This document shows positions 1-64,000 of a DNA stretch of 64,000 nt, in pieces. Each line of letters begins with the position of its first letter. Position 1 is the stretch's first letter. The stretch is taken from positions 75,888,001 to 75,952,000 of the forward strand of contig NC_073378.1 of assembly GCF_028641065.1 (NCBI RefSeq), in the 5' to 3' direction. Origin of the DNA: Leucoraja erinacea. Its lineage: Eukaryota. The notes under the pieces are model-generated. The model ran no database searches. It was not told the DNA's origin and worked only from the letters and a program-made list of their open reading frames with translations. Position numbers and translations under genes: made by a program.

Positions 1-510
1 ATGAAAAATAGCATCGGGAACATGGCGACACTTATGTCCTGCCTCAGCATAATCTCCTATTCTTACACTCTTGGACTTAAGTATAATTGTGCCTACTGTA
101 AAAATATTGTTACAACTATATGTAAAAGGAAATGTCACCGTACCAAAGTCCATGTGACATTAAAGTACCATTAGTTGTCATTCATCACGATCAAGATAGT
201 CCAATTTTTACAAAAGAGTTATTCTAATACCAAGACAAAAAACATGATTAGGTAGCTGCATCATTTTTTTTAATCACCCTTGTCCTTGCTTTGAACTGCC
301 ACAGTGATGGGGCCAAAATAATGACTTAGCAAGGACAACTTGCATGAAAACTGTGCCTTTAACATTGAAAAATGCCCCCAAATTAGTTTAGACTAAAATT
401 TGTATTTTATCAGATTTTTTCCCTATTTTCTTCAGTAAAAAAAAAGTCATAGCACCATTCTCGTGATTTTAATTATTAGAACACCTGGCAATGTTGTACC
501 TTGATTCACC

Positions 511-603
511 AGTCTGAAGAAGGATCTTGACCCGAAACGTCACCCATTCCTTCTTTCTAGAGATGCTGCCTGTCCTGCTGAGTTACCCCAGTTTTTTGTG
601 TCC
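511..603 (+). mobile_element. Solo Penelope-like terminus with minimal hammerhead motif (GUC variant)
   Basis: agtCTGAAGAaggatcttgacccGAAACGTCacc, followed by the same gatgctgcc...gctgagttac tail seen on the longer Penelope copies. Confidence 0.75.
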
Positions 604-1069
604 ATCACATCTGGAATGTCTGATTAAGGCACTCCGACAGCGATGTCGAGTACAGAGCTCAGGGATCGAGACTGTGATGTTGAAAATAAGTTTGTTTTCA
701 GGTCAGCATTATATTAGGCTTGGTGGGGAACACAAAGGTGCTGGAGTTCACTTGCATTTTATCCCAACTCTTTGGTGGTGAGATTGCAAGTTTGCGAGGT
801 TCCATTAGACCTTACACAGTAGGTAACCATAGTATATTCTGTATATGGTACATATAGCAGTCACAGAGTACCAGTGTTAGAGGGAATAATGTATAAGATA
901 GAGGGTGGTATTAAGCATTTTGATCCGTCCTGTATTGTGTCAAACTTCTTGAGTCTTTGTGGAACGTGCAATCACACGGGAAAGTGGAAAGTACTTTGTT
1001 ACGCTCCTAACCTCTGCCTTGCTGACTGTGGAAAGGCATTGTAGTGTTGGAAGGTGGGTCATTCACTTC

Positions 1070-1278
1070 ACCGACCTGCTACTGGACTCCTCCCCCTTCT
1101 GTAGTGGGGTAGACTGATTCCCCTTTCCTCCCCCCCTCCCCATATCTATGCACATCCCCAATCCGTTCCACTCGTCACTTTAATTTCATGTTTCATGTGT
1201 CTTGTGTTTTATGACTGTTGGCAGATCAATTTCCCTACTGGGATAAATGAAGTTCTATTGTATCGTATAGTATTGTAC
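1070..1278 (+). mobile_element. 3' end of a SINE or non-autonomous LINE with (TCGTA)n-like tail, inside an older LINE remnant
   Basis: Ends caatttccctactgggataaatgaagttctattgtatcgtatagtattgta; a similar terminus recurs at about 43849-43893. Confidence 0.5.
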
Positions 1279-1366
1279 TGTTGCTGGTTATTAATTCCTG
1301 GATATATTACAATTTTGAAGTTTAATTTTAGTCATGTCAGCCTTTGGTCTGTTAAACTGTTTGGTC

Positions 1367-1874
1367 GTCAACAAAATAGAGAGAGTACAGAGGAGATTTA
1401 CTAGAATGTTGCCTGGGTTTCAACAACTAAGTTACAGAGATAGGTTGAATAAGTTAGGTATTTATTCTCTGGAGCGCAGAAGGTTAAGGGGGGACTTGAT
1501 AGAGGTCTTTAAAATGATGAGAGGGATAGAGTTGATGTGGACAAGCTTTTCCCTTTGAGAATAGGGAAGATTCAAACAAGAGGACATGACTTCAGAATTA
1601 AGGGACAGAAGTTTAGGGGTAATATGAGGAGGAACTTCTTTACTCAGAGAGTGGTAGCGGTGTGGAATGAGCTTCCAGTGGAAGTAGTGGAGGCAGGTTC
1701 ATTGGTATCATTTAAAAATAAATTGGATAGGCATATGGATGAGAAGGGAATGGAGGGTTATGGTATGAGTGCAGGCAGGTGGGACTAAGGAAAAAAAAAG
1801 TTGTTCGGCACGGACTTGTAGGGCCGAGATGGCCTGTTTCCGTGCTGTAATTGTTATATGGTTATATGGTTATA
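1367..1874 (+). mobile_element. CR1-clade LINE 3' end (young subfamily), 5'-truncated
   Basis: IERVQRRFTRMLPG...LERRRLRGDLIEVFK...FFTQRVVAVWNELP; (ATATGGTT)n tail. Confidence 0.93.
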
Positions 1875-2368
1875 AATCTTATAAAGTTACATATAGAATT
1901 AGCTAATCTCAATTACACATGGATTAGAACACTACTTCAGTAATATTAGATTTGAATTTGCCTCACATGCAATGTATTTAATGTGAATTATTGATAGAAG
2001 TCATAGTCAAACTGTTCCTCAATTTTTAATTTACTTTATGATGAGGTGTATTTTCATAAGGACAGTCAAAGAAGATAGATGTGAGCCGCCACTTTAAATT
2101 AGAGATTTTGGAAACGATGTTTCCACAAAAAATTAAAAAAACAATTAATCCCCGAGAAGATTCAAATACGTATCAGTAATTCACCAGTCTAAAATGTATA
2201 CATTCTTTCTATTAACTGCCTGAAGTGCTGGTGGCTTATTTGTAAAAAATAAAAAAGAAATGTATGAACAAAAATACAATGGAGTTAGGAATAACATTAA
2301 ATTCTCTAAATGCAAACATAACACCTCATTCCATTACACCGTGACACCAATAAAATGTTGCCATTCAC

Positions 2369-2599
2369 CTGGTGTACATCTTGTTGAAATACACAGAGCT
2401 GGAGTCGCTGGTGAAGTCGAACCTTGCGATGCTGCCAGATATTTTCCAACTGTCGCTGATGGTGGAGGACCTCATGAATGATATCCAAGACATGATGAAC
2501 GGCCTTTGAATAATTGGCTGTTGCCATTAATGAGTCAGCACTTCCTGGAGTCAGGGGTCGCTGGAGTTTATCCAGCAGAACTTTTCCATCTTGACTCAC
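2369..2599 (-). CDS. trio: Trio exon 9-equivalent (231 nt)
   Basis: VSQDGKVLLDKLQRPLTPGSADS...RLHQRLQLCVFQQDVHQ; ttctgcag| and |gtgaat; phase 0/0. Confidence 0.97.
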
Positions 2600-3232
2600 C
2601 TGCAGAAGATTTAAAAAAAATGAATATAAGTAAAATGAAACTGTAAATCTAAATTCATCTTTTGTAAAAAGCAACTCAATTATAGGTCACAGCAAATTCA
2701 ATCATGCCTCAAGTTTTACAATTATTTGATTACCCTTAATGCTTCGGCTTTAAAGTAATAACAGAAGCATTTCCCCTCTTTGACTGATGACTTTGCTTTC
2801 AAGATATAATTTTCCCAATTTCTGAAGCAAAACAATGAGTGCTAATAGCATTTTTGACTGATGAGGGCATCCAGCAGAATCTATTATGATCTTGACCAAT
2901 GAACAAATGTACTCTTTCCAGCAGAAGCCACCTGGCAAGTCAGATATTAGTTTGAGTGGGAAGGTACTACTGGCAGCATCTCTGGATCGAAGGAATGGGT
3001 GATGTTTTGGGTCGAGACCCTTCTTCAGACTTTAGGTTGATTGTTCCCCCCACAGTTCAGGTGCACATCTATCAAAATACCCCAGCATGGGAAGGCACGG
3101 GAAATGCACCACAGACCCAAAATCTAATTTGTTGCCTTACATTATAAATGGGGCACTAGGTGCTGTACTGCATAACAGATCATCAGTGAAATTACCAAGA
3201 TGATTTTCAAGTGTTTTGACGTTGCTGATTAA

Positions 3233-3564
3233 TGGCCCTGTCCCATGGTACGAGTTCATTCCAAGAGCTCTCCCGAGTTTGCCCTGATTCGAACTTGGAG
3301 ATTTACGATAATGGCCGCTCGTCGGTACTCGGGGCTCTCGTGGACATTTTTCAACATGTTGAAAAATCTTCACGAGTCTTCCCGAGCTTACCTGCCATTA
3401 GCGAGTCTTCCCAAGTATCTGCCGTTAGCGTTACGAGCCACTAAGAGACGTCCCCAAGCTCCGACGTACCCGCTATGTTCATTCTCCATGCTTCCCACGA
3501 GTTTGATTTTTTTTTAAAACTCGGGAGAGCTCTTGGAATGAACTTGTACCGTGGGACAGGGCCA
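3233..3564. mobile_element. Non-autonomous PIF/Harbinger-like MITE
   Basis: About 50-bp TIRs (tggccctgtcccatggtacgagttcattccaagagctctcccgagttt and its reverse complement); TAA/TTA flanks; central palindrome tttttcaacatgttgaaaaa. Confidence 0.8.
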
Positions 3565-5099
3565 TTAGGGTTTTTTTTTAAAACAAGTTTAAAAGCAAAA
3601 CTATTCATGGCTGAGCAGCATACTTTCAATTAACAATACCAAAAAGGAGAACATGCCAAAGAAAAATTTAGTTGGGAGTGCTAAAATGTTTTCCTGCAGC
3701 ACTGGGTCATAAAATGGATCTTAAAGCAAAAGAGGCTGAGTCAGGGACATTGAAGGAGAGAATTTCACAGATTTCAAACTGGCTGATTAATGTATGATTA
3801 CTCATGGTGGGGCATAGAGAAGGTAGTGCATAACTGGTCAGTGAAAGAAATTAAGAATTTATGGAAATGTTCCGAAGGAAACCATCACAAGAAATAGGAT
3901 TTTAAATGCAAATCATAGTAGAAGGCAAGAGGGGTGTGAACCCACAATCAAAAAGGATAGTGAGGATGTGGCTAAGGTGTCGACAGGAAATGGGAATGAG
4001 AAATTTGTCTGAACTGCAGCGTGCGTAAGATGGAAACTAGCCAAAATAGCAGTGGGGGAGCACTTCTCGAGGCATACGTGAAGGCTTCATTAGCAGGCAA
4101 ACTCTTGAGCAGGGAATGAAAAGGAAGTTGGCAAACAAAAAGCTGAAGTTGATAGTTTCAAGGAAATCTTGGATTAACCGAGGTTGGATGCTGACCAACC
4201 ACTCACGCAGTAGCTATGTTAAAGATATAGCATTAAGCAGGAAGTTGTGTAATAAAAACAGAAAAACAATGGGAATTTGCACAGCTGAGGAACCATCTGT
4301 GAAGGGAAAAAAATAAAATTAAAGAATATATTGAGTGTGAGCATTGTGGAAACAAATGTAATCAGTGCCTTGCAATTGAAACAGGAAAGGCAGTGAAGGG
4401 CTATGGGGAAAGAGCAGTAAATTTGGGATTGGCCGAATTGCTCTATTGAAAAAGGTGAACTTCGTGTGCCAGTATAAATCTAAGAATCTAAAATTTCTTC
4501 CAAGGGTCAATGATTTAACACTGATCTCTTTTAAGATACTGTCTGACCTGCTAAGTATTTCCGTTAATTATTTTCTAATATTTCATACTCTGCTTTGTAA
4601 AGAAAGCAGCAGCTGGAAACGCCAAATCATTTTGCCTTCCAGATTAAAGAGTTGAAAATGAAATATATTAGCCCAACATTGTTTATGACTGCTTTCTAAA
4701 ATTACTTGTGAGAAATTCAGCACATGCTTGCAGTTTGAACAAGCACAGGGATCCAGGCCCTATAAATGAATCAGCTAATAATTTTATTAAAAATAGATAA
4801 TTGTGCCTGAGCAATGCCATGAAATGGGAATGTCATCAATTCATAGAAAAGTTATGCAAGCTATTCTGATCGCATTCAAAAACCTTGTAAATTCACGCAC
4901 AACTTTCGTGTTTTTCACAAATTAAGCATGTTAAAGTTTGGTTAAAATTCAGCCATTAAATGCTAAATGTTTATATCATCCCATTGAAAAGTCATAAAGG
5001 GTATGAATTGACAAACATAAACTTAGAAAAAAAAGAACCAAGGAAGGTTGAACGAGCATTTCAGAAATAAGTTTTGAAATCCAACAAGTTTTATCGAGG

Positions 5100-6057
5100 G
5101 TACACAAAAAAGCTGGAGAAACTCAGCGGGTGCAGCAGCATCAATGGAGCGAAGGAAATTAGCAACGTTTCGGGCCGAACCCCTTCTTCAGACTGATCGG
5201 GGGCGGGGGGGGAGGGGCGGGGACAAGAAAGGAAAAACTAGGAGGAGCCCGAAGGCTGGGGATGGGAGGAGACAGCAGGGGGACTGAGGAAGGGGAGGAG
5301 ACAGCAAGGACTAACAAAATTGGGAGAATTCGATGTTCATGCCCCCAGGGTGCAGACTCCCCAAACGGAATATGAGATGCTGTTCCTCCTGTTTCCCGTG
5401 CTGCTCGCTGTGGCCATGGAGGAGACCCAGGACAGAGAGGTCGGAGACGGAGTGGGAGGGGGAGTTGAAGTGCTGAGCCACCGGGAGGTCAGCTTGGTTA
5501 TTGCGGACCGAGCGGAGGTGTTCGGCAAAACGATCGCCCAACCTCCGCTTGGTCTCACCGATATAGATCTGCTGACATCTAGAGCAGCGGATGCAATAGA
5601 TGAGGTTGGAGGAGATGCAGGTAAATCTCTGTCGCACCTGGAACGATTGCTTGGGTCCTTGAACGGAGTCGAGGGGGGAGGTAGAGGGATAAGTGTTGCA
5701 TCTCTTGCGGTTGCAAGGGAAAGTGCCCGGGGAGGGGGTGGTACGAGAGGGAAGGGAAGAATTGACATGGGAGTTATGGAGGGAGCGGTCTTTGCGGAAG
5801 GCAGATATGGGGGGAGATGGGAAGATGTGGCAAGTGGTGGGGTCACGTTGGAGGTGGCGAAACTGACGGAGGATTACTTTTTGTATGTGACGGCTGGTGG
5901 GGTGAAAGGTTAGGACTAGGAGGACTCTGCCTTGTTACGAGTGGGGGGATGGGGAGAGAGAGCAGTGTTGCGGGGTATGGAAGAGACCCTGGTGCGAGCC
6001 TCATCTATGGTGGAGGAGGGGAACCCCCGTTCCCTGAATAATGAGGACATTTCAGAT
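5100..6057 (-). mobile_element. Penelope-like retroelement, 5'-truncated, with GIY-YIG endonuclease segment and terminal hammerhead motif
   Basis: LIYCIRCSRCQQIYIGETKRRLGDRFAEH...HFNSPSH...EQHLIFRLGSLHPGGMN; 12-bp target duplication gttttatcgagg at 5088-5099 and 6058-6069. Confidence 0.92.
5160..5196 (-). ncRNA. Minimal type I hammerhead ribozyme motif (Penelope-associated)
   Basis: Minus strand reads cagt CUGAAGA a GGGG uucg GCCC GAAA CG UU gc: core CUGAnGA...GAAA...UH with palindromic ACGU in place of stem III. Confidence 0.6.
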
Positions 6058-6619
6058 GTTTTATCGAGGATCCCTTTTGTGCCAATAGTGTAAAACTCCC
6101 TTCATAATGCTGCACCCTCATTACTTGAGCCCAGGCAACCATGGAAAAACACAGATGAATGCTAATCCTGTACAGAATATCCAGAAATTTGGATGGAACT
6201 AAGTCCAAATTCATGTCTGGTTTTATGATAACCCAGCAAACAGAAGATTTGATGTATTTTCTTTATCTTTAAGAGTAACTGTATCAAAACAATCTATTTT
6301 ATAATTAAAAAACTTCCACAAATGTCTTTTCCTAAATATTTTTGCCTCTTTTTCAAAAATTATACTACTTTAATCTCTCAGGTTTGCATTTATAAAGATT
6401 ACATTAAAAATGTTTTAAAAATCGTGCTTCCTTGTTCCTATATCTTTATGCTGATTTTCCTTATACATTCTAATAGAAATAAAAAAGTACCCTTGCAAAT
6501 AAATTGTTAGGCAGATCATTTTATGCTTTTGTTTGTCAAGATGGTGAAAGGAACCTGCATTAAAGGTGGCCTAAATGTATTCCCATATGTTGTAATTTGT
6601 TCTGTATTACTTCACTTAC

Positions 6620-6751
6620 CTCAGAGTATGCCAATGTTATTTGTTCATATAAACCTTGGTGATGGTGAATTGAATCTTCTAGATCTTGCAGCTCTGAGGG
6701 AAGATCCACTTCTCCACAGGCCTTACACCAGGAATCCACGTTACTCATGTA
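6620..6751 (-). CDS. trio: Trio exon 8-equivalent (132 nt)
   Basis: YMSNVDSWCKACGEVDLPSELQDLEDSIHHHQGLYEQITLAYSE; attcctag| and |gtaagt; phase 0/0. Confidence 0.97.
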
Positions 6752-8429
6752 CTAGGAATAGAAATCCATGGTCACTGATAGGATACTTGATTTTATAGGA
6801 CCTTGATCTTAAAACCTTGTGTTTTATATATTCAAATGCCATTGAAACTTTATTGCAATAGTGCAGAAATAAACACAACAACCTTTTTTATAATAGTATT
6901 TGTAAATCACTCATTGCATTAATTGCATGTAATTAAGCATTATATAGATTTTTGTAAATGACATAATGTATGTTAAAAAAATAAACAACAAACATTGGAG
7001 CAACAGAATATATCAAATAATCTTGTGCTGCATATGAACACACCAGAATAAGTTCAGAACATCTCTCCACTATGTAGGTAGTTCATGAATTTAGGATCAA
7101 CATAAGGAATCTCATAAAATAACAATTTTATGATGACAGGATAGACAGGAAAAATAAACATGCCATTTGACGCAACTTGTTCATGTTCGCTCTAATCCTG
7201 TTATTCCTAATCTAATTCATCACTATTCCCCTATCCCTCATAGACTTGACCATATTCTTCTTTAATGCATGAAATAACGTACTTCAACCATTTCCTACGG
7301 TAGTAATTTTGCATCCTCACCTCTGTTCAGGCAAAGCCGTCACTTCCGAATTCTCAATTTAATTTCTACATTATACCAATGGCTTCAGGTTATGCTCTTC
7401 TCACATGGAAATATTCTCTTTAAATAACCTCCATCACTGAATGGCTACAGCTTGGAAGGAGACCATTGGGCATGTTTAGTTTATCCCACCTCTATGCAAG
7501 ATCATTCCAGCAAGACTCATTTTCTCCCATACTCTAAAAGCTATTTTTTCGATACATACCTGCTTCTTTTTCAATGCTACAATTGAAATTGTCTCCACTG
7601 TCTCCATTCCTTCTAAAGGCCATACATTCCAGACCCTAACAACTCATTTTGTAGAACGAGTTTTCCTCACGATACATTTGGCTAATGATCATTTTATATT
7701 CATTAAATTCCCTGAACAGATATAGTAGCTCCCCATCTACCCTAGTCTAGTTCCTTCGTGATTTTAAATACTCTGTGTTTTCAGGTCTTCTCACAACCTC
7801 CTTAGTTCCAAGGAAAACAACCATAGCTTCTCCAATTTCCCCACTTCCCCACTTCTATAGTCAATCATCTCAACATCATTTAGGTCCAACTCTTCGGCAG
7901 CCTCTCCAAAGCCTTCATCTATCCTTGAGTGCAATGCCATGGACAGCAATACCTCTTCACCTATCTACAACATCTCTTTTGTCATGTATTTATCTGTTCT
8001 ACTCTGCTATTACCATACTCAGGAAGTAATTGGGATATATCCATCTTAGAGGTCTTTACTAAACTTCTTACAATCTGCTCGCAGGATCTCACGATATTTC
8101 TACCAATATCATTGGTACTGAAATGGACCAGGATCTTGAGCTGATCATCCTCATCCTCCAGAATTTTGTGCTATCACTCTTTCATAATCTAGGCAAATCT
8201 TCATCCTGGAATCAGTTTTGCATTCACAAAAAGACTTACTACTCCCCTAATGAGGGAATCAAAATAACTATTGCATTCTTGGCATTTCTCTTTCAATGTA
8301 TAATTGGAGCAATCCACAGGGCTATGGTTCTGACTGCAGTTCCCAGGGTACTACTGTCCTTCTCATCACCGACTATCCCAATGCTGACTCCCAACGATCC
8401 AATTTGGCATCACACCCAAATTTAAAAAA

Positions 8430-8523
8430 AAAGAAGGGTTTCGGCCCGAAACGTTGCCTATTTCCTTCGCTCCATAGATGCTGCTGCACCCGCTGAGTTT
8501 CTCCAGCTTTTTTGTGTACCTTC
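8430..8523 (+). mobile_element. Solo Penelope terminus, truncated within the hammerhead core
   Basis: aagaagggtttcggcccgaaacgttgcctatttccttcgctccatagatgctgc...gtgtaccttc; near-identical to the copies at 16156 and 54268. Confidence 0.8.
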
Positions 8524-10197
8524 AGAAATTATACATTTGATTCTCAAGTCTAAAATATTAATTATAATTACAATAACAGTGCTCTCCAAGGAAATGATAA
8601 TTTCTCAATTCCTTCCATTGTCAAGAATCACTCTTTACTCTTAATATCAGCTCTCTGTCAGCAGTAAACTTAGAACAGAATTCTCATGTGCACTATGACA
8701 ACAGCAGAACAAAACCACTTTCAAACAGTTTGTCAAGACTAATGACAGAAATGCATTGTTATCTCTAAGGGTGAGCTTCCAAACAAAAATGCTGGAAATA
8801 TTTCACAAACTTTTTATGCAGGGGGATTGTATGTTTATCGACCCAACAAATTAAGATAAATCAAATAGCAACCCCACCCCTCCTCCCACCAACCATGTGA
8901 TGTTGTCAGATTTACAAAGCTTAATGCAGCTTTCTGTATTCGTAGGACAGTATCAATGTAACTTTTGCAGCAGCTGCCAAATTAGGCTCATTGTTTAACT
9001 GTTTAATTTAGATGTTGTCTTATAGTGATTCACTTAATTATTACTGCAAGTAGCACGACTTTTAGCAATTGTAAGAAATCAACAAACTGGACTATCGTCA
9101 AACAAAGCAAATTCTTATAATTAGCAGCAGCAGCAATGATGGGGTACGAACGTTCAATCCTTTTAAAGCAGAAATAAAACAAAAGGAAGAGGGCTGTTTC
9201 TTTACCAAGATCATGTCACTAATTTACAGATCCCCATGGTGCTGCTCAAAATATGTCGAGTCATTCAATTTTTCAAAAGAAAAGAACAATGTAGTATTTT
9301 ATTGTTATATTTAGCAATACTAAGTTCGCAAAGTAATTAGGTCACAAAATACATTACTGCAATCAGGTCTATTCTGCGAACAATCATCAGCTAATTATTT
9401 TTCATTCCCTGCAGATTACTGGGAGGCTGGTGGAATCTGTCAGTGGCAATGCCTTTCAAATAAGACATAAAACCAAGGACTTGCTTGGCCTCCAAAAGAT
9501 CCCCACATTCCATTTCACAGGAAATCAAGGGAGTTATCTCTGGCATCCTGGTCTATATTTATTTCTCTAACAATATCGCAAAAAGAAAGAAACAAAATCT
9601 TCTCATGGTCAAAAAAGAAACACTGGAAAATCAGAAAATACAGGAATCAGATCTTTTGATTCTATAACTTCTATATATCATATTTCAAACATTTCGGCAT
9701 TTTATGGAAAAAAAATCAGAATCTGTTGCGGTATCAATTTTTTAAAGGACCATTTTTGAGATATATTGGTTAATGGATGAGATCTTTGCAAGGAAGTAAT
9801 TCTCTATTGTAGCCACTGAAGTAGACTGCAAGAAGAAATTATTTGAGACAGTTTTAAGAATAGAACAATTTACATGGAGTTACATTTGACCTGAAAACTA
9901 TCAGGTATAGAAATAGGTCAAGAGAAGCTCAACATGCCAGGTGCACAATAATAGAGAACCAATATAAAAATGAAATATCCGAAGTACTGGCGACAGATTT
10001 TCCATATCAAAAGCAATCACATAAGCAATGACAATGAACATTTACTGAAATTCAAAAAAACCTACAGATTCTAGAAATGTATAACTCAAACCGCAGTAAA
10101 TACTCAGTAGGTTAGGCAGCGCAGGTGGGAGGAGAAACTGGCTTTCTCTTCCCAGTCCAGTCAGTACTGACCTGCTGAGTAATGAACAATTACTGAC

Positions 10198-10389
10198 CTG
10201 TTCAGCTTTCTGATGGAAAACAGCAGACATGTCAAGCAAGGTACTTCGCTCATCTAGCGCTGCTGCAAATGCCTTCCACTCCAGATCCAGCTGATTGGCA
10301 ATCTGCTTGATTTGCTGAGATGCATAATGGCTAGATTCCAATAAACGATTGGCCACCGACATGATGCGATTGATATTTACATATACATT
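10198..10389 (-). CDS. trio: Trio exon 7-equivalent (192 nt), spectrin repeat
   Basis: NVYVNINRIMSVANRLLESSHYASQQIKQIANQLDLEWKAFAAALDERSTLLDMSAVFHQKAEQ; ttccacag| and |gtcagt; phase 0/0. Confidence 0.97.
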
Positions 10390-10849
10390 CTGTGGAAAAA
10401 CAGATAGAAAAAACAACTGTTGGTCTTGACAAATAACATATTGGGTTTCTCAGGATTTGCCACAAGCCCAGTTTGGCAACAACATCCTTTACGACTCAGA
10501 GTGCATCATTGGTCACAATATATGATGCCACTTTTGATGATGAACACAGAAGAACGTCTCCTGTTAAGATTCTGTGCCCTTGTTCTATCCATCTCTCCCT
10601 CACCTTGTCGGCTGCTGAAAACTAACTTGTTTTCCTCTATTTCCAAGTTTTGACAGAAGGTCCTGCACATGTAGTATTAACTGTTTTTCCATCCAGATGC
10701 TGCCCAACCTTCTGAGTTCTTGCAGTGTTTTTTGTTCCAACTAAGTCGTGGGTTTAAGAGATGTAGCCAACAAAGTCTGGGTGGCTTAATAAAATATTTT
10801 TGGGGCACACACTGCTGCCATGGGTGTGACAGTAATGGAAATAGTAAAT

Positions 10850-11990
10850 ATTCATCAATTGGCTACTTTGTCCTGCATCTGTTGAGCAACTAGCTTCAGC
10901 CGAGTGAAAAGTATTCAATCTTACTCCCACTGTCTGCCTTGTAGATGACGACAGGATTTTGGGGAATAGTCACCTTTTACCTGCTTTAGTAACCACAGCA
11001 TCTATGAAGCAGCTCCAGTTAATATTAGAGTCAACGATGAACCCCCCCGCAAATCTTGATGGTTGGAGATTATTATATCACTGAATAAATAGATGCCGTA
11101 ACTCCTTTTGTGATGGTCCTTGGCTGCCATATATTTAGCAAATTGTGAATGACCACTTCCAGCACATGCCCAAATGTAGTCTATGTCATGCTGACTACAT
11201 GCATGGATTGTTCAGAAGTTACAAATGTAATTGAACCATGATTTAAAAAATCCCCAATTTCAACCTTAGGTATCCATGCAGAGAAGATGAAGCTTCTCAA
11301 GATAGTTCAACACTGGACAACCTGTTATAGCCTGGGGTTCAGTCTGAAGAAGGGTCTCGCCCAGAAAGGTCACCCATTCCTTCTCCCCAGAGATGCTGCC
11401 TGACCCGCTCAGTTACTCCAGCATTTTTTGTCTACCTTCGGGGTTGAGCCAATAATCTCTAACAATCAGAAAGTGATGGAAGGTGTCATTGGCATTGTTC
11501 GATATACGCTTCTGCTATGTACAACTCATAACAGTGGAGAGTTTCGCCCTTGTTTTCCATAAATTTAAATCTCATCAAGGTACTTTGATGGCATACTTGA
11601 TTAAAAGTTGCATTAAAGTTACGAGCTGTACCTCTCAGCTTATTTCCAGTGACTAAGTTATTTTGTCCATATAGAACAAAACTTGTAATCAAGTCCTCGT
11701 ATGAGGAGCAGGGTAGTACTGGCAAAGCTCAAACTGAGCGTCAGTGAGCAAGCAAATGCCACTTGCCGTACATAACAATGACAATGGCATAGTCCATCAC
11801 TTTGCTGATTATTGCTAGGCTTATAGGGTATTAATTAGATTGATCATATTTGTCCATCATTATTTTGAACTGGATTAGCGTGGGCTAATTTTCCACATTG
11901 TCCAGTAGATGCCAGTATAGTAGCTACACTGGAACTGCTGCTTGGTTAGATACACAGCTAAATCCGGAGCAAAAGTCTCCAACATCACAC
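10850..11990 (-). mobile_element. Old degenerate LINE (RT remnants) interrupted by a Penelope terminus at 11338-11440
   Basis: Degenerate similarity to the plus-strand remnants at 57600-58140 and 59500-59890; the insert reads cagtctgaagaagggtctcgcccagaaaggtcacc. Confidence 0.45.
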
Positions 11991-12769
11991 AAAAACCTAA
12001 AATAAGAACATTCTGGTATAGACTCAACAGATCAAGCTGAATTTCTGAAGTGAGAAATAGAGTTCATGCTTTGTGAATGACCTTTCAGAAGAACAAAAAG
12101 TTAGGAAAAAGGCAAATATGTTGCAGCGAAGGAGCATGGGAAAGCTCCAGAGAACAAAAGAGAAAATCTGTGAAATACTGGAGACAGAGAGAAAAGCGAC
12201 AACACAGATTTGGTGTCAGCCGATGGAGAGAAGAAGGCATGGTCATTTGATTGAATGTGGTGCATATAGAGGAAAAATAGAGGGAAGAAAAGAGAGAAAA
12301 ATAGCTGGAACTGTGAGGACAGAACATGACACTTGCTGAAGACTTGAAATAATAGTGAATGCTGGAAAACACTACAGCAAAGGCAGCATCTGCGGCAAGC
12401 AAAATATTGAGTTAAATTTACAGATTGATGAATTGTGATAGTTTTCACACAAAATAGAGAGGCTGGGTGATTGTTGAATTCAGTGTTAAGTTCAGAGGGC
12501 TTTACAGTGGCTGGACTAAGGTTGCGATGTTGTACCTCCAGCTTGTTTTCTGCTTTGTTATAACAGTGCACAAAGCCAAAGAAAGAAGGATTAGATTGGC
12601 AATGGAATGTAACATGACAGGCAATTGGAAGCTCAGGTCACCTGTACAAACTGAATGAAAGTTGATTGTGGCAGAAATTATGACGACCTTCTGGACGTAG
12701 AAAAAGAAAAGAGATCTAAGGAAAAGAGAAGACATCTAGAAGTAATGACGTGGACGGACTCATTATGTT

Positions 12770-13622
12770 GTGTGTGTTTTAATGTACGCGTTTAATGTCT
12801 CTCTGTGTGTCTTGTGTGGGGGGTGGTGTGGGGGGGTAAGGGGGAAACCGTTTAGGTCGCCTCCTCCACGGAGAGGCGACTTTTTCCATGTCGCCTCCCC
12901 CGTGGCCTAACATCGAGGATCGGTGCGGCCTTCCCCGGAGATGCGCCCAGGGCTTCAGCTGCGAGCGCAGCGTGGACTCTCGTCGCGGAGCGGGTGAGCC
13001 CTCGCCGGAGGGGAGCACTCCATTCGCTGGCCCGCAGCAGCCTGAAGCCGTAGTCAGCAGAGCTCCAGCTGGCGGCGTCCTAGGCCTGGGATCCCTCGTT
13101 GGGGACCCGGGAGGAGCAGAGTTCCGACTGCCGGCCCGCGGCCAACTTCTACCGTGGGCGCGGCGGGGACTTACCATCAGAAGTGGGGTCCCTCGCTGGG
13201 GTCCCCTGGAGAAGAGTTCCGACTGTCGGCCCTGCGGTCTGCGGTGCTTCCGGCTGCAGCGCGGTGGGGTCTTTAGATCTTCGACCGCCGGCCTGCGGCC
13301 TACACCAACCTGAAGCCAGGGTCTCCGGTGGGGGAAGCACCGATTCTGGACTTACCGGGACTTTACCTGTCTACTCATCTGGACGCCCGCAGCGGCGGCT
13401 GCGGAGGGTTGAGGTCCCGAGCACGGGGTAAAGTGGAGGAGGACTGGCCAAATTTCGTGCCTTCCACCAGTGATAAATGCTGTGGTGAATGTTTGTGTTA
13501 AATTTTTATTGTGTTTTGATGTGTTCTTTTTTCATTGTACCGCTGCTGGCAAATTCATTTCACATGCACTTTATGTGCAAGCGATGAATAAAACTGATAT
13601 TGATTGATATTGATATATTGAT
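12770..13622 (+). mobile_element. GC/CpG-rich non-autonomous retroelement with AATAAA and (ATTGAT)n tail
   Basis: Abrupt GC-rich block; internal direct repeat of about 50 bp (gg.tccctcg.tgggg.ccc.gg...agagttccgactg.cggccc); ends aataaaactgatattgattgatattgatatattgat. Similar architecture at 17820-18100 and 53140-53350. Confidence 0.6.
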
Positions 13623-13655
13623 GCAAAACAAAAAAACTGTGGAGAATGGAATTGA

Positions 13656-13773
13656 GGTCTTTCTGAAACCAGGGTGTAAATATGGGGATCTGTGAGTTTC
13701 AAGTTTATAATTGGTCTTTCTGAAACCAGGGTGTAAATATGGGGAACCGTGAGTTTGAAGTTTATATTTGGTC
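13656..13773. repeat. Tandem duplication, 57-bp unit x2
   Basis: ggtctttctgaaaccagggtgtaaatatgggga..gtgagttt.aagtttata begins at 13656 and again at 13713. Confidence 0.9.
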
Positions 13774-13899
13774 AAGAACCTATCTCCAGAGGTAGAGACA
13801 GAATAATTCAAAAAAAAGTATGAGAGCATGGTAGAAAATGGCAGCCAAGGAAATTACATCTTTAATTTTTAAATGCATGCAGGAAGCAGCTCCAAAATA

Positions 13900-13971
13900 C
13901 AGTGCCCTCCATAATGTTTGAGAAGAAGACCCATCATTTATTTATTTGCATCTGTACTCCACAATTTGAGA
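13900..13971 (+). mobile_element. Isolated Tc1 TIR fragment (same family as 23251-24579)
   Basis: ta|cagtgccctccataatgtttgag...tgtactccacaatttgaga. Confidence 0.8.
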
Positions 13972-14139
13972 CTTGCTTGGGACATATTCTAGTCGATATC
14001 GCTCAGTGCATCCTGCAGCATGGCCTCTGTATGGTCAGACCACTGCTTTATGTCCCTCGTCCCAGCTGCTTCCCTTACTATCCGTTGTTTATACTCCGGC
14101 TGCAGGAAAATGGCAGCATGGTCAGATTAGGAAAATCCT

Positions 14140-14292
14140 TCCTTTAGGAAAGAGGGAAACGGCCTTGTAGCCTTTCCTGAATGGGGTGTAGCAGTGGTCC
14201 AAAATTCTTTCCCCTCTGGTGACACAAGTGGTGTGTTGGCAGAAGGTAGGCATGACCTTTTTGAGATTTGCCTTATTAAAATCTCCAGTTCT
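14140..14292 (-). mobile_element. Rex1/Babar-like LINE endonuclease fragment
   Basis: GDFNKANLKKVMP...TRGERILDHCYT (APE motifs GDFN and LDH). Confidence 0.7.
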
Positions 14293-14294
14293 AT

Positions 14295-16770
14295 CTTGAT
14301 AGAAGTATATAAAATTATGAGAGGCATAGATAGGATGGACAGTCAGAACATAATTCCCATATTGGAAATGTCCAACACTAGCGGGCATAACTATAGGTGA
14401 GATTGGGAAAGTTTGATAGAGAAGTACAGGAAAATTGATTTTACATAGAGAGTGGTGGGGGGCTGGAATGCATTGCCAGTGGTGGTTGTGGAGGCAAGTA
14501 TGATGGTGGCATTTAAGAGACTTTTAGATAGGAACATGGAAGTGCAGAGAATAGAAGAATATGGATCATTTACAGACAGAAGAGATCAGTATAAGTATCA
14601 CGTTCAGCACAAACATTGTGGACTGAAGGGCCCATTCCTGACTGGTACTGTTCTATGGTCTATCTCAGTTTTTTTAACACAAATGAGCGAATCTCCACAA
14701 TTCTCTGGGATAAAACTTTTCAAAGAATCACCATGCACTATGTGAGGAAATTTCAGTCCTAAATGTCTAATCCTTCACTTATGACTGTAACCACTATTAC
14801 CATTATTTGATGTCAGAGCCACATCACCTGGTCCAGGTCAGATGCATCTCCCTGGCCCTACACTCACTCCTGCAACATCTGTATTTAAGGTTGAAAATTT
14901 GATCAGAAAGAAAAAAGAACTATATGTAAGGTTCAGAATTCATTCATTCATTCATCATCGTTGAAAACATTAACGATTCAGAAGGATTAAATCAGACAGG
15001 GCCTTTGAAGAATATAAATAAAGCTGGGAAGAAATTGAGCAGGGCAATAGGATGGTCACAAGAGGCCATGAAATATCGTTGGCAATTTGGATTAAAGAGA
15101 ATCTTGGAGTAAGAGGATTTAGGCGTGGTATTAATGAGTACTTTCAGCGCCAGGATTCATCACGGGTAAGGACATGGAAGATCGTGAGATCAGTGTGGGG
15201 AATACTAATGAGTAAGAGGTTTTTACAGATAAAGGAATGGGTAATAGGTATCTTGAAGGGAATTAATATGGATAATCTCCCAGGACCTAACAATATCTAT
15301 CCCAGGTTATTGAGAGAGGCAAGAGAGATTGCTGGGGCTTTGACAAAGATCTTGTATCTTCTCTAACCAGGCCAAGGTCATGGAGAGCTGGAGAGTAACC
15401 AAATTTGGTTCTTTGTTCAAGAGCGGAAATAGGTGTAATGCAGGAAATTACAGGCCGCTGAACCTCACATCAGGGGTAGGGAAGCCACTGGTATTTAGAA
15501 GGATGCAAGGGGATCTTATAGAAACATATAAAATTCTTAAGGGATCGGACAAGCTAAATGCAGGAAACATTTTCCTGATGTTGGGGGAGTCCAGAACCAG
15601 GGGCCACAGTTTAAGAATAAAGGGTAGGCCCAGATAGATGTGAATTTATGGAATTCTCTGCCTCAGAAGGAAGTGGAGGCCGATTCACTGGATAAATTCA
15701 AAAGAGAGTTAGACAGAGTTATTAGGGCTAGAGGAATCAAGGGATATGGGGAGAAGGCAGGAACAGGGTACTGATTGTGGATGATCAGCCATGATCACAT
15801 TGAATGGTGGTGCCTGCTCGAAGGGCCAAATGGCCTACTCCTGCACCTATCTTCTGTGTTTCTATAAGATGATTCGTTCGGAGAGGATTTACTCAAATAT
15901 GAACGAAAATGGCCTAATTGGGGTTTTGTCCGCGACAGGTCATGTCTTGCTGAGTTTTCTGAGGAAGTGACAAAATTTGACGAAGGTAGGGCAGTAGAAA
16001 ATAAAGGGAAAGTATATAGTTTATGGCAGAACCCTTAACAGCACTGATGTAAAAGTAGATAGTGGTACAGAATGCAGACGGTATATTTGCCTTTGTCAGT
16101 TAGGATATTGAAGAAAAAAATCAGCAAGACATCTTGCAGCCTTATAAAATTTTGGGTGTACACAAAAATGCTGGAGAAACTCAGCGGGTGCAGCAGCATC
16201 TATGGAGCGAAGGAAATAGGCAACGTTTCGGGCCGAAACCCTTCTTCAGACTGAGATTTTGGTTAGGCCACATTTGGAATATTATGTACAGATACGGTCA
16301 CACCATTATAGGATGAGGGTGGCTTTGGAGAGATTGCATAAGCGATTTGCCAAGATGCTACCTGGATTAGAGGGTATTAGCTATATGCAAAGATTGGATT
16401 GTCCTCTTTGGAATGTCGGGTTCTGTGTGGTGACCTGATGAAAGAACTAATTTTATAAAATTAGGTTTATTGGAATGAATATGGCGCCTGTCGGAACCTA
16501 CTCTCTGGGGTTTAAATGTCAAAGGCTAGAGCACATATCATTTTAAGGTATGAGGGGCAAAATTTAGATGAAGTGCAAGCAAGTTCTTTTACACAGAGAA
16601 TGGTGTGTGCCTGGAACATGCTACCAGGGATGGTGATGGAAGCAGAAATGGCATTCAGAGGCTTTGGGACAGGCACATAAATATGCAGGAAATGGAGGAA
16701 TATGGATCATGTGCAGGCAGAATGGATTAGTTTAATTTGACATCATGTTGGTGCCTGTAGTTGTGTTTAA
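14295..16770 (+). mobile_element. Cluster of degenerate CR1 fragments
   Basis: [48 protein letters not shown]; several CR1 3' UTR ends. Confidence 0.8.
16156..16254 (-). mobile_element. Solo Penelope terminus with intact minimal hammerhead core, inserted in CR1
   Basis: Minus strand cagtCTGAAGAaGGGTttcgGCCCGAAACGTTgcc at 16219-16253; attttgg on both flanks. Confidence 0.85.
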
Positions 16771-16779
16771 TGTTTTAAG

Positions 16780-17660
16780 TAAGGACACTGACATCAGACT
16801 ATTTATTAACTATCACCCTGTCTTCAACACCATCATTCCAACCAAATTTACCTCCAAACACTTAGATTTTGGAGTCACCACCTTCCCCCTGCAACTGGAA
16901 CTGCAATTCCTGAAAATACAGACCACAATCAATAAGGATAGGCGATAAAACATCCTCTACAATAACTCAACACCGGTGACTCACAAGATGCCTACTCAGC
17001 TCCACTATACTCCCTGTACACTCGTGACTGTGGCCACATTCAACTCTAATTCCATTTTCAGATGACACCACAGTTGCGGGACAGATCTCAAACAACGAGA
17101 TGAAGTTCAGGAAGAAGATAGAGAACTTAGTAGCTTGGTGTCAAAACAACCACCCCTCTCCCTCAACATCAACAACATTTTGGAGCTTGGCATCAACTTT
17201 TGGAAGTAGACGTCTCTGTCTGGAGCAGCAGTGATGATCAGGAGCTTTAACTGCCTCAGTGTAAATATCACCAAGAATTAGTCCACTCACAAAAACACTA
17301 TGGCTAAGCAAACACACTACCTCGTCAGAAAGCTGAGGAAATTCAGCATGTCTCCAATTAATTGTGCCAATTTCCACAGAGCCACCAATGAAAGCATCCA
17401 ATTTGAATGCATCACAACTTGGTTTAACAACTGCTCTTCCCAAGACCACAAGCACTGTAGGAAGTTGTGAACGCAGCCCAGCCCATCATGCAATCCAGCC
17501 ACATGATCGTCAACTCCATCTACACTTCACACTACCTCAGAAAAACAGCCAACATAATCAAGATCTACTTACATCTCAATCATTTGCTTTTCTCCCATCT
17601 CCTGGTGGGCAGAAGCTTCAAAAGCTTGAAAGCAAATACCAATATATCCAAAAAAAGTTT
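16780..17660 (+). mobile_element. Degenerate Rex1/Babar-like LINE RT and 3' region
   Basis: RLFINYHPVFNTIIPTK, cctactcagctccactatactccctgtacac (LSPLLYSLYT-like), gatgacaccac (DDT). Confidence 0.7.
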
Positions 17661-19119
17661 TTTTGAAGCATCTTTGCATACTCACCACTTCCCACATTCT
17701 CTTAGTTTCATGTCACCTGCACTTGCAAATATTATACTTAGTTCCTTTAGTGAAATTGTTAATATAGAACGTGAAAAGATGTCTGAAGAAGTGTCTCGAC
17801 CCGAAACATCACCCATTCAACGAAGCAGGAGCAGATCGCCTCGGCTGTGGGAGTCACGATCATCCCGTCAACGGAGGGCTCGAGGCCGCCGACCGCGGGG
17901 GAGCAAAGGGAAGAGATTGAACTTTTTTTCGCCTTCCATCACAGAGAGGAATGTGGAGGAGTCTCTGTGATGGATGTTTATGTTAAAATGTGTTTTGTCT
18001 GTTCCGTTGCTTTTTATTTGTATGACTGACTTGGCAAGTTAAATTCCTCGTATGTTGCAAAACATACTTGGCAAATAAAGTATTATTGTGATTGTGATGT
18101 GAAAAGGTGCCAACAAAAACGACTCTAATCCATCTACCTCAGTGATCATGAGCTTTGAACTTGCCCAATCTACTGAGGATCTCTGCTAAAGCCAATCAAT
18201 TAAAAAATATATAGCAGGAAACAAAAAGCAGAGATTATATATTTTACCATTAGAACGAGTGAAGATAACATATCTCTTAAAAATAATTTCTATTCTTTTA
18301 AAATTATGGAAATTTAAAATGTTATCTGAATGGCTATCTCCATAATCACAAAATTGCATTTTACAAGGCTACACGGCGTACAAACAGAATAACTTGGAAC
18401 ACCATACATGCGCTTTTATTCAACAATATCTATTTCAAGAATAGTGTGACCTAGTTCATAGTTCAAGTTGTAGTTCAAGTGAAAATCAATAACTATATAC
18501 GGAGTATTCAACAAAGACTGAAACCTCATGCCCTTCAGAGCAGCAGGGAACCACTGACAGCAACACCTAGGTTGCTTTTACACATGGGTGGCATTAAGTG
18601 GTAACACCTTTGTCATCATTGCAATTGTAACTGCCAGGTCATTAATTAATCAACGCATATAATTTGTGGAGTATAAAAAAATGAAATTCAAGGTCAAACA
18701 TACTGGGCTCAATTCATCAAAACTGATTAATTAATCAACTGGGCAGGCATTTTTTACTTTTACACAGGATTTTGTACTAAATTCCATGAAATTCTACTAC
18801 ATGCAATGCAATCTGCAGCCAATGTATTATGAAGTTTGCATATTAAGTTTCAACGCTGGTGTATATCATTGTAGAGGCAATGTCGTGGCAAATGGGATCT
18901 CAGGGAGGAATGAAAGTCAAGAAAAGAATAAAGAGGTTTAGCGAAATCCCAAAAGGTTAATGATATTTCGTCATGAAGGACATTAAAGATGGAAAATGTT
19001 ACTTAAGCTTTAAAGGAATCAAAGGATGTGTCACTAAAATGGGCCAGAAGAGGATCAGCCATGATTTTATTTAATGGTGACACGGGACAGCTTTGGTTAG
19101 CAATTGTATGTTTTATTTT

Positions 19120-19244
19120 CAAGAAGGAACTGCAGATGCTGGAAAATCAAAGGTAGACAAAAATGCTGGAGAAACTCAGCGGGTGCGGCAGTATCTATGG
19201 AGCAAAGGAAATAGGCAACGTTTCGGGCCAAAACCCTTCTTCAG
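19120..19244 (-). mobile_element. Solo Penelope terminus with hammerhead core and 14-bp TSD
   Basis: TSD gtatgttttatttt at 19106-19119 and 19245-19258; the element begins exactly at CTGAAGA on the minus strand. Confidence 0.9.
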
Positions 19245-19388
19245 GTATGTTTTATTTTGATGTAAAAACCTATTTTGAGAGAATCCAAGCAATAACAAAC
19301 CATGTATTAATCAATAGTGAACCCATTGAATAATTGTTTATTGTTGCTGAATAATTACCTTTTTGCCCCATAATGTAATTGCACTTAC

Positions 19389-19511
19389 CATGCAGTTCAT
19401 TGCAAAGTGATTGTGTTGTGTCTGAAGTTCCACAGCATGTTGATGAGTAGCTCCAATCTCTGTATAGCTATTCAAGAAGAGCCCTTTGTTGTGAGAAATC
19501 CAATCAAACAT
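19389..19511 (-). CDS. trio: Trio exon 6-equivalent (123 nt), spectrin repeat
   Basis: Translated by hand: MFDWISHNKGLFLNSYTEIGATHQHAVELQTQHNHFAMNCM; ttattgcag| and |gtaagt; phase 0/0. Confidence 0.97.
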
Positions 19512-19916
19512 CTGCAATAAAAAGAGATTTATTAAACACTTTGAATCTCAATCAGCTTTATGAAACAATTCATTGTGATTGAATTAATTATTTCATTTTA
19601 TTACACACCTGTGATCAAAAATAAAAAAGGTAAAGCATGCAGTACACAGTGGTTGAAGTTAACACACACTACACCTCCTATCAGCTTTATTTGGTCCTCT
19701 AAAAATAGAAGTATGAAATGTTTCTTGTTTCTATTGAAACATGTAATTCCACCATGGAGCTGCAGAAATCAATCAACCATTTGAACATTTAAAGATATAC
19801 CAGCATCTCGCAAACAGTTTTTAAAAAGCATACCTCTTTATTAAATACATAGAAAGAATTGGTGATACAACGTATTTGCCATTGAATCGATGGCAAAACT
19901 AAGTACATTAAATTCA

Positions 19917-21722
19917 TATAACCATATAACCATATAACAATTACAGCACGGAAACAGGCCATCTCGGCCCTACAAGTCCGTGCCGAACAAATTTTTTTCC
20001 CCTTAGTCCCACCTGCCTGCACTCATACCATAACCCTCCATTCCCTTCTCATCCATATGCCTATCCAATTTATTTTTAAATGATACCAATGAACCTGCCT
20101 CCACCACTTGCACTGGGAGCTCATTCCACACAGCTACCACTCTCTGCGTAAAGATGTTCCCCCTCATATTACCCCTAAACTTCTGTCTATCCCTCTCATC
20201 ATTTTAAAGACCTCTATCAGGTCCCCCCTTAACCTTCTGCGCTCCAGAGAATAAAGACCTAACTTATTCAACCTATCTCTGTAACTTAGTTGTTGAAACC
20301 CGGGCAACATTCTAGTAAATCTCCTCTGTACTCTCTCTATTTTGTTGACATCCTTCCTATAATTGGGCGACCAAAATTGTACACCATACTCCAGATTTGG
20401 TCTCACCAATGCCTTGTACAATTTTAACATTACATCCCAGCTTCTATACTCAATGCTCTGATTTATAAAGGCTAGCATACCAAAAGCTTTCTTTACCACC
20501 CTATCTATATGAGATTCCACCTTCAAGGAACTATGCACGGTTATACCCAGATCCCTCTGTTCAACTGTATTCTTCAATTCCCTACCATTTACCATGTACG
20601 TCCTATTTTGATTTGTCCTGCCAAGGTGTAGCACCTCACATTTATCAGCATTAAACTCCATCTGCCATCTTTCAGCCCATTTTTTCAAATGGCCTAAATC
20701 ACTTTGTAGACTTTGGAAATCCTCTTCATTATCCACAACACCTGGTATCATCTGCATACTTACTAATCCAATTTACCACACCATCATCCAGATCATTGAT
20801 GTACATGACAAACAACAAAGGACCCAACACAGATCCCTGAGGCACCCCACTAGTCACCTGCCTCCAACCCGATAAACAGCCATCCACCATTACCCTCTGG
20901 CTTCTCCCATTCAGCCACTGTTGAATCCATCTTGCTATTCCTGCATTTATACCCAACAGTTGAACCTTCTTAACCAACCTTCCATGAGGAACCTTGTCAA
21001 AGGCCTTACTAAAGTCCATATAGACAACATCCACTGCTTCACCCTCGTCAATTTCCCTGGTAACCTCTTCAAAAAATTCAAGAAGATTAGTCAAACATGA
21101 CCTTCCAGGCACAAATCCATGTTGACTGTTCCTAATCAGACCCTGTTTATCTAGATGCTTATATATATTATCTCTAAGTATCTTTTCCATTAATTTGCCC
21201 ACCACTGAAGTCAAACTAACAGGTCTATAATTGCTAGGTTTACTCTTAGAACCCCTTTTAAACAATGGAACAACATGCGCAGTACGCCAATCCTCGGGGA
21301 CTATTCCCGTTTCTAATGACATTTGAAATATTTCTGTCATAGCCCCGGCTATTTCTACACTAACTTCCCTCAATGTCCTAGGGAATATCCTGTCAGGACC
21401 TGGAGACTTATCCACTTTTATATTTTTCAAAAGTGTCAGTACTTCTTTTACTTTGAACCTCATAGTATCCATAGCTACTCTACTAGTTTCCCTTACCTCA
21501 CATAATTCAATATCCTTCTCCTTGGTGAATACCGAAGAAAAAAAATTGTTCAATATCTCCCCATCTCTTTTGGCTCTGCAGATAGCTGTCCACTCTGTCT
21601 TTCCAATGGACCAATTTTATCCCTCGTTATCCTTTTGCTATTAATATAGCTGTAGAAACCCTTTTGATTTACTTTCACCTTACTTGCCAAAGCAACCTCA
21701 TATCTTCTTTTAGCTTTTCTAA
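19917..21722 (-). mobile_element. CR1-clade LINE (young), RT domain to 3' tail, 5'-truncated, with small deletions
   Basis: KSPGPD, NYRPVSLTS, QHGF, DFSKAFDKVPH, GVPQGSVLGP, YADD; (ATATGGTT)n tail; same subfamily as 1367-1874. Confidence 0.96.
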
Positions 21723-22029
21723 CATGCAAAACATTACTTGTTTAGACAGATAACAAATAAGAAAATAACCACTGCAAATTCTTATAAGTGCATCTGCTGC
21801 TATTCTTAACCATTAGGCAGTCACTGCAATTATACAGTACAATGACAATCTCTTAGAACATGTGGTGAAGCATTCTGGGAAGTCAAATAGGGGCAGGCCA
21901 CATACATTATTGGCGCTAAGGAATGGTGATGACGAGATAAAAGTAAAGGTCCAAGTTCATTTTAAAATTTCCTGAAAGTATTAAAAAAAGTCACCAGAAT
22001 GGTTAAGAAGGCATATGGAAAACATGCCT

Positions 22030-23095
22030 TCATAGCTGGGGCTTGACTTGGCCTCCACAGCCTTCTGTGACAAAGAATTCCACAGATTCACCACCCTCTG
22101 ACTAAAGAAATTTCTCACCTCCTTCCTAAAAGAACATCCTTTAATTCTGAGGCTATGACCTCTTGTCCTAAACTCTCCCACTAATGGAACCATCCTCTCC
22201 AAATCCACTCTATCCAAGCCTTTCAATATTCTGTATGTTTCAATGAAGTCCCCCCTCATTCTTCTAAACTCCAGCAAGTACAGGCCCAGTGCTGACAAAC
22301 GCTCATCATAGGTTAACCTACTCATTCCTGGAATCACTCTTTGTAAACTTCCGCTGGACCCTCACCGGAGCCAGCATATCCTTCCTCAGATATGATGTCC
22401 AAAATTGCTCATGATATTCCAAATGGGGGCTTACCAGTGCCTTAGAGCCTCAACATTACATCCCTGTTTTTCTGTACAAGCCCTCTTGAAATAAATGTTT
22501 GTTTTCTTTACTACCTATTCGACCTGCAGATTAACATTTTGGGAATCCTGCACCAGCACTTCCTTTGCACCTCCAATTTCTGGATTCTCTCCCCATTTAG
22601 GAAATAGTCTACGCCTTTATTCCTACTACCAAAATGCATGACTCCACACTTTGCTACACTATATTCCATCTGCCACTTCTCTGCCCACTCTCACAACCTG
22701 CCCAAGTCCTTCTGCTGAGTCCCTGCTTTCTCTACACCACCTGCCCTAACACCTATTGTAGTATCATCCGCAAACCTGGCCACAAAGCCTTTAATCTCCT
22801 CATCCAAATCATTAATATACAACGTGAAGAGTAGCGGCCCCAGCACCGACCCCTTCAGAACCACTAGTCGCTGGCCGTCAACAAGAAAAAGCCCCCTTTA
22901 TTGCCACTCTTTGTCATCTGCCATCCAGCCAACCTGCCAACCTGCTATCCATGCTAGTATCTTCCCTTTGATACCGTGGGTTCTCATCTTAATTAGAAGC
23001 CTCAAGTGTGTCACCTTATCAAAGGCTTTCAGAAAATCTATGTAAAGGTCATCTACTGACTGTTCTTTGTCTGATCTGTTATTTACTTCTTAAAA
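22030..23095 (-). mobile_element. Degenerate CR1 fragment
   Basis: MIPGMSRLTYDERLSALGLYLLEFRRMRGDFIETYRILKG...FFSQRVVNLWNSL. Confidence 0.88.
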
Positions 23096-23250
23096 AAAAA
23101 CATGGCAATTAATCAGCAACAAACAAAGAGGGCATGGGCTTAAGCCGAGAGGAAGGAATATTAAATAGAATTAGAGAGGCAAGTTTTGTATTTACACATA
23201 GATATCTTGATATCTTGAACATGTTGCATGAGGTGGTGGTGAAACCAATA

Positions 23251-24579
23251 CAGTGCCCGCATAATGTTTGGGACAAAGACCCATAATTTATTTATTTGCC
23301 ATTGTACTCCACAATTTGAGATATGTAATAGAAAAAAATCACATGTGGTTAAAGTGCATTGTCAGATTTTATTAAAGGGTATTTTTATACATTTTGATTT
23401 CACCATGTAGAGATTACAGCTGTGTATATGCATAGTCCCCCCATTTCATAATGTTTGAGACACATGGCTGCACGGGTGTTTGTAATTGCTCATGGGTGTT
23501 TAAATGCCTCCTTAATGCAGATATCAGAGAGGTCTCAACACCTAGTCTCAGCATCTAGTCAGAAACACTCTTCAGGAGTCAGGTGTGGATTTGGCAATGA
23601 CCACTGTCCGCAAAAGACTTCATCAACAGAAATACTGAGGCTACACTGCAAGATGCAAACCACTGGTTAGCCGCAAAAATAGGATGGTCAGGTTACGGTT
23701 TGCCAAGAAGTACTTAAAAGAGCAACCACAGTTCTGGAAAAAGGTCTTGAATTGTGGACAGATGAGAAGAAGATTAACATATCAGAGTGATGGAGGAGAG
23801 AAGGAACTGCCCAAGATCCAAAGCATACCACCTCATCTGTGAAACAAGATGGTGGGGGTGTTATGGCCTGGGCATGTATGGCTGCTGAAGGTCCTGGCTC
23901 ACTTAACTTCATTGATGATACAACTGCTGATGGTAGTAGCATAATGAATTCTGAAGTCTATAGGCACATCCTATCTGCTCGTACAAACAAATGCCTCAAA
24001 CCTCATTGTCGGTGGTTCAGTCTACAGCATACAATGATCCCAAACATACTGTTAAAGCAACAAAGGAATTTTTCAAAGCTAAAAGATAATCAATCTTAAA
24101 TGGCCAAGGTCAATCACCTGATGTGAACCCAATTGAGCATGCCTTTTATATGCTGGAGAGAAAACTGAAGGGGACTAGCCCCCAAAACAAGCATAAGCTA
24201 AAGATGGCTGCAATACAGGCCTGGCAGAGCATCACCAGAGAAGACACCCAGCAACTGGTGATGTCCATGAATCGCAGACTTCAAGCAGTCATTGCATGCA
24301 AAGGATATGCAACAAAATACTAAAAATGACTACTTTCATTTACATGACATGGCTGTGTCCCAAATATTATGGTGCCCTGAAATGGGGGAACCATGTATAA
24401 ACACTGCTGTAATTTCTACATGGTGAAACCAATATGTATAAAAATGGCCTTTATTAAAATCTGACAATGTGCACTTCAACTACAAGTGAATTTTTTTCTA
24501 TAACAAATCACAAATTGTGGAGTACAGAGGCAAATAAATAAATGATGGGTCTTTATCCCAAACATTATGGAGGGCATTG
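23251..24579 (+). mobile_element. Tc1-family DNA transposon (long IR/DR TIRs), defective transposase
   Basis: TA|cagtgccc...gggcattg|TA; TIRs of about 220 bp with outer and inner repeat cataatgtttg.gaca; fragments LWTDEKKIN, VKQDGGGVMAWACM, NPIEHAF, LVMSMNRRLQAVIACKGYATKY*; frameshifted and deleted. Confidence 0.93.
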
Positions 24580-24734
24580 TACATTTTGAGGTTTAAGAGC
24601 CATTTAAACAGACATTCAAAATAGGTAAGGAATAAAAGGATACAATCTAATGCAGGCAAACAGGATTAGTGTGCATGGGCAAAAAGATCAGCATGGACTG
24701 GTGGGCTGATGAGACTGTTTCTGTGTGTACAACT

Positions 24735-25360
24735 CTCATTGAATCATACGTTAACCCATGAATGAATGGGTTAACATATGCTGAGTGTTTGACGGCACTG
24801 GGCCTATACTCGCTGGAGTTTAGAAGGATGAGGGCGGATCTCGTTAAAACATACCGAATAGTGAAAGGCCTGAATAGAGGGGATGTCGAGAAGATGTTTG
24901 AATTTATCGTCTACCACCAGAGAAGATAGTTGTACCAGGTACTAAAACAACATTTAACAGACCATGTCATAGGAGCAGAATCTATTCCTTGGAGGGCAGG
25001 AGGCTGAGCGGTGATCTTACAGAGGTGTATAAAATCATGAGGAATAGATAGGGTAGTTGCACAGACTAGGGTATTCGAGATCCATAGGTTTAAGGTAAGG
25101 GGAGGAAAGAATTAATAGGAACCCGAGGGGTGACTTTGTCACTCAAAGGGTGGTGGGTGTATGGAATGAGCTGCTGGAGTAAGTAATTGCGACAAGGCTA
25201 TCACAATGTTTAAGAAACATTTGGACATATACATGAATAGGACATGTGATGTGGGTCAAACACAGACAGGTGGGACTAGTGTGGATGGGACAAGTTGGTC
25301 GGTGTGGGCAAGTTGAACCAAAGGGCCTGTTTGCACGCTGTAAGATTTTATGTCTCTGAT
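24735..25360 (+). mobile_element. Degenerate CR1 3' fragments
   Basis: ctatactcgctggagtttagaaggatgagg; gtgatcttacagaggtgtataaaatcatgagg; gggcctgttt tail. Confidence 0.75.
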
Positions 25361-25393
25361 TAGGGCATTTGGCACATCAAGTCTGCTCCCGCG

Positions 25394-26005
25394 GTAGACA
25401 CAAAGTGCTGGAGTAACTCAGCAGTTCTCAATTCCCCAACTCTGTGCATCTACCCGATCTATTCCTCTCAGCAGCAACATCTCTAGAGAAAAAGAATAGG
25501 TGACATTTCCAGATGGAACCCTTCTTCAGACAGTAACCTGCTGAGTTACTCCAGCATTTTGTGTCTATCTTCGGTATAAACCAGCCTGCAGTTCCTTCCC
25601 ACACATTGAGTCTGATCCACTTCCAGCTCTTAGACTAAAATTCAAATTGAACCAAATGTTTCTCCCCCATGCGTTAGGGTGAGTTTGACGAGTATTATCC
25701 GTGACAATGTCATTCTTCAACCCAATTTACAGCCTTTATTTGTGTACGACGATTCCCTGTGGGTAAGTTGAAACTTTACTTTTGTTTATTAATCTGCAGA
25801 GTACCAAGTCACAGATAGACAACATAAGATGGAGTAACTCAGCGGGCCGGGCCAGGTTGCAGCTCTGGAGAGAAGGAATAGGTGATGTTTTGGGTCGAGA
25901 CCCTTCTTATCCTTTTTTCCAGATATGCTGCCTGTCCCGCTGAGTTACTCCGGCTTTTGCTCTCTCCTCGTGGGTTTAAACCAGCATCTGCAATTCCTTC
26001 CCACA
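25394..26005. mobile_element. Two palindromic (inverted) Penelope-terminus units, about 25394-25605 and 25815-26005
   Basis: Each unit has gagtaactcagc...cccttctt followed by the opposite-orientation gctgagttactcc...aaaccagcatctgcagttccttcc. Confidence 0.75.
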
Positions 26006-26146
26006 TGCTTCAAGTCGCTGCAGGTGAGAATCGTAGCTTGTGTGTAAGCAAGTCGAGGCGGGTTACACTACAGGAGAGCCCGGTGTGGGGACTCGACCCA
26101 GTCGAGGGACAGCCGCTTCTTGCTCAGGCTTCAGGAAGCCAGTGCA

Positions 26147-26360
26147 ATGGAGAGGTACGAGGCTGCCATGGTCCTTGGAGCACTCGGGAATGCCATGGGC
26201 TATTATAACGTTACGGGTCACGGGTGCAACAAAGCTGGATTCAAGCTGACCGAGTCTGATTTATCAGCAGAGATAGACATATTGGTTTTAAAACCATTTC
26301 AGTGGAGGGCTCCGTTCGATACGCTCATGCACATGGCGACCGCTGAAGCTTTGGTTAGTG
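26147..26360 (+). CDS. First coding exon of a divergent ADP-ribosylhydrolase family gene (ADPRHL1/ARH2-like), nested antisense in trio intron 5; rest of gene not found, functional status unknown
   Basis: gcaATGG start; 71 open codons MERYEAAMVLGALGNAMGYYNV...IDILVLKPFQWRAPFDTLMHMATAEALVS plus 1 nt, then donor G|GTGAGT. Matches the ARH1/ARH2 N-terminus (ME.. AAM.L...GDALGY.N ... W.VSD[DN]T.MH.ATAEAL). Length and phase equal ADPRHL1 exon 1 as I recall it. Confidence 0.82.
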
Positions 26361-26914
26361 GTGAGTTTTCTACTCTCGAGTCTTATTCTTTATTGTTTAT
26401 GTATGACTCCAGTTTGTCCCATGGTATTGTTATCCATCTTGCTTGCCTTACACACTGCCCGCCCACCAACACGCTTCATTCACACGAATACATGACACAC
26501 ATAATCCTCGCGTGTTGTGTACTATGCTGGCACTAAAGTAGAAATAAACGCTTCGGGTATCACTGCTCCAGTGCTGCCCACCTCTTGCTTCGGGCGACTC
26601 TCTAACAACTTGCAGTTTTTAACATGCGATTTTATCCATCGCATTTTCCGTTTAGTTTCACAAGCTCTCGGAAATGCTCAACATTCATGAACGCGCCATT
26701 ACAAAACGAATCGTATCCCTTTCGTCCAGATTTGGATGAGAAATCTAATCTTCGGATTACTTCACAATACCGACCTTAGTTTCAATCTTCATGGTAACTG
26801 TGAACGTACTGACTGGGGTACCTTGGAAAGTAGACCCGAGGTCCTGTCAAAGCACATCCTCCCCCCCACCCCAGTTACTTTTCAAAAGATGCCATCATTA
26901 AAAAATACCTTAAT

Positions 26915-27105
26915 TCACGGTTGGCTCAAGAGTAACTCGGGAGACGAACTTGGAACATCGCAGAAATGACAAGTGAATGGCAAACTTGTCATACCCGTGG
27001 GAACTCGGTTAAACTCTTGATCATACACTTGGAATCTCGTACACAACCACGAGTCTTTCACTGGGGGTACCTCGTCGGTCAGCTTGCACCGTGAGACAGG
27101 GCTAT
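26915..27105. mobile_element. Degenerate Harbinger-like MITE fragment (one TIR)
   Basis: Ends cttgcaccgtgagacagggcta, resembling the right TIR cttgtaccgtgggacagggcca at 3543-3564. Confidence 0.45.
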
Positions 27106-28544
27106 AAGGACCTTTTTTCAGGCAAATTTCAAGAGAGAGTTAGATGCGACTCTTAGGGCCAAAGGAGTCAAAGGATATGGGGAAAAAACAGAAGAGGGTA
27201 CTGATTTTAGATGATCAGTCATATTGAAAGTGCTGGATTGTAGTATGCCAAATGGCCTACTCATGCATCCATTTTTTTCTATGTTTTTCTCTATAGAAAT
27301 TGCTCTTTCAATCTACCGTTTATGCCAACTATGATGCCTATCTATGCTGACCTACCTGCTTATATTAAGTTCAGATCCCTCTTCACCTTTTATATCTAAG
27401 CCTATGTCCAAAGTACCTGACTTTATGACAAACTGCCGGAGGAGGGTAGTTCCGTTTATTTGGTTCATAAAAGCTTTTGTTTGCGTACTATCCAGTCAAA
27501 AAAATGACTATACGTGATAACAATCAAGCCATCCTCTTAAACAATCAAGCCATCTGTACACAGATAAAGGATAAAGTCTGAGGTAGTTGTTGCAGGTACT
27601 ATAACAACATTTATAGGTTCATGGATAGGAAAGGTTTGAAGGGATGTGGGCCAAACACAGGCAGGTAAGACCAGTGTAGATGGGGTTTCTTGGTCAGCAT
27701 AGGCAAGCAGGGCCGAAGGGCCTGTTTCCGTGTTGTATGACTTTATGCCTTTAAGTGGTGGTAGCCTTGTTTAAGGCTGTGGATTCCAGAATATGAAAAC
27801 TTGATATTATAATTTAATGTTAAAAGAGAATGTGCTGTTTATCACTGAGAAGCAAATTGTTACTTGATTAGTGAATGGTAAAATCTCATTAACATTAGCA
27901 GCAATCAAATGTTGCAGTATTTAAGATAGTGTTAAATTTTAAGATAATTTCACTGGTAGTTTTTTTTTCCAATTCATAATTTTTATGTACAGATTTGGTA
28001 CATAAACCACAAAGGAACATAAATCATTACACTAATTATTACACTAAATGAAAACACTAATTACTTGAACTGCATGGGTGTTTTCCAAACAATAAACTTG
28101 AATGTTTTATTAATAGTCACACAGCATGGAAATTGGTCCTCTGGCCTAACTCGACCATGCCGACCAAAATGCCCCATCTAAGCTAGTCCTATTTGCCCGC
28201 CTCGGCATTGGCCCACATCCCTCTAATCCTTTCCTATCCATGTATCTGTCCAAATGTGTTTTAAATGCTTTTAGAGTAATAAGATGGCTGAGTAATGATT
28301 AAGAAGCAGGTAAATACTACATTCTAGTAAGCTACTAGATTAAAGTAGAATGAATGGTCAAGAATTGCGGTTTTCCATGAGATGGTAAAGGAAAATAGAG
28401 AAATCTCTTGAAATTTCTAAAATTTCTCTCAGTCTGTTGCCTCAGACAATATTCAAATTGGTGTAATGACGATTAGAAAGAAGAGGAGTTAGCACAAATG
28501 GTTAAAGGAACATAAGTTTGGATCTAATAAGAAATGGGGGAGTA

Positions 28545-28778
28545 TACTACACACACTATCCTACACACACTAGGGACAATTTTACATTTGTACCAAGCCA
28601 ATTAACCTACAAACCTGTACGTCTTTGGAGTGTGGGAGGAAACCGAAGATCTCAGAGAAAACCCACGTGCTCACGGGTGGAACATACAAACTCTGTATAG
28701 ACAACACCCGTAGTTGGGGTCTCTGGCTCTATAATCGCTGTAATGTAGCAACTCTACCGCTGCGCCACCATGCCGCCC
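28545..28778 (-). mobile_element. HE1-like tRNA-derived SINE
   Basis: Minus strand gggcggcatggTGGCGCAGCGGtagagttgct (A box); body gtctatacagagtttgtatgttc...ggtttgtaggttaattgg. Confidence 0.8.
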
Positions 28779-30149
28779 GTATATATTGGATTGATTACCT
28801 TATCTGATCCTAAATGAGCTGAAACACATAGTTCGTATTAATTCCGAATTCAGAGGTGGTTAATACAAGTCAAATCAGTCAATTAACTCTGTAACAACTT
28901 ATTTGCAGTCAATACTAGGGTATAATTTGACATTTGTACTCAGAAGTGGCATGAGTCTATATAAGATTGATAAGGGGAACATCCAAATCCTAATTATAAC
29001 GCTTTAGCAAAGGTAAAAATGGCACCCACCACACCCAAAAAGAGAATTTGACACCCAATACAAATGGAGAATTATTTCAAGATACATTCTCAGCATCAAA
29101 GCAAGAGGTCTACTAATGCTTGTCAGATTGTTTGTTGAACAATTCCTTCAGGGGGCATATTAGCAACGATTTCTGATGGTATTGATGTCCCCAGATCGAG
29201 ATAGTCACTATTTATAGGGAGTTTCACATTCATTGAATTTAAACAAAGTGTTGAGACCATGCCAGGAAAGAGCCTATGATGCTAACATTTCTTGATTGGG
29301 AACTCCCATGGAGTTGTACTTGAGTACTCCTCGCGTAATTTACTGCCAAATTAAGAGTAGCAACAAACAAATCGGTTTGCTTTGGTCTAATGAATAACTT
29401 ACCTTGCTCTGATTAATGTGGGAAACATTATGCAACCATTATGGTTGCTTTTCAATAACCAGAAACAAATTTGACAGGTAATGAAGCCATGAATTGGCAG
29501 CATGCATTGTACATAATGACCAAATGCAAAGCAAGTGTGAACACAGTTCACCCTCATTATTATGGACTTCTTTATAATGGATTTCAGTTAAAGCATACAG
29601 AGCATCCACACAATAATCATACACCAATATCTCGAACAATTTTTGGAGTTCATCCATGCGGTCTTTAAATCTTTACCATTGCATCTCCACCCTCAACCCT
29701 TTAAGTATAATTTGCCAGTCTATCTTAGCCAATTACCATCTCATACCTTCAACTATGATCATCAGCTATGATCTAATGGTGGATCAAAATGGATGGGCCG
29801 AATTCTTCTCCTATGTCTACTCCTAAAGTCTACAGAGGCTGTGCACGCTGGTCCTAGACTCTCCCACTACTTGTAAATGTCCTCTCCCCATCCAATCTAT
29901 ATTTGCCTTTTTGTGCCTTGTCTTTTCTTTTGTACAAATTTGAACATATAACTTTGTTCTTTTCTGTAAGTCCGTTTTTCAGTTTAAAGTTTTGTCTGCA
30001 GTCCTAGTTTGATGATTCATCAGGAAACTGGCTGCAGTCTAGTTTCAATGCATCATGACACTTTGGAATAGCTTTCTTTGTCTGGATGCAGAATAAAGTG
30101 CAAAACTAAAAGTGAGGAGGGAAAGTGATGTCCGAGAAGAAAGTGAAGT

Positions 30150-31800
30150 ATGAAAGGATATCTTTCAAAAGGTGGCAGGTGGAATGTAATATGGTAAAAT
30201 TTGAAGTTCTAAACATTGGCATGACATACAGAAAATAGCATGTTTAAATGGTCAGAAACTTCTAAACGTCATTGTACAAAAGGATCAGTGTGCTGGTTCG
30301 TGTGATTCAGAACGTTCACATGGGAAAACAATGATTGTACAAAAGTGAGAAGCCCTGCTACATTTGTACAGAGCCTTGGTCTAAATCCAAGGTGCATTAT
30401 AAACTTTCTATGCTAATTTTGCGATTAAGCGTTTGTCCCACAAAACACTGAGATAGATTAGCCTTTTCCTGTAAACAGGAGGAACCTCAGATGCTGGTTT
30501 ATAAAAGAAGTCTCAACCCGAAAGGTCATTTATCCACTTTCTCCAGAGATCCTGCCTGAGCTGCTGAGTTACTCCAACGGTCTTTCTCGCCTGTTCCTAC
30601 TAGATTTAATAAGATTAAGTTGTTCATCATGAAAATAAAAGGCTTGGAGAGGGATGGAAAGGTTAGAACTTGAAAGGCTTCTCAAAGGTGAACGCAAAGT
30701 TTAGTTTATTGCCAAGTGGACTAAGGTACAGTGAAAAGCCTTTTGTTGCAAGCTATCCAGTCAGTGGAAAGACTACACATGATTACAATCAGGCCGTCCA
30801 CAGTGTACAGACTGTACAAAGAGTCTACAAAGAGCAACAGATAGGTTAAGAGGCTCGGCAAAGATATGGCAGGGAGTACAATGTGCGGAAATGAGGTGAT
30901 CCACCGATAGAAAAACAGAATTTTGTTTAGAAGACAAGACATTACAGATTTTTTTTTAATATGGAAGAATGGGTATACTTGTACATGAAACACCGCGTTA
31001 GCATGCAGGTACAGCAAGTGATCAGAAAGGCAAATGGAATAACAGACTTCATTAAAAAGGGAACAGAGCATGAAAGTTGAGACATTTTGATAAAACTTGC
31101 AGGGTCCTGGAGAGACCATGCATGGAGTACTGCATACAATTGTAATCTCGTTATTGAAGCTGGGATACATTTAAGCTGGGAGGCTGTTCAGAAAAGATGC
31201 ATAGATTGATTGATGAGATGAATGGCGTGGTCTTAATGAGGAAAGTTAGAGAAGTTTTGGGCTATACTCGTTGGTATTTAGAAAAATAAGAGGGAGTTTT
31301 ATTGATCCAAATTTTATTGAACTAGGAAGCCTGGTCTATAATAACTAGCTGCCATTTTAGTTCAAGATAAGGAATAATTCCTTTTCAGAGAATCATTGAT
31401 CTTTAGAATTCTCTCCCCCAGAGAGCTGGAGACTAAAATGTTAAATATATTCACGGCTTGGATAGACAGATACCATGCTTATCGAGGAATCAATGGTTGT
31501 GGGGAACAAGCAAGGAAGTAGAGCTGATGCTAAGATCAGATTTGCCATGACCTTATCAAATGGTGAAGCAAGATCAAGGGTCGGCATGGTCTACTTTTTT
31601 TTTCTTATCTTATGTTCACAACTTTTCAGGGTAGGGATTCAAAATTGAGTTGAGAAGATATTTCTTTACTCTGGGGCTTATTAATATGTGGAATTCTCCA
31701 AAGCAGAACAATATGCAACTGCACATATATAAGACAGGGATCAATGGATGTATGGAGAGTCATGAGATGAAGGGATAAGGGAAAAGTGGGCCTTTGTCAT
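30150..31800 (+). mobile_element. Old CR1 remnants with nested Penelope terminus (30475-30580) and a Rex-type 3' tail (30700-30810)
   Basis: Degenerate CR1 C-terminal and 3' UTR motifs; tttagtttattgccaagt...gtacagtgaaaagc tail. Confidence 0.55.
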
Positions 31801-32143
31801 TGAATTGCCCATGATCTTTTTGTGCAGCAGAGGTGTTTGAGAAAAACATGGCTTTGGTCATGGATAATGCAGGATTATGCCACTACATGTATTCAATGAA
31901 TAGATATCTTACTTATCCAACTGTACTTCAACAAAAAAAATGGCCTTGCTCCAAACCTGTAGGGCTGCACCACAATTAAAAATCTACTATCATTTTGCTC
32001 CGGGTTAATTGAAGCTCCGAGGTACCAGTTTATAACCTGCCGTTCAGTGCTGATCTGTTATTTTTTGATTCTGTGTTTTGACTATAATTGTGCTTTCACC
32101 GAGATTCATAGTATCTGCTGTGAAAATTTGTCTGTTCTCAGTA

Positions 32144-33458
32144 CAGGTGCACAACCTTTTATCCGAAGTTCCAAATAACGAAAACCTCCGAATAGCGACA
32201 TTTTTTCAGTCCTTGAAGAAAGGTCCTTGAAAACGTTCACCGAGGACGGCCCGCAGAGGTGACAGCGGAACCTCCGGTCGGTCCTCGAAGAAAGGGGAAC
32301 TAAATCCCCATTCATAAAAGAGAAGGTGAGGGTATATTGCGCGGGAGGGTTAATAATTGACAATCTTCTGCTGCCTGCCAGCTGAGTTAAAAAGTTCCCA
32401 CGGTAGACACGTTACACAGTGTATCGTGAGTCTTGCATGAGAACTTTTTAACTCAGCGGGCAGGCAGCAGCAAATTGCCGCTCCCCTAAGTTTCAATATG
32501 AAGGAACCCCTCTGATTCCAGGCCATGTGTGTGACACCCTTCCCTCCCCTCTCCAGCTCCCCGCCCATTGACAGCTTCGCGGGGGTTTTGCAATGAAAGA
32601 GAAACGTTGAGCTAGTGCCAGTCACCGGAGGTCAGGACCAACGGGACACTGTGCCCCCAGGCCCACTGCAAGCACGGATCTGGGATCTCTGGGATGTGCT
32701 TGCAGTGGGCCAGGGGGTCGGTGTCAATGAGGGTTCGCAGCTCGGGCAAGCGATTATGCCACTTGTCTCTGTAGCGGCCCATATGAGCGGGTTCCTGTTG
32801 GCTGAATCTATTGCCGTCCCCCTGGACAGGGTTGAGAGACGTCAGAAAACCAGAAGCCGCTCCCCGATTGTGCGCCGCTACAGCATCAAGTGGCAGTTCG
32901 CCCACAGCCCGAGCTGCGCCCCCTCATCGGGACACCGACCCCCAGGCCCACTGCAAGCACGGAGATCCCAGAGACTCACAGCCAGCAACAACTCTAGCCC
33001 AGCCCCGCTCCAACTCCAGAGGAACCCGGGTTGCAGATGAGAGGGCGCAGCTCGGGCTGTGGGCGAACTGCCACTTGTCGCCTTAGCGGCGCATCGGGCA
33101 GCGGATTCCTCTGGAGTTGGAGGGACAGGGAGACACAGCAGCTTTTGAGAATGGTGGGCAATCACTTCCAAAGTTCTGCCCACACAGTCAGTACACCTCT
33201 TCCTACACTTGTCTCCCGCACTAAGATTATCTCGCAGAGAATGATCCCAGCCTAACCCTCCCTATTCTCTCCTATTCTGCAAGAAAAAACTACATTGAAG
33301 ACTCAAACTCGCGTTCGAGTAACTGCCGGGATCGAGGCGCAAACTCGCGACCAGCCGTTAAAATCTACGCTAAAAATCTTCCATTCCGAAAGCCGAAAAA
33401 TTCTGAATTACGAAAAGTGTCTGGTCCCAAGGCTTTCGGATAAAAGGTTGTGCACCTG
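32144..33458. mobile_element. Non-autonomous Tc1/mariner-superfamily (pogo/Tigger-like) element
   Basis: Perfect 24-bp TIRs caggtgcacaaccttttatccgaa, TA on both sides, GC-rich interior with hairpins, no transposase ORF. Confidence 0.88.
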
Positions 33459-33469
33459 TATAAGTCTCA

Positions 33470-35170
33470 GAAAATGTCCACTAATCAGTGGAGAACAAAA
33501 TGCCTCGAATGAAGAAGTTAACATAGTAAAACAAGAAGGAGAAATTGTTGGGAACGAAAGCTTGTAATTTCCAGGAACACGATAAATTTTCAAGATATCA
33601 AAGACATATTAGATGCATTGACAGTCATCTTCCAAAGTGCCATTGATTTTTTTTGGATTTGATTTTGAATGGCTCCTATAAATTGGAAAGTAGTAAATTA
33701 ACCCCACTATTTAAGAAAGGAAGGAGGGAGGAAATAGGAAACTACAGTTAGCCTGACATCAATATGAAGGAAAACATGGGAATATATTATCAAAGTGGTA
33801 GCACTCACAAAATAATAATAGAATCGGACAGCTTCAAAGTAGGTCAATGAAAGAGAAATGTTTGATAAATCTTTTTTGAGGTTGTAATAAGCAAAGTGAA
33901 GGGGAACCAGTTGATGTGTGTTTGAACTTTCAGAAAGCCTTCAATAAGTTCCATACAAGAGATTATTAAATAAAATTAGAGCATATGAAATTGTTGGCAA
34001 TATATTGGTATGGATCAGGGATAGATTAGCACATAGAAAACAGAAATAAACAAGTTATTTTTGGATTGTGGGATCAGGGCCAGAGTTTCAGCTGCACACA
34101 ATAAACATCAATGGTTTGGATGACAGGGTTAATGTGAGATTAAGTACTCTGGGAGCAAAACAAAACCAGAAACCATTGAAAGTTTTAAAAGGCATTCAGA
34201 GTGTCCTATAAATTACTAAAAGACAATGGGCAATTAGAGCAAGCAATGGAAAGGCCCTGAGGTATTGTTGTAGAACAGAGAATGTTGGGGCGGCAGGTAC
34301 ATAGTTCCATGAAGTGGCCCCACAGTGGACAGGACTGTGAAAGCGGCACTTGAGATGCTTGCCGTTACCAGTCAAGGTATTGAGTACATGAGTTGGGACA
34401 CCTCATTTTACAGACGTACAAGATTTTGGGACGTAATGTTACAGATATACAAGGTGTTGGGACATCATGTTACAGATGTACAAGACAATGGTAACTTTTG
34501 TGAATATCCTAAATACATTTGAAGTATTGGCTACATTTCTAGACACCCTGCTATAAGAAGGATGTCATTAAGATGCATAGCATGCAAAAAGGATTTGCGA
34601 AGTTGTGACTGGACTGGAGGGTTTAAATTACATCAACAGGCTGGGTAAACTGGGTCTCTTTTCTCAGGAGCAGAGAATGCTGAACGACAATCTTACAGAG
34701 AGTGGTATATAAAATCATGAAGGACAACGTTTAAAAGACATTTAGACAGGTTCATGCTAACGATTGGATGGCTATAGGCCAGGCATTGGCAAGCCAGACA
34801 ACCTCATTTAGGCAACTTGGTCGGCACAGATAAGGTGGGCCAAAGGGCCTGTTTCCATGTTGTATAGCTCTAAGATCCTATAGCTCCAAGTAAAAGACAA
34901 ATGATACGTTGACCAGTATTAGGATCCAAGAATAAGAGTCAATCTTGCTGCTTCATGGTAGGGTGCTGGTGAGCTGCCTTTGGAATATTTTATCCTGGTT
35001 TGCTCTCCCTGCCCAAGGGGAAATATATTTGCAACAGAGTGCAACAAAGTTTTATTCCGTTGATTCTTGATATGGGAAGTTTGTGCTAATAGAAGAGATT
35101 AAGCAGATACTCTCCAAATTTCAATGGCTGAGAGGTGAACTCATTGAAAACTTCAAAATTCTAAGGTGGG
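33470..35170 (+). mobile_element. Cluster of old CR1 RT and 3' remnants
   Basis: ccactatttaagaaagg (PLFKKG) and ctttcagaaagccttcaataagttcca (FQKAF.K.P) motifs. Confidence 0.7.
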
Positions 35171-36189
35171 AAAATTGAGTAGAAATTTAGCTGCAATCTT
35201 GTGAACAGTACACCAGGCTGGATGAGTCACACCCAATCCTACTTACATTCTTGTGTTCTTTTCATGTGAAGGGTTTAAAAACATGTTTAAAGCCTTGATT
35301 TTTTTAACTCAACTTGAATTTGTTATGGGTAAAAGATCAGGATGAGAGACAATGGATACAAACTTGATGTTCCGTGTGGAAACACAGGAACTGTCCCCAG
35401 CATTATATATGATACAGATGAAAGAATACATCCAAGTAAATTGATGACACCAAGTTAACAAATAAGGGACAACATTCAAAAGGGACACTGACAGATTTTG
35501 AAAACTGACAGATTGAAAAATCTGCAACACTATGAACTTCAATTAGAAGTATGAGTCTTTCCTATTTGGATCCAAGAAAATTTAGGGACCCAAGTACATA
35601 AATCTCCCACGACTGACAGGTACAAGATACAATGAAAGAGGTTAATGGGATAGCATCCTCTATCTTTAAAGATTCACAAAAAAACAGGAAAAGGTTTGGA
35701 ATTTAAGGATGTTTTATTAATTTTAAGCTTTGGATCAAGCCCATTTGGTTCAGTTCTGAACACCACTTTTCAGGTTATGGGGTGATGACAGGAGGAATAC
35801 CTTCAAACTAAATGTAATGGAAATATGGGAAATGTCACCCCTCTGCCCCTTTACCCCTTCCTTCTACTCCTCCTATTCCCCCCCCCCCCTCACCTTCCCC
35901 ACCCCCACACAACGCCCATTTCCCCCACCACTATCTTCCCATAACATACCGATTCCTGCCATTACAAAGAGTGCTGGAACCATAATCTTTTTAACCCTGT
36001 GAACCAAAAGCTGGAAAAGACTGTTTTCCTCAGTTGTCACAAATAAGATGGACTGAATGGCTTCCTCGTGTACTATAAATTTCAATGGTTCTCAGCACAC
36101 TTGAATTTAAATTAACTTTGGAAATAACAATATCACTCCAAAACCAGCCAAGATTGTTAATGCAACCTAAATGGCTTATCAATCCTTAC

Positions 36190-36702
36190 CTTTTCTGCAT
36201 CTTGTTCAAACAGCCTTAGCTGAAAGCATTGATCGAGTTTCAGCTTGCGTATATGCCACATCTGATGCAGATGCTGTCTGGTTGAGTGTAGTCTGTCCAA
36301 CATACTGGACACTTTTGGTACAAGGCCCTGAAAATCTGCATTCCCTGATATCGAGTTTTTATGGGGAAAACTTTCACTGCTTTGAATCCTTTGCAGCAAT
36401 TTTTGCCCTTCTAGATCTAGTTCTTCAATTGGAGCTTTGATTACTTTCTTCTTCAGCAGCGAATGTTCATCAATCATCTTTCTTGCTCCTTCCAAGTCCT
36501 GAGGGAAGTCTTTTTTGGCGAGCATTTCCTGTAGCTCTTCCAGCCTGGACAACATGTGTGATGCATTGCTTATAAAGTCTTCAAAGGCCACACGAATTTC
36601 AATCCATTCATCGTGGTTGTAGTCCAGGCAGCCATCAAACTCCGGAGTAAGCTGCGATGGGTCAACTACTTTGGTGAGACCTTCTATGGACACCATGTTG
36701 GT
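36190..36702 (-). CDS. trio: Trio exon 5-equivalent (513 nt), end of SEC14 and first spectrin repeat
   Basis: TNMVSIEGLTKVVDPSQLTPEFDG...LRLFEQDAEK; gcttttag| and |gtaagg; phase 0/0. Residues fit TRIO better than KALRN as I recall them. Confidence 0.97.
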
Positions 36703-38005
36703 CTAAAAGCAGAGAACATGTTACCAAATTGGATAATAAGTCACTATCAAAGATTACACTTATGTGAAACTTATTACACTGCTTGAAAAATGCTTTTGTT
36801 TATGTTGGCAGAACTCCGGATTTACATTTTTTACGGATCTGATTTTCTCTCCAGTAAAGATAGCATGGATTTCTTTTAAAAGACATGGCCACCAAGAATC
36901 ATATATCAAACTTTAGAAACTTATAGGATATATAGTTTAAAATCAACTTAAATATTTCACCCCCACCCAGAGGGAAGTATATAGTATTCTCTGCAAAAAA
37001 GGAACAGCCTACCAAGAGATTGAGGTACAAACCAACACTACTTGCAGAACTTTAGTGCAATCTCAAAACCTGCCGCAAAAACCTGCAGCAAAAAAAAAAT
37101 AAAAAATTTCCATTAATAAAACAATCAACGTCAGGCACTTCATTAAATGTTTTATTGTATACCTAGTTTGTGAAGTAATTAATTTCAAGTTTTACGATCT
37201 CTAAACAGTTCCTGAACTTTTGTTTGGAATGTCCAGTGGCTATTGCAGACTTTTTGATAACTGAATGAGTAGTTTTACTTTAAACTGTACCTTGTTTACA
37301 CATTTGCTTCAACTGTGTCACCTCCACTCTATCCAGCCTTACGCAATTTCCTACCGTCTATTCCAATGGACCCAAAACATTTCAAGCAACAGCTTCTCTC
37401 ACTGCTTCACAACTTCCAGCTAGAGAGCCCCTTGAATTTTATATTTAACCTCTTTGTCTCCAATACAGTTTCTCTCTTCACAACATTGTCGGGAAGCAAC
37501 AATTCAATTTTCATTAATGCACTCTTGCTCTATATTTCCACCACCTACTGTCACTGCCAACACTATCCTTTCAGACTGCTTTTAAAATACCAACTCATGC
37601 AACACATCTTTTATTAGGAAAGAGATATAATTTATTGTCACCCTCCACCATTTTCTCTAGTTCCTTCCACTGGCTAATACTTAAATTGAAGCAGGCTGCC
37701 CAAAGCTTCAATACACTGATTGTGAATTTAACTAAATTTCTAACTTAACTACCATTCTTCACTAAGGCTACCTAATCAAACTTTTCCATCCCACGGTAAC
37801 CACTGAATTACTGAAATCTTTAACTGGAGTTCTGTCGAATCAAAATCGACTTTCATTTCCTATTTTTCTAGGTTTCCATAATCCGCACTCATCAGATTTT
37901 ACCTTGCTCAAAATGCAACCATTTTAAATTTCCCTCACATTGTCCCACATGACCATCACCTTTATCTTGCTGACTTGTAGCAAACTGTTCTACTCCAACA
38001 TAAAC

Positions 38006-38133
38006 TCTGAAGAAGGGTCTCGACCTGAAACGACTCCTATTCCTTTTCTCCAGAGATGCTGTCTGATCTGTTGAGTTCCTCCAGCTTTTTGTGTCTATTT
38101 TTGGTTTAAACCAGCATCTGCAGTTCCTTCCTC
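38006..38133 (+). mobile_element. Solo Penelope terminus with hammerhead-like motif
   Basis: ctctgaagaagggtctcgacctgaaacgactcc...aaaccagcatctgcagttccttcc. Confidence 0.8.
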
Positions 38134-38898
38134 GGTGCCAAATACTATAACGTGCAATCACGGCTCTTTGTACATTCATGTCTCATATTAAGAGCAGCTT
38201 TTGACTAACCTTGTTTTCTTATTATACATTTTTCTCCGACAAGACCACAATTTTCATCCCTGCAAATTGTCACTATATTTAATGTGTGTTACACATTATT
38301 GATACCTAGTTGACCAAAAATATTTTCTGGTGATCGGGGGCATCCATTAATCATGTTGTGAACTAGCATTTTTCACAGAATTTTAAAAATATTATACCCA
38401 AAATTTGAAAACAAAAAATGACCTATGCATTATCTCACATTTAGTCAATTTGTACCCAATTTTTAGAAACCAACCTGCAGAATAATGACCACCATGGCTT
38501 CACTCAAAAATAAATCACTGGTTTTTAAGTCTCAGCAGTTAGAAAGACGTGATGAATAACATGCCGTAATCATTCAATAGAAGTTGCAGCAAGCTTTCTT
38601 TCATTCAGTTACTAATTGTGGGAACTCTGAATAACAGTTCACCAAAGAGTCACGTAAACGCAGTTAAGGACTCCTTAAAAACTTTGCTCCAATTGATTGC
38701 ATAACGAACTGAACATTATCTTATCACACAATATAGTGAAGAAGCAAGTGTGCCTACAGAGATTCTGATTATTTTTGGATGAAAATGTTATGAGATAACT
38801 TAAGTAATAAAGTCCCAACTCATCAGGTCAAATTCTCAAATGTTTAGTCCACTATACCAGCTTTTTCCTGTTAGTTAAATGGATTAATTTCTTAAATT

Positions 38899-39095
38899 AG
38901 CCAGTTCATTGGCTATATTTAAGAGGGAGTTAGATGTGGCCCTTGTGGCTAAAGGGATCAGGGGGTATGGAGAGAAGGCAGGTACGGGATACTGAGTTGG
39001 ATGATCAGCCATGATCATATTGAATGGCGGTGCAGGCTCGAAGGGCCGAATGGCCTACTCCTGCACTTATTTTCTATGTATCTATGTATCTATAT
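38899..39095 (+). mobile_element. CR1 extreme 3' end
   Basis: gccagttcattggctatatttaagagggagttagatgtggccc...ggcctactcctgcacttattttctatgtatctat; near-identical to 46877-47068. Confidence 0.9.
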
Positions 39096-39379
39096 AAACC
39101 AATCCTAAATATTGTTTCTTAAGAGATTTAAACAATGACAAGTACCTTGCTTAAGTTAGTTATAAACAGTACTTAGGACTAGATGTGTTTTCACAAAACA
39201 TGTTTATAAACTTCCGGGATTTACTCACAAATATGGCAATAATTTGTCTTGTCACTAGTGACTTTAAATAAACTTTCAAATCTCTTGTTTTGAAATAAAG
39301 AAGTTAATGCTTTGCCAAAAATCTGCTGTGAACCATTAAATCTGCTTTTGGATTTATTCTGATATCTGTCTCAAAGTAC

Positions 39380-39572
39380 CTCAAACTCAAACTTTGAGCT
39401 CCCAAAGTTAGTCCTTTGCTTCTGCCAGAAGTTGTCTGGCTTGATGATCAGTGCAACGTGAATACAGCCAGGAAATGACTCCTGTAGAATCTTCAGCAGC
39501 GGTTTAATGGAATCCCATTTGGAGCCTCGCATGTCAACAATCACAGTGAATCCACGCTTACACACCTCCTCA
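39380..39572 (-). CDS. trio: Trio exon 4-equivalent (193 nt), SEC14 domain
   Basis: EEVCKRGFTVIVDMRGSKWDSIKPLLKILQESFPGCIHVALIIKPDNFWQKQRTNFGSSKFEFE; ctctccag| and |gtactt; phase 2/0. Confidence 0.97.
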
Positions 39573-39713
39573 CTGGAGAGAAGAAAACAAGGCACAAAGT
39601 GAGCGTACATATAAACAAGAAACACAGACTGCATAAAGAGGGGAGGAAGGAGAAGGTGGGGCAAGGGAGGAGAGAGGGGAGAGTTGGTAGGAGAAGTGAA
39701 AGAAGTTAAGAAC

Positions 39714-40748
39714 TGTCTTGACTCTACACTTCTTCCCACCCTGCTTCCTGTAAGGACTTCATCCCCTACTCCCAATTCCTCCGTCTACGCTGCATCTGCA
39801 CCCAGGATGAGGTGTTCCACACCAGGGCATCGGAGATGTCCTCATTCTTCAGGGAATGGGGGTTCCCCTCTTCTACCATAGACAAGGCTCTCACCAGGGT
39901 CTCGTCTATACCCCGTGACTCTGCTCTCTCTCCCCCTTGTCCTCACCTTCCACCCTACCAGCCGTCACATACAACAAATAGTCCTCTGTCATTTTCGCCA
40001 CCTCCAACGTGACCCCACCACTCGCCACATCTTCCCATCTCCTCCCGTCTGCTTTCCGCAGAGACCGCTCCCTCCGCAACTCCCTGGTTAATTCATCCCT
40101 TTCCACCCGTACTACCCCCTCTCTTGGCACTTTCCCTTGTAACCGCAAGAAATGCTACACCTGTCATTTTACCTCCCCCCTTGATTCCATTCAAGGACCC
40201 AAGCAGTCTTTCCAGGTGCGGCAGAGGTTCACTTGCACCTCCTCCAACCTCATCTATTGCATCAGCTGCTCTAGATGTCAGCTGCTCTACATCGGTGAGA
40301 CCAAGCGTAGGCTTGGCGATCGCTTCGCCGAATACCTCAGCTCGGTTCGCAATAACCAACCTGATCTCCTGGTGGCTCAGCACTTCAAGTCCCCCTCCCA
40401 TTCCGAATCCGACCTTTCTGTCCTGGGCCTCATCCATGGCCGGAGTGAGGACCACCGTAAATTGGAGGAGCAGCATCTCATATTTCGTTTGGGCAGTTTG
40501 CACCCCAGCGGTATGAACATTAACTTCTCTAATTTCAGGTAGTCCTTACTATCTCCTCCCCTTCTCAGCTCTCCCTCCACCTCTTCCTTTCTTCTTCCCT
40601 CCCCCCACCCTCACATCAGTCTGAAGAAAGGTTTCTGCCCGAAATGTTGCCTATTTACTTCACTCCATAGATGCTGCCTCACCCGCTGAGTTTCTCCAGT
40701 ATTTTTGTCTACCTTTGATTTTCCAGCATCTGCAGTTACTTCTTAAAC
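39714..40748 (+). mobile_element. Penelope-like retroelement, 5'-truncated, GIY-YIG domain
   Basis: CNRKKCYTC...LIYCISCSRCQLLYIGETKRRLGDRFAEY...GMNINFSNFR*; degenerate hammerhead motif at about 40617-40652. Confidence 0.92.
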
Positions 40749-41614
40749 AAGTGCTTATTTTCCTAATTGCTTGATATCACTCCACATTAGTGATTTGTAT
40801 ACCAGGCTGCCAAAGTTCTCCTAAAACTTCAAACTCACTTTTTCACAGTATGCTGTCTTTCTGTTTTAGTACCAAAGTAAATGTTCTCCAATTTTTTCAT
40901 ATTATATCCCAGCTGCCGCCACATCCTTGCCCATTAACTTATCCTGTCTATTCTCCCAGAAGACGCTGCATGCTTGACAAGGCTAACACTGCCACCTATT
41001 TTAGTGTAATCAGCAAAGTTAATCGTCAACACCGCCCCCACCCAATCTCCGATGTAGACTATGAACAGCCAAGGCATTAGCAGTGATCACTGTGAAATTC
41101 CACTAGTCACATCTTCCCAACCCAAAATGACCAGTTAATTCCTCCTCACTGTTTTCCACTCATTAACCAATCGAGAAAAACAATCGTTTCAGATTGGAGA
41201 GTGAAATCTAAAATTAGTGCTTGGAAATACTTGCACAAACAGAAAGTGGTGGTTCAAACTCTTCCACAAATGGAACAATAGGCAAAGTCAATCATTCATT
41301 TAAATCTGAGTTAAAACAAATAAAACTAACTGTGTTCAATATTTGTTAAACCAAATTTGTTAGCCAAATATTGTTGACTTTCTAAAATATATTATATACT
41401 GATAGTTGCCAACCTATATCGTCAATAACAGCAGTACTTCCCAGTGCCATCATTTAATATTTACCAAGTTTCTAAGCAAAATTACATAGATATTTGGCAG
41501 AATATTAATTTTTCCCACCATTCACATTTTGAACAAAGACAGTTTTGCAGCAAAATAAATTGTGCAAAATACACAACTAGTACAATTTTCAGAACATTAA
41601 TGCAGGTTATATAC

Positions 41615-41729
41615 CTTGGAATATTAGCTAAATAAGAGATAAGCCGCCTAAGATCTTCTTGTCTTATTCTGTCATGGTTGCTGCGTGCTGGAAATGTCAA
41701 GACGGGCCCTCCACGCTTATCTCGTCCAC
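41615..41729 (-). CDS. trio: Trio exon 3-equivalent (115 nt), SEC14/CRAL-TRIO domain start
   Basis: GRDKRGGPVLTFPARSNHDRIRQEDLRRLISYLANIP; tttttccag| acceptor, |gtatat donor; phase 1/2, continuous with neighbouring exons. Confidence 0.97.
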
Positions 41730-43010
41730 CTGGAAAAAAGTAATGTTCAAGATCATATAAAGGCAAGCAAGTAATAACAAATGCATTTCTCCTAACTTCT
41801 ACAAAACAAAATCCTGTAGCAAATTTATTTGTAATATATTTGGAAGGAAATTGCCTACTTCACGAAGGATGCCGAATTTAAAAACCTTAAATCAAACAAA
41901 AGATGACAATAAATATTGATTACTGTCAGGACACAGCTCCAATATCTAGTCTTGTCCAAGATGACCACAGATCAGATACCACGTAGATTGGTTCAGTGGC
42001 TTCAGAATCTTTGGAATTCTCCTAACCCAGAGTGTGAATGTAGTCATTGCGTATATTCATTAATGAATGAGTCATTAAGTGTATTCAAGCTTAAGATGGA
42101 CTATTCAAGAATCAAAGTGTATGTGAATACACAGGAGAGTAAGTGAGGCGAATAATCAGATCGAACGTGATCATATGGAATTGCACAGCAGGCTCAAGTG
42201 GGCAGAAAGTCCATTTCTATTCCTGTTCCTTAGGTTAGCATGTTTAGTTGGCAAGGGAGTGATAAGTGGTTGCTAACAAATCCGTCCATCTTCCTTTGGA
42301 GTACAAAAAGAATGGCAAAGTTGCGCCCCCAAAAAGCTTGGTGAATTCATATTCTGAAGTTTTACTTCAAAACAAACTTCATGTTTTATCATTAATCTTT
42401 CTAATGTATTTTTCAGAAATAACGAGGTCAAAATGGGCAGAATTAATTGCCCAGCTCAATCAGAACAGACGCTGCCTTTTTGCATGTGAATGCCCAAGGG
42501 TCCCTTTGAAAGGCACCATAATTTCAATTTTAATTAGAAACTTGCTCCTGACTGCAAATTTTGATTTATTTTTTCAACTCCAGTCATAGATCATTTTCAG
42601 AATAGAAAACTAATTTCTGGTTTCCACACATTCGAACTGAACCATCTGATCAATATATGGTGATTGCACAGTTGGGCTTTTCCACTGCCGACATGCTTTT
42701 AGGGTGCGCAACCAAGGAAACTGATAAAACTGAAACATGGTCACTGGCCTTCACCTGAAACTTAATTCTCTTAACATCAATTCTATTGGCTTATTCTGGC
42801 CTAAACAGCATTTAAAAAAATAATTAATACAATTTTCCTTTTTTGTACTCTCTGTCTCTATTTACAAAGTCCAGAATTGTAAATGCTTCAGGAACTCCAT
42901 CCTCTCAACATATCCTGCCGCTTTCAAAGATTTATGAACTGAGTTCCATCTTCTGAATATTCTTTAATGCCTACAATGTCTTCCCTGTTCTTTCTGCCAA
43001 AATGTATCCT

Positions 43011-43805
43011 CAGGGCTCGTAATTAACGGTTGCCCGGTTGCCAATGGCCACCTAAAGTCCCGCCGGGTAACCTAAAAGCCGTGCCATTTTGCCCGGCTTG
43101 GCAAGCAATAAAAAAAATCAAGTAGATCAGGATCAATCCCTGAATTAGGTAGATGCACATTCCTGGTATTGAGATAAAATTGCCCTGTGGGGGCGGGGTT
43201 AATGAATAGGGACGGGGGACGGTCACTCTTCCAGTGGTTGCGGTGCAGGATTGGGGTGATCCCGGATTCCTGGGCACAGGGAAGGGAATTCCCTCGTATT
43301 TGGCGAGCGTCCGACCCGCAGCCCCGGAACCGAGCATAGGCTGCGCTGCCGGCGCACGGGCGCCACTCTCAGAGCACCCGGGACACTTACCGTTCAACTC
43401 TGAGCAGACCCCCCTCTCTATCTCTCTCTCTGTCACTCTCCGTCTCCGCCCGCCATCCATGTCCGGGCCGCCGGGTCTCCGCTCTCCGGCCGCACCTCAT
43501 CCGCCGGCACGGCCGACCGCCTTGAACATGCGCGCCGCCATGACAAGCACATCCTCGGCTGCCCTGCACATGTGCACTGCCACGGCCAGCACATCCTCCC
43601 CATGCACATGCGCACAACCACGGCCTGCACATCATCGGCCACCCTGCACATGCGCACTACCATGGCAACTGGTCGGCGCCAGGGACTTTCTCTCTCCCTT
43701 AACATTGTGGGAGATCTGGCCGCCATTGCTGTCCGGTCACAGCCTCGCCGCGACCGTTGAAACCCAACTCTGGAGCTGGAGCTGGAGCTGGAGCTGGAGC
43801 TGAAG
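43011..43805 (+). mobile_element. GC-rich hAT-like non-autonomous element, one terminus only; ends in (GGAGCT)n
   Basis: Starts cagggctcgtaattaacgg (CAGGG-type end) with subterminal ttgcccgg repeats; no matching second TIR found. Confidence 0.45.
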
Positions 43806-43899
43806 CATGTGCGTGTGCGTGTGTGTATATTATATATACCCACACACACAATTTCCCTCCTGGGATTAATAAAGTTCTGTTGTATAGTATCGTGTGTGT

Positions 43900-46500
43900 A
43901 GGAAGTAAGTTTATTGGCCAAGTATTCACATACAAGGAATTTGTCTTGGTGCTCCACCCACAAGTAATAACATGACATACAGTGACAGTTACGAATGACT
44001 CAGAAAACACTAAACATAAATAATAATAAAACATTAATGATAAAACACCATTGATCAAGCATGTGAACCAACAAAATACCAGATCAAAGGGAGGCTACAG
44101 ATTTTTGACTGTTGAGTAGAGCAACTACTCGTGGATAAAAACAGTTTTTATGTCTGGCTGTGGCAGCTTTGACAGTCCGGAGTTGCCTTCCAGAGGGAAG
44201 TGGTTCAAAGAATTTGTGGCCAGGGTGAGAGGGGTCAGAGATGATCTTGCCCGCTCGCTTCCTGGCCCTTGCAGTGTACAGTTCATCAATGGAGGGAAGG
44301 TTGCAGCCAATAACCTTCTCAGCTGATCGGATAATAATAATAATAACTTTATTTATAAAGCACTTTTAGGTAACATCAGTTACCACAAAGTGCTGTACAA
44401 TGGAAATCAACAAAAAGTTATCACAAAACTAAAACCATTAAAACGACAGGACTATAAAAACAGTAAAAAATTAAAAGACATTAAAAGCACTAAAACAGGA
44501 ACAAAGTCTCAGCCAGTGTCGAAAGCCAGTGAATAAAAGTGCGTTTTCAGGGAGGATTTAAAGATGGACAGTGAAGGGGCCTGTCTGATCTGCAGCGGCA
44601 AGGTGTTCCAAAGTGCCGGTGCAGCAACAGAAAAGGCTCTATCCCCTCTGAGCTTCCGCTTAGACCTTGGTACCTCAAGGAGCAGCTGATCCGCTGACCT
44701 GAGGCACCGGGTAGGAGCATATAGGTGGAGCAGCTCAGAGAGGTAAGGCGGGGCGAGGCCATTCAAAGATTTAAAAACAAATAAAATAATTTTAAAATGA
44801 ACTCGAAAGTGCACTGGAAGCCAGTGAAGGGAGGCCAAAATTGGCGTAATGTGCTCCCTCTTTCGAGTTCCGGTTAAAAGGCGAGCGGCAGCATTTTGGA
44901 CCAACTGGAGACGCGCCAACGAAGCTCGCGAGACTCCAGTGTAGAGCGCATTACAGTAATCCAGCCGAGATGTAATAAAGGCATGGATTACTGTTTCAAA
45001 ATGCTGCCGCTCCAGAATAGGCTTCACCTTTGCCAGCTTCCTTAGGTGAAAGAAGCTGGACTTAACCACTGCGCCTATTTGCTTATCTAATTTAAAATCA
45101 CTGTCCATCATAAAACCCAGGTTTAAAACTGTTGGCTTTTCAAACACTGCAAGTGGACCCAAGTCAACAGAGGGAGGTTCACGGCAGCCATTAGGGCCGA
45201 ACAAAATCACTTCCGTCTTTTTTTCGTTAAGTCCCAGAAAGTTTAAGGCCATCCAGGACTTAATGTCCTCAAGACAAGACAGAAGTGATTTTAGGGAATA
45301 ATTATCTTCTTTCCTGAGTGGCATATACAACTGGCTATCATCCGCGTAAAAGTGAAAGGAGATGCCATGCCTTCTTAAAATTGAGCCCAGTGGAAGTAGA
45401 TAAAGGGAGAAAAGCAGGGGGCCTAAAATTGAGCCCTGTGGAACCCCATATGCCAAGGGAGCAGAGGAGGATTCAAGGCCACCAAGGCTTACACGCATGG
45501 TTCTGTCTGCCAGATAGGACCTGAACCATCCCAGGGCACTGCCACAGATGTCCACTTGTTGCTGTAATCGGGAAATTAATATTCCATGGTCCACAGTGTC
45601 GAAGGCGGCAGATAGGTCCAGCAAGACAAGAACCACATAATTACCGGAGTCGTTTGCCAGGAGGATGTCATTAGAGACCCTTAGCAAAGCCGACTCTGTG
45701 CTATGCATAGCCTTGAAACCAGACTGAAAGACCTCCCGGATGTTGTGCTCATCCAGGAAGAGTTTCAGCTGGGCATAAACTACTTTCTCCATGATTTTTG
45801 AGATAAATGGCAGCTTTGAGATTGGCCTAAAATTGGCCAGGACAGTCTGGTCCAGGCCTGGTTTCTTGAGTAATGGCTGCACTACAGCATGTTTAAATTT
45901 TATGGGGACAACCCCGGAAGACAAGCTACTGTTTATGATGGCAAGGACCGAATGCCCTATGCTCGGGAAGACCTCTTTAAAAAGAAGAGGAGGGACAGCA
46001 TCACATGGGGAACCCGATGGCTTGATATGGGTAACCACATCCTCTAGACCCGACAGCGTCAGGGGAACAAACTTATCAAATGCCACCCGGCAAGGGGCCA
46101 GAACAGGTGGGTCTGAGGCAGGAGCTGAGATAAGAGCCCTAATAGAAACAACCTTGTTTATAAAGAAGTGCAGGAAGTCGTTGCACATGATTCACTGCAG
46201 CCTCCAGGTGTCGTGCTTGGTGGCTGAGCCAAACCAGACCATGATGGAGAAGGTGAGGACAGACTCCACAATGGCTGTGTAGAATTGTACCATCATTGCC
46301 TGTGGCAGATTGTGCTTCCTCAGCTGTCATAGGAAGTACATCCTCTGTTGTGCATTTTTGACTGTGGAGTCGATGATAGACCCCCACTTAAGGTCCTTGG
46401 AGATGATTGTTCCCAGGAACTTAAAATACTCCACAGATGTGAGTATGGTGTTGTTGATGGTGAGTGGGGTGAGGGGAGGGGGAGCTCTCCTAAAGTCCAC
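43900..46500 (-). mobile_element. Rex1/Babar-like LINE 3' portion, split by an L2 insertion (pieces 43900-44332 and 46187-46500)
   Basis: The two pieces join as ...ctcagctgatcgg|atgattcactgcag...; minus-strand FYTAIVESVLTFSIMVWFG motif; aataaacttactt tail. Confidence 0.8.
44331..46188 (-). mobile_element. L2-clade LINE, 5'-truncated, with uninterrupted 559-codon RT/C-terminal ORF and (ATT)n tail
   Basis: NFRPISKLPFISK, QSGF, LLDLSAAFDTVDH, GVPQGSILGP, FYADDSQLY, SRLDYCN, LQLVQNAAARLL, HITPILASLHWLP. Confidence 0.95.
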
Positions 46501-46507
46501 AAATCCA

Positions 46508-47068
46508 CAAATTGCGTACAGTTTTGGTCTCCAAATTTGAGGAAAGATATTCTTGCCATAGAGGGAGTACAGAGAAGGTTCACCAGACTGATTCCTGGGA
46601 TGTCATATGAAAATATGAAGAAAGACTGGATAGACTCGGCTTGTTCTCTCTGGAATTTAGAAGATTGGGGGGGGATCTTATAGAAACTTACAAAATTCTT
46701 AAGGGGTTGGACAGGCTAGATGCAAGAAGATTGTTCCCGATGTTGGGGGAGTCCAGGACAAGGGGGTCACAATTTAAGGATAAAGGGAAAATCCTTTAGG
46801 GCTGAGATGAGAAAAACATTTTTCACACAGAGAGTGGTGAATCTCCGGAACTCTCTGCCACAGAAGGTAGTTGAGGTCAGTTCATTGGCTATATTTAAGA
46901 GGGAGTTAGATGTGGCCCTTGTGGCTAAAGGGATCAGGGGGTATGGAAAGAAGGCAGGTACAGGATACTGAGTTGGATGATCAGCCATGATCATATTGAA
47001 TGGCGGTGCAGGCTCGAAGGGCCGAATGGCCTACTCTTGCACCTATTTTCTATGTTTCTATGTTTCTA
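46508..47068 (+). mobile_element. CR1 3' fragment
   Basis: CVQFWSPNLRKDILAIEGVQRRFTRLIPG; (TTCTATGT)n tail. Confidence 0.92.
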
Positions 47069-47326
47069 ATCAAAGGAAGTGCAGATGCTGGTTTAAACCA
47101 AAGATAGACACAAAAAGCTGGAGTAACTCAACAGGTCAGACAGAATCTCTGGTCAAAAGGAAAATATTACGTTTTGGGTTGGGTCTGAAAAAGGTTCCTG
47201 CACACCTTTGGAATGTGGAAGGAAACAAGAGCACCTGGAGAAAACCCATGCGATCAAAGGGAAAAGGTGCAAACCATCCAGACAGCACCCATATTCAGGA
47301 TCAATTCCGGGTCTCTGGCACTTTTA

Positions 47327-47792
47327 AGGGCCTGTCCCACGAGCATGCGACTGCATGCGGCAAACGCGTCCTAACGTGGTCGCTTGAGCCGTATGGCCTC
47401 GCGGGGCCGATCGCTGGAGCCGTATGGAGTTGTGCGGAGCTGGTCCCAACATCGCGCGGGACTCCGGAAAACTGACAGTGTTCAAAAATTCCACGCGGCA
47501 GCGGCCTGCCGGCCCGCAGCCGCATTGAGTCCGTACGCACCGCCTCGACGGGTGTACGCACCATCTTGACGCCGTACGTCACACGCGAACTTCCCGCGGA
47601 CTTTGCTCGAACTTCAAGTCACTCACTCGACCTCCGCGCGGCCCCCGCTTCTGGTTTGGTCGCGCTTGCCGCGTACAGTCGCATGCTGGTGGGTCCGGCC
47701 CTGTACGGGGATCATTCGACCTCCGCCCTTGCCCCCGCTTCCGGTTTGGTCGCGCTTGCCGCATGCAGTTGCATGCTTGTGGGACAGGCCCT
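47327..47792. mobile_element. PIF/Harbinger-like MITE with TTA TSD
   Basis: tta|agggcctgtcccacgagcatgcgactgcatgcggcaa ... ttgccgcatgcagttgcatgcttgtgggacaggccct|tta. Confidence 0.88.
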
Positions 47793-47971
47793 TTAGGCAG
47801 CGACTTTATGGCCAATGAACTGCCCCGGAGTCTTGGACTGAATTAAAACATACAGTGGCTGTAAAGGGGGAAATAGAGTGACTTAGAGATTTAAGACTGA
47901 AAATGGATAGTTTGTTTTTTTTAGTAACCAAAGTTTTCAACGTATAATTTTTTGTATGTTGGAAAACAAAA

Positions 47972-48205
47972 TACAGTGGCACAGCTGGTAGACTTACTGC
48001 CTCACACGCCAGAGATCTGTGTTCGATCCTGTCCTCGGGCACTGTCTGCATTGAATTTGCACATTCTCCCTGCAAACGTGTAGGTTTCCTCCCACATCCC
48101 AAAGACGCATTGGCTTTGTAGGTTAACCTGTCTCTGTAAAATTTCCCCCAATGTGTGTGTAGGGAGTGGGTGAGGAAAGTGGGATATCAGTACGTGTGAA
48201 TGGGT
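47972..48205 (+). mobile_element. HE1-like tRNA-derived SINE
   Basis: gtggcacagctgg (A box) and gttcgatcc (B box); body like 60511-60820. Confidence 0.8.
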
Positions 48206-48625
48206 GGGAGACAAAGAAGCTGGAGAAAATCAGTGGGTGAGGCAGCATCTATGCAGCGAAGGAATAGGCGACGTTTCGGGTCGACGCCATTCTTCAGACT
48301 GATGTCGGGGCAGGGGGGCGGGAAAAAGAAAGGAAGAAGCGGAGACAGTGGGCTGTGGGACAGCTGGGAATGGGAGGGGAAGGAGGGAGCAAGCAAGGAC
48401 TACCTAAAATTGGAGAAGCCAATGTTCATACAGCTGGGGTGTAAACCATCCAAGCAAAATATGAGGTGCTGTTCCTCCAATTTGCGGTGGGCCATGGAGG
48501 AGGCCCAGGACAGAAAGGTTGGATTTGGATATGGAGGAGGAGTTGAAGTGCTGAGCCACCGGGAGATCAGGTTGGTTATTGCGAACTGAGTGGAGGTGTT
48601 GTGCGAAGCGATTGCCAAGTAGGAG
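48206..48625 (-). mobile_element. Penelope-like 3' fragment with hammerhead motif (about 48266-48302)
   Basis: HLHSVRNNQPDLPVAQHFNS; EEQHLIF; minus strand cagtCTGAAGAatggcgtcgacccGAAACGTCgcc. Confidence 0.85.
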
Positions 48626-48661
48626 TGAGGCCACCGTCGCGGAGTGAGGAACAAAAGACGA

Positions 48662-51600
48662 CAATAGACAATAGGTGCAGGAGTACGCCATTTGGCCCTT
48701 CGAGCAAGCATTGCCATTCAATGTGATCATGGCTGATCATCCACAATCAGTACACCGTTCCTGCCTTCTCCCCATATCCCTTGACTCCGCTATTTTTAAG
48801 AGCCCTATCTAGCTCTCTCTTGAAAGCATCCAGAGAACCTGCCTCCACCACCCTCTGAGGCAGAGAATTCCATAGACTCACCACTCTCTGTGAGAACATT
48901 TTTTTCCTCGTCTCTGTTCTAAATGGCTTACTCCTTATTCTTAAACTGTGGCCCCTGGTTCTGGACTCCCCCAACATCGGGAACATGTTTCCTGCCTCTA
49001 ACGTGTCCAAGCCCTTAACAATCTTAAATGTTTCAATGAGTTACCCTCTCATCCTTCTAAACTCCAGAGTGTACAAGCCCAGCTGCTCCATTCTCTCAGC
49101 ATATGACAGTCTCGCCATCCCGGGAATTAACCTTGTAAACCTACGCTGCACTCCCTCAATAGCAAGAATGTCCTTCCTCAAATTAGGGGACCAAAATTGC
49201 ACACAATACTCCAGGTGTGGTCTCATTAGGGCTCTGACAAACTGCAGAAGCCCCTCTTTGCTCTAATATTCGATTCCTCTTGTTATAAAGGCCAACATGC
49301 CATCGCTTACTTCACTGCCTGCTGTACCTTTCGTAGACTGATGTATAAGGACCCCCAGATCCCGTTGTGCTTCCCCTTTTCCCAACTTGACGCCATTTCG
49401 ATCGTAATCTGCCTTCCTGTTTTTGCTACCAAAGTGGATAACCTCACATTTATCCACATTAAACTTAATCTGCCATGCATCTGCCCATCTCCCCAACCTG
49501 TCCAAGTCACCCTGCATTCTCATAGCATCCTCCTCACAGTTCACACTGCCACCCAGCTTTGTGTCATCTGCAAATTTGCTAATGTTACTTTGAATCCCTT
49601 CATCCAAATCATTGATGTATATTGTAAATAGCTGTGGGCACCGAGCACCGAGCCTTGCGGTACCCCACTAGTCATTGCCTGCCATTCTGAAAGGGACCCG
49701 TTAATCCATACTCTTTGTTTCCTGTCTGCCAACCACTTCTCTATCCAGGTCAGCACTACCCCCAACACCATGTGCCCTAATTTTGCCCACTAATCTCCTA
49801 TGTGGGACATAGAAAACAGAGAAACATAGAACATAGGTGCAGGAGGAGGCCATTCAGCACTTCGAGCTAGCACCGCCATTCATTGTGATCATGGCTGTTC
49901 GTCCTCTATCAATAACCCGTGCCTGCCTTCTCCCCATATCCCTTGACTCCACTAGCCCCGAGAGCTCAATCTAACTCTCTCTTAAATCCATCCAGTGACT
50001 TGGCCTCCACTGCCCTCTGTGGCAGGGAATTCCATAAGATCACAACTCTCTGGGTGAAAAACAGTCTGAAATGACCATTTATTCTAAGACTGTGGCCCTT
50101 GGTTCTGGACTCGCCTAACATTGGGAACATTTTTCCTGCATCTAGCTTGTCGAGTCCTTTTATAATTTTGTATGTTTCTATAAGATCCTTCTCATCCTTC
50201 TAAACTCCAGTGAATACAAGCCTAGTATTTTCAATCTTTCCTCATATGACAGTCCCGCCATCCCAGGGATCAATCTCGTGAACCCACGCTGTACTGCCTC
50301 AATCACAAGGATGTCCTTCCTCAAATTATGAGACCAAAACTGTACACAATACTCTAGATGTGGTCTCACCAGAGCCCTATACAACTGCAGAAGAACCTCT
50401 TTACTCCGATACTGAAATCCTCTTGTTATGAAGGCCTACATTCCATTAGCTTTCTTCACTGCCTGCTGTACCTGCATGTCAACTTTCAGTGACCGGTGTA
50501 CAAGGACGCCCTGGTCTTGTTGCACCTCCCCCTTACCTAACCTAACCCCATTGAGATAATAATCTGCCCCCTTGTTTTTTTACCGCCAAAGTGGATGACC
50601 TCACATTTATCTATATTATACTGCATCTGCCCACTCACTCAACCTGTCCAGGTCACCCTGGAACCTCCTAACATCCTCTTCACAGTTCACACTGTCACCC
50701 AGCTTTGTGTCATCTGCAAACTTGCTAGTGTTGCTCCAAACTTCCTCTTCCAAATCATTAATATATACAGTAAACAGTTGCGGCCCCAACACCGAGCCTT
50801 GCGGCACTCCACTCGCCACTGCCTGCCATTCTGAAAAGGACCCGTTCACTCCTACTCTTTGCTTCCGGTCTGCCAACCAATTTTCTATCCATGTCAACAC
50901 CCTACCCCCAATACCATGTGCTCTAATTTTAGTCACCAGTCTCCCGTGCGGGACCTTATCAAAGGCTTTCTGAAAGTCTAGGTGCACTACATCCACTGGC
51001 ACCCCTTCGTCCATTTTACTTGTCACATCCTCAAAAAATTCCAGAAGATTAATCAAGCATAATTTCCCTTTCATAAATCCATGTTGACTTGAACTAATCC
51101 TTTTACTGCTATCCAAATGCCCCATTATTACCTCTTTAATAATTGACTCCAGCATCTTTCCCACCACCGAAGTCAGGCTAACTGATCTGTAATTCCCAGT
51201 TTTCTCACTCGTTCCTTTCTTGAAAAGTGGGTCCTGATCAAATGCTTTCTGAAAGTCCAGGTACACTACATCCACTGGCTCTCCCTTGTCCATTTTCCTA
51301 GTTACATCTTCAAAACATTCCAGAAGATTAGTCAAGCATAATTTCCCCTTCGTAAATCCATGCTGACTCGGACCGATCCTGTTACTGCTATCCAAATGTG
51401 TGGCTATCTCATCTTTTATAATTAACTCCAGCATCTTCCCCACCACCGATGTCAGGCTAACTGGGCTATAATTCCATGTTTTCTCTCTCCCGCCTTTCTT
51501 AAAAAGTGGGATAACATTAGCTACCCTCCAATCCCCAGGAACTGATCCTGAGTCTATAGAACATTGGAAAATTATCACCAATGGATCCACGGTTTCTAGA

Positions 51601-53135
51601 GCCACTTTCTTAAGTACCCTGGGATGCAGACCATCAGGCCCTGGGGATTTATCAGCCTTCAGTCCCATCAGTCTATCCAACACCATTTCCTGCCTAATGT
51701 GGATTTCCTTCAGTTCCTCTGTCATCTCAGATCCTCTGGCCACTACTATATCAGGAAGATTGTTTGTGTCCTCCTTAGTGAAGACAGATCCAAAGTACCT
51801 GTTCAACTCATCTGCCATTTCCCTTGTTCCCCATAATAAATTCACCTTTTTCACTCTTCAAGGGTCCAACTTTGGTCTTAACTAATTTTTTCCTCTTCAC
51901 TTACCTAAAGAAGCTTTTACTATCCTGCTTTATATTCTTGGCTAGTTTACCTTCGTACCTCATCTTTTCTCCCCATATTGTCTTTTTGGTTATCTTCTGT
52001 TGTTCTTTAAACATTACCCAATCCTCTTGCTTCCCCCTCATCTTTGCTACATTGTACTTCTTCGCTTTAATTTTTATACTGTCCCTGACGTCCCTTGTCA
52101 GCCATGGTCGTCCCTTTCTCCTCTTAGAAACTTTCTTCCTCCTAAGAATGAACTGATCCTGCACCTTCTGTGTTATTCCTAGAAACACCTGCCATTTTTG
52201 TTCCACTGTCATCCCTGCTAGTGTATCTTTCCAGTCAACTTTGGCCAGCTCCTCCCTCATGGTCCCATAGTCCCCTTTATTCAACTGCAACACTGACACC
52301 TCCGATCTACTCTTACTCCCTCTCCAATTGTAGATTAAACCTGACCATGTTATGGTCACTGCCTCCTAATGGCTCTTTAACCTCGAGGTCCTTTATCAAA
52401 TCCGGTTCATTACATAACACTAAATCCAGAATTGCCTTCTCCCTGGTAGGCTTCAATACAAGCTGTTCAAAGAATCCATCACAAAGGCACTCGACAAAGT
52501 CCCTTTCTTGGGGTCCAGTACCAACCTGATTTTCCCAGTCTACCTGCATGTTGAAATCTCCCATAACAACCACAGCATTACTTTTGCTACATGCCAATTT
52601 TAACTCCTGATTCAACTTGCGCCCTATGTCCAGGCGACTGTTTGGGGGCCTGTAGATTAGTCCCATTAGGGTATTTTTACCCTTACAATTCCTTAGTTCT
52701 ATCCATACTGACTCCACATCTCCTGTTTCAATGTCACCCCTTGCAAGGGAGTGAATTTCATTCCTCACCAACACGGCAACCCCACCCCCTCTGCCCACCT
52801 GTCTGTCTTTTCGATGGGAGGTATACCCTTGAATATTCAGTTCCCAGCCTTGGCCCATTTGCAGCCATGTCTCAGTAATTCCCACAACATCATACTTGCC
52901 AGTTTCTAACTGAGCTTCAAGCTCGTCCACTTTATTCCTTGTACTTCGCGCATTCATATATAGTACTTTGACCTCCGTATTCACTACCCCCCTTGCAATT
53001 GGCCCTGACCTTACTCTGTTGTCCATTCTCAAGCTTTCCTTCCCATTAATTTGAGAATCTTTTGTAATTTTTCCTGTAGCCACTTCCCCTTCAACTCCAT
53101 CTTTATACTCCCAATTTGTCAATCCCTCCCCCCCA
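48662..53135 (-). mobile_element. Long CR1 LINE (APE endonuclease plus RT) with a second CR1 nested at about 49809-51230
   Basis: LYMNARS, VGITETW, GGGVAVLV, IYRPP, MGDFN, LDLVL, SDH (APE motifs); RT motifs; two 3' tails at about 48662 and 49809. Confidence 0.95.
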
Positions 53136-54267
53136 CAATTTAGGACCTGGCGTGGGGGGACCACTGTGAGGGGGAAGAACAATGGAGGACCCGGCGTTGG
53201 GAAGTGTCGTGAGGGATGGGGGGAGAACATACGTGGACTTGACGTAGGACGATTTGCAACTTTGTCGCCACCGTTTATGGGGCGATAATTGCATACCCAA
53301 GCAAAGAATTTCGCTGTAACTTGTCACTTGTGACAATATAGTAAAGTATTCGGTGTTCAACAAGCTAGGAAGCATCCATCTAGTCCAAATGAAATCACTT
53401 TAAGCACAGCCAGTCTGTGTACCATTTTTCTACTATCCGTACTTCTAGTGACATGTGGTGGCAACCTCATCCTCAGTAAAGACCAATGTAAAGATTGTGT
53501 CTCAAATTTCAAAAGTGAGGACAGGCTTTTTCACGTGTACATTAGAGCAACTTCCTGACAGTTCTGGGATGAATGTAATGCAATCTAAGATAAGTAAATA
53601 AATATTAGAGAATCAAACATTGAATATAAACATTGAATATTGAACTTTATATATTGTATATAGAATGCAAACAAGTGTTCATTTTGATCAAAATATTAGG
53701 ATAAGAAATCTGCAAAAGGTGATAAATTTCAACATTAGCAACGATGTCATATACTATATGTTGGGCCTTAAGTTTGATTCTGAACAATCTATGTTGAATC
53801 TAGCTTAAATTGTCGCAGTAAAGTTAAACATAATTTCACCGTGAATGCGCTGCAAAGTTTATGATCCAGGATGGCATTGTTGTGATAAAGAAGGTGACAG
53901 CAATAAACTAAATTGCTGTCACTCAGTATTGGTTGTTTTGCTGGATGCAACTAAATAAGTTTTACCAATGGCTATGTTTGATCCTTTTGATTTTTATTGC
54001 CATATATATGACATTTCAAGGAAACTACATGAAGTCACGGAAAATAAACCCAAATCCTAAACCTTTCTTCTTATAAATATCTTAATGATTTGATGAGACA
54101 GATTTCTATTGAATTGTTTTAGTATACAACCATAAGTTGTTTTATCTGCTTTAGCTGTCAAGACCCCGAACACTGGAATTCCATTCCTTTCAACCCCTCT
54201 CCCATCCCCTCAATGTCTCTGCCTCTTAACTCCTGCATCATTCCTAAAAAGGTTTTGACCAAAGGGA

Positions 54268-54358
54268 TTGAAGGGTTTCGGCCCGAAACGTTGCCTATTT
54301 CCTTCGCTCCATAGATGCTGCTGCACCCGCTGAGTTTCTCCAGCTTTTTTGTGTAACC
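54268..54358 (+). mobile_element. Solo Penelope terminus with 14-bp TSD
   Basis: TSD tttgaccaaaggga at 54254-54267 and 54359-54372; gaagggtttcggcccgaaacgttgcc. Confidence 0.9.
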
Positions 54359-54521
54359 TTTGACCAAAGGGAGATGGGGAGATGGAGAACGAGCAGAAAA
54401 TAAAATTAGAGGAGATGGGGAAATGGGGTAGAAGATAAACAGTAATTGCCAAAATCAGGTCCCCCCTCTAAACTATTGCAAATTCTCAAAAGTATATATA
54501 CAATGTAAAGGTTTGGTTTAC

Positions 54522-54596
54522 CCGAGAGGAATGCAACCTTCTCCTTCAGTATTGGAAGGACCTCCATCGCCTTCATCTCATCATTTTTACGAAAAC
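54522..54596 (-). CDS. trio: Trio exon 2-equivalent (75 nt), (G)FRKNDEMKAMEVLPILKEKVAFLS(G)
   Basis: Translated by hand (not in the ORF track). Acceptor ...ccctttcag| and donor |gtaaac; phase 1/1. Peptide and length match human TRIO exon 2 as I recall it. Confidence 0.96.
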
Positions 54597-56001
54597 CTGA
54601 AAGGGAATCATATTAAAATCAGAGAAAAGCCATTTATCACAAACTTATTTCAAGCCTTAAACAAAAATCGAGAAATTCTATAAATATTTAAACTCCTATA
54701 TCTAAATGTCCTTTGACAATCTTAATTGGGCATTTATTATTTTTTAAACAAGATTTGTTTGTACCCCTCACATGCAGAAACTTTACTAAAACTATGTAAC
54801 AACCCAAATCGTCGACACAATTAGTTCTCCGATGAATTATTAACAGGAATCCAAATTCTTTGACTAAACCGGGTAACTAATTTTGGCAATGATGTAATAC
54901 AAAAGATTCTTCCGCTTTAGTCTTTCCATTCAATGATTATTATTCAACTGTGACTTGCATTGTGCTTTGTACCATTTCAACAGAAGGACTTAAAAGATTT
55001 GACTCCCCCCCCCCCCCCCTCCCCAACCTGCAGATTTCCTAGAAAAACATTGCTGATCATAATAGAACAGCTCTCGAGCCATAACCCTATGGTGTTATGA
55101 GCTCAGTATAAATTTTTCATGCAGACCTTATTTAAACACAGCCAAACATGTTTCCAATGTTCTCTCCCCCCCCCTCCCCCGCCTGTATTTAATAAGTAGA
55201 GGAGATATTATTTGTCCAGGAAAATTACAGAACAAGTAGGTCATTTATTCCTTTGTGTCTGCTCTACCATTCGTTCAATTTGATTTAACACCATTTTCTT
55301 GCCGAATCCCCAAAAACTGGATTCTAGCATAAATTTATCTTATCTCTGAATTTTCTCAACAACTCAGCATTCACAGCTCTCTTGCATATGTAATAACAAA
55401 AATGTACAATCCTCGGAAGAAAAAAATACTTTTCCTTTCAGTCTTTTATCCAGAGACCATTACATTTCCACTGGGGATAACATCCTCAGATACCTTCCCT
55501 GTCAAGCTCCAACACAATCTTCTGTGTTTCAATATGATTGCCCTTCCCTTGAAACACAAGGGTTGAAACACAAGGTAATATGGGCCCTATTATTTTTCAG
55601 AACTCAACTCCTTTATCTTCGGAATCAACCTGTAGAATCATCTTTGTCTCCTTAAATAATTTGGAGGACTCTGTGTGAGTCCTCCAAATGCCAACTTATT
55701 CATGCCCTGTATGGATATACCAAAACTTCCAAATGTTTGTACTAAAAGAAAATAGCAAACAATTGATTTTGCACTGACTTTCCCCATCTATGAAAGTTCA
55801 ATCTATGCAACAGTATGATTTTTCAGTAACAATTTTCATTTTTTTATTCTCTGCTTTACTGGGGCAACTGAATGATTGGCTATCTGCATACTCTCTGATC
55901 CTGTCCGGTATGATAGCTAGTACCAATTCTGATCTGCCTGATGGCTTCCCACACGTATATTCCATCAGTAACGACTGAGCGCTGTTTTTTTTAATATCCA
56001 T

Positions 56002-56275
56002 GGGTGGCACAGTGGTGCAACAGTAGAGTTGCTGCCTTACAGTGCCAGAGACCCGGGTTCGATCTGACCATAATCTTATAGGAACCTGAGAGGCAATTTT
56101 TTTTAGGTAGTTGAGGCAAGTACTATCACAAAATGTAAAAAACATTTGGACTGTTACATGGATAGGATAGGTTGATAGGGATATAGGCCAAATGCAGGCA
56201 AGTGGGACTAGAGCAGGGAGGGCATGTTGGTCGGCATGGGCAAGTGGGCCAAAGGACCTGTTTCCACCCTATATG
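56002..56275 (+). mobile_element. HE1-like SINE head followed by a CR1 3' fragment
   Basis: gggtggcacagtggtgcaacagtagagttgctgcc...gggttcgatc; then gtgggactag...ggacctgtttcc tail. Confidence 0.7.
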
Positions 56276-56479
56276 CCTCAATAAAATTGAATTTAATATC
56301 TGAACTAAATTTCTTTTGCCACATTTTTGCAGGTTATTAACAAAGTGGCATTGCCTGGGAAGAACAAAGTTCTATCTCATTTAATTTATCTTTTAGAGCG
56401 ATGCACCTGAATAAAGGTTTGATTATGTTCAAATTGTCACAATCCATTGTTAAGTAGCTGATACAGCACACGTAAAATT

Positions 56480-57510
56480 ATGATACAATTAAGTGTAATC
56501 AACATAGCTTTATGAAGGGAATGTCACATTAGGATAAGGTTGTTATCTAACAAAATTCTAAGAATATAATTTGCAAAGAGAAGGAGGAAGACCACTGGAT
56601 GTATATGGATTTCCAAAAAGGCATTTGATAAAGTAACACTCAAAAGGTTATTGCATAAAACTAAGCTCACACATTTAAAGGTTAGCTTGTGGGTCACTTA
56701 AAGTGCACAAATAGAGATTAGGAATAAGTAGATATCAAATTTTAATGAGGGTATATTTTTTGTGGAGGGATTAGTTCTGGGCTCTGAACTTCATAATTTG
56801 TATAAAGACATGAATGAAATGCTAAAGTGTAATTCTCATAAGATGAGAGGGGCAAAGTTTAAAGGAAATGTATCCTACAGGTTATTTTTTTAACGATGAG
56901 TTCTTAGAAGGTGCTGCCAAGGATGGTGGCGGAGTGGCATTTAAGAGACTTTTAGATATGCAGGGAATGGGTGGATATGGATCACGTGCAGGCAGAGGAG
57001 ATTAATTTAACTTGGCATCATGCTCGGCATGGACATTATGGGCCGAAGGGCCTGTTCCTGTGCTATACTGTTCAATGTTCTATGAATACAAGTCTGTTGA
57101 TGATATAGAGCTGGAACGAAAAGTGAGCTGAGTGGATGATGCAGGGGGCTAGAGACAAATAACCAAAAATTAGGTGTGCTGATGAATAGGATAGATGCCA
57201 CGGAACTATTTATTCTAACTGGGGAGTCTAGAAAAGGAAAACATGATCTTAAGACAAGGTATCAGTCATTTATGGATGACGTAAGAACACATTTCTTTGT
57301 GTAAAGAGGGTTGTAATTATTTGGTTTTCTTTGCCTTTGTGAATGTTCTGTCATTGATTATATCCAAGGCAAAGATCAACATAAACGTGAGGATATGGGG
57401 CTTAGTGATAAAACGAGCAATGTGCATGATCAGCCATGATCTTACTGAATGACAGAGAAAATTAAAAAATAACCAGATGGCTTACTTTCAACTTTTCATA
57501 TTCTTATAAG
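56480..57510 (+). mobile_element. Old CR1 remnants
   Basis: atggatttccaaaaaggcatttgataaagt (DFQKAFDKV-like); gggccgaagggcctgttcctgtgct tail. Confidence 0.65.
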
Positions 57511-58169
57511 ACTAAAACATCAGTTGAATCCTGAGTGTATTTCAAAATCGACAAGCAGCCAACATTCCAGCTATATTACTGAAATGCTGTCCTCTTGAAC
57601 TAGCTGTGCCTCGAGCCAAAATATCTCAGTACAGTTGCAACACTGGCTACCGCACAAAAATGTTGAACATTTCTCTTGTAAGTCAATGCCGTAGAAGATA
57701 GAAATAGGACCTTCAAGGGCCTATTGTCAGTGTTCACAAACAAAAACAGGACAGATCCATTGCAGCTGAATACCTTCTGAATCAAAGGTAAAGTGATGGA
57801 AATTATGCTTGAAAGTGGGGATTTTGCCTAGACCACTTGGCTCCAGATCTCATCTCAATCTTGATCCAAACATGGATCCAAGAGCTGAGTTCCAGGTGCA
57901 AGGTTGGGATGCCTGCCCTTGGTGTTGTGGCAAGTCTTGAACAAGTGTAGTATCAAGATGCCCTGGTAAACCTCAAGACAAATGGAATTGAAGTGAATGC
58001 ACTCATGTGGATAATGGAAGATGGTTGCAGCTGTGGGAGGTCGAACTACCAATTTTGGGGTTCCACAAGACAACCTAAAGAATTTGTTAGCCAAACTAAT
58101 TTCAGCTGCTGCATTAATGGCCTTCCATTATCATCAGACCAAAGGTGGTCATGTGTTTTTTGGTTCTAA

Positions 58170-59386
58170 AGATACGGCATGTGAACAGGCCAAACGGCCC
58201 ACCAAGCCTGCACCAACCAGCTATTCCTACACACACTATGGACAATTTACAATTTTCCCAAGCCAATTAGCCTACATAGAAACATAGAAAATAGGTGCAG
58301 GATTAGGCCATTCGACCCTTTGAGTCTGCACCGCCATTCAATATGATCATGGCTGATCATCCAATTCAGTATCCTGTCTCCTTCTCTCCATACCCCCTGA
58401 TCCCTTTAGCCACAAGGGCCACATCTAACTCCCTCTTAAATATAGCCAATGAACTGGCCTCAACTACCTTCTATCCAGTCTTTCTTCATATGAAAGTCCT
58501 GACATCCCAGGAATCAGTCTGGTGAACCTTGTCTGTACTCCCTCTATGGCAAGAATGTCTTTCCTCAGATTAGGAGACCAAAACTGTATGCAATACTCCA
58601 GGTGTGGTCTCACCAAGGCCCTGTACAACTGCAGTAGAACCTCCCTGCTCCTACACTCAAATTATTTGCCTATGAATGCTAACATACCATTCACTTTCTT
58701 CACTGCCTGCTGCACCGGCATGCCTACTTTCAATGACTGGTGTACCATGACACCCAGGTCTCGTTGCATCTCCCCTTTACCTAATCGGCCACCATTCAGA
58801 TAATAGTTTACTTTCCTGTTCTTGCCACCAAAGTTGATAACCTCACATTTATCCACATTATACTGCATCTGCCATGCATTTGCACACTCACCCAACCTAT
58901 CCAAGTCACCTTGCAGCCTCCTAGCATCGTCCTCACAGCTAACACTGCCCCCCAGCTTCCTGTCATCCACAAACTTGGAAATGTTGCATTCAATTCCCTC
59001 TTCCAAATCATTAATATATATTGTAAATAGCTGGGGCCCAGCACTGAGCCTTGCGGTACCCCACTAGTCACTGCCTGCCATTCTGATAAGGACCCGTTTA
59101 CTCCTACTCTTTGCTTCCTGTCTGCCAGCCAGATCTCTATCCACATCAATACTGAACCCCCAATACCGTGTGCTTTAAGTTTGCATACTAATCTCTGATG
59201 TGGGACCTTGTGTGGGACCTACAAACCTGTGCATCTGTAGAGTGTGGGAGGAAACGGGATAAAACCCATGTAGGTCACGGCGAGAAAGTACAAACTCCGT
59301 ACAGGCAACACCCGAAATCAGGATCAAACCCGGGTCTTTGGCGCTGTAAGGCAGCAGCTCTACTGTTTCGCCACCATGCTGCCCCC
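58170..59386 (-). mobile_element. HE1-like SINE split by a CR1 3' fragment (58277-59215)
   Basis: SINE halves rejoin at cctaca, which is present on both sides of the insert; insert has GVPQGSVLGP and ISKFVDDRKLGG. Confidence 0.85.
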
Positions 59387-60039
59387 GTTCTCTGACACTG
59401 CACAGAGTCCATGCCTCCATGGAGTAAGACTTGGACAGGCTTCGACAGGGGCTGAGAAGTGGTAGGTAACATTCACTTTGGATAGATGCAGGCAATGTTT
59501 ATATTCAACAAGAGGGCATCTAACTGCCTATCATTCAAGATGTTACCACTGTCAAATCTTCACTATCAATATCCTCGGGCTCATCAGTCACCGGAAATTA
59601 AAATGGACTAGCTGCTCAAATATTGCGGCTACGCGAGTAATTCTGAAGCTGAAAATATTATGACAAGTGATTTACATTCTGAGACCTCAAATCCTCTCAT
59701 TTATCTACAAGGCACAACACAGGAGTGTGACGGGATACTTTCCTGCTGCCTGGATGACTGTAGTGTCAACTGCTCTTAAGAAACTTAACATTATCCAAAA
59801 TAATGTAGCTCTCTTGAATTTGATGCCATCAACCAGCTGCAGTGTGTAACGTCTATTGACGGCACTGCTGTTACTCATCAAGGCATACAGTCCTCATTAT
59901 GCTCCTGATTATGATATGCCAATGTACAAGCTAGCAACTGATCTTCTCCATAAAGACCTGGTCTTTTGCTAGAAATTGTAATGTCTTTACCTGTTACGGA
60001 CTTACAGCATATAATACAATAATATTAAAGTTCTGATCT

Positions 60040-60478
60040 TGAGAATATCACATTTTTTAATTTTCAAGGCAGTCTGGGTGTTTATTACTATTTCCGTCAC
60101 AACGGTCAATTTTGTAATTAACTACAATTAGGTAATTAACTAATTATATGCTTTAATTTCATGTCATCCAAGTAAGATATTTCATATTTGTTTCAGAATG
60201 CTTTCATCTATAATAAATGAAATTTTCATTCAGTTCTCTTAATTTTTAAGAAAGCCAAGGGCTTTTGACTGTCCTCGATCACAGCTTTTGTGTTAAGTCA
60301 ATGGAAAAGCAATAGGGAACAAGATGCTAATTTCCGAGTATGTAAATGACCATAACTTTTTTAATACTGAAGATATGAAAATGAATTAGGTATCAAATTA
60401 AAGTTATTTTTATGCTTTACCTGATGGGATAAATTACAGGCTTGATTTTTAAAATCTCAAAATGTTGTAACATTCCTA
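60040..60478. mobile_element. AT-rich DNA-transposon-like terminus (hAT-like TAGG.ATG end on minus strand)
   Basis: Minus strand begins taggaatgttacaacattttgag; the second end was not located. Confidence 0.3.
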
Positions 60479-60510
60479 CATTGTATCAGTAGAACAAATC
60501 AACCAGTTTA

Positions 60511-60820
60511 GGGTACCAGAGTGGCACAGCTGGTAGAGATACTGCCTTACAGGAATAGAGACCCAGGTTCGATCCTGACCTTGTGTGCCGTCTGTGTGGA
60601 GTTTGCACGTTCTCCCTGCGACCGCGTGGGTCTCCTCCGGGTGCTCTGGTTTCCACCCACATCCTAAGGACGCGGGTTTATAGGTTAATTTGTCCCTAGT
60701 GTGTAGGGAGTGAATGTGGAAATGCGATAACACAGAACTAGAGTGAAGGGGTGATCAACAGTCAGTGTGGACTTGGTGGGCCGATGGGCCTGTTTCCATG
60801 CTGTGTCGTTTAATCAATCA
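60511..60820 (+). mobile_element. HE1-like tRNA-derived SINE, near full length
   Basis: A box gtggcacagctgg, B box ggttcgatcc, CR1-type tail gggccgatgggcctgtttccatgctgt. Confidence 0.88.
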
Positions 60821-61839
60821 ACATTTTTGAATAAGTTAGACAATACATAAATTAATTATTTGTGCCAAGATATTAATCCATGGGTAAAAAAAAATTGCAA
60901 GCATGTGTCCTTTTCTATATTTTTATGAAAAACTGATTGTATTAAAAACTGCAATTTCAGTTGAGGATCATGAACCAGTGCTTAATTCCAATCATTAACT
61001 AACTGGCATTTGACTCCCATATCAATAATTTATTTTCCTGCTTGAGAAGTAATCATTCATGTAAGGTGTTGTACATCTCTGATGTATCTGCAGAGATTTT
61101 TCACTGTAATCCTTGTTCTGAATGTCAAGAGATATTTCCCATTGCAGAGAAACTGAGTTAACTGGATGACATCAGCTTCATTTTATGCTGAGGATGCAGG
61201 CATACATGGATGGACTAGTACAATTATTTATGGTGCCAATTCTGTTGTGATTTACAACATAGATCATGTGCAATCTAGTTCTAACTGGCTGAAGCAGCTG
61301 TAATGCATCAGTCAGCAGTTTATTTTAAATGTGTCTCAGTATCTCTCGAAGAGAGACTTAATTTTTTTTTCAAAAACTCAAACTTAGTAGGGTTCTGGAA
61401 GTACTCAAAGTAATCAATGAACTGAATCATTTAGCAAGCACTTACTATTCTTGGACAAAGCATGGCTGAGATATGGTAACAGCTGACTAACTTGTGGGCC
61501 TCTTTCAATGTCAGTTGGCAGCAACTGCAAATAGGTACATGGAACAAAGAAAATTATACAACTTGGAAGGAGAATACTGGTCTATTACATCTATGTTCGA
61601 TAAAAAAAGAGCTAACTAGCTATCTCATTCCAGGCTCAATCCATCTGTTGCCTTGCATAGCGTCACAGAGCAGGGAAACGGGCCCTTCAGGTCAATAACT
61701 AGTGAATGTCACATTGTTGGTATGTCAGGCCAACTGGGGAATTCTCTCCATTATCTGAAATATAGTATAAGTGTTTTGGTCATCTGATGGGGTGGCGCAG
61801 CGGTAGTGTTGCTGCCTTATGGCGCTAGAGACCTGGGTT

Positions 61840-62415
61840 CAGTTCAGTTTAGTTTATTGTCACGTGTAACGAGGTACAGTGAAAAGCTATTGTTGCATGC
61901 TAACCAGTCAGCAGAATGACAAAATATGAGGACAATCGAGATATTTACAATGTATAGATACATGATAAGATAATAACATTTAGTGCATGGTGAAGCCAGC
62001 AAAGTCCGGTCAAGAATAGTCAGAGGGTCACCAATGAGGTAGATAGTAGTTCAGCGCTGCTCTCTGGTTGTGGTAGGATGATTCAGTTGTCTGATAACAG
62101 CTGGGATGAAACTGTCCTTGAATCTGGAGGTGTGCATTTTCACACTTCTATACCTTGTGCCTGATGGGAGAGGGGAGAAGACGGAGTGGTGCTGCTGGCC
62201 TTGTCGAGGGAGCGTGAGGTATAAAAGGAGTCAACAGAAGGGAGGTTGGTTTGTGTGATTGGCTGGGCTGCGTCCACAATTCGCTGCAATTTCTTCAAGT
62301 CTTGGCGCGAGCTGTTCCCAAACCTTGCTGTGATGCATCCTGATAAAATGCTTTCTATGGTGCATCTGTAGAAGTTGGATATAGTTGCCAAACGTCCAAA
62401 GCCTTCTAAGGTAGT
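61840..62415 (-). mobile_element. Rex1/Babar-like LINE 3' end
   Basis: NFYRCTIESILSGCITARFGN...KKLQRIVDAAQ; aataaactaaactgaactgaac tail; preceded by a SINE head at 61790-61842. Confidence 0.85.
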
Positions 62416-62439
62416 TGAAAATGAATATATGGTTTGTTT

Positions 62440-63120
62440 GAAGTAAAAAGGCACTGCCTGCAAATGGTTGTTTGGATGCTTTGGCTTGAAGTTGAAAGGC
62501 ACTACTTACTGCAAATGGTGGCATGAAGTTGAAAGGCACTACTTACTGCAAATGGTGGATTGGGAGCTTTGGTTTAAAGTTCAAAATCACTATTTACTGC
62601 AAATGGTGGATTGGGTGTTTTGGCTTGAAGTTGAAAGGCACTACTTACTGCAAATGGTGCCTTGGGAGCTTTGGCTTGGTTTTAATAAAAAAACACCATT
62701 CTCTCTGCTGCCCCTGCTGGAGGGAGGGGGAGGGACTATAAAACCAGGAAGTGGTGTGCCTCACTCACTCTCTGCAAGATGGATGAAGCCAAGGGTCACG
62801 TCTCTCTGAGCTCTGAATAACACTGAACAAATGTCTACACAACTGTGAGTACCCTTAATGTGGTTTGAAAATGAAAATATGGTTTGTTTGAAGTCAAAAG
62901 GCATTACATACTGCAAATGGTGGCTTGGGTGCTTTGGCTTAAAGTTGAAAGGCACTACTTACTGCAAATGGTGGCTTGGGTGCTTTGGCTTGAGGTTGAA
63001 AGGCACTACTTACTGCAAATGGTGGCTTGGGTGCTTTGGCTTGAAGTTGAAAGGCACTACTTACTGCAAATTGTGGCTTGGGTTCTTTGGCTTGAAGTTT
63101 AAAGGCACTACTGCAAATGC
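62440..63120. repeat. 51-bp minisatellite in two blocks (about 62440-62680 and 62890-63120)
   Basis: Unit gaagttgaaaggcactacttactgcaaatggtggcttgggtgctttggctt; both blocks are preceded by ttgaaaatgaa.atatggtttgtttgaagt. Confidence 0.92.
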
Positions 63121-63499
63121 ACTTACTTCCTGTTTGCACTGTATATTGATTTTAGATAAAACGCTACACTTACGGCTCTGATTTTTGGCCATCTTACTCA
63201 GTCCCCCCTCCACTGAGCAGGTGCAGAGAATTCTTCCCATCAATGAAAAATAAAAGTGTTATTAGTGTTTAAAAAATGTTGAGAATCTCTCTCTTGTCAA
63301 TCACGCCTTGAAAGCCACACCTTTTCCTGTGGGAGGGGGAGGGGTTATAAAACCCAGAAGTGTGGGTGTGGCTCAGTCTCTGCATGATGGGGGAGGGAGC
63401 GGTCATGACTCTGTCTGAGCTGTGAATCAACTGAACACACTGAATGTCTACTGAACTGTGAGTTTGGTGTTTTGTGTGGTTTTATGGTGGTTTCATCCT

Positions 63500-63800
63500 G
63501 CATGAAATGGTATGAAGCTGCATTTGAATTTGGTGGCATTGGACCATGCTTGAAGTGGAATAAAACTGCACTGAATTTGGTGGCCTTGCACCCTGCTGAA
63601 AATGGTATGAAACTGCACTTATATTTGGTGGCCTTGGATCCAGCTTGAAGTGGTATGAAACTGCACTTGAATTCGGTGGCATTGCACCCTGCTCATAGTG
63701 GTAAGAAACTGCACTTGAATTTGGTGACCTTGAACCCTGCTTGAAATGGTAGGAACATAGATTTGAATTTGGTGGACTTGCACCCTGCTTGAAATGGAAA
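63500..63800. repeat. 48-bp minisatellite (about 6 copies) within a repeat element that runs off the window end
   Basis: Unit gcttgaaatggtatgaaactgcacttgaatttggtggccttgcaccct. Confidence 0.88.
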
Positions 63801-64000
63801 TTCAAGGAATAGTCATGAGTCAACTGCCAGCCCACCAGCCGTGAGTGAGCTGCCAGCAGATCAGGCTTGAGGGACTGAGCTGCCACCCCAAGAACCCATA
63901 CCAGCACTCCAGAAAGCCCCCCCCCCACTGGCCACCAATATTGGAATTGGTGGAGAGGTGGAATATTGCGTCGGGGGACCAGCCCTCCCATGTGAACATG

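Follow-up and report, generated by a model that had tools for sequence, protein, structure and literature searches.

A multicopy PIF/Harbinger Pack element of the little skate carries the first exon of a third ARH1/ARH2-type gene

We analysed a 64,000-nucleotide stretch (the window) of the Leucoraja erinacea genome in which an open frame resembling the first exon of an ADP-ribosylhydrolase (ARH) gene lies inside an intron of another gene. There is little doubt in our view that this exon sits in a left-truncated copy of a non-autonomous PIF/Harbinger element, carrying the promoter, exon 1 and the start of intron 1 of a gene on contig C14. The copy likely arrived by cut-and-paste and is likely neutral, making no gene of its own. 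The family to which it belongs is a multicopy Pack-TIR, a known kind of element, and its copy number is far above that of the published vertebrate cases. The features of the window are given in Table 1.

The captured exon and its surroundings

The exon described in the original prediction can be read directly from the letters of the window. It has a strong-context ATG at 26147 (gcaATGG), 71 open codons and, after 214 nt, an end at 26360 followed by a phase-1 donor (G/GTGAGT, 26361-26366). We found that the peptide matches the human ARH1 structure 3hfw (E 3e-9), lemur ARH2 (31/71 identities without gaps, E 3e-16) and P0002, a 1053-aa protein labelled at NCBI as an uncharacterized little-skate protein (68/71 identical). 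Judged by sequence, the ARH homology of the peptide is far beyond chance, as had been proposed. A Pfam search with the 72-aa peptide gave zero matches at E<=1, and the entire parent protein matched Pfam ADP_ribosyl_GH at E 1e-33. When proteins were searched with the exon, 12 matches were obtained among longer proteins, all from cartilaginous fishes, and the best of these was P0002 at 96%.

The host gene reads along the minus strand and has exons at 54549, 41730, 39568, 36702, 19511, 10389, 6751 and 2599, and the exon at 39568 matches the kalirin Sec14 domain (E 7e-34). From human sequence and numbering we take the host to be trio rather than kalirin and the intron to be intron 5. The ARH exon is on the plus strand between host exons 36702 and 19511 and is therefore antisense to the host intron, in agreement with the original description. 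By eye, a Tc1-like remnant was also seen at 23452-24580 and a LINE reverse-transcriptase frame (560 aa open) at 44509-46191. A very abundant palindromic SINE-like repeat occurs at 25395-25603 and 25813-26005, with one copy inside the captured promoter. Rfam on 24000-29000 gave three weak matches, far under the cut-off and each on this repeat, and a tRNA scan detected no tRNA. The core of the repeat presumably resembles the hammerhead motifs of Penelope-like elements, for which Rfam gave no match.

Table 1. Coordinates of the captured exon, its transposon and its host intron in the window
Feature	Position	Strand	Remark
Host intron of a trio/kalirin-family gene, between exons starting 36702 and 19511	19511..36190 (ends approximate)	-	
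Captured upstream/promoter DNA of the C14 parent (parent -532..-1)	25619..26146	+	52-bp segment -136..-83 still present
Captured coding exon 1 (214 nt) of a third ARH1/ARH2-type gene	26147..26360	+	5/214 nt unlike parent
Donor GTGAGT with the captured first stretch of parent intron 1, reaching about +742	26361..26905	+	
Right arm of a non-autonomous PIF/Harbinger element	26897..27104	+	Ends in CCGTGAGACAGGGCTA (terminal inverted repeat)
TAA, right half of the expected 3-bp target-site duplication	27105..27107	+	Left half gone with the left arm
Small separate MITE without cargo	3230..3567	.	51-nt inverted ends related to the ends of the Pack element

We found that positions 25619-26905 are a 91.4% copy (1.29 kb) of the parent from -532 to +742. 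The parent has 8 exons on the minus strand of C14 (C14:3,197,642-3,232,043), several exons of P0002 map there at 100%, and C14 is the sole location of parent exons 2-8 in the genome. The window exon is thus an orphan duplicated exon, which was one of two readings put forward earlier. Since the copy was made at the DNA level and includes both intron and promoter, it is not a processed pseudogene, as had been argued.

The other reading was an undescribed ARH paralogue nested antisense in the trio-like gene, and the intact exon with its ADPRHL1-type intron position would agree with it. However, parent exon 2 starts about 420 bp past the captured end and is absent from the window copy, which enters a transposon arm instead. 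The remaining exons 2-7 had been thought to be perhaps diverged, lost or situated beyond 64000 in trio intron 1. When six ARH proteins were compared with 94 kb (the window plus 10 kb to its left and 20 kb to its right), only the window exon matched at E<0.1. With the full gene on C14 and 45 or more such transposon-borne sites in the genome, a nested gene is already refuted within the present assembly and we give it practically no chance.

The parent gene and its relatives

The parent is a third gene of the ARH1/ARH2 type, without a name, which is kept in cartilaginous fishes, coelacanth and early ray-finned fishes. We built an ARH tree from 39 rows chosen out of about 215 matches. The parent clade held 17 rows (100/100) from sharks, rays, chimaera, coelacanth, reedfish, sturgeon, gar, tarpon and eels, and was distinct from the arh2 and ARH1 rows. 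Of the tetrapod and other teleost rows included in the tree, none fell inside this clade, and those groups may have lost the gene. The genuine skate arh2 lies at C13:29.19-29.21 Mb and clusters with the arh2 proteins of sharks and rays; it and ARH1 (C39:2.48 Mb) are genes separate from the parent. The suggestion of an ARH paralogue other than ADPRHL1 was correct. The fear that this exon might be the only ADPRHL1 exon 1 of the species can be dropped, since the actual ADPRHL1 is on C13 and is only 40% identical.

Like ADPRHL1/ARH2 and ADPRH/ARH1, the parent has a PF03747 domain, and the parent and the C13 arh2 both have a phase-1 intron after 214 nt. Unlike ADPRHL1 and ADPRH, it carries a tail of about 700 aa in one large exon. 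P0002 has PFDT and GESDA where mollusc ARH1 has SDDT and GDSDS, and the aspartate pairs Asp55/56 and Asp302/304 are not both kept. The di-arginine loop of ARH2 (GRRGHDA), described in the cited part of PMC7390403, is missing from the parent-type proteins of sharks and rays. Since the first catalytic aspartate position is lacking, as is the di-arginine loop in sharks and rays, the parent protein is likely another pseudoenzyme. In the assembly the reading frame of the parent is shifted twice, in a T run of exon 4 and near the end of exon 8; these shifts are either errors or decay. A C-terminal motif conserved in other rays is found in the next frame of the skate parent.

The neighbours of the parent on C14 are a DCUN1D-family gene about 18 kb upstream and a LAMP-family gene about 120 kb downstream. 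ADPRHL1/ARH2 has LAMP- and DCUN1D-family neighbours as well: on C13 a LAMP gene lies 0.87 Mb from arh2, and reptile gene models fuse DCUN1D with ADPRHL1, the two being adjacent there. No DCUN1D was found within 75 kb upstream of skate arh2 (G000:C13:29,205,660-29,280,000). The shared neighbours suggest that the parent may be an ohnologue of ADPRHL1; the tree does not fix the position of the parent relative to lamprey and hagfish.

The element family, its ends and its cargo

A search of the skate's own genome with the exon gave 63 matches, which group into 48 sites spread over 22 contigs, leaving 45 sites after three real genes were excluded. This count is a minimum, and two of the sites, both on the unplaced contig C732, are near-identical. 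Among the 48 loci fetched, 46 contained an exon piece, 30 contained at least 200 of its 214 nt, and 10 contained it on both strands. Transposon arms accompany the exon at 45 of these 46 loci (both arms at 21, the left at 14, the right at 10, none at 1). No matches to the arms were found in 60 kb of the parent locus, where the captured stretch has a CpG o/e of 0.85 versus 0.48 in its surroundings.

The linear form of the element is about 2-2.3 kb and consists of the left arm, a first filler, parent DNA from -664 to +517, a second filler and the right arm. In a second form the cargo is internally duplicated as an inverted repeat with arms of 344-370 bp that are 91-95% alike (three examples), and numerous deletions are found around its centre. 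In the window copy, the cargo from -532 to +742 is fused straight to the right arm at about 26897-26905, and the 52-bp segment -136..-83, absent from other copies, is present. We found no left arm for this copy within the same 94 kb, and its left end is a truncation. The identical cargo-arm junction is found at C1:147.9 Mb and also in a single-depth contig (26640-26936) from X1, a DNA run of another organism, and so did not arise as an assembly artefact. The same chimeric structure stands at distant sites with different flanks, which is the mark of a multicopy Pack-TIR.

The window carries the family state at 23 of the 24 columns at which at least 60% of copies depart from the parent, and a tree of 34 rows of copies is star-like. 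Together these indicate one capture and one burst. In three other organisms, reads over the exon fall into many contigs with high summed depth, depth not being equal to copy number, and this hints that the family may be shared.

We considered whether a plain segmental duplication or a retro-transduction had come to lie beside a MITE by chance. The absence of a left arm in the window would fit such an event, as would the abundance of the arms, since a left-arm search of the genome gave 2,851 first-look candidates (40 of which were scored). However, an arm is present at nearly every exon-bearing locus, the exact junction recurs at another site and the diagnostic changes are common to the copies. 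Retro-transduction is further opposed by the inclusion of both upstream DNA and intron, and a poly(A) tail was not seen. We regard a chance neighbour as very improbable and keep to the Pack element.

The element ends in terminal inverted repeats, left AACCCCTGTCTCACGG and right CCGTGAGACAGGGCTW, which are 84-88% alike over about 56 nt (two complete copies scored); the window has only the right one. An exact 3-bp target duplication was found in 15 of 26 complete elements (11/16 of those carrying the exon) and was absent from 11. In 13 of the 15 it was TTA or TAA, which the cited part of PMC8903248 gives as the mark of PIF elements. Other duplication lengths among the 26 were few (2-bp in 2, 4-bp in 1, 5-bp in 0). 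PiggyBac and Kolobok, which leave a 4-bp TTAA, were rejected because an exact duplication of that length was present in just 1/26. Penelope-like or LINE transduction was likewise rejected as the source of the inverted copies, since the arms and the 3-bp duplications account for the ends. As the window copy has neither a left arm nor a full target duplication, its own insertion is read from the right end.

The genome contains 151 DDE_Tnp_4 matches. Among these we found a 5.1-kb autonomous Harbinger family (L104:4875-9977, L105:783-5865, L108, L110 and L111) with an open frame for a 446-aa DDE transposase and, on the opposite strand, a second ORF of MADF type (in L105, DDE_Tnp_4 E 7e-35 and MADF E 5e-5). 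Its ends are 85-87% identical to the left arm over the terminal 47 nt and 68-70% over 182 subterminal nt. Some copies are 97% alike, so the family was recently active. We infer that this family mobilises the Pack elements in trans, although its ends are related rather than identical and it may therefore be a cousin of the true partner. A second element with a Harbinger transposase (L113:3743-7171, L114:2883-6298) is 3.4 kb long with 680-bp inverted repeats, and its two copies are 99% alike.

The same arms carry other DNA. We examined 32 arm loci and found complete elements at 20 of them. Their inserts measure 0.6-4.2 kb and form 10 groups that, shared filler aside, have no relation to the ARH cargo. 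Thus one arm pair carries at least 11 cargo groups. One group contains a pentraxin exon (Pfam E 4e-30; L074:1041-1562 and ten other loci), and an arm was present at all 11 fetched loci outside C26. Its source, L139 (G000:C26:8,878,899-8,880,436), lies in a pentraxin cluster on C26 and supplied part of an exon with its flanks. We scanned 300 of 453 cargo ORFs with Pfam (150/239 and 150/214) and found no transposase among them. Nothing but pentraxin and LINE reverse transcriptase or endonuclease scored above the cut-offs. A multicopy cargo of about 1.7 kb at L076, L079, L080, L149 and L160 had no Pfam match.

Decay of the copies and comparison with known systems

In 32 copies, including the window and with one near-duplicate dropped, we counted 154 nonsynonymous, 53 synonymous and 8 stop changes, where the flank spectrum predicts 124, 54 and 5.5; this gives a family dN/dS of about 1.26 (p 0.17). 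Changes from the commonest base in 24 copy arms amounted to 139/5082 in the exon and 289/10704 in the flank, or 2.7% each. Since the exon decays as the flank does and dN/dS is about 1.3, we conclude that the exon is neutral cargo.

Compared with the parent, the window copy differs at 5/214 exon positions (2.3%) versus 39/527 upstream and 40/528 in the intron (flanks about 7.5%). When these changes were split by lineage, the parent side held 2/214 in the exon and 28/774 in the flank, so constraint on the parent explains most of the contrast. The window side held 3/214 and 24/776 (p 0.24, a weak test on one copy).

One might contend that the captured promoter and exon 1 were exapted in the window and drive an antisense or chimeric transcript within the host gene. 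The ATG, frame and donor are kept together with CpG-rich upstream DNA (o/e 0.76), the exon is among the three least changed of 24 and one amino-acid change from the commonest state of the family, the locus is apparently common to another organism (X1), and some Pack-TIRs form chimeric RNAs according to the cited part of Tan et al. (2021, PMC8277862). However, 12 of the 29 other full-span copies have an equally intact ATG, open frame and donor, so these are not special to the window copy. The conservation of the exon is not significant and no ARH exon lies downstream. An RNA run from another organism (X22), of which 7.3 million reads or about 6% were used, gave 0 reads on 26015-26818; reads from the parent exon would also fall there, so the tissue may simply not express the gene. 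We consider exaptation improbable and prefer neutral cargo.

Exon 1 of other rays has 78-85% protein identity to that of the skate and the skate copies are about 2-3% from the commonest state of the family, which places the capture after skates split from other rays. Absolute dating was rejected because the shark rate of 7e-10, given in the cited part of PMC10587355, is per generation and the resulting age would contradict phylogeny.

We propose that the CpG-rich 5' end of the C14 gene was taken up once by a non-autonomous element, in the skate lineage and most likely through a template switch or gap repair. Cut-and-paste would then have multiplied the element, which is the route suggested for multicopy Pack-TIRs in the cited part of PMC8277862. 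Later subfamilies would have lost -136..-83, exchanged +546..+742 for another filler and often doubled the cargo into an inverted repeat. With both segments and the basic right arm still in place, the window copy is likely an early form whose left end was lost later. A bolder possibility is a plant-scale Pack-Harbinger system in skates, with hundreds to thousands of elements that shuffle promoters and exons, in which some of the 45 or more cassettes are transcribed as new host first exons or as palindromic hairpin RNAs that silence the ADPRHL1 paralogue; we think this unlikely as a whole.

The skate family makes it possible to study in a vertebrate how captured fragments originate, are rearranged into palindromes and now and then turn into exons. 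The family is also a warning to annotators, as intact-looking first exons in the skate are transposon cargo. The parent, filed in databases as 'uncharacterized' or as ADPRHL1, is probably an ancient sister of this cardiac pseudoenzyme, and its binding cleft, which appears divergent, may provide a natural comparison for what ADPRHL1 binds. Our literature search found no description of the skate element or of the ARH paralogue; Repbase and Dfam were outside this search, so the element may already be named.

In plants, DNA transposons take up gene fragments as a matter of routine. In the cited part of Gisby and Catoni (2022, PMC8903248), the Pack-PIF and Pack-MULE elements of maize and rice have TTA/TAA duplications and common arms with differing gene-fragment cargo, as in the skate, but their hosts are plants whereas the skate family is in a cartilaginous fish. 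Turmoil-1 of C. elegans, as given in the cited part of Sela et al. (2008, PMC2572040), is a Harbinger with pieces of two protein-coding genes, inverted copies and decay without selection, as in the skate. In contrast, it has its own transposase and 9 copies, while the skate element is non-autonomous and its inverted duplication is internal and variable. The closest likeness is to the animal multicopy Pack-TIRs of Tan et al. (2021), which in the part cited have host DNA between TIR ends at distant sites with distinct target duplications. That part lists 4 multicopy cases among 281, with an example of 3 copies and a median cargo of 224 bp; across 100 animal genomes captures were almost always single-copy, with none in elephant shark, and the 21 PIF/Harbinger rows came from frogs and alligator. 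Unlike these, the skate has a single coding-exon cargo of 1.2-1.4 kb repeated at 45 or more sites, and one pair of arms carries no fewer than 11 cargo groups. The scale of capture in the skate is plant-like and is rarely reported in vertebrates.
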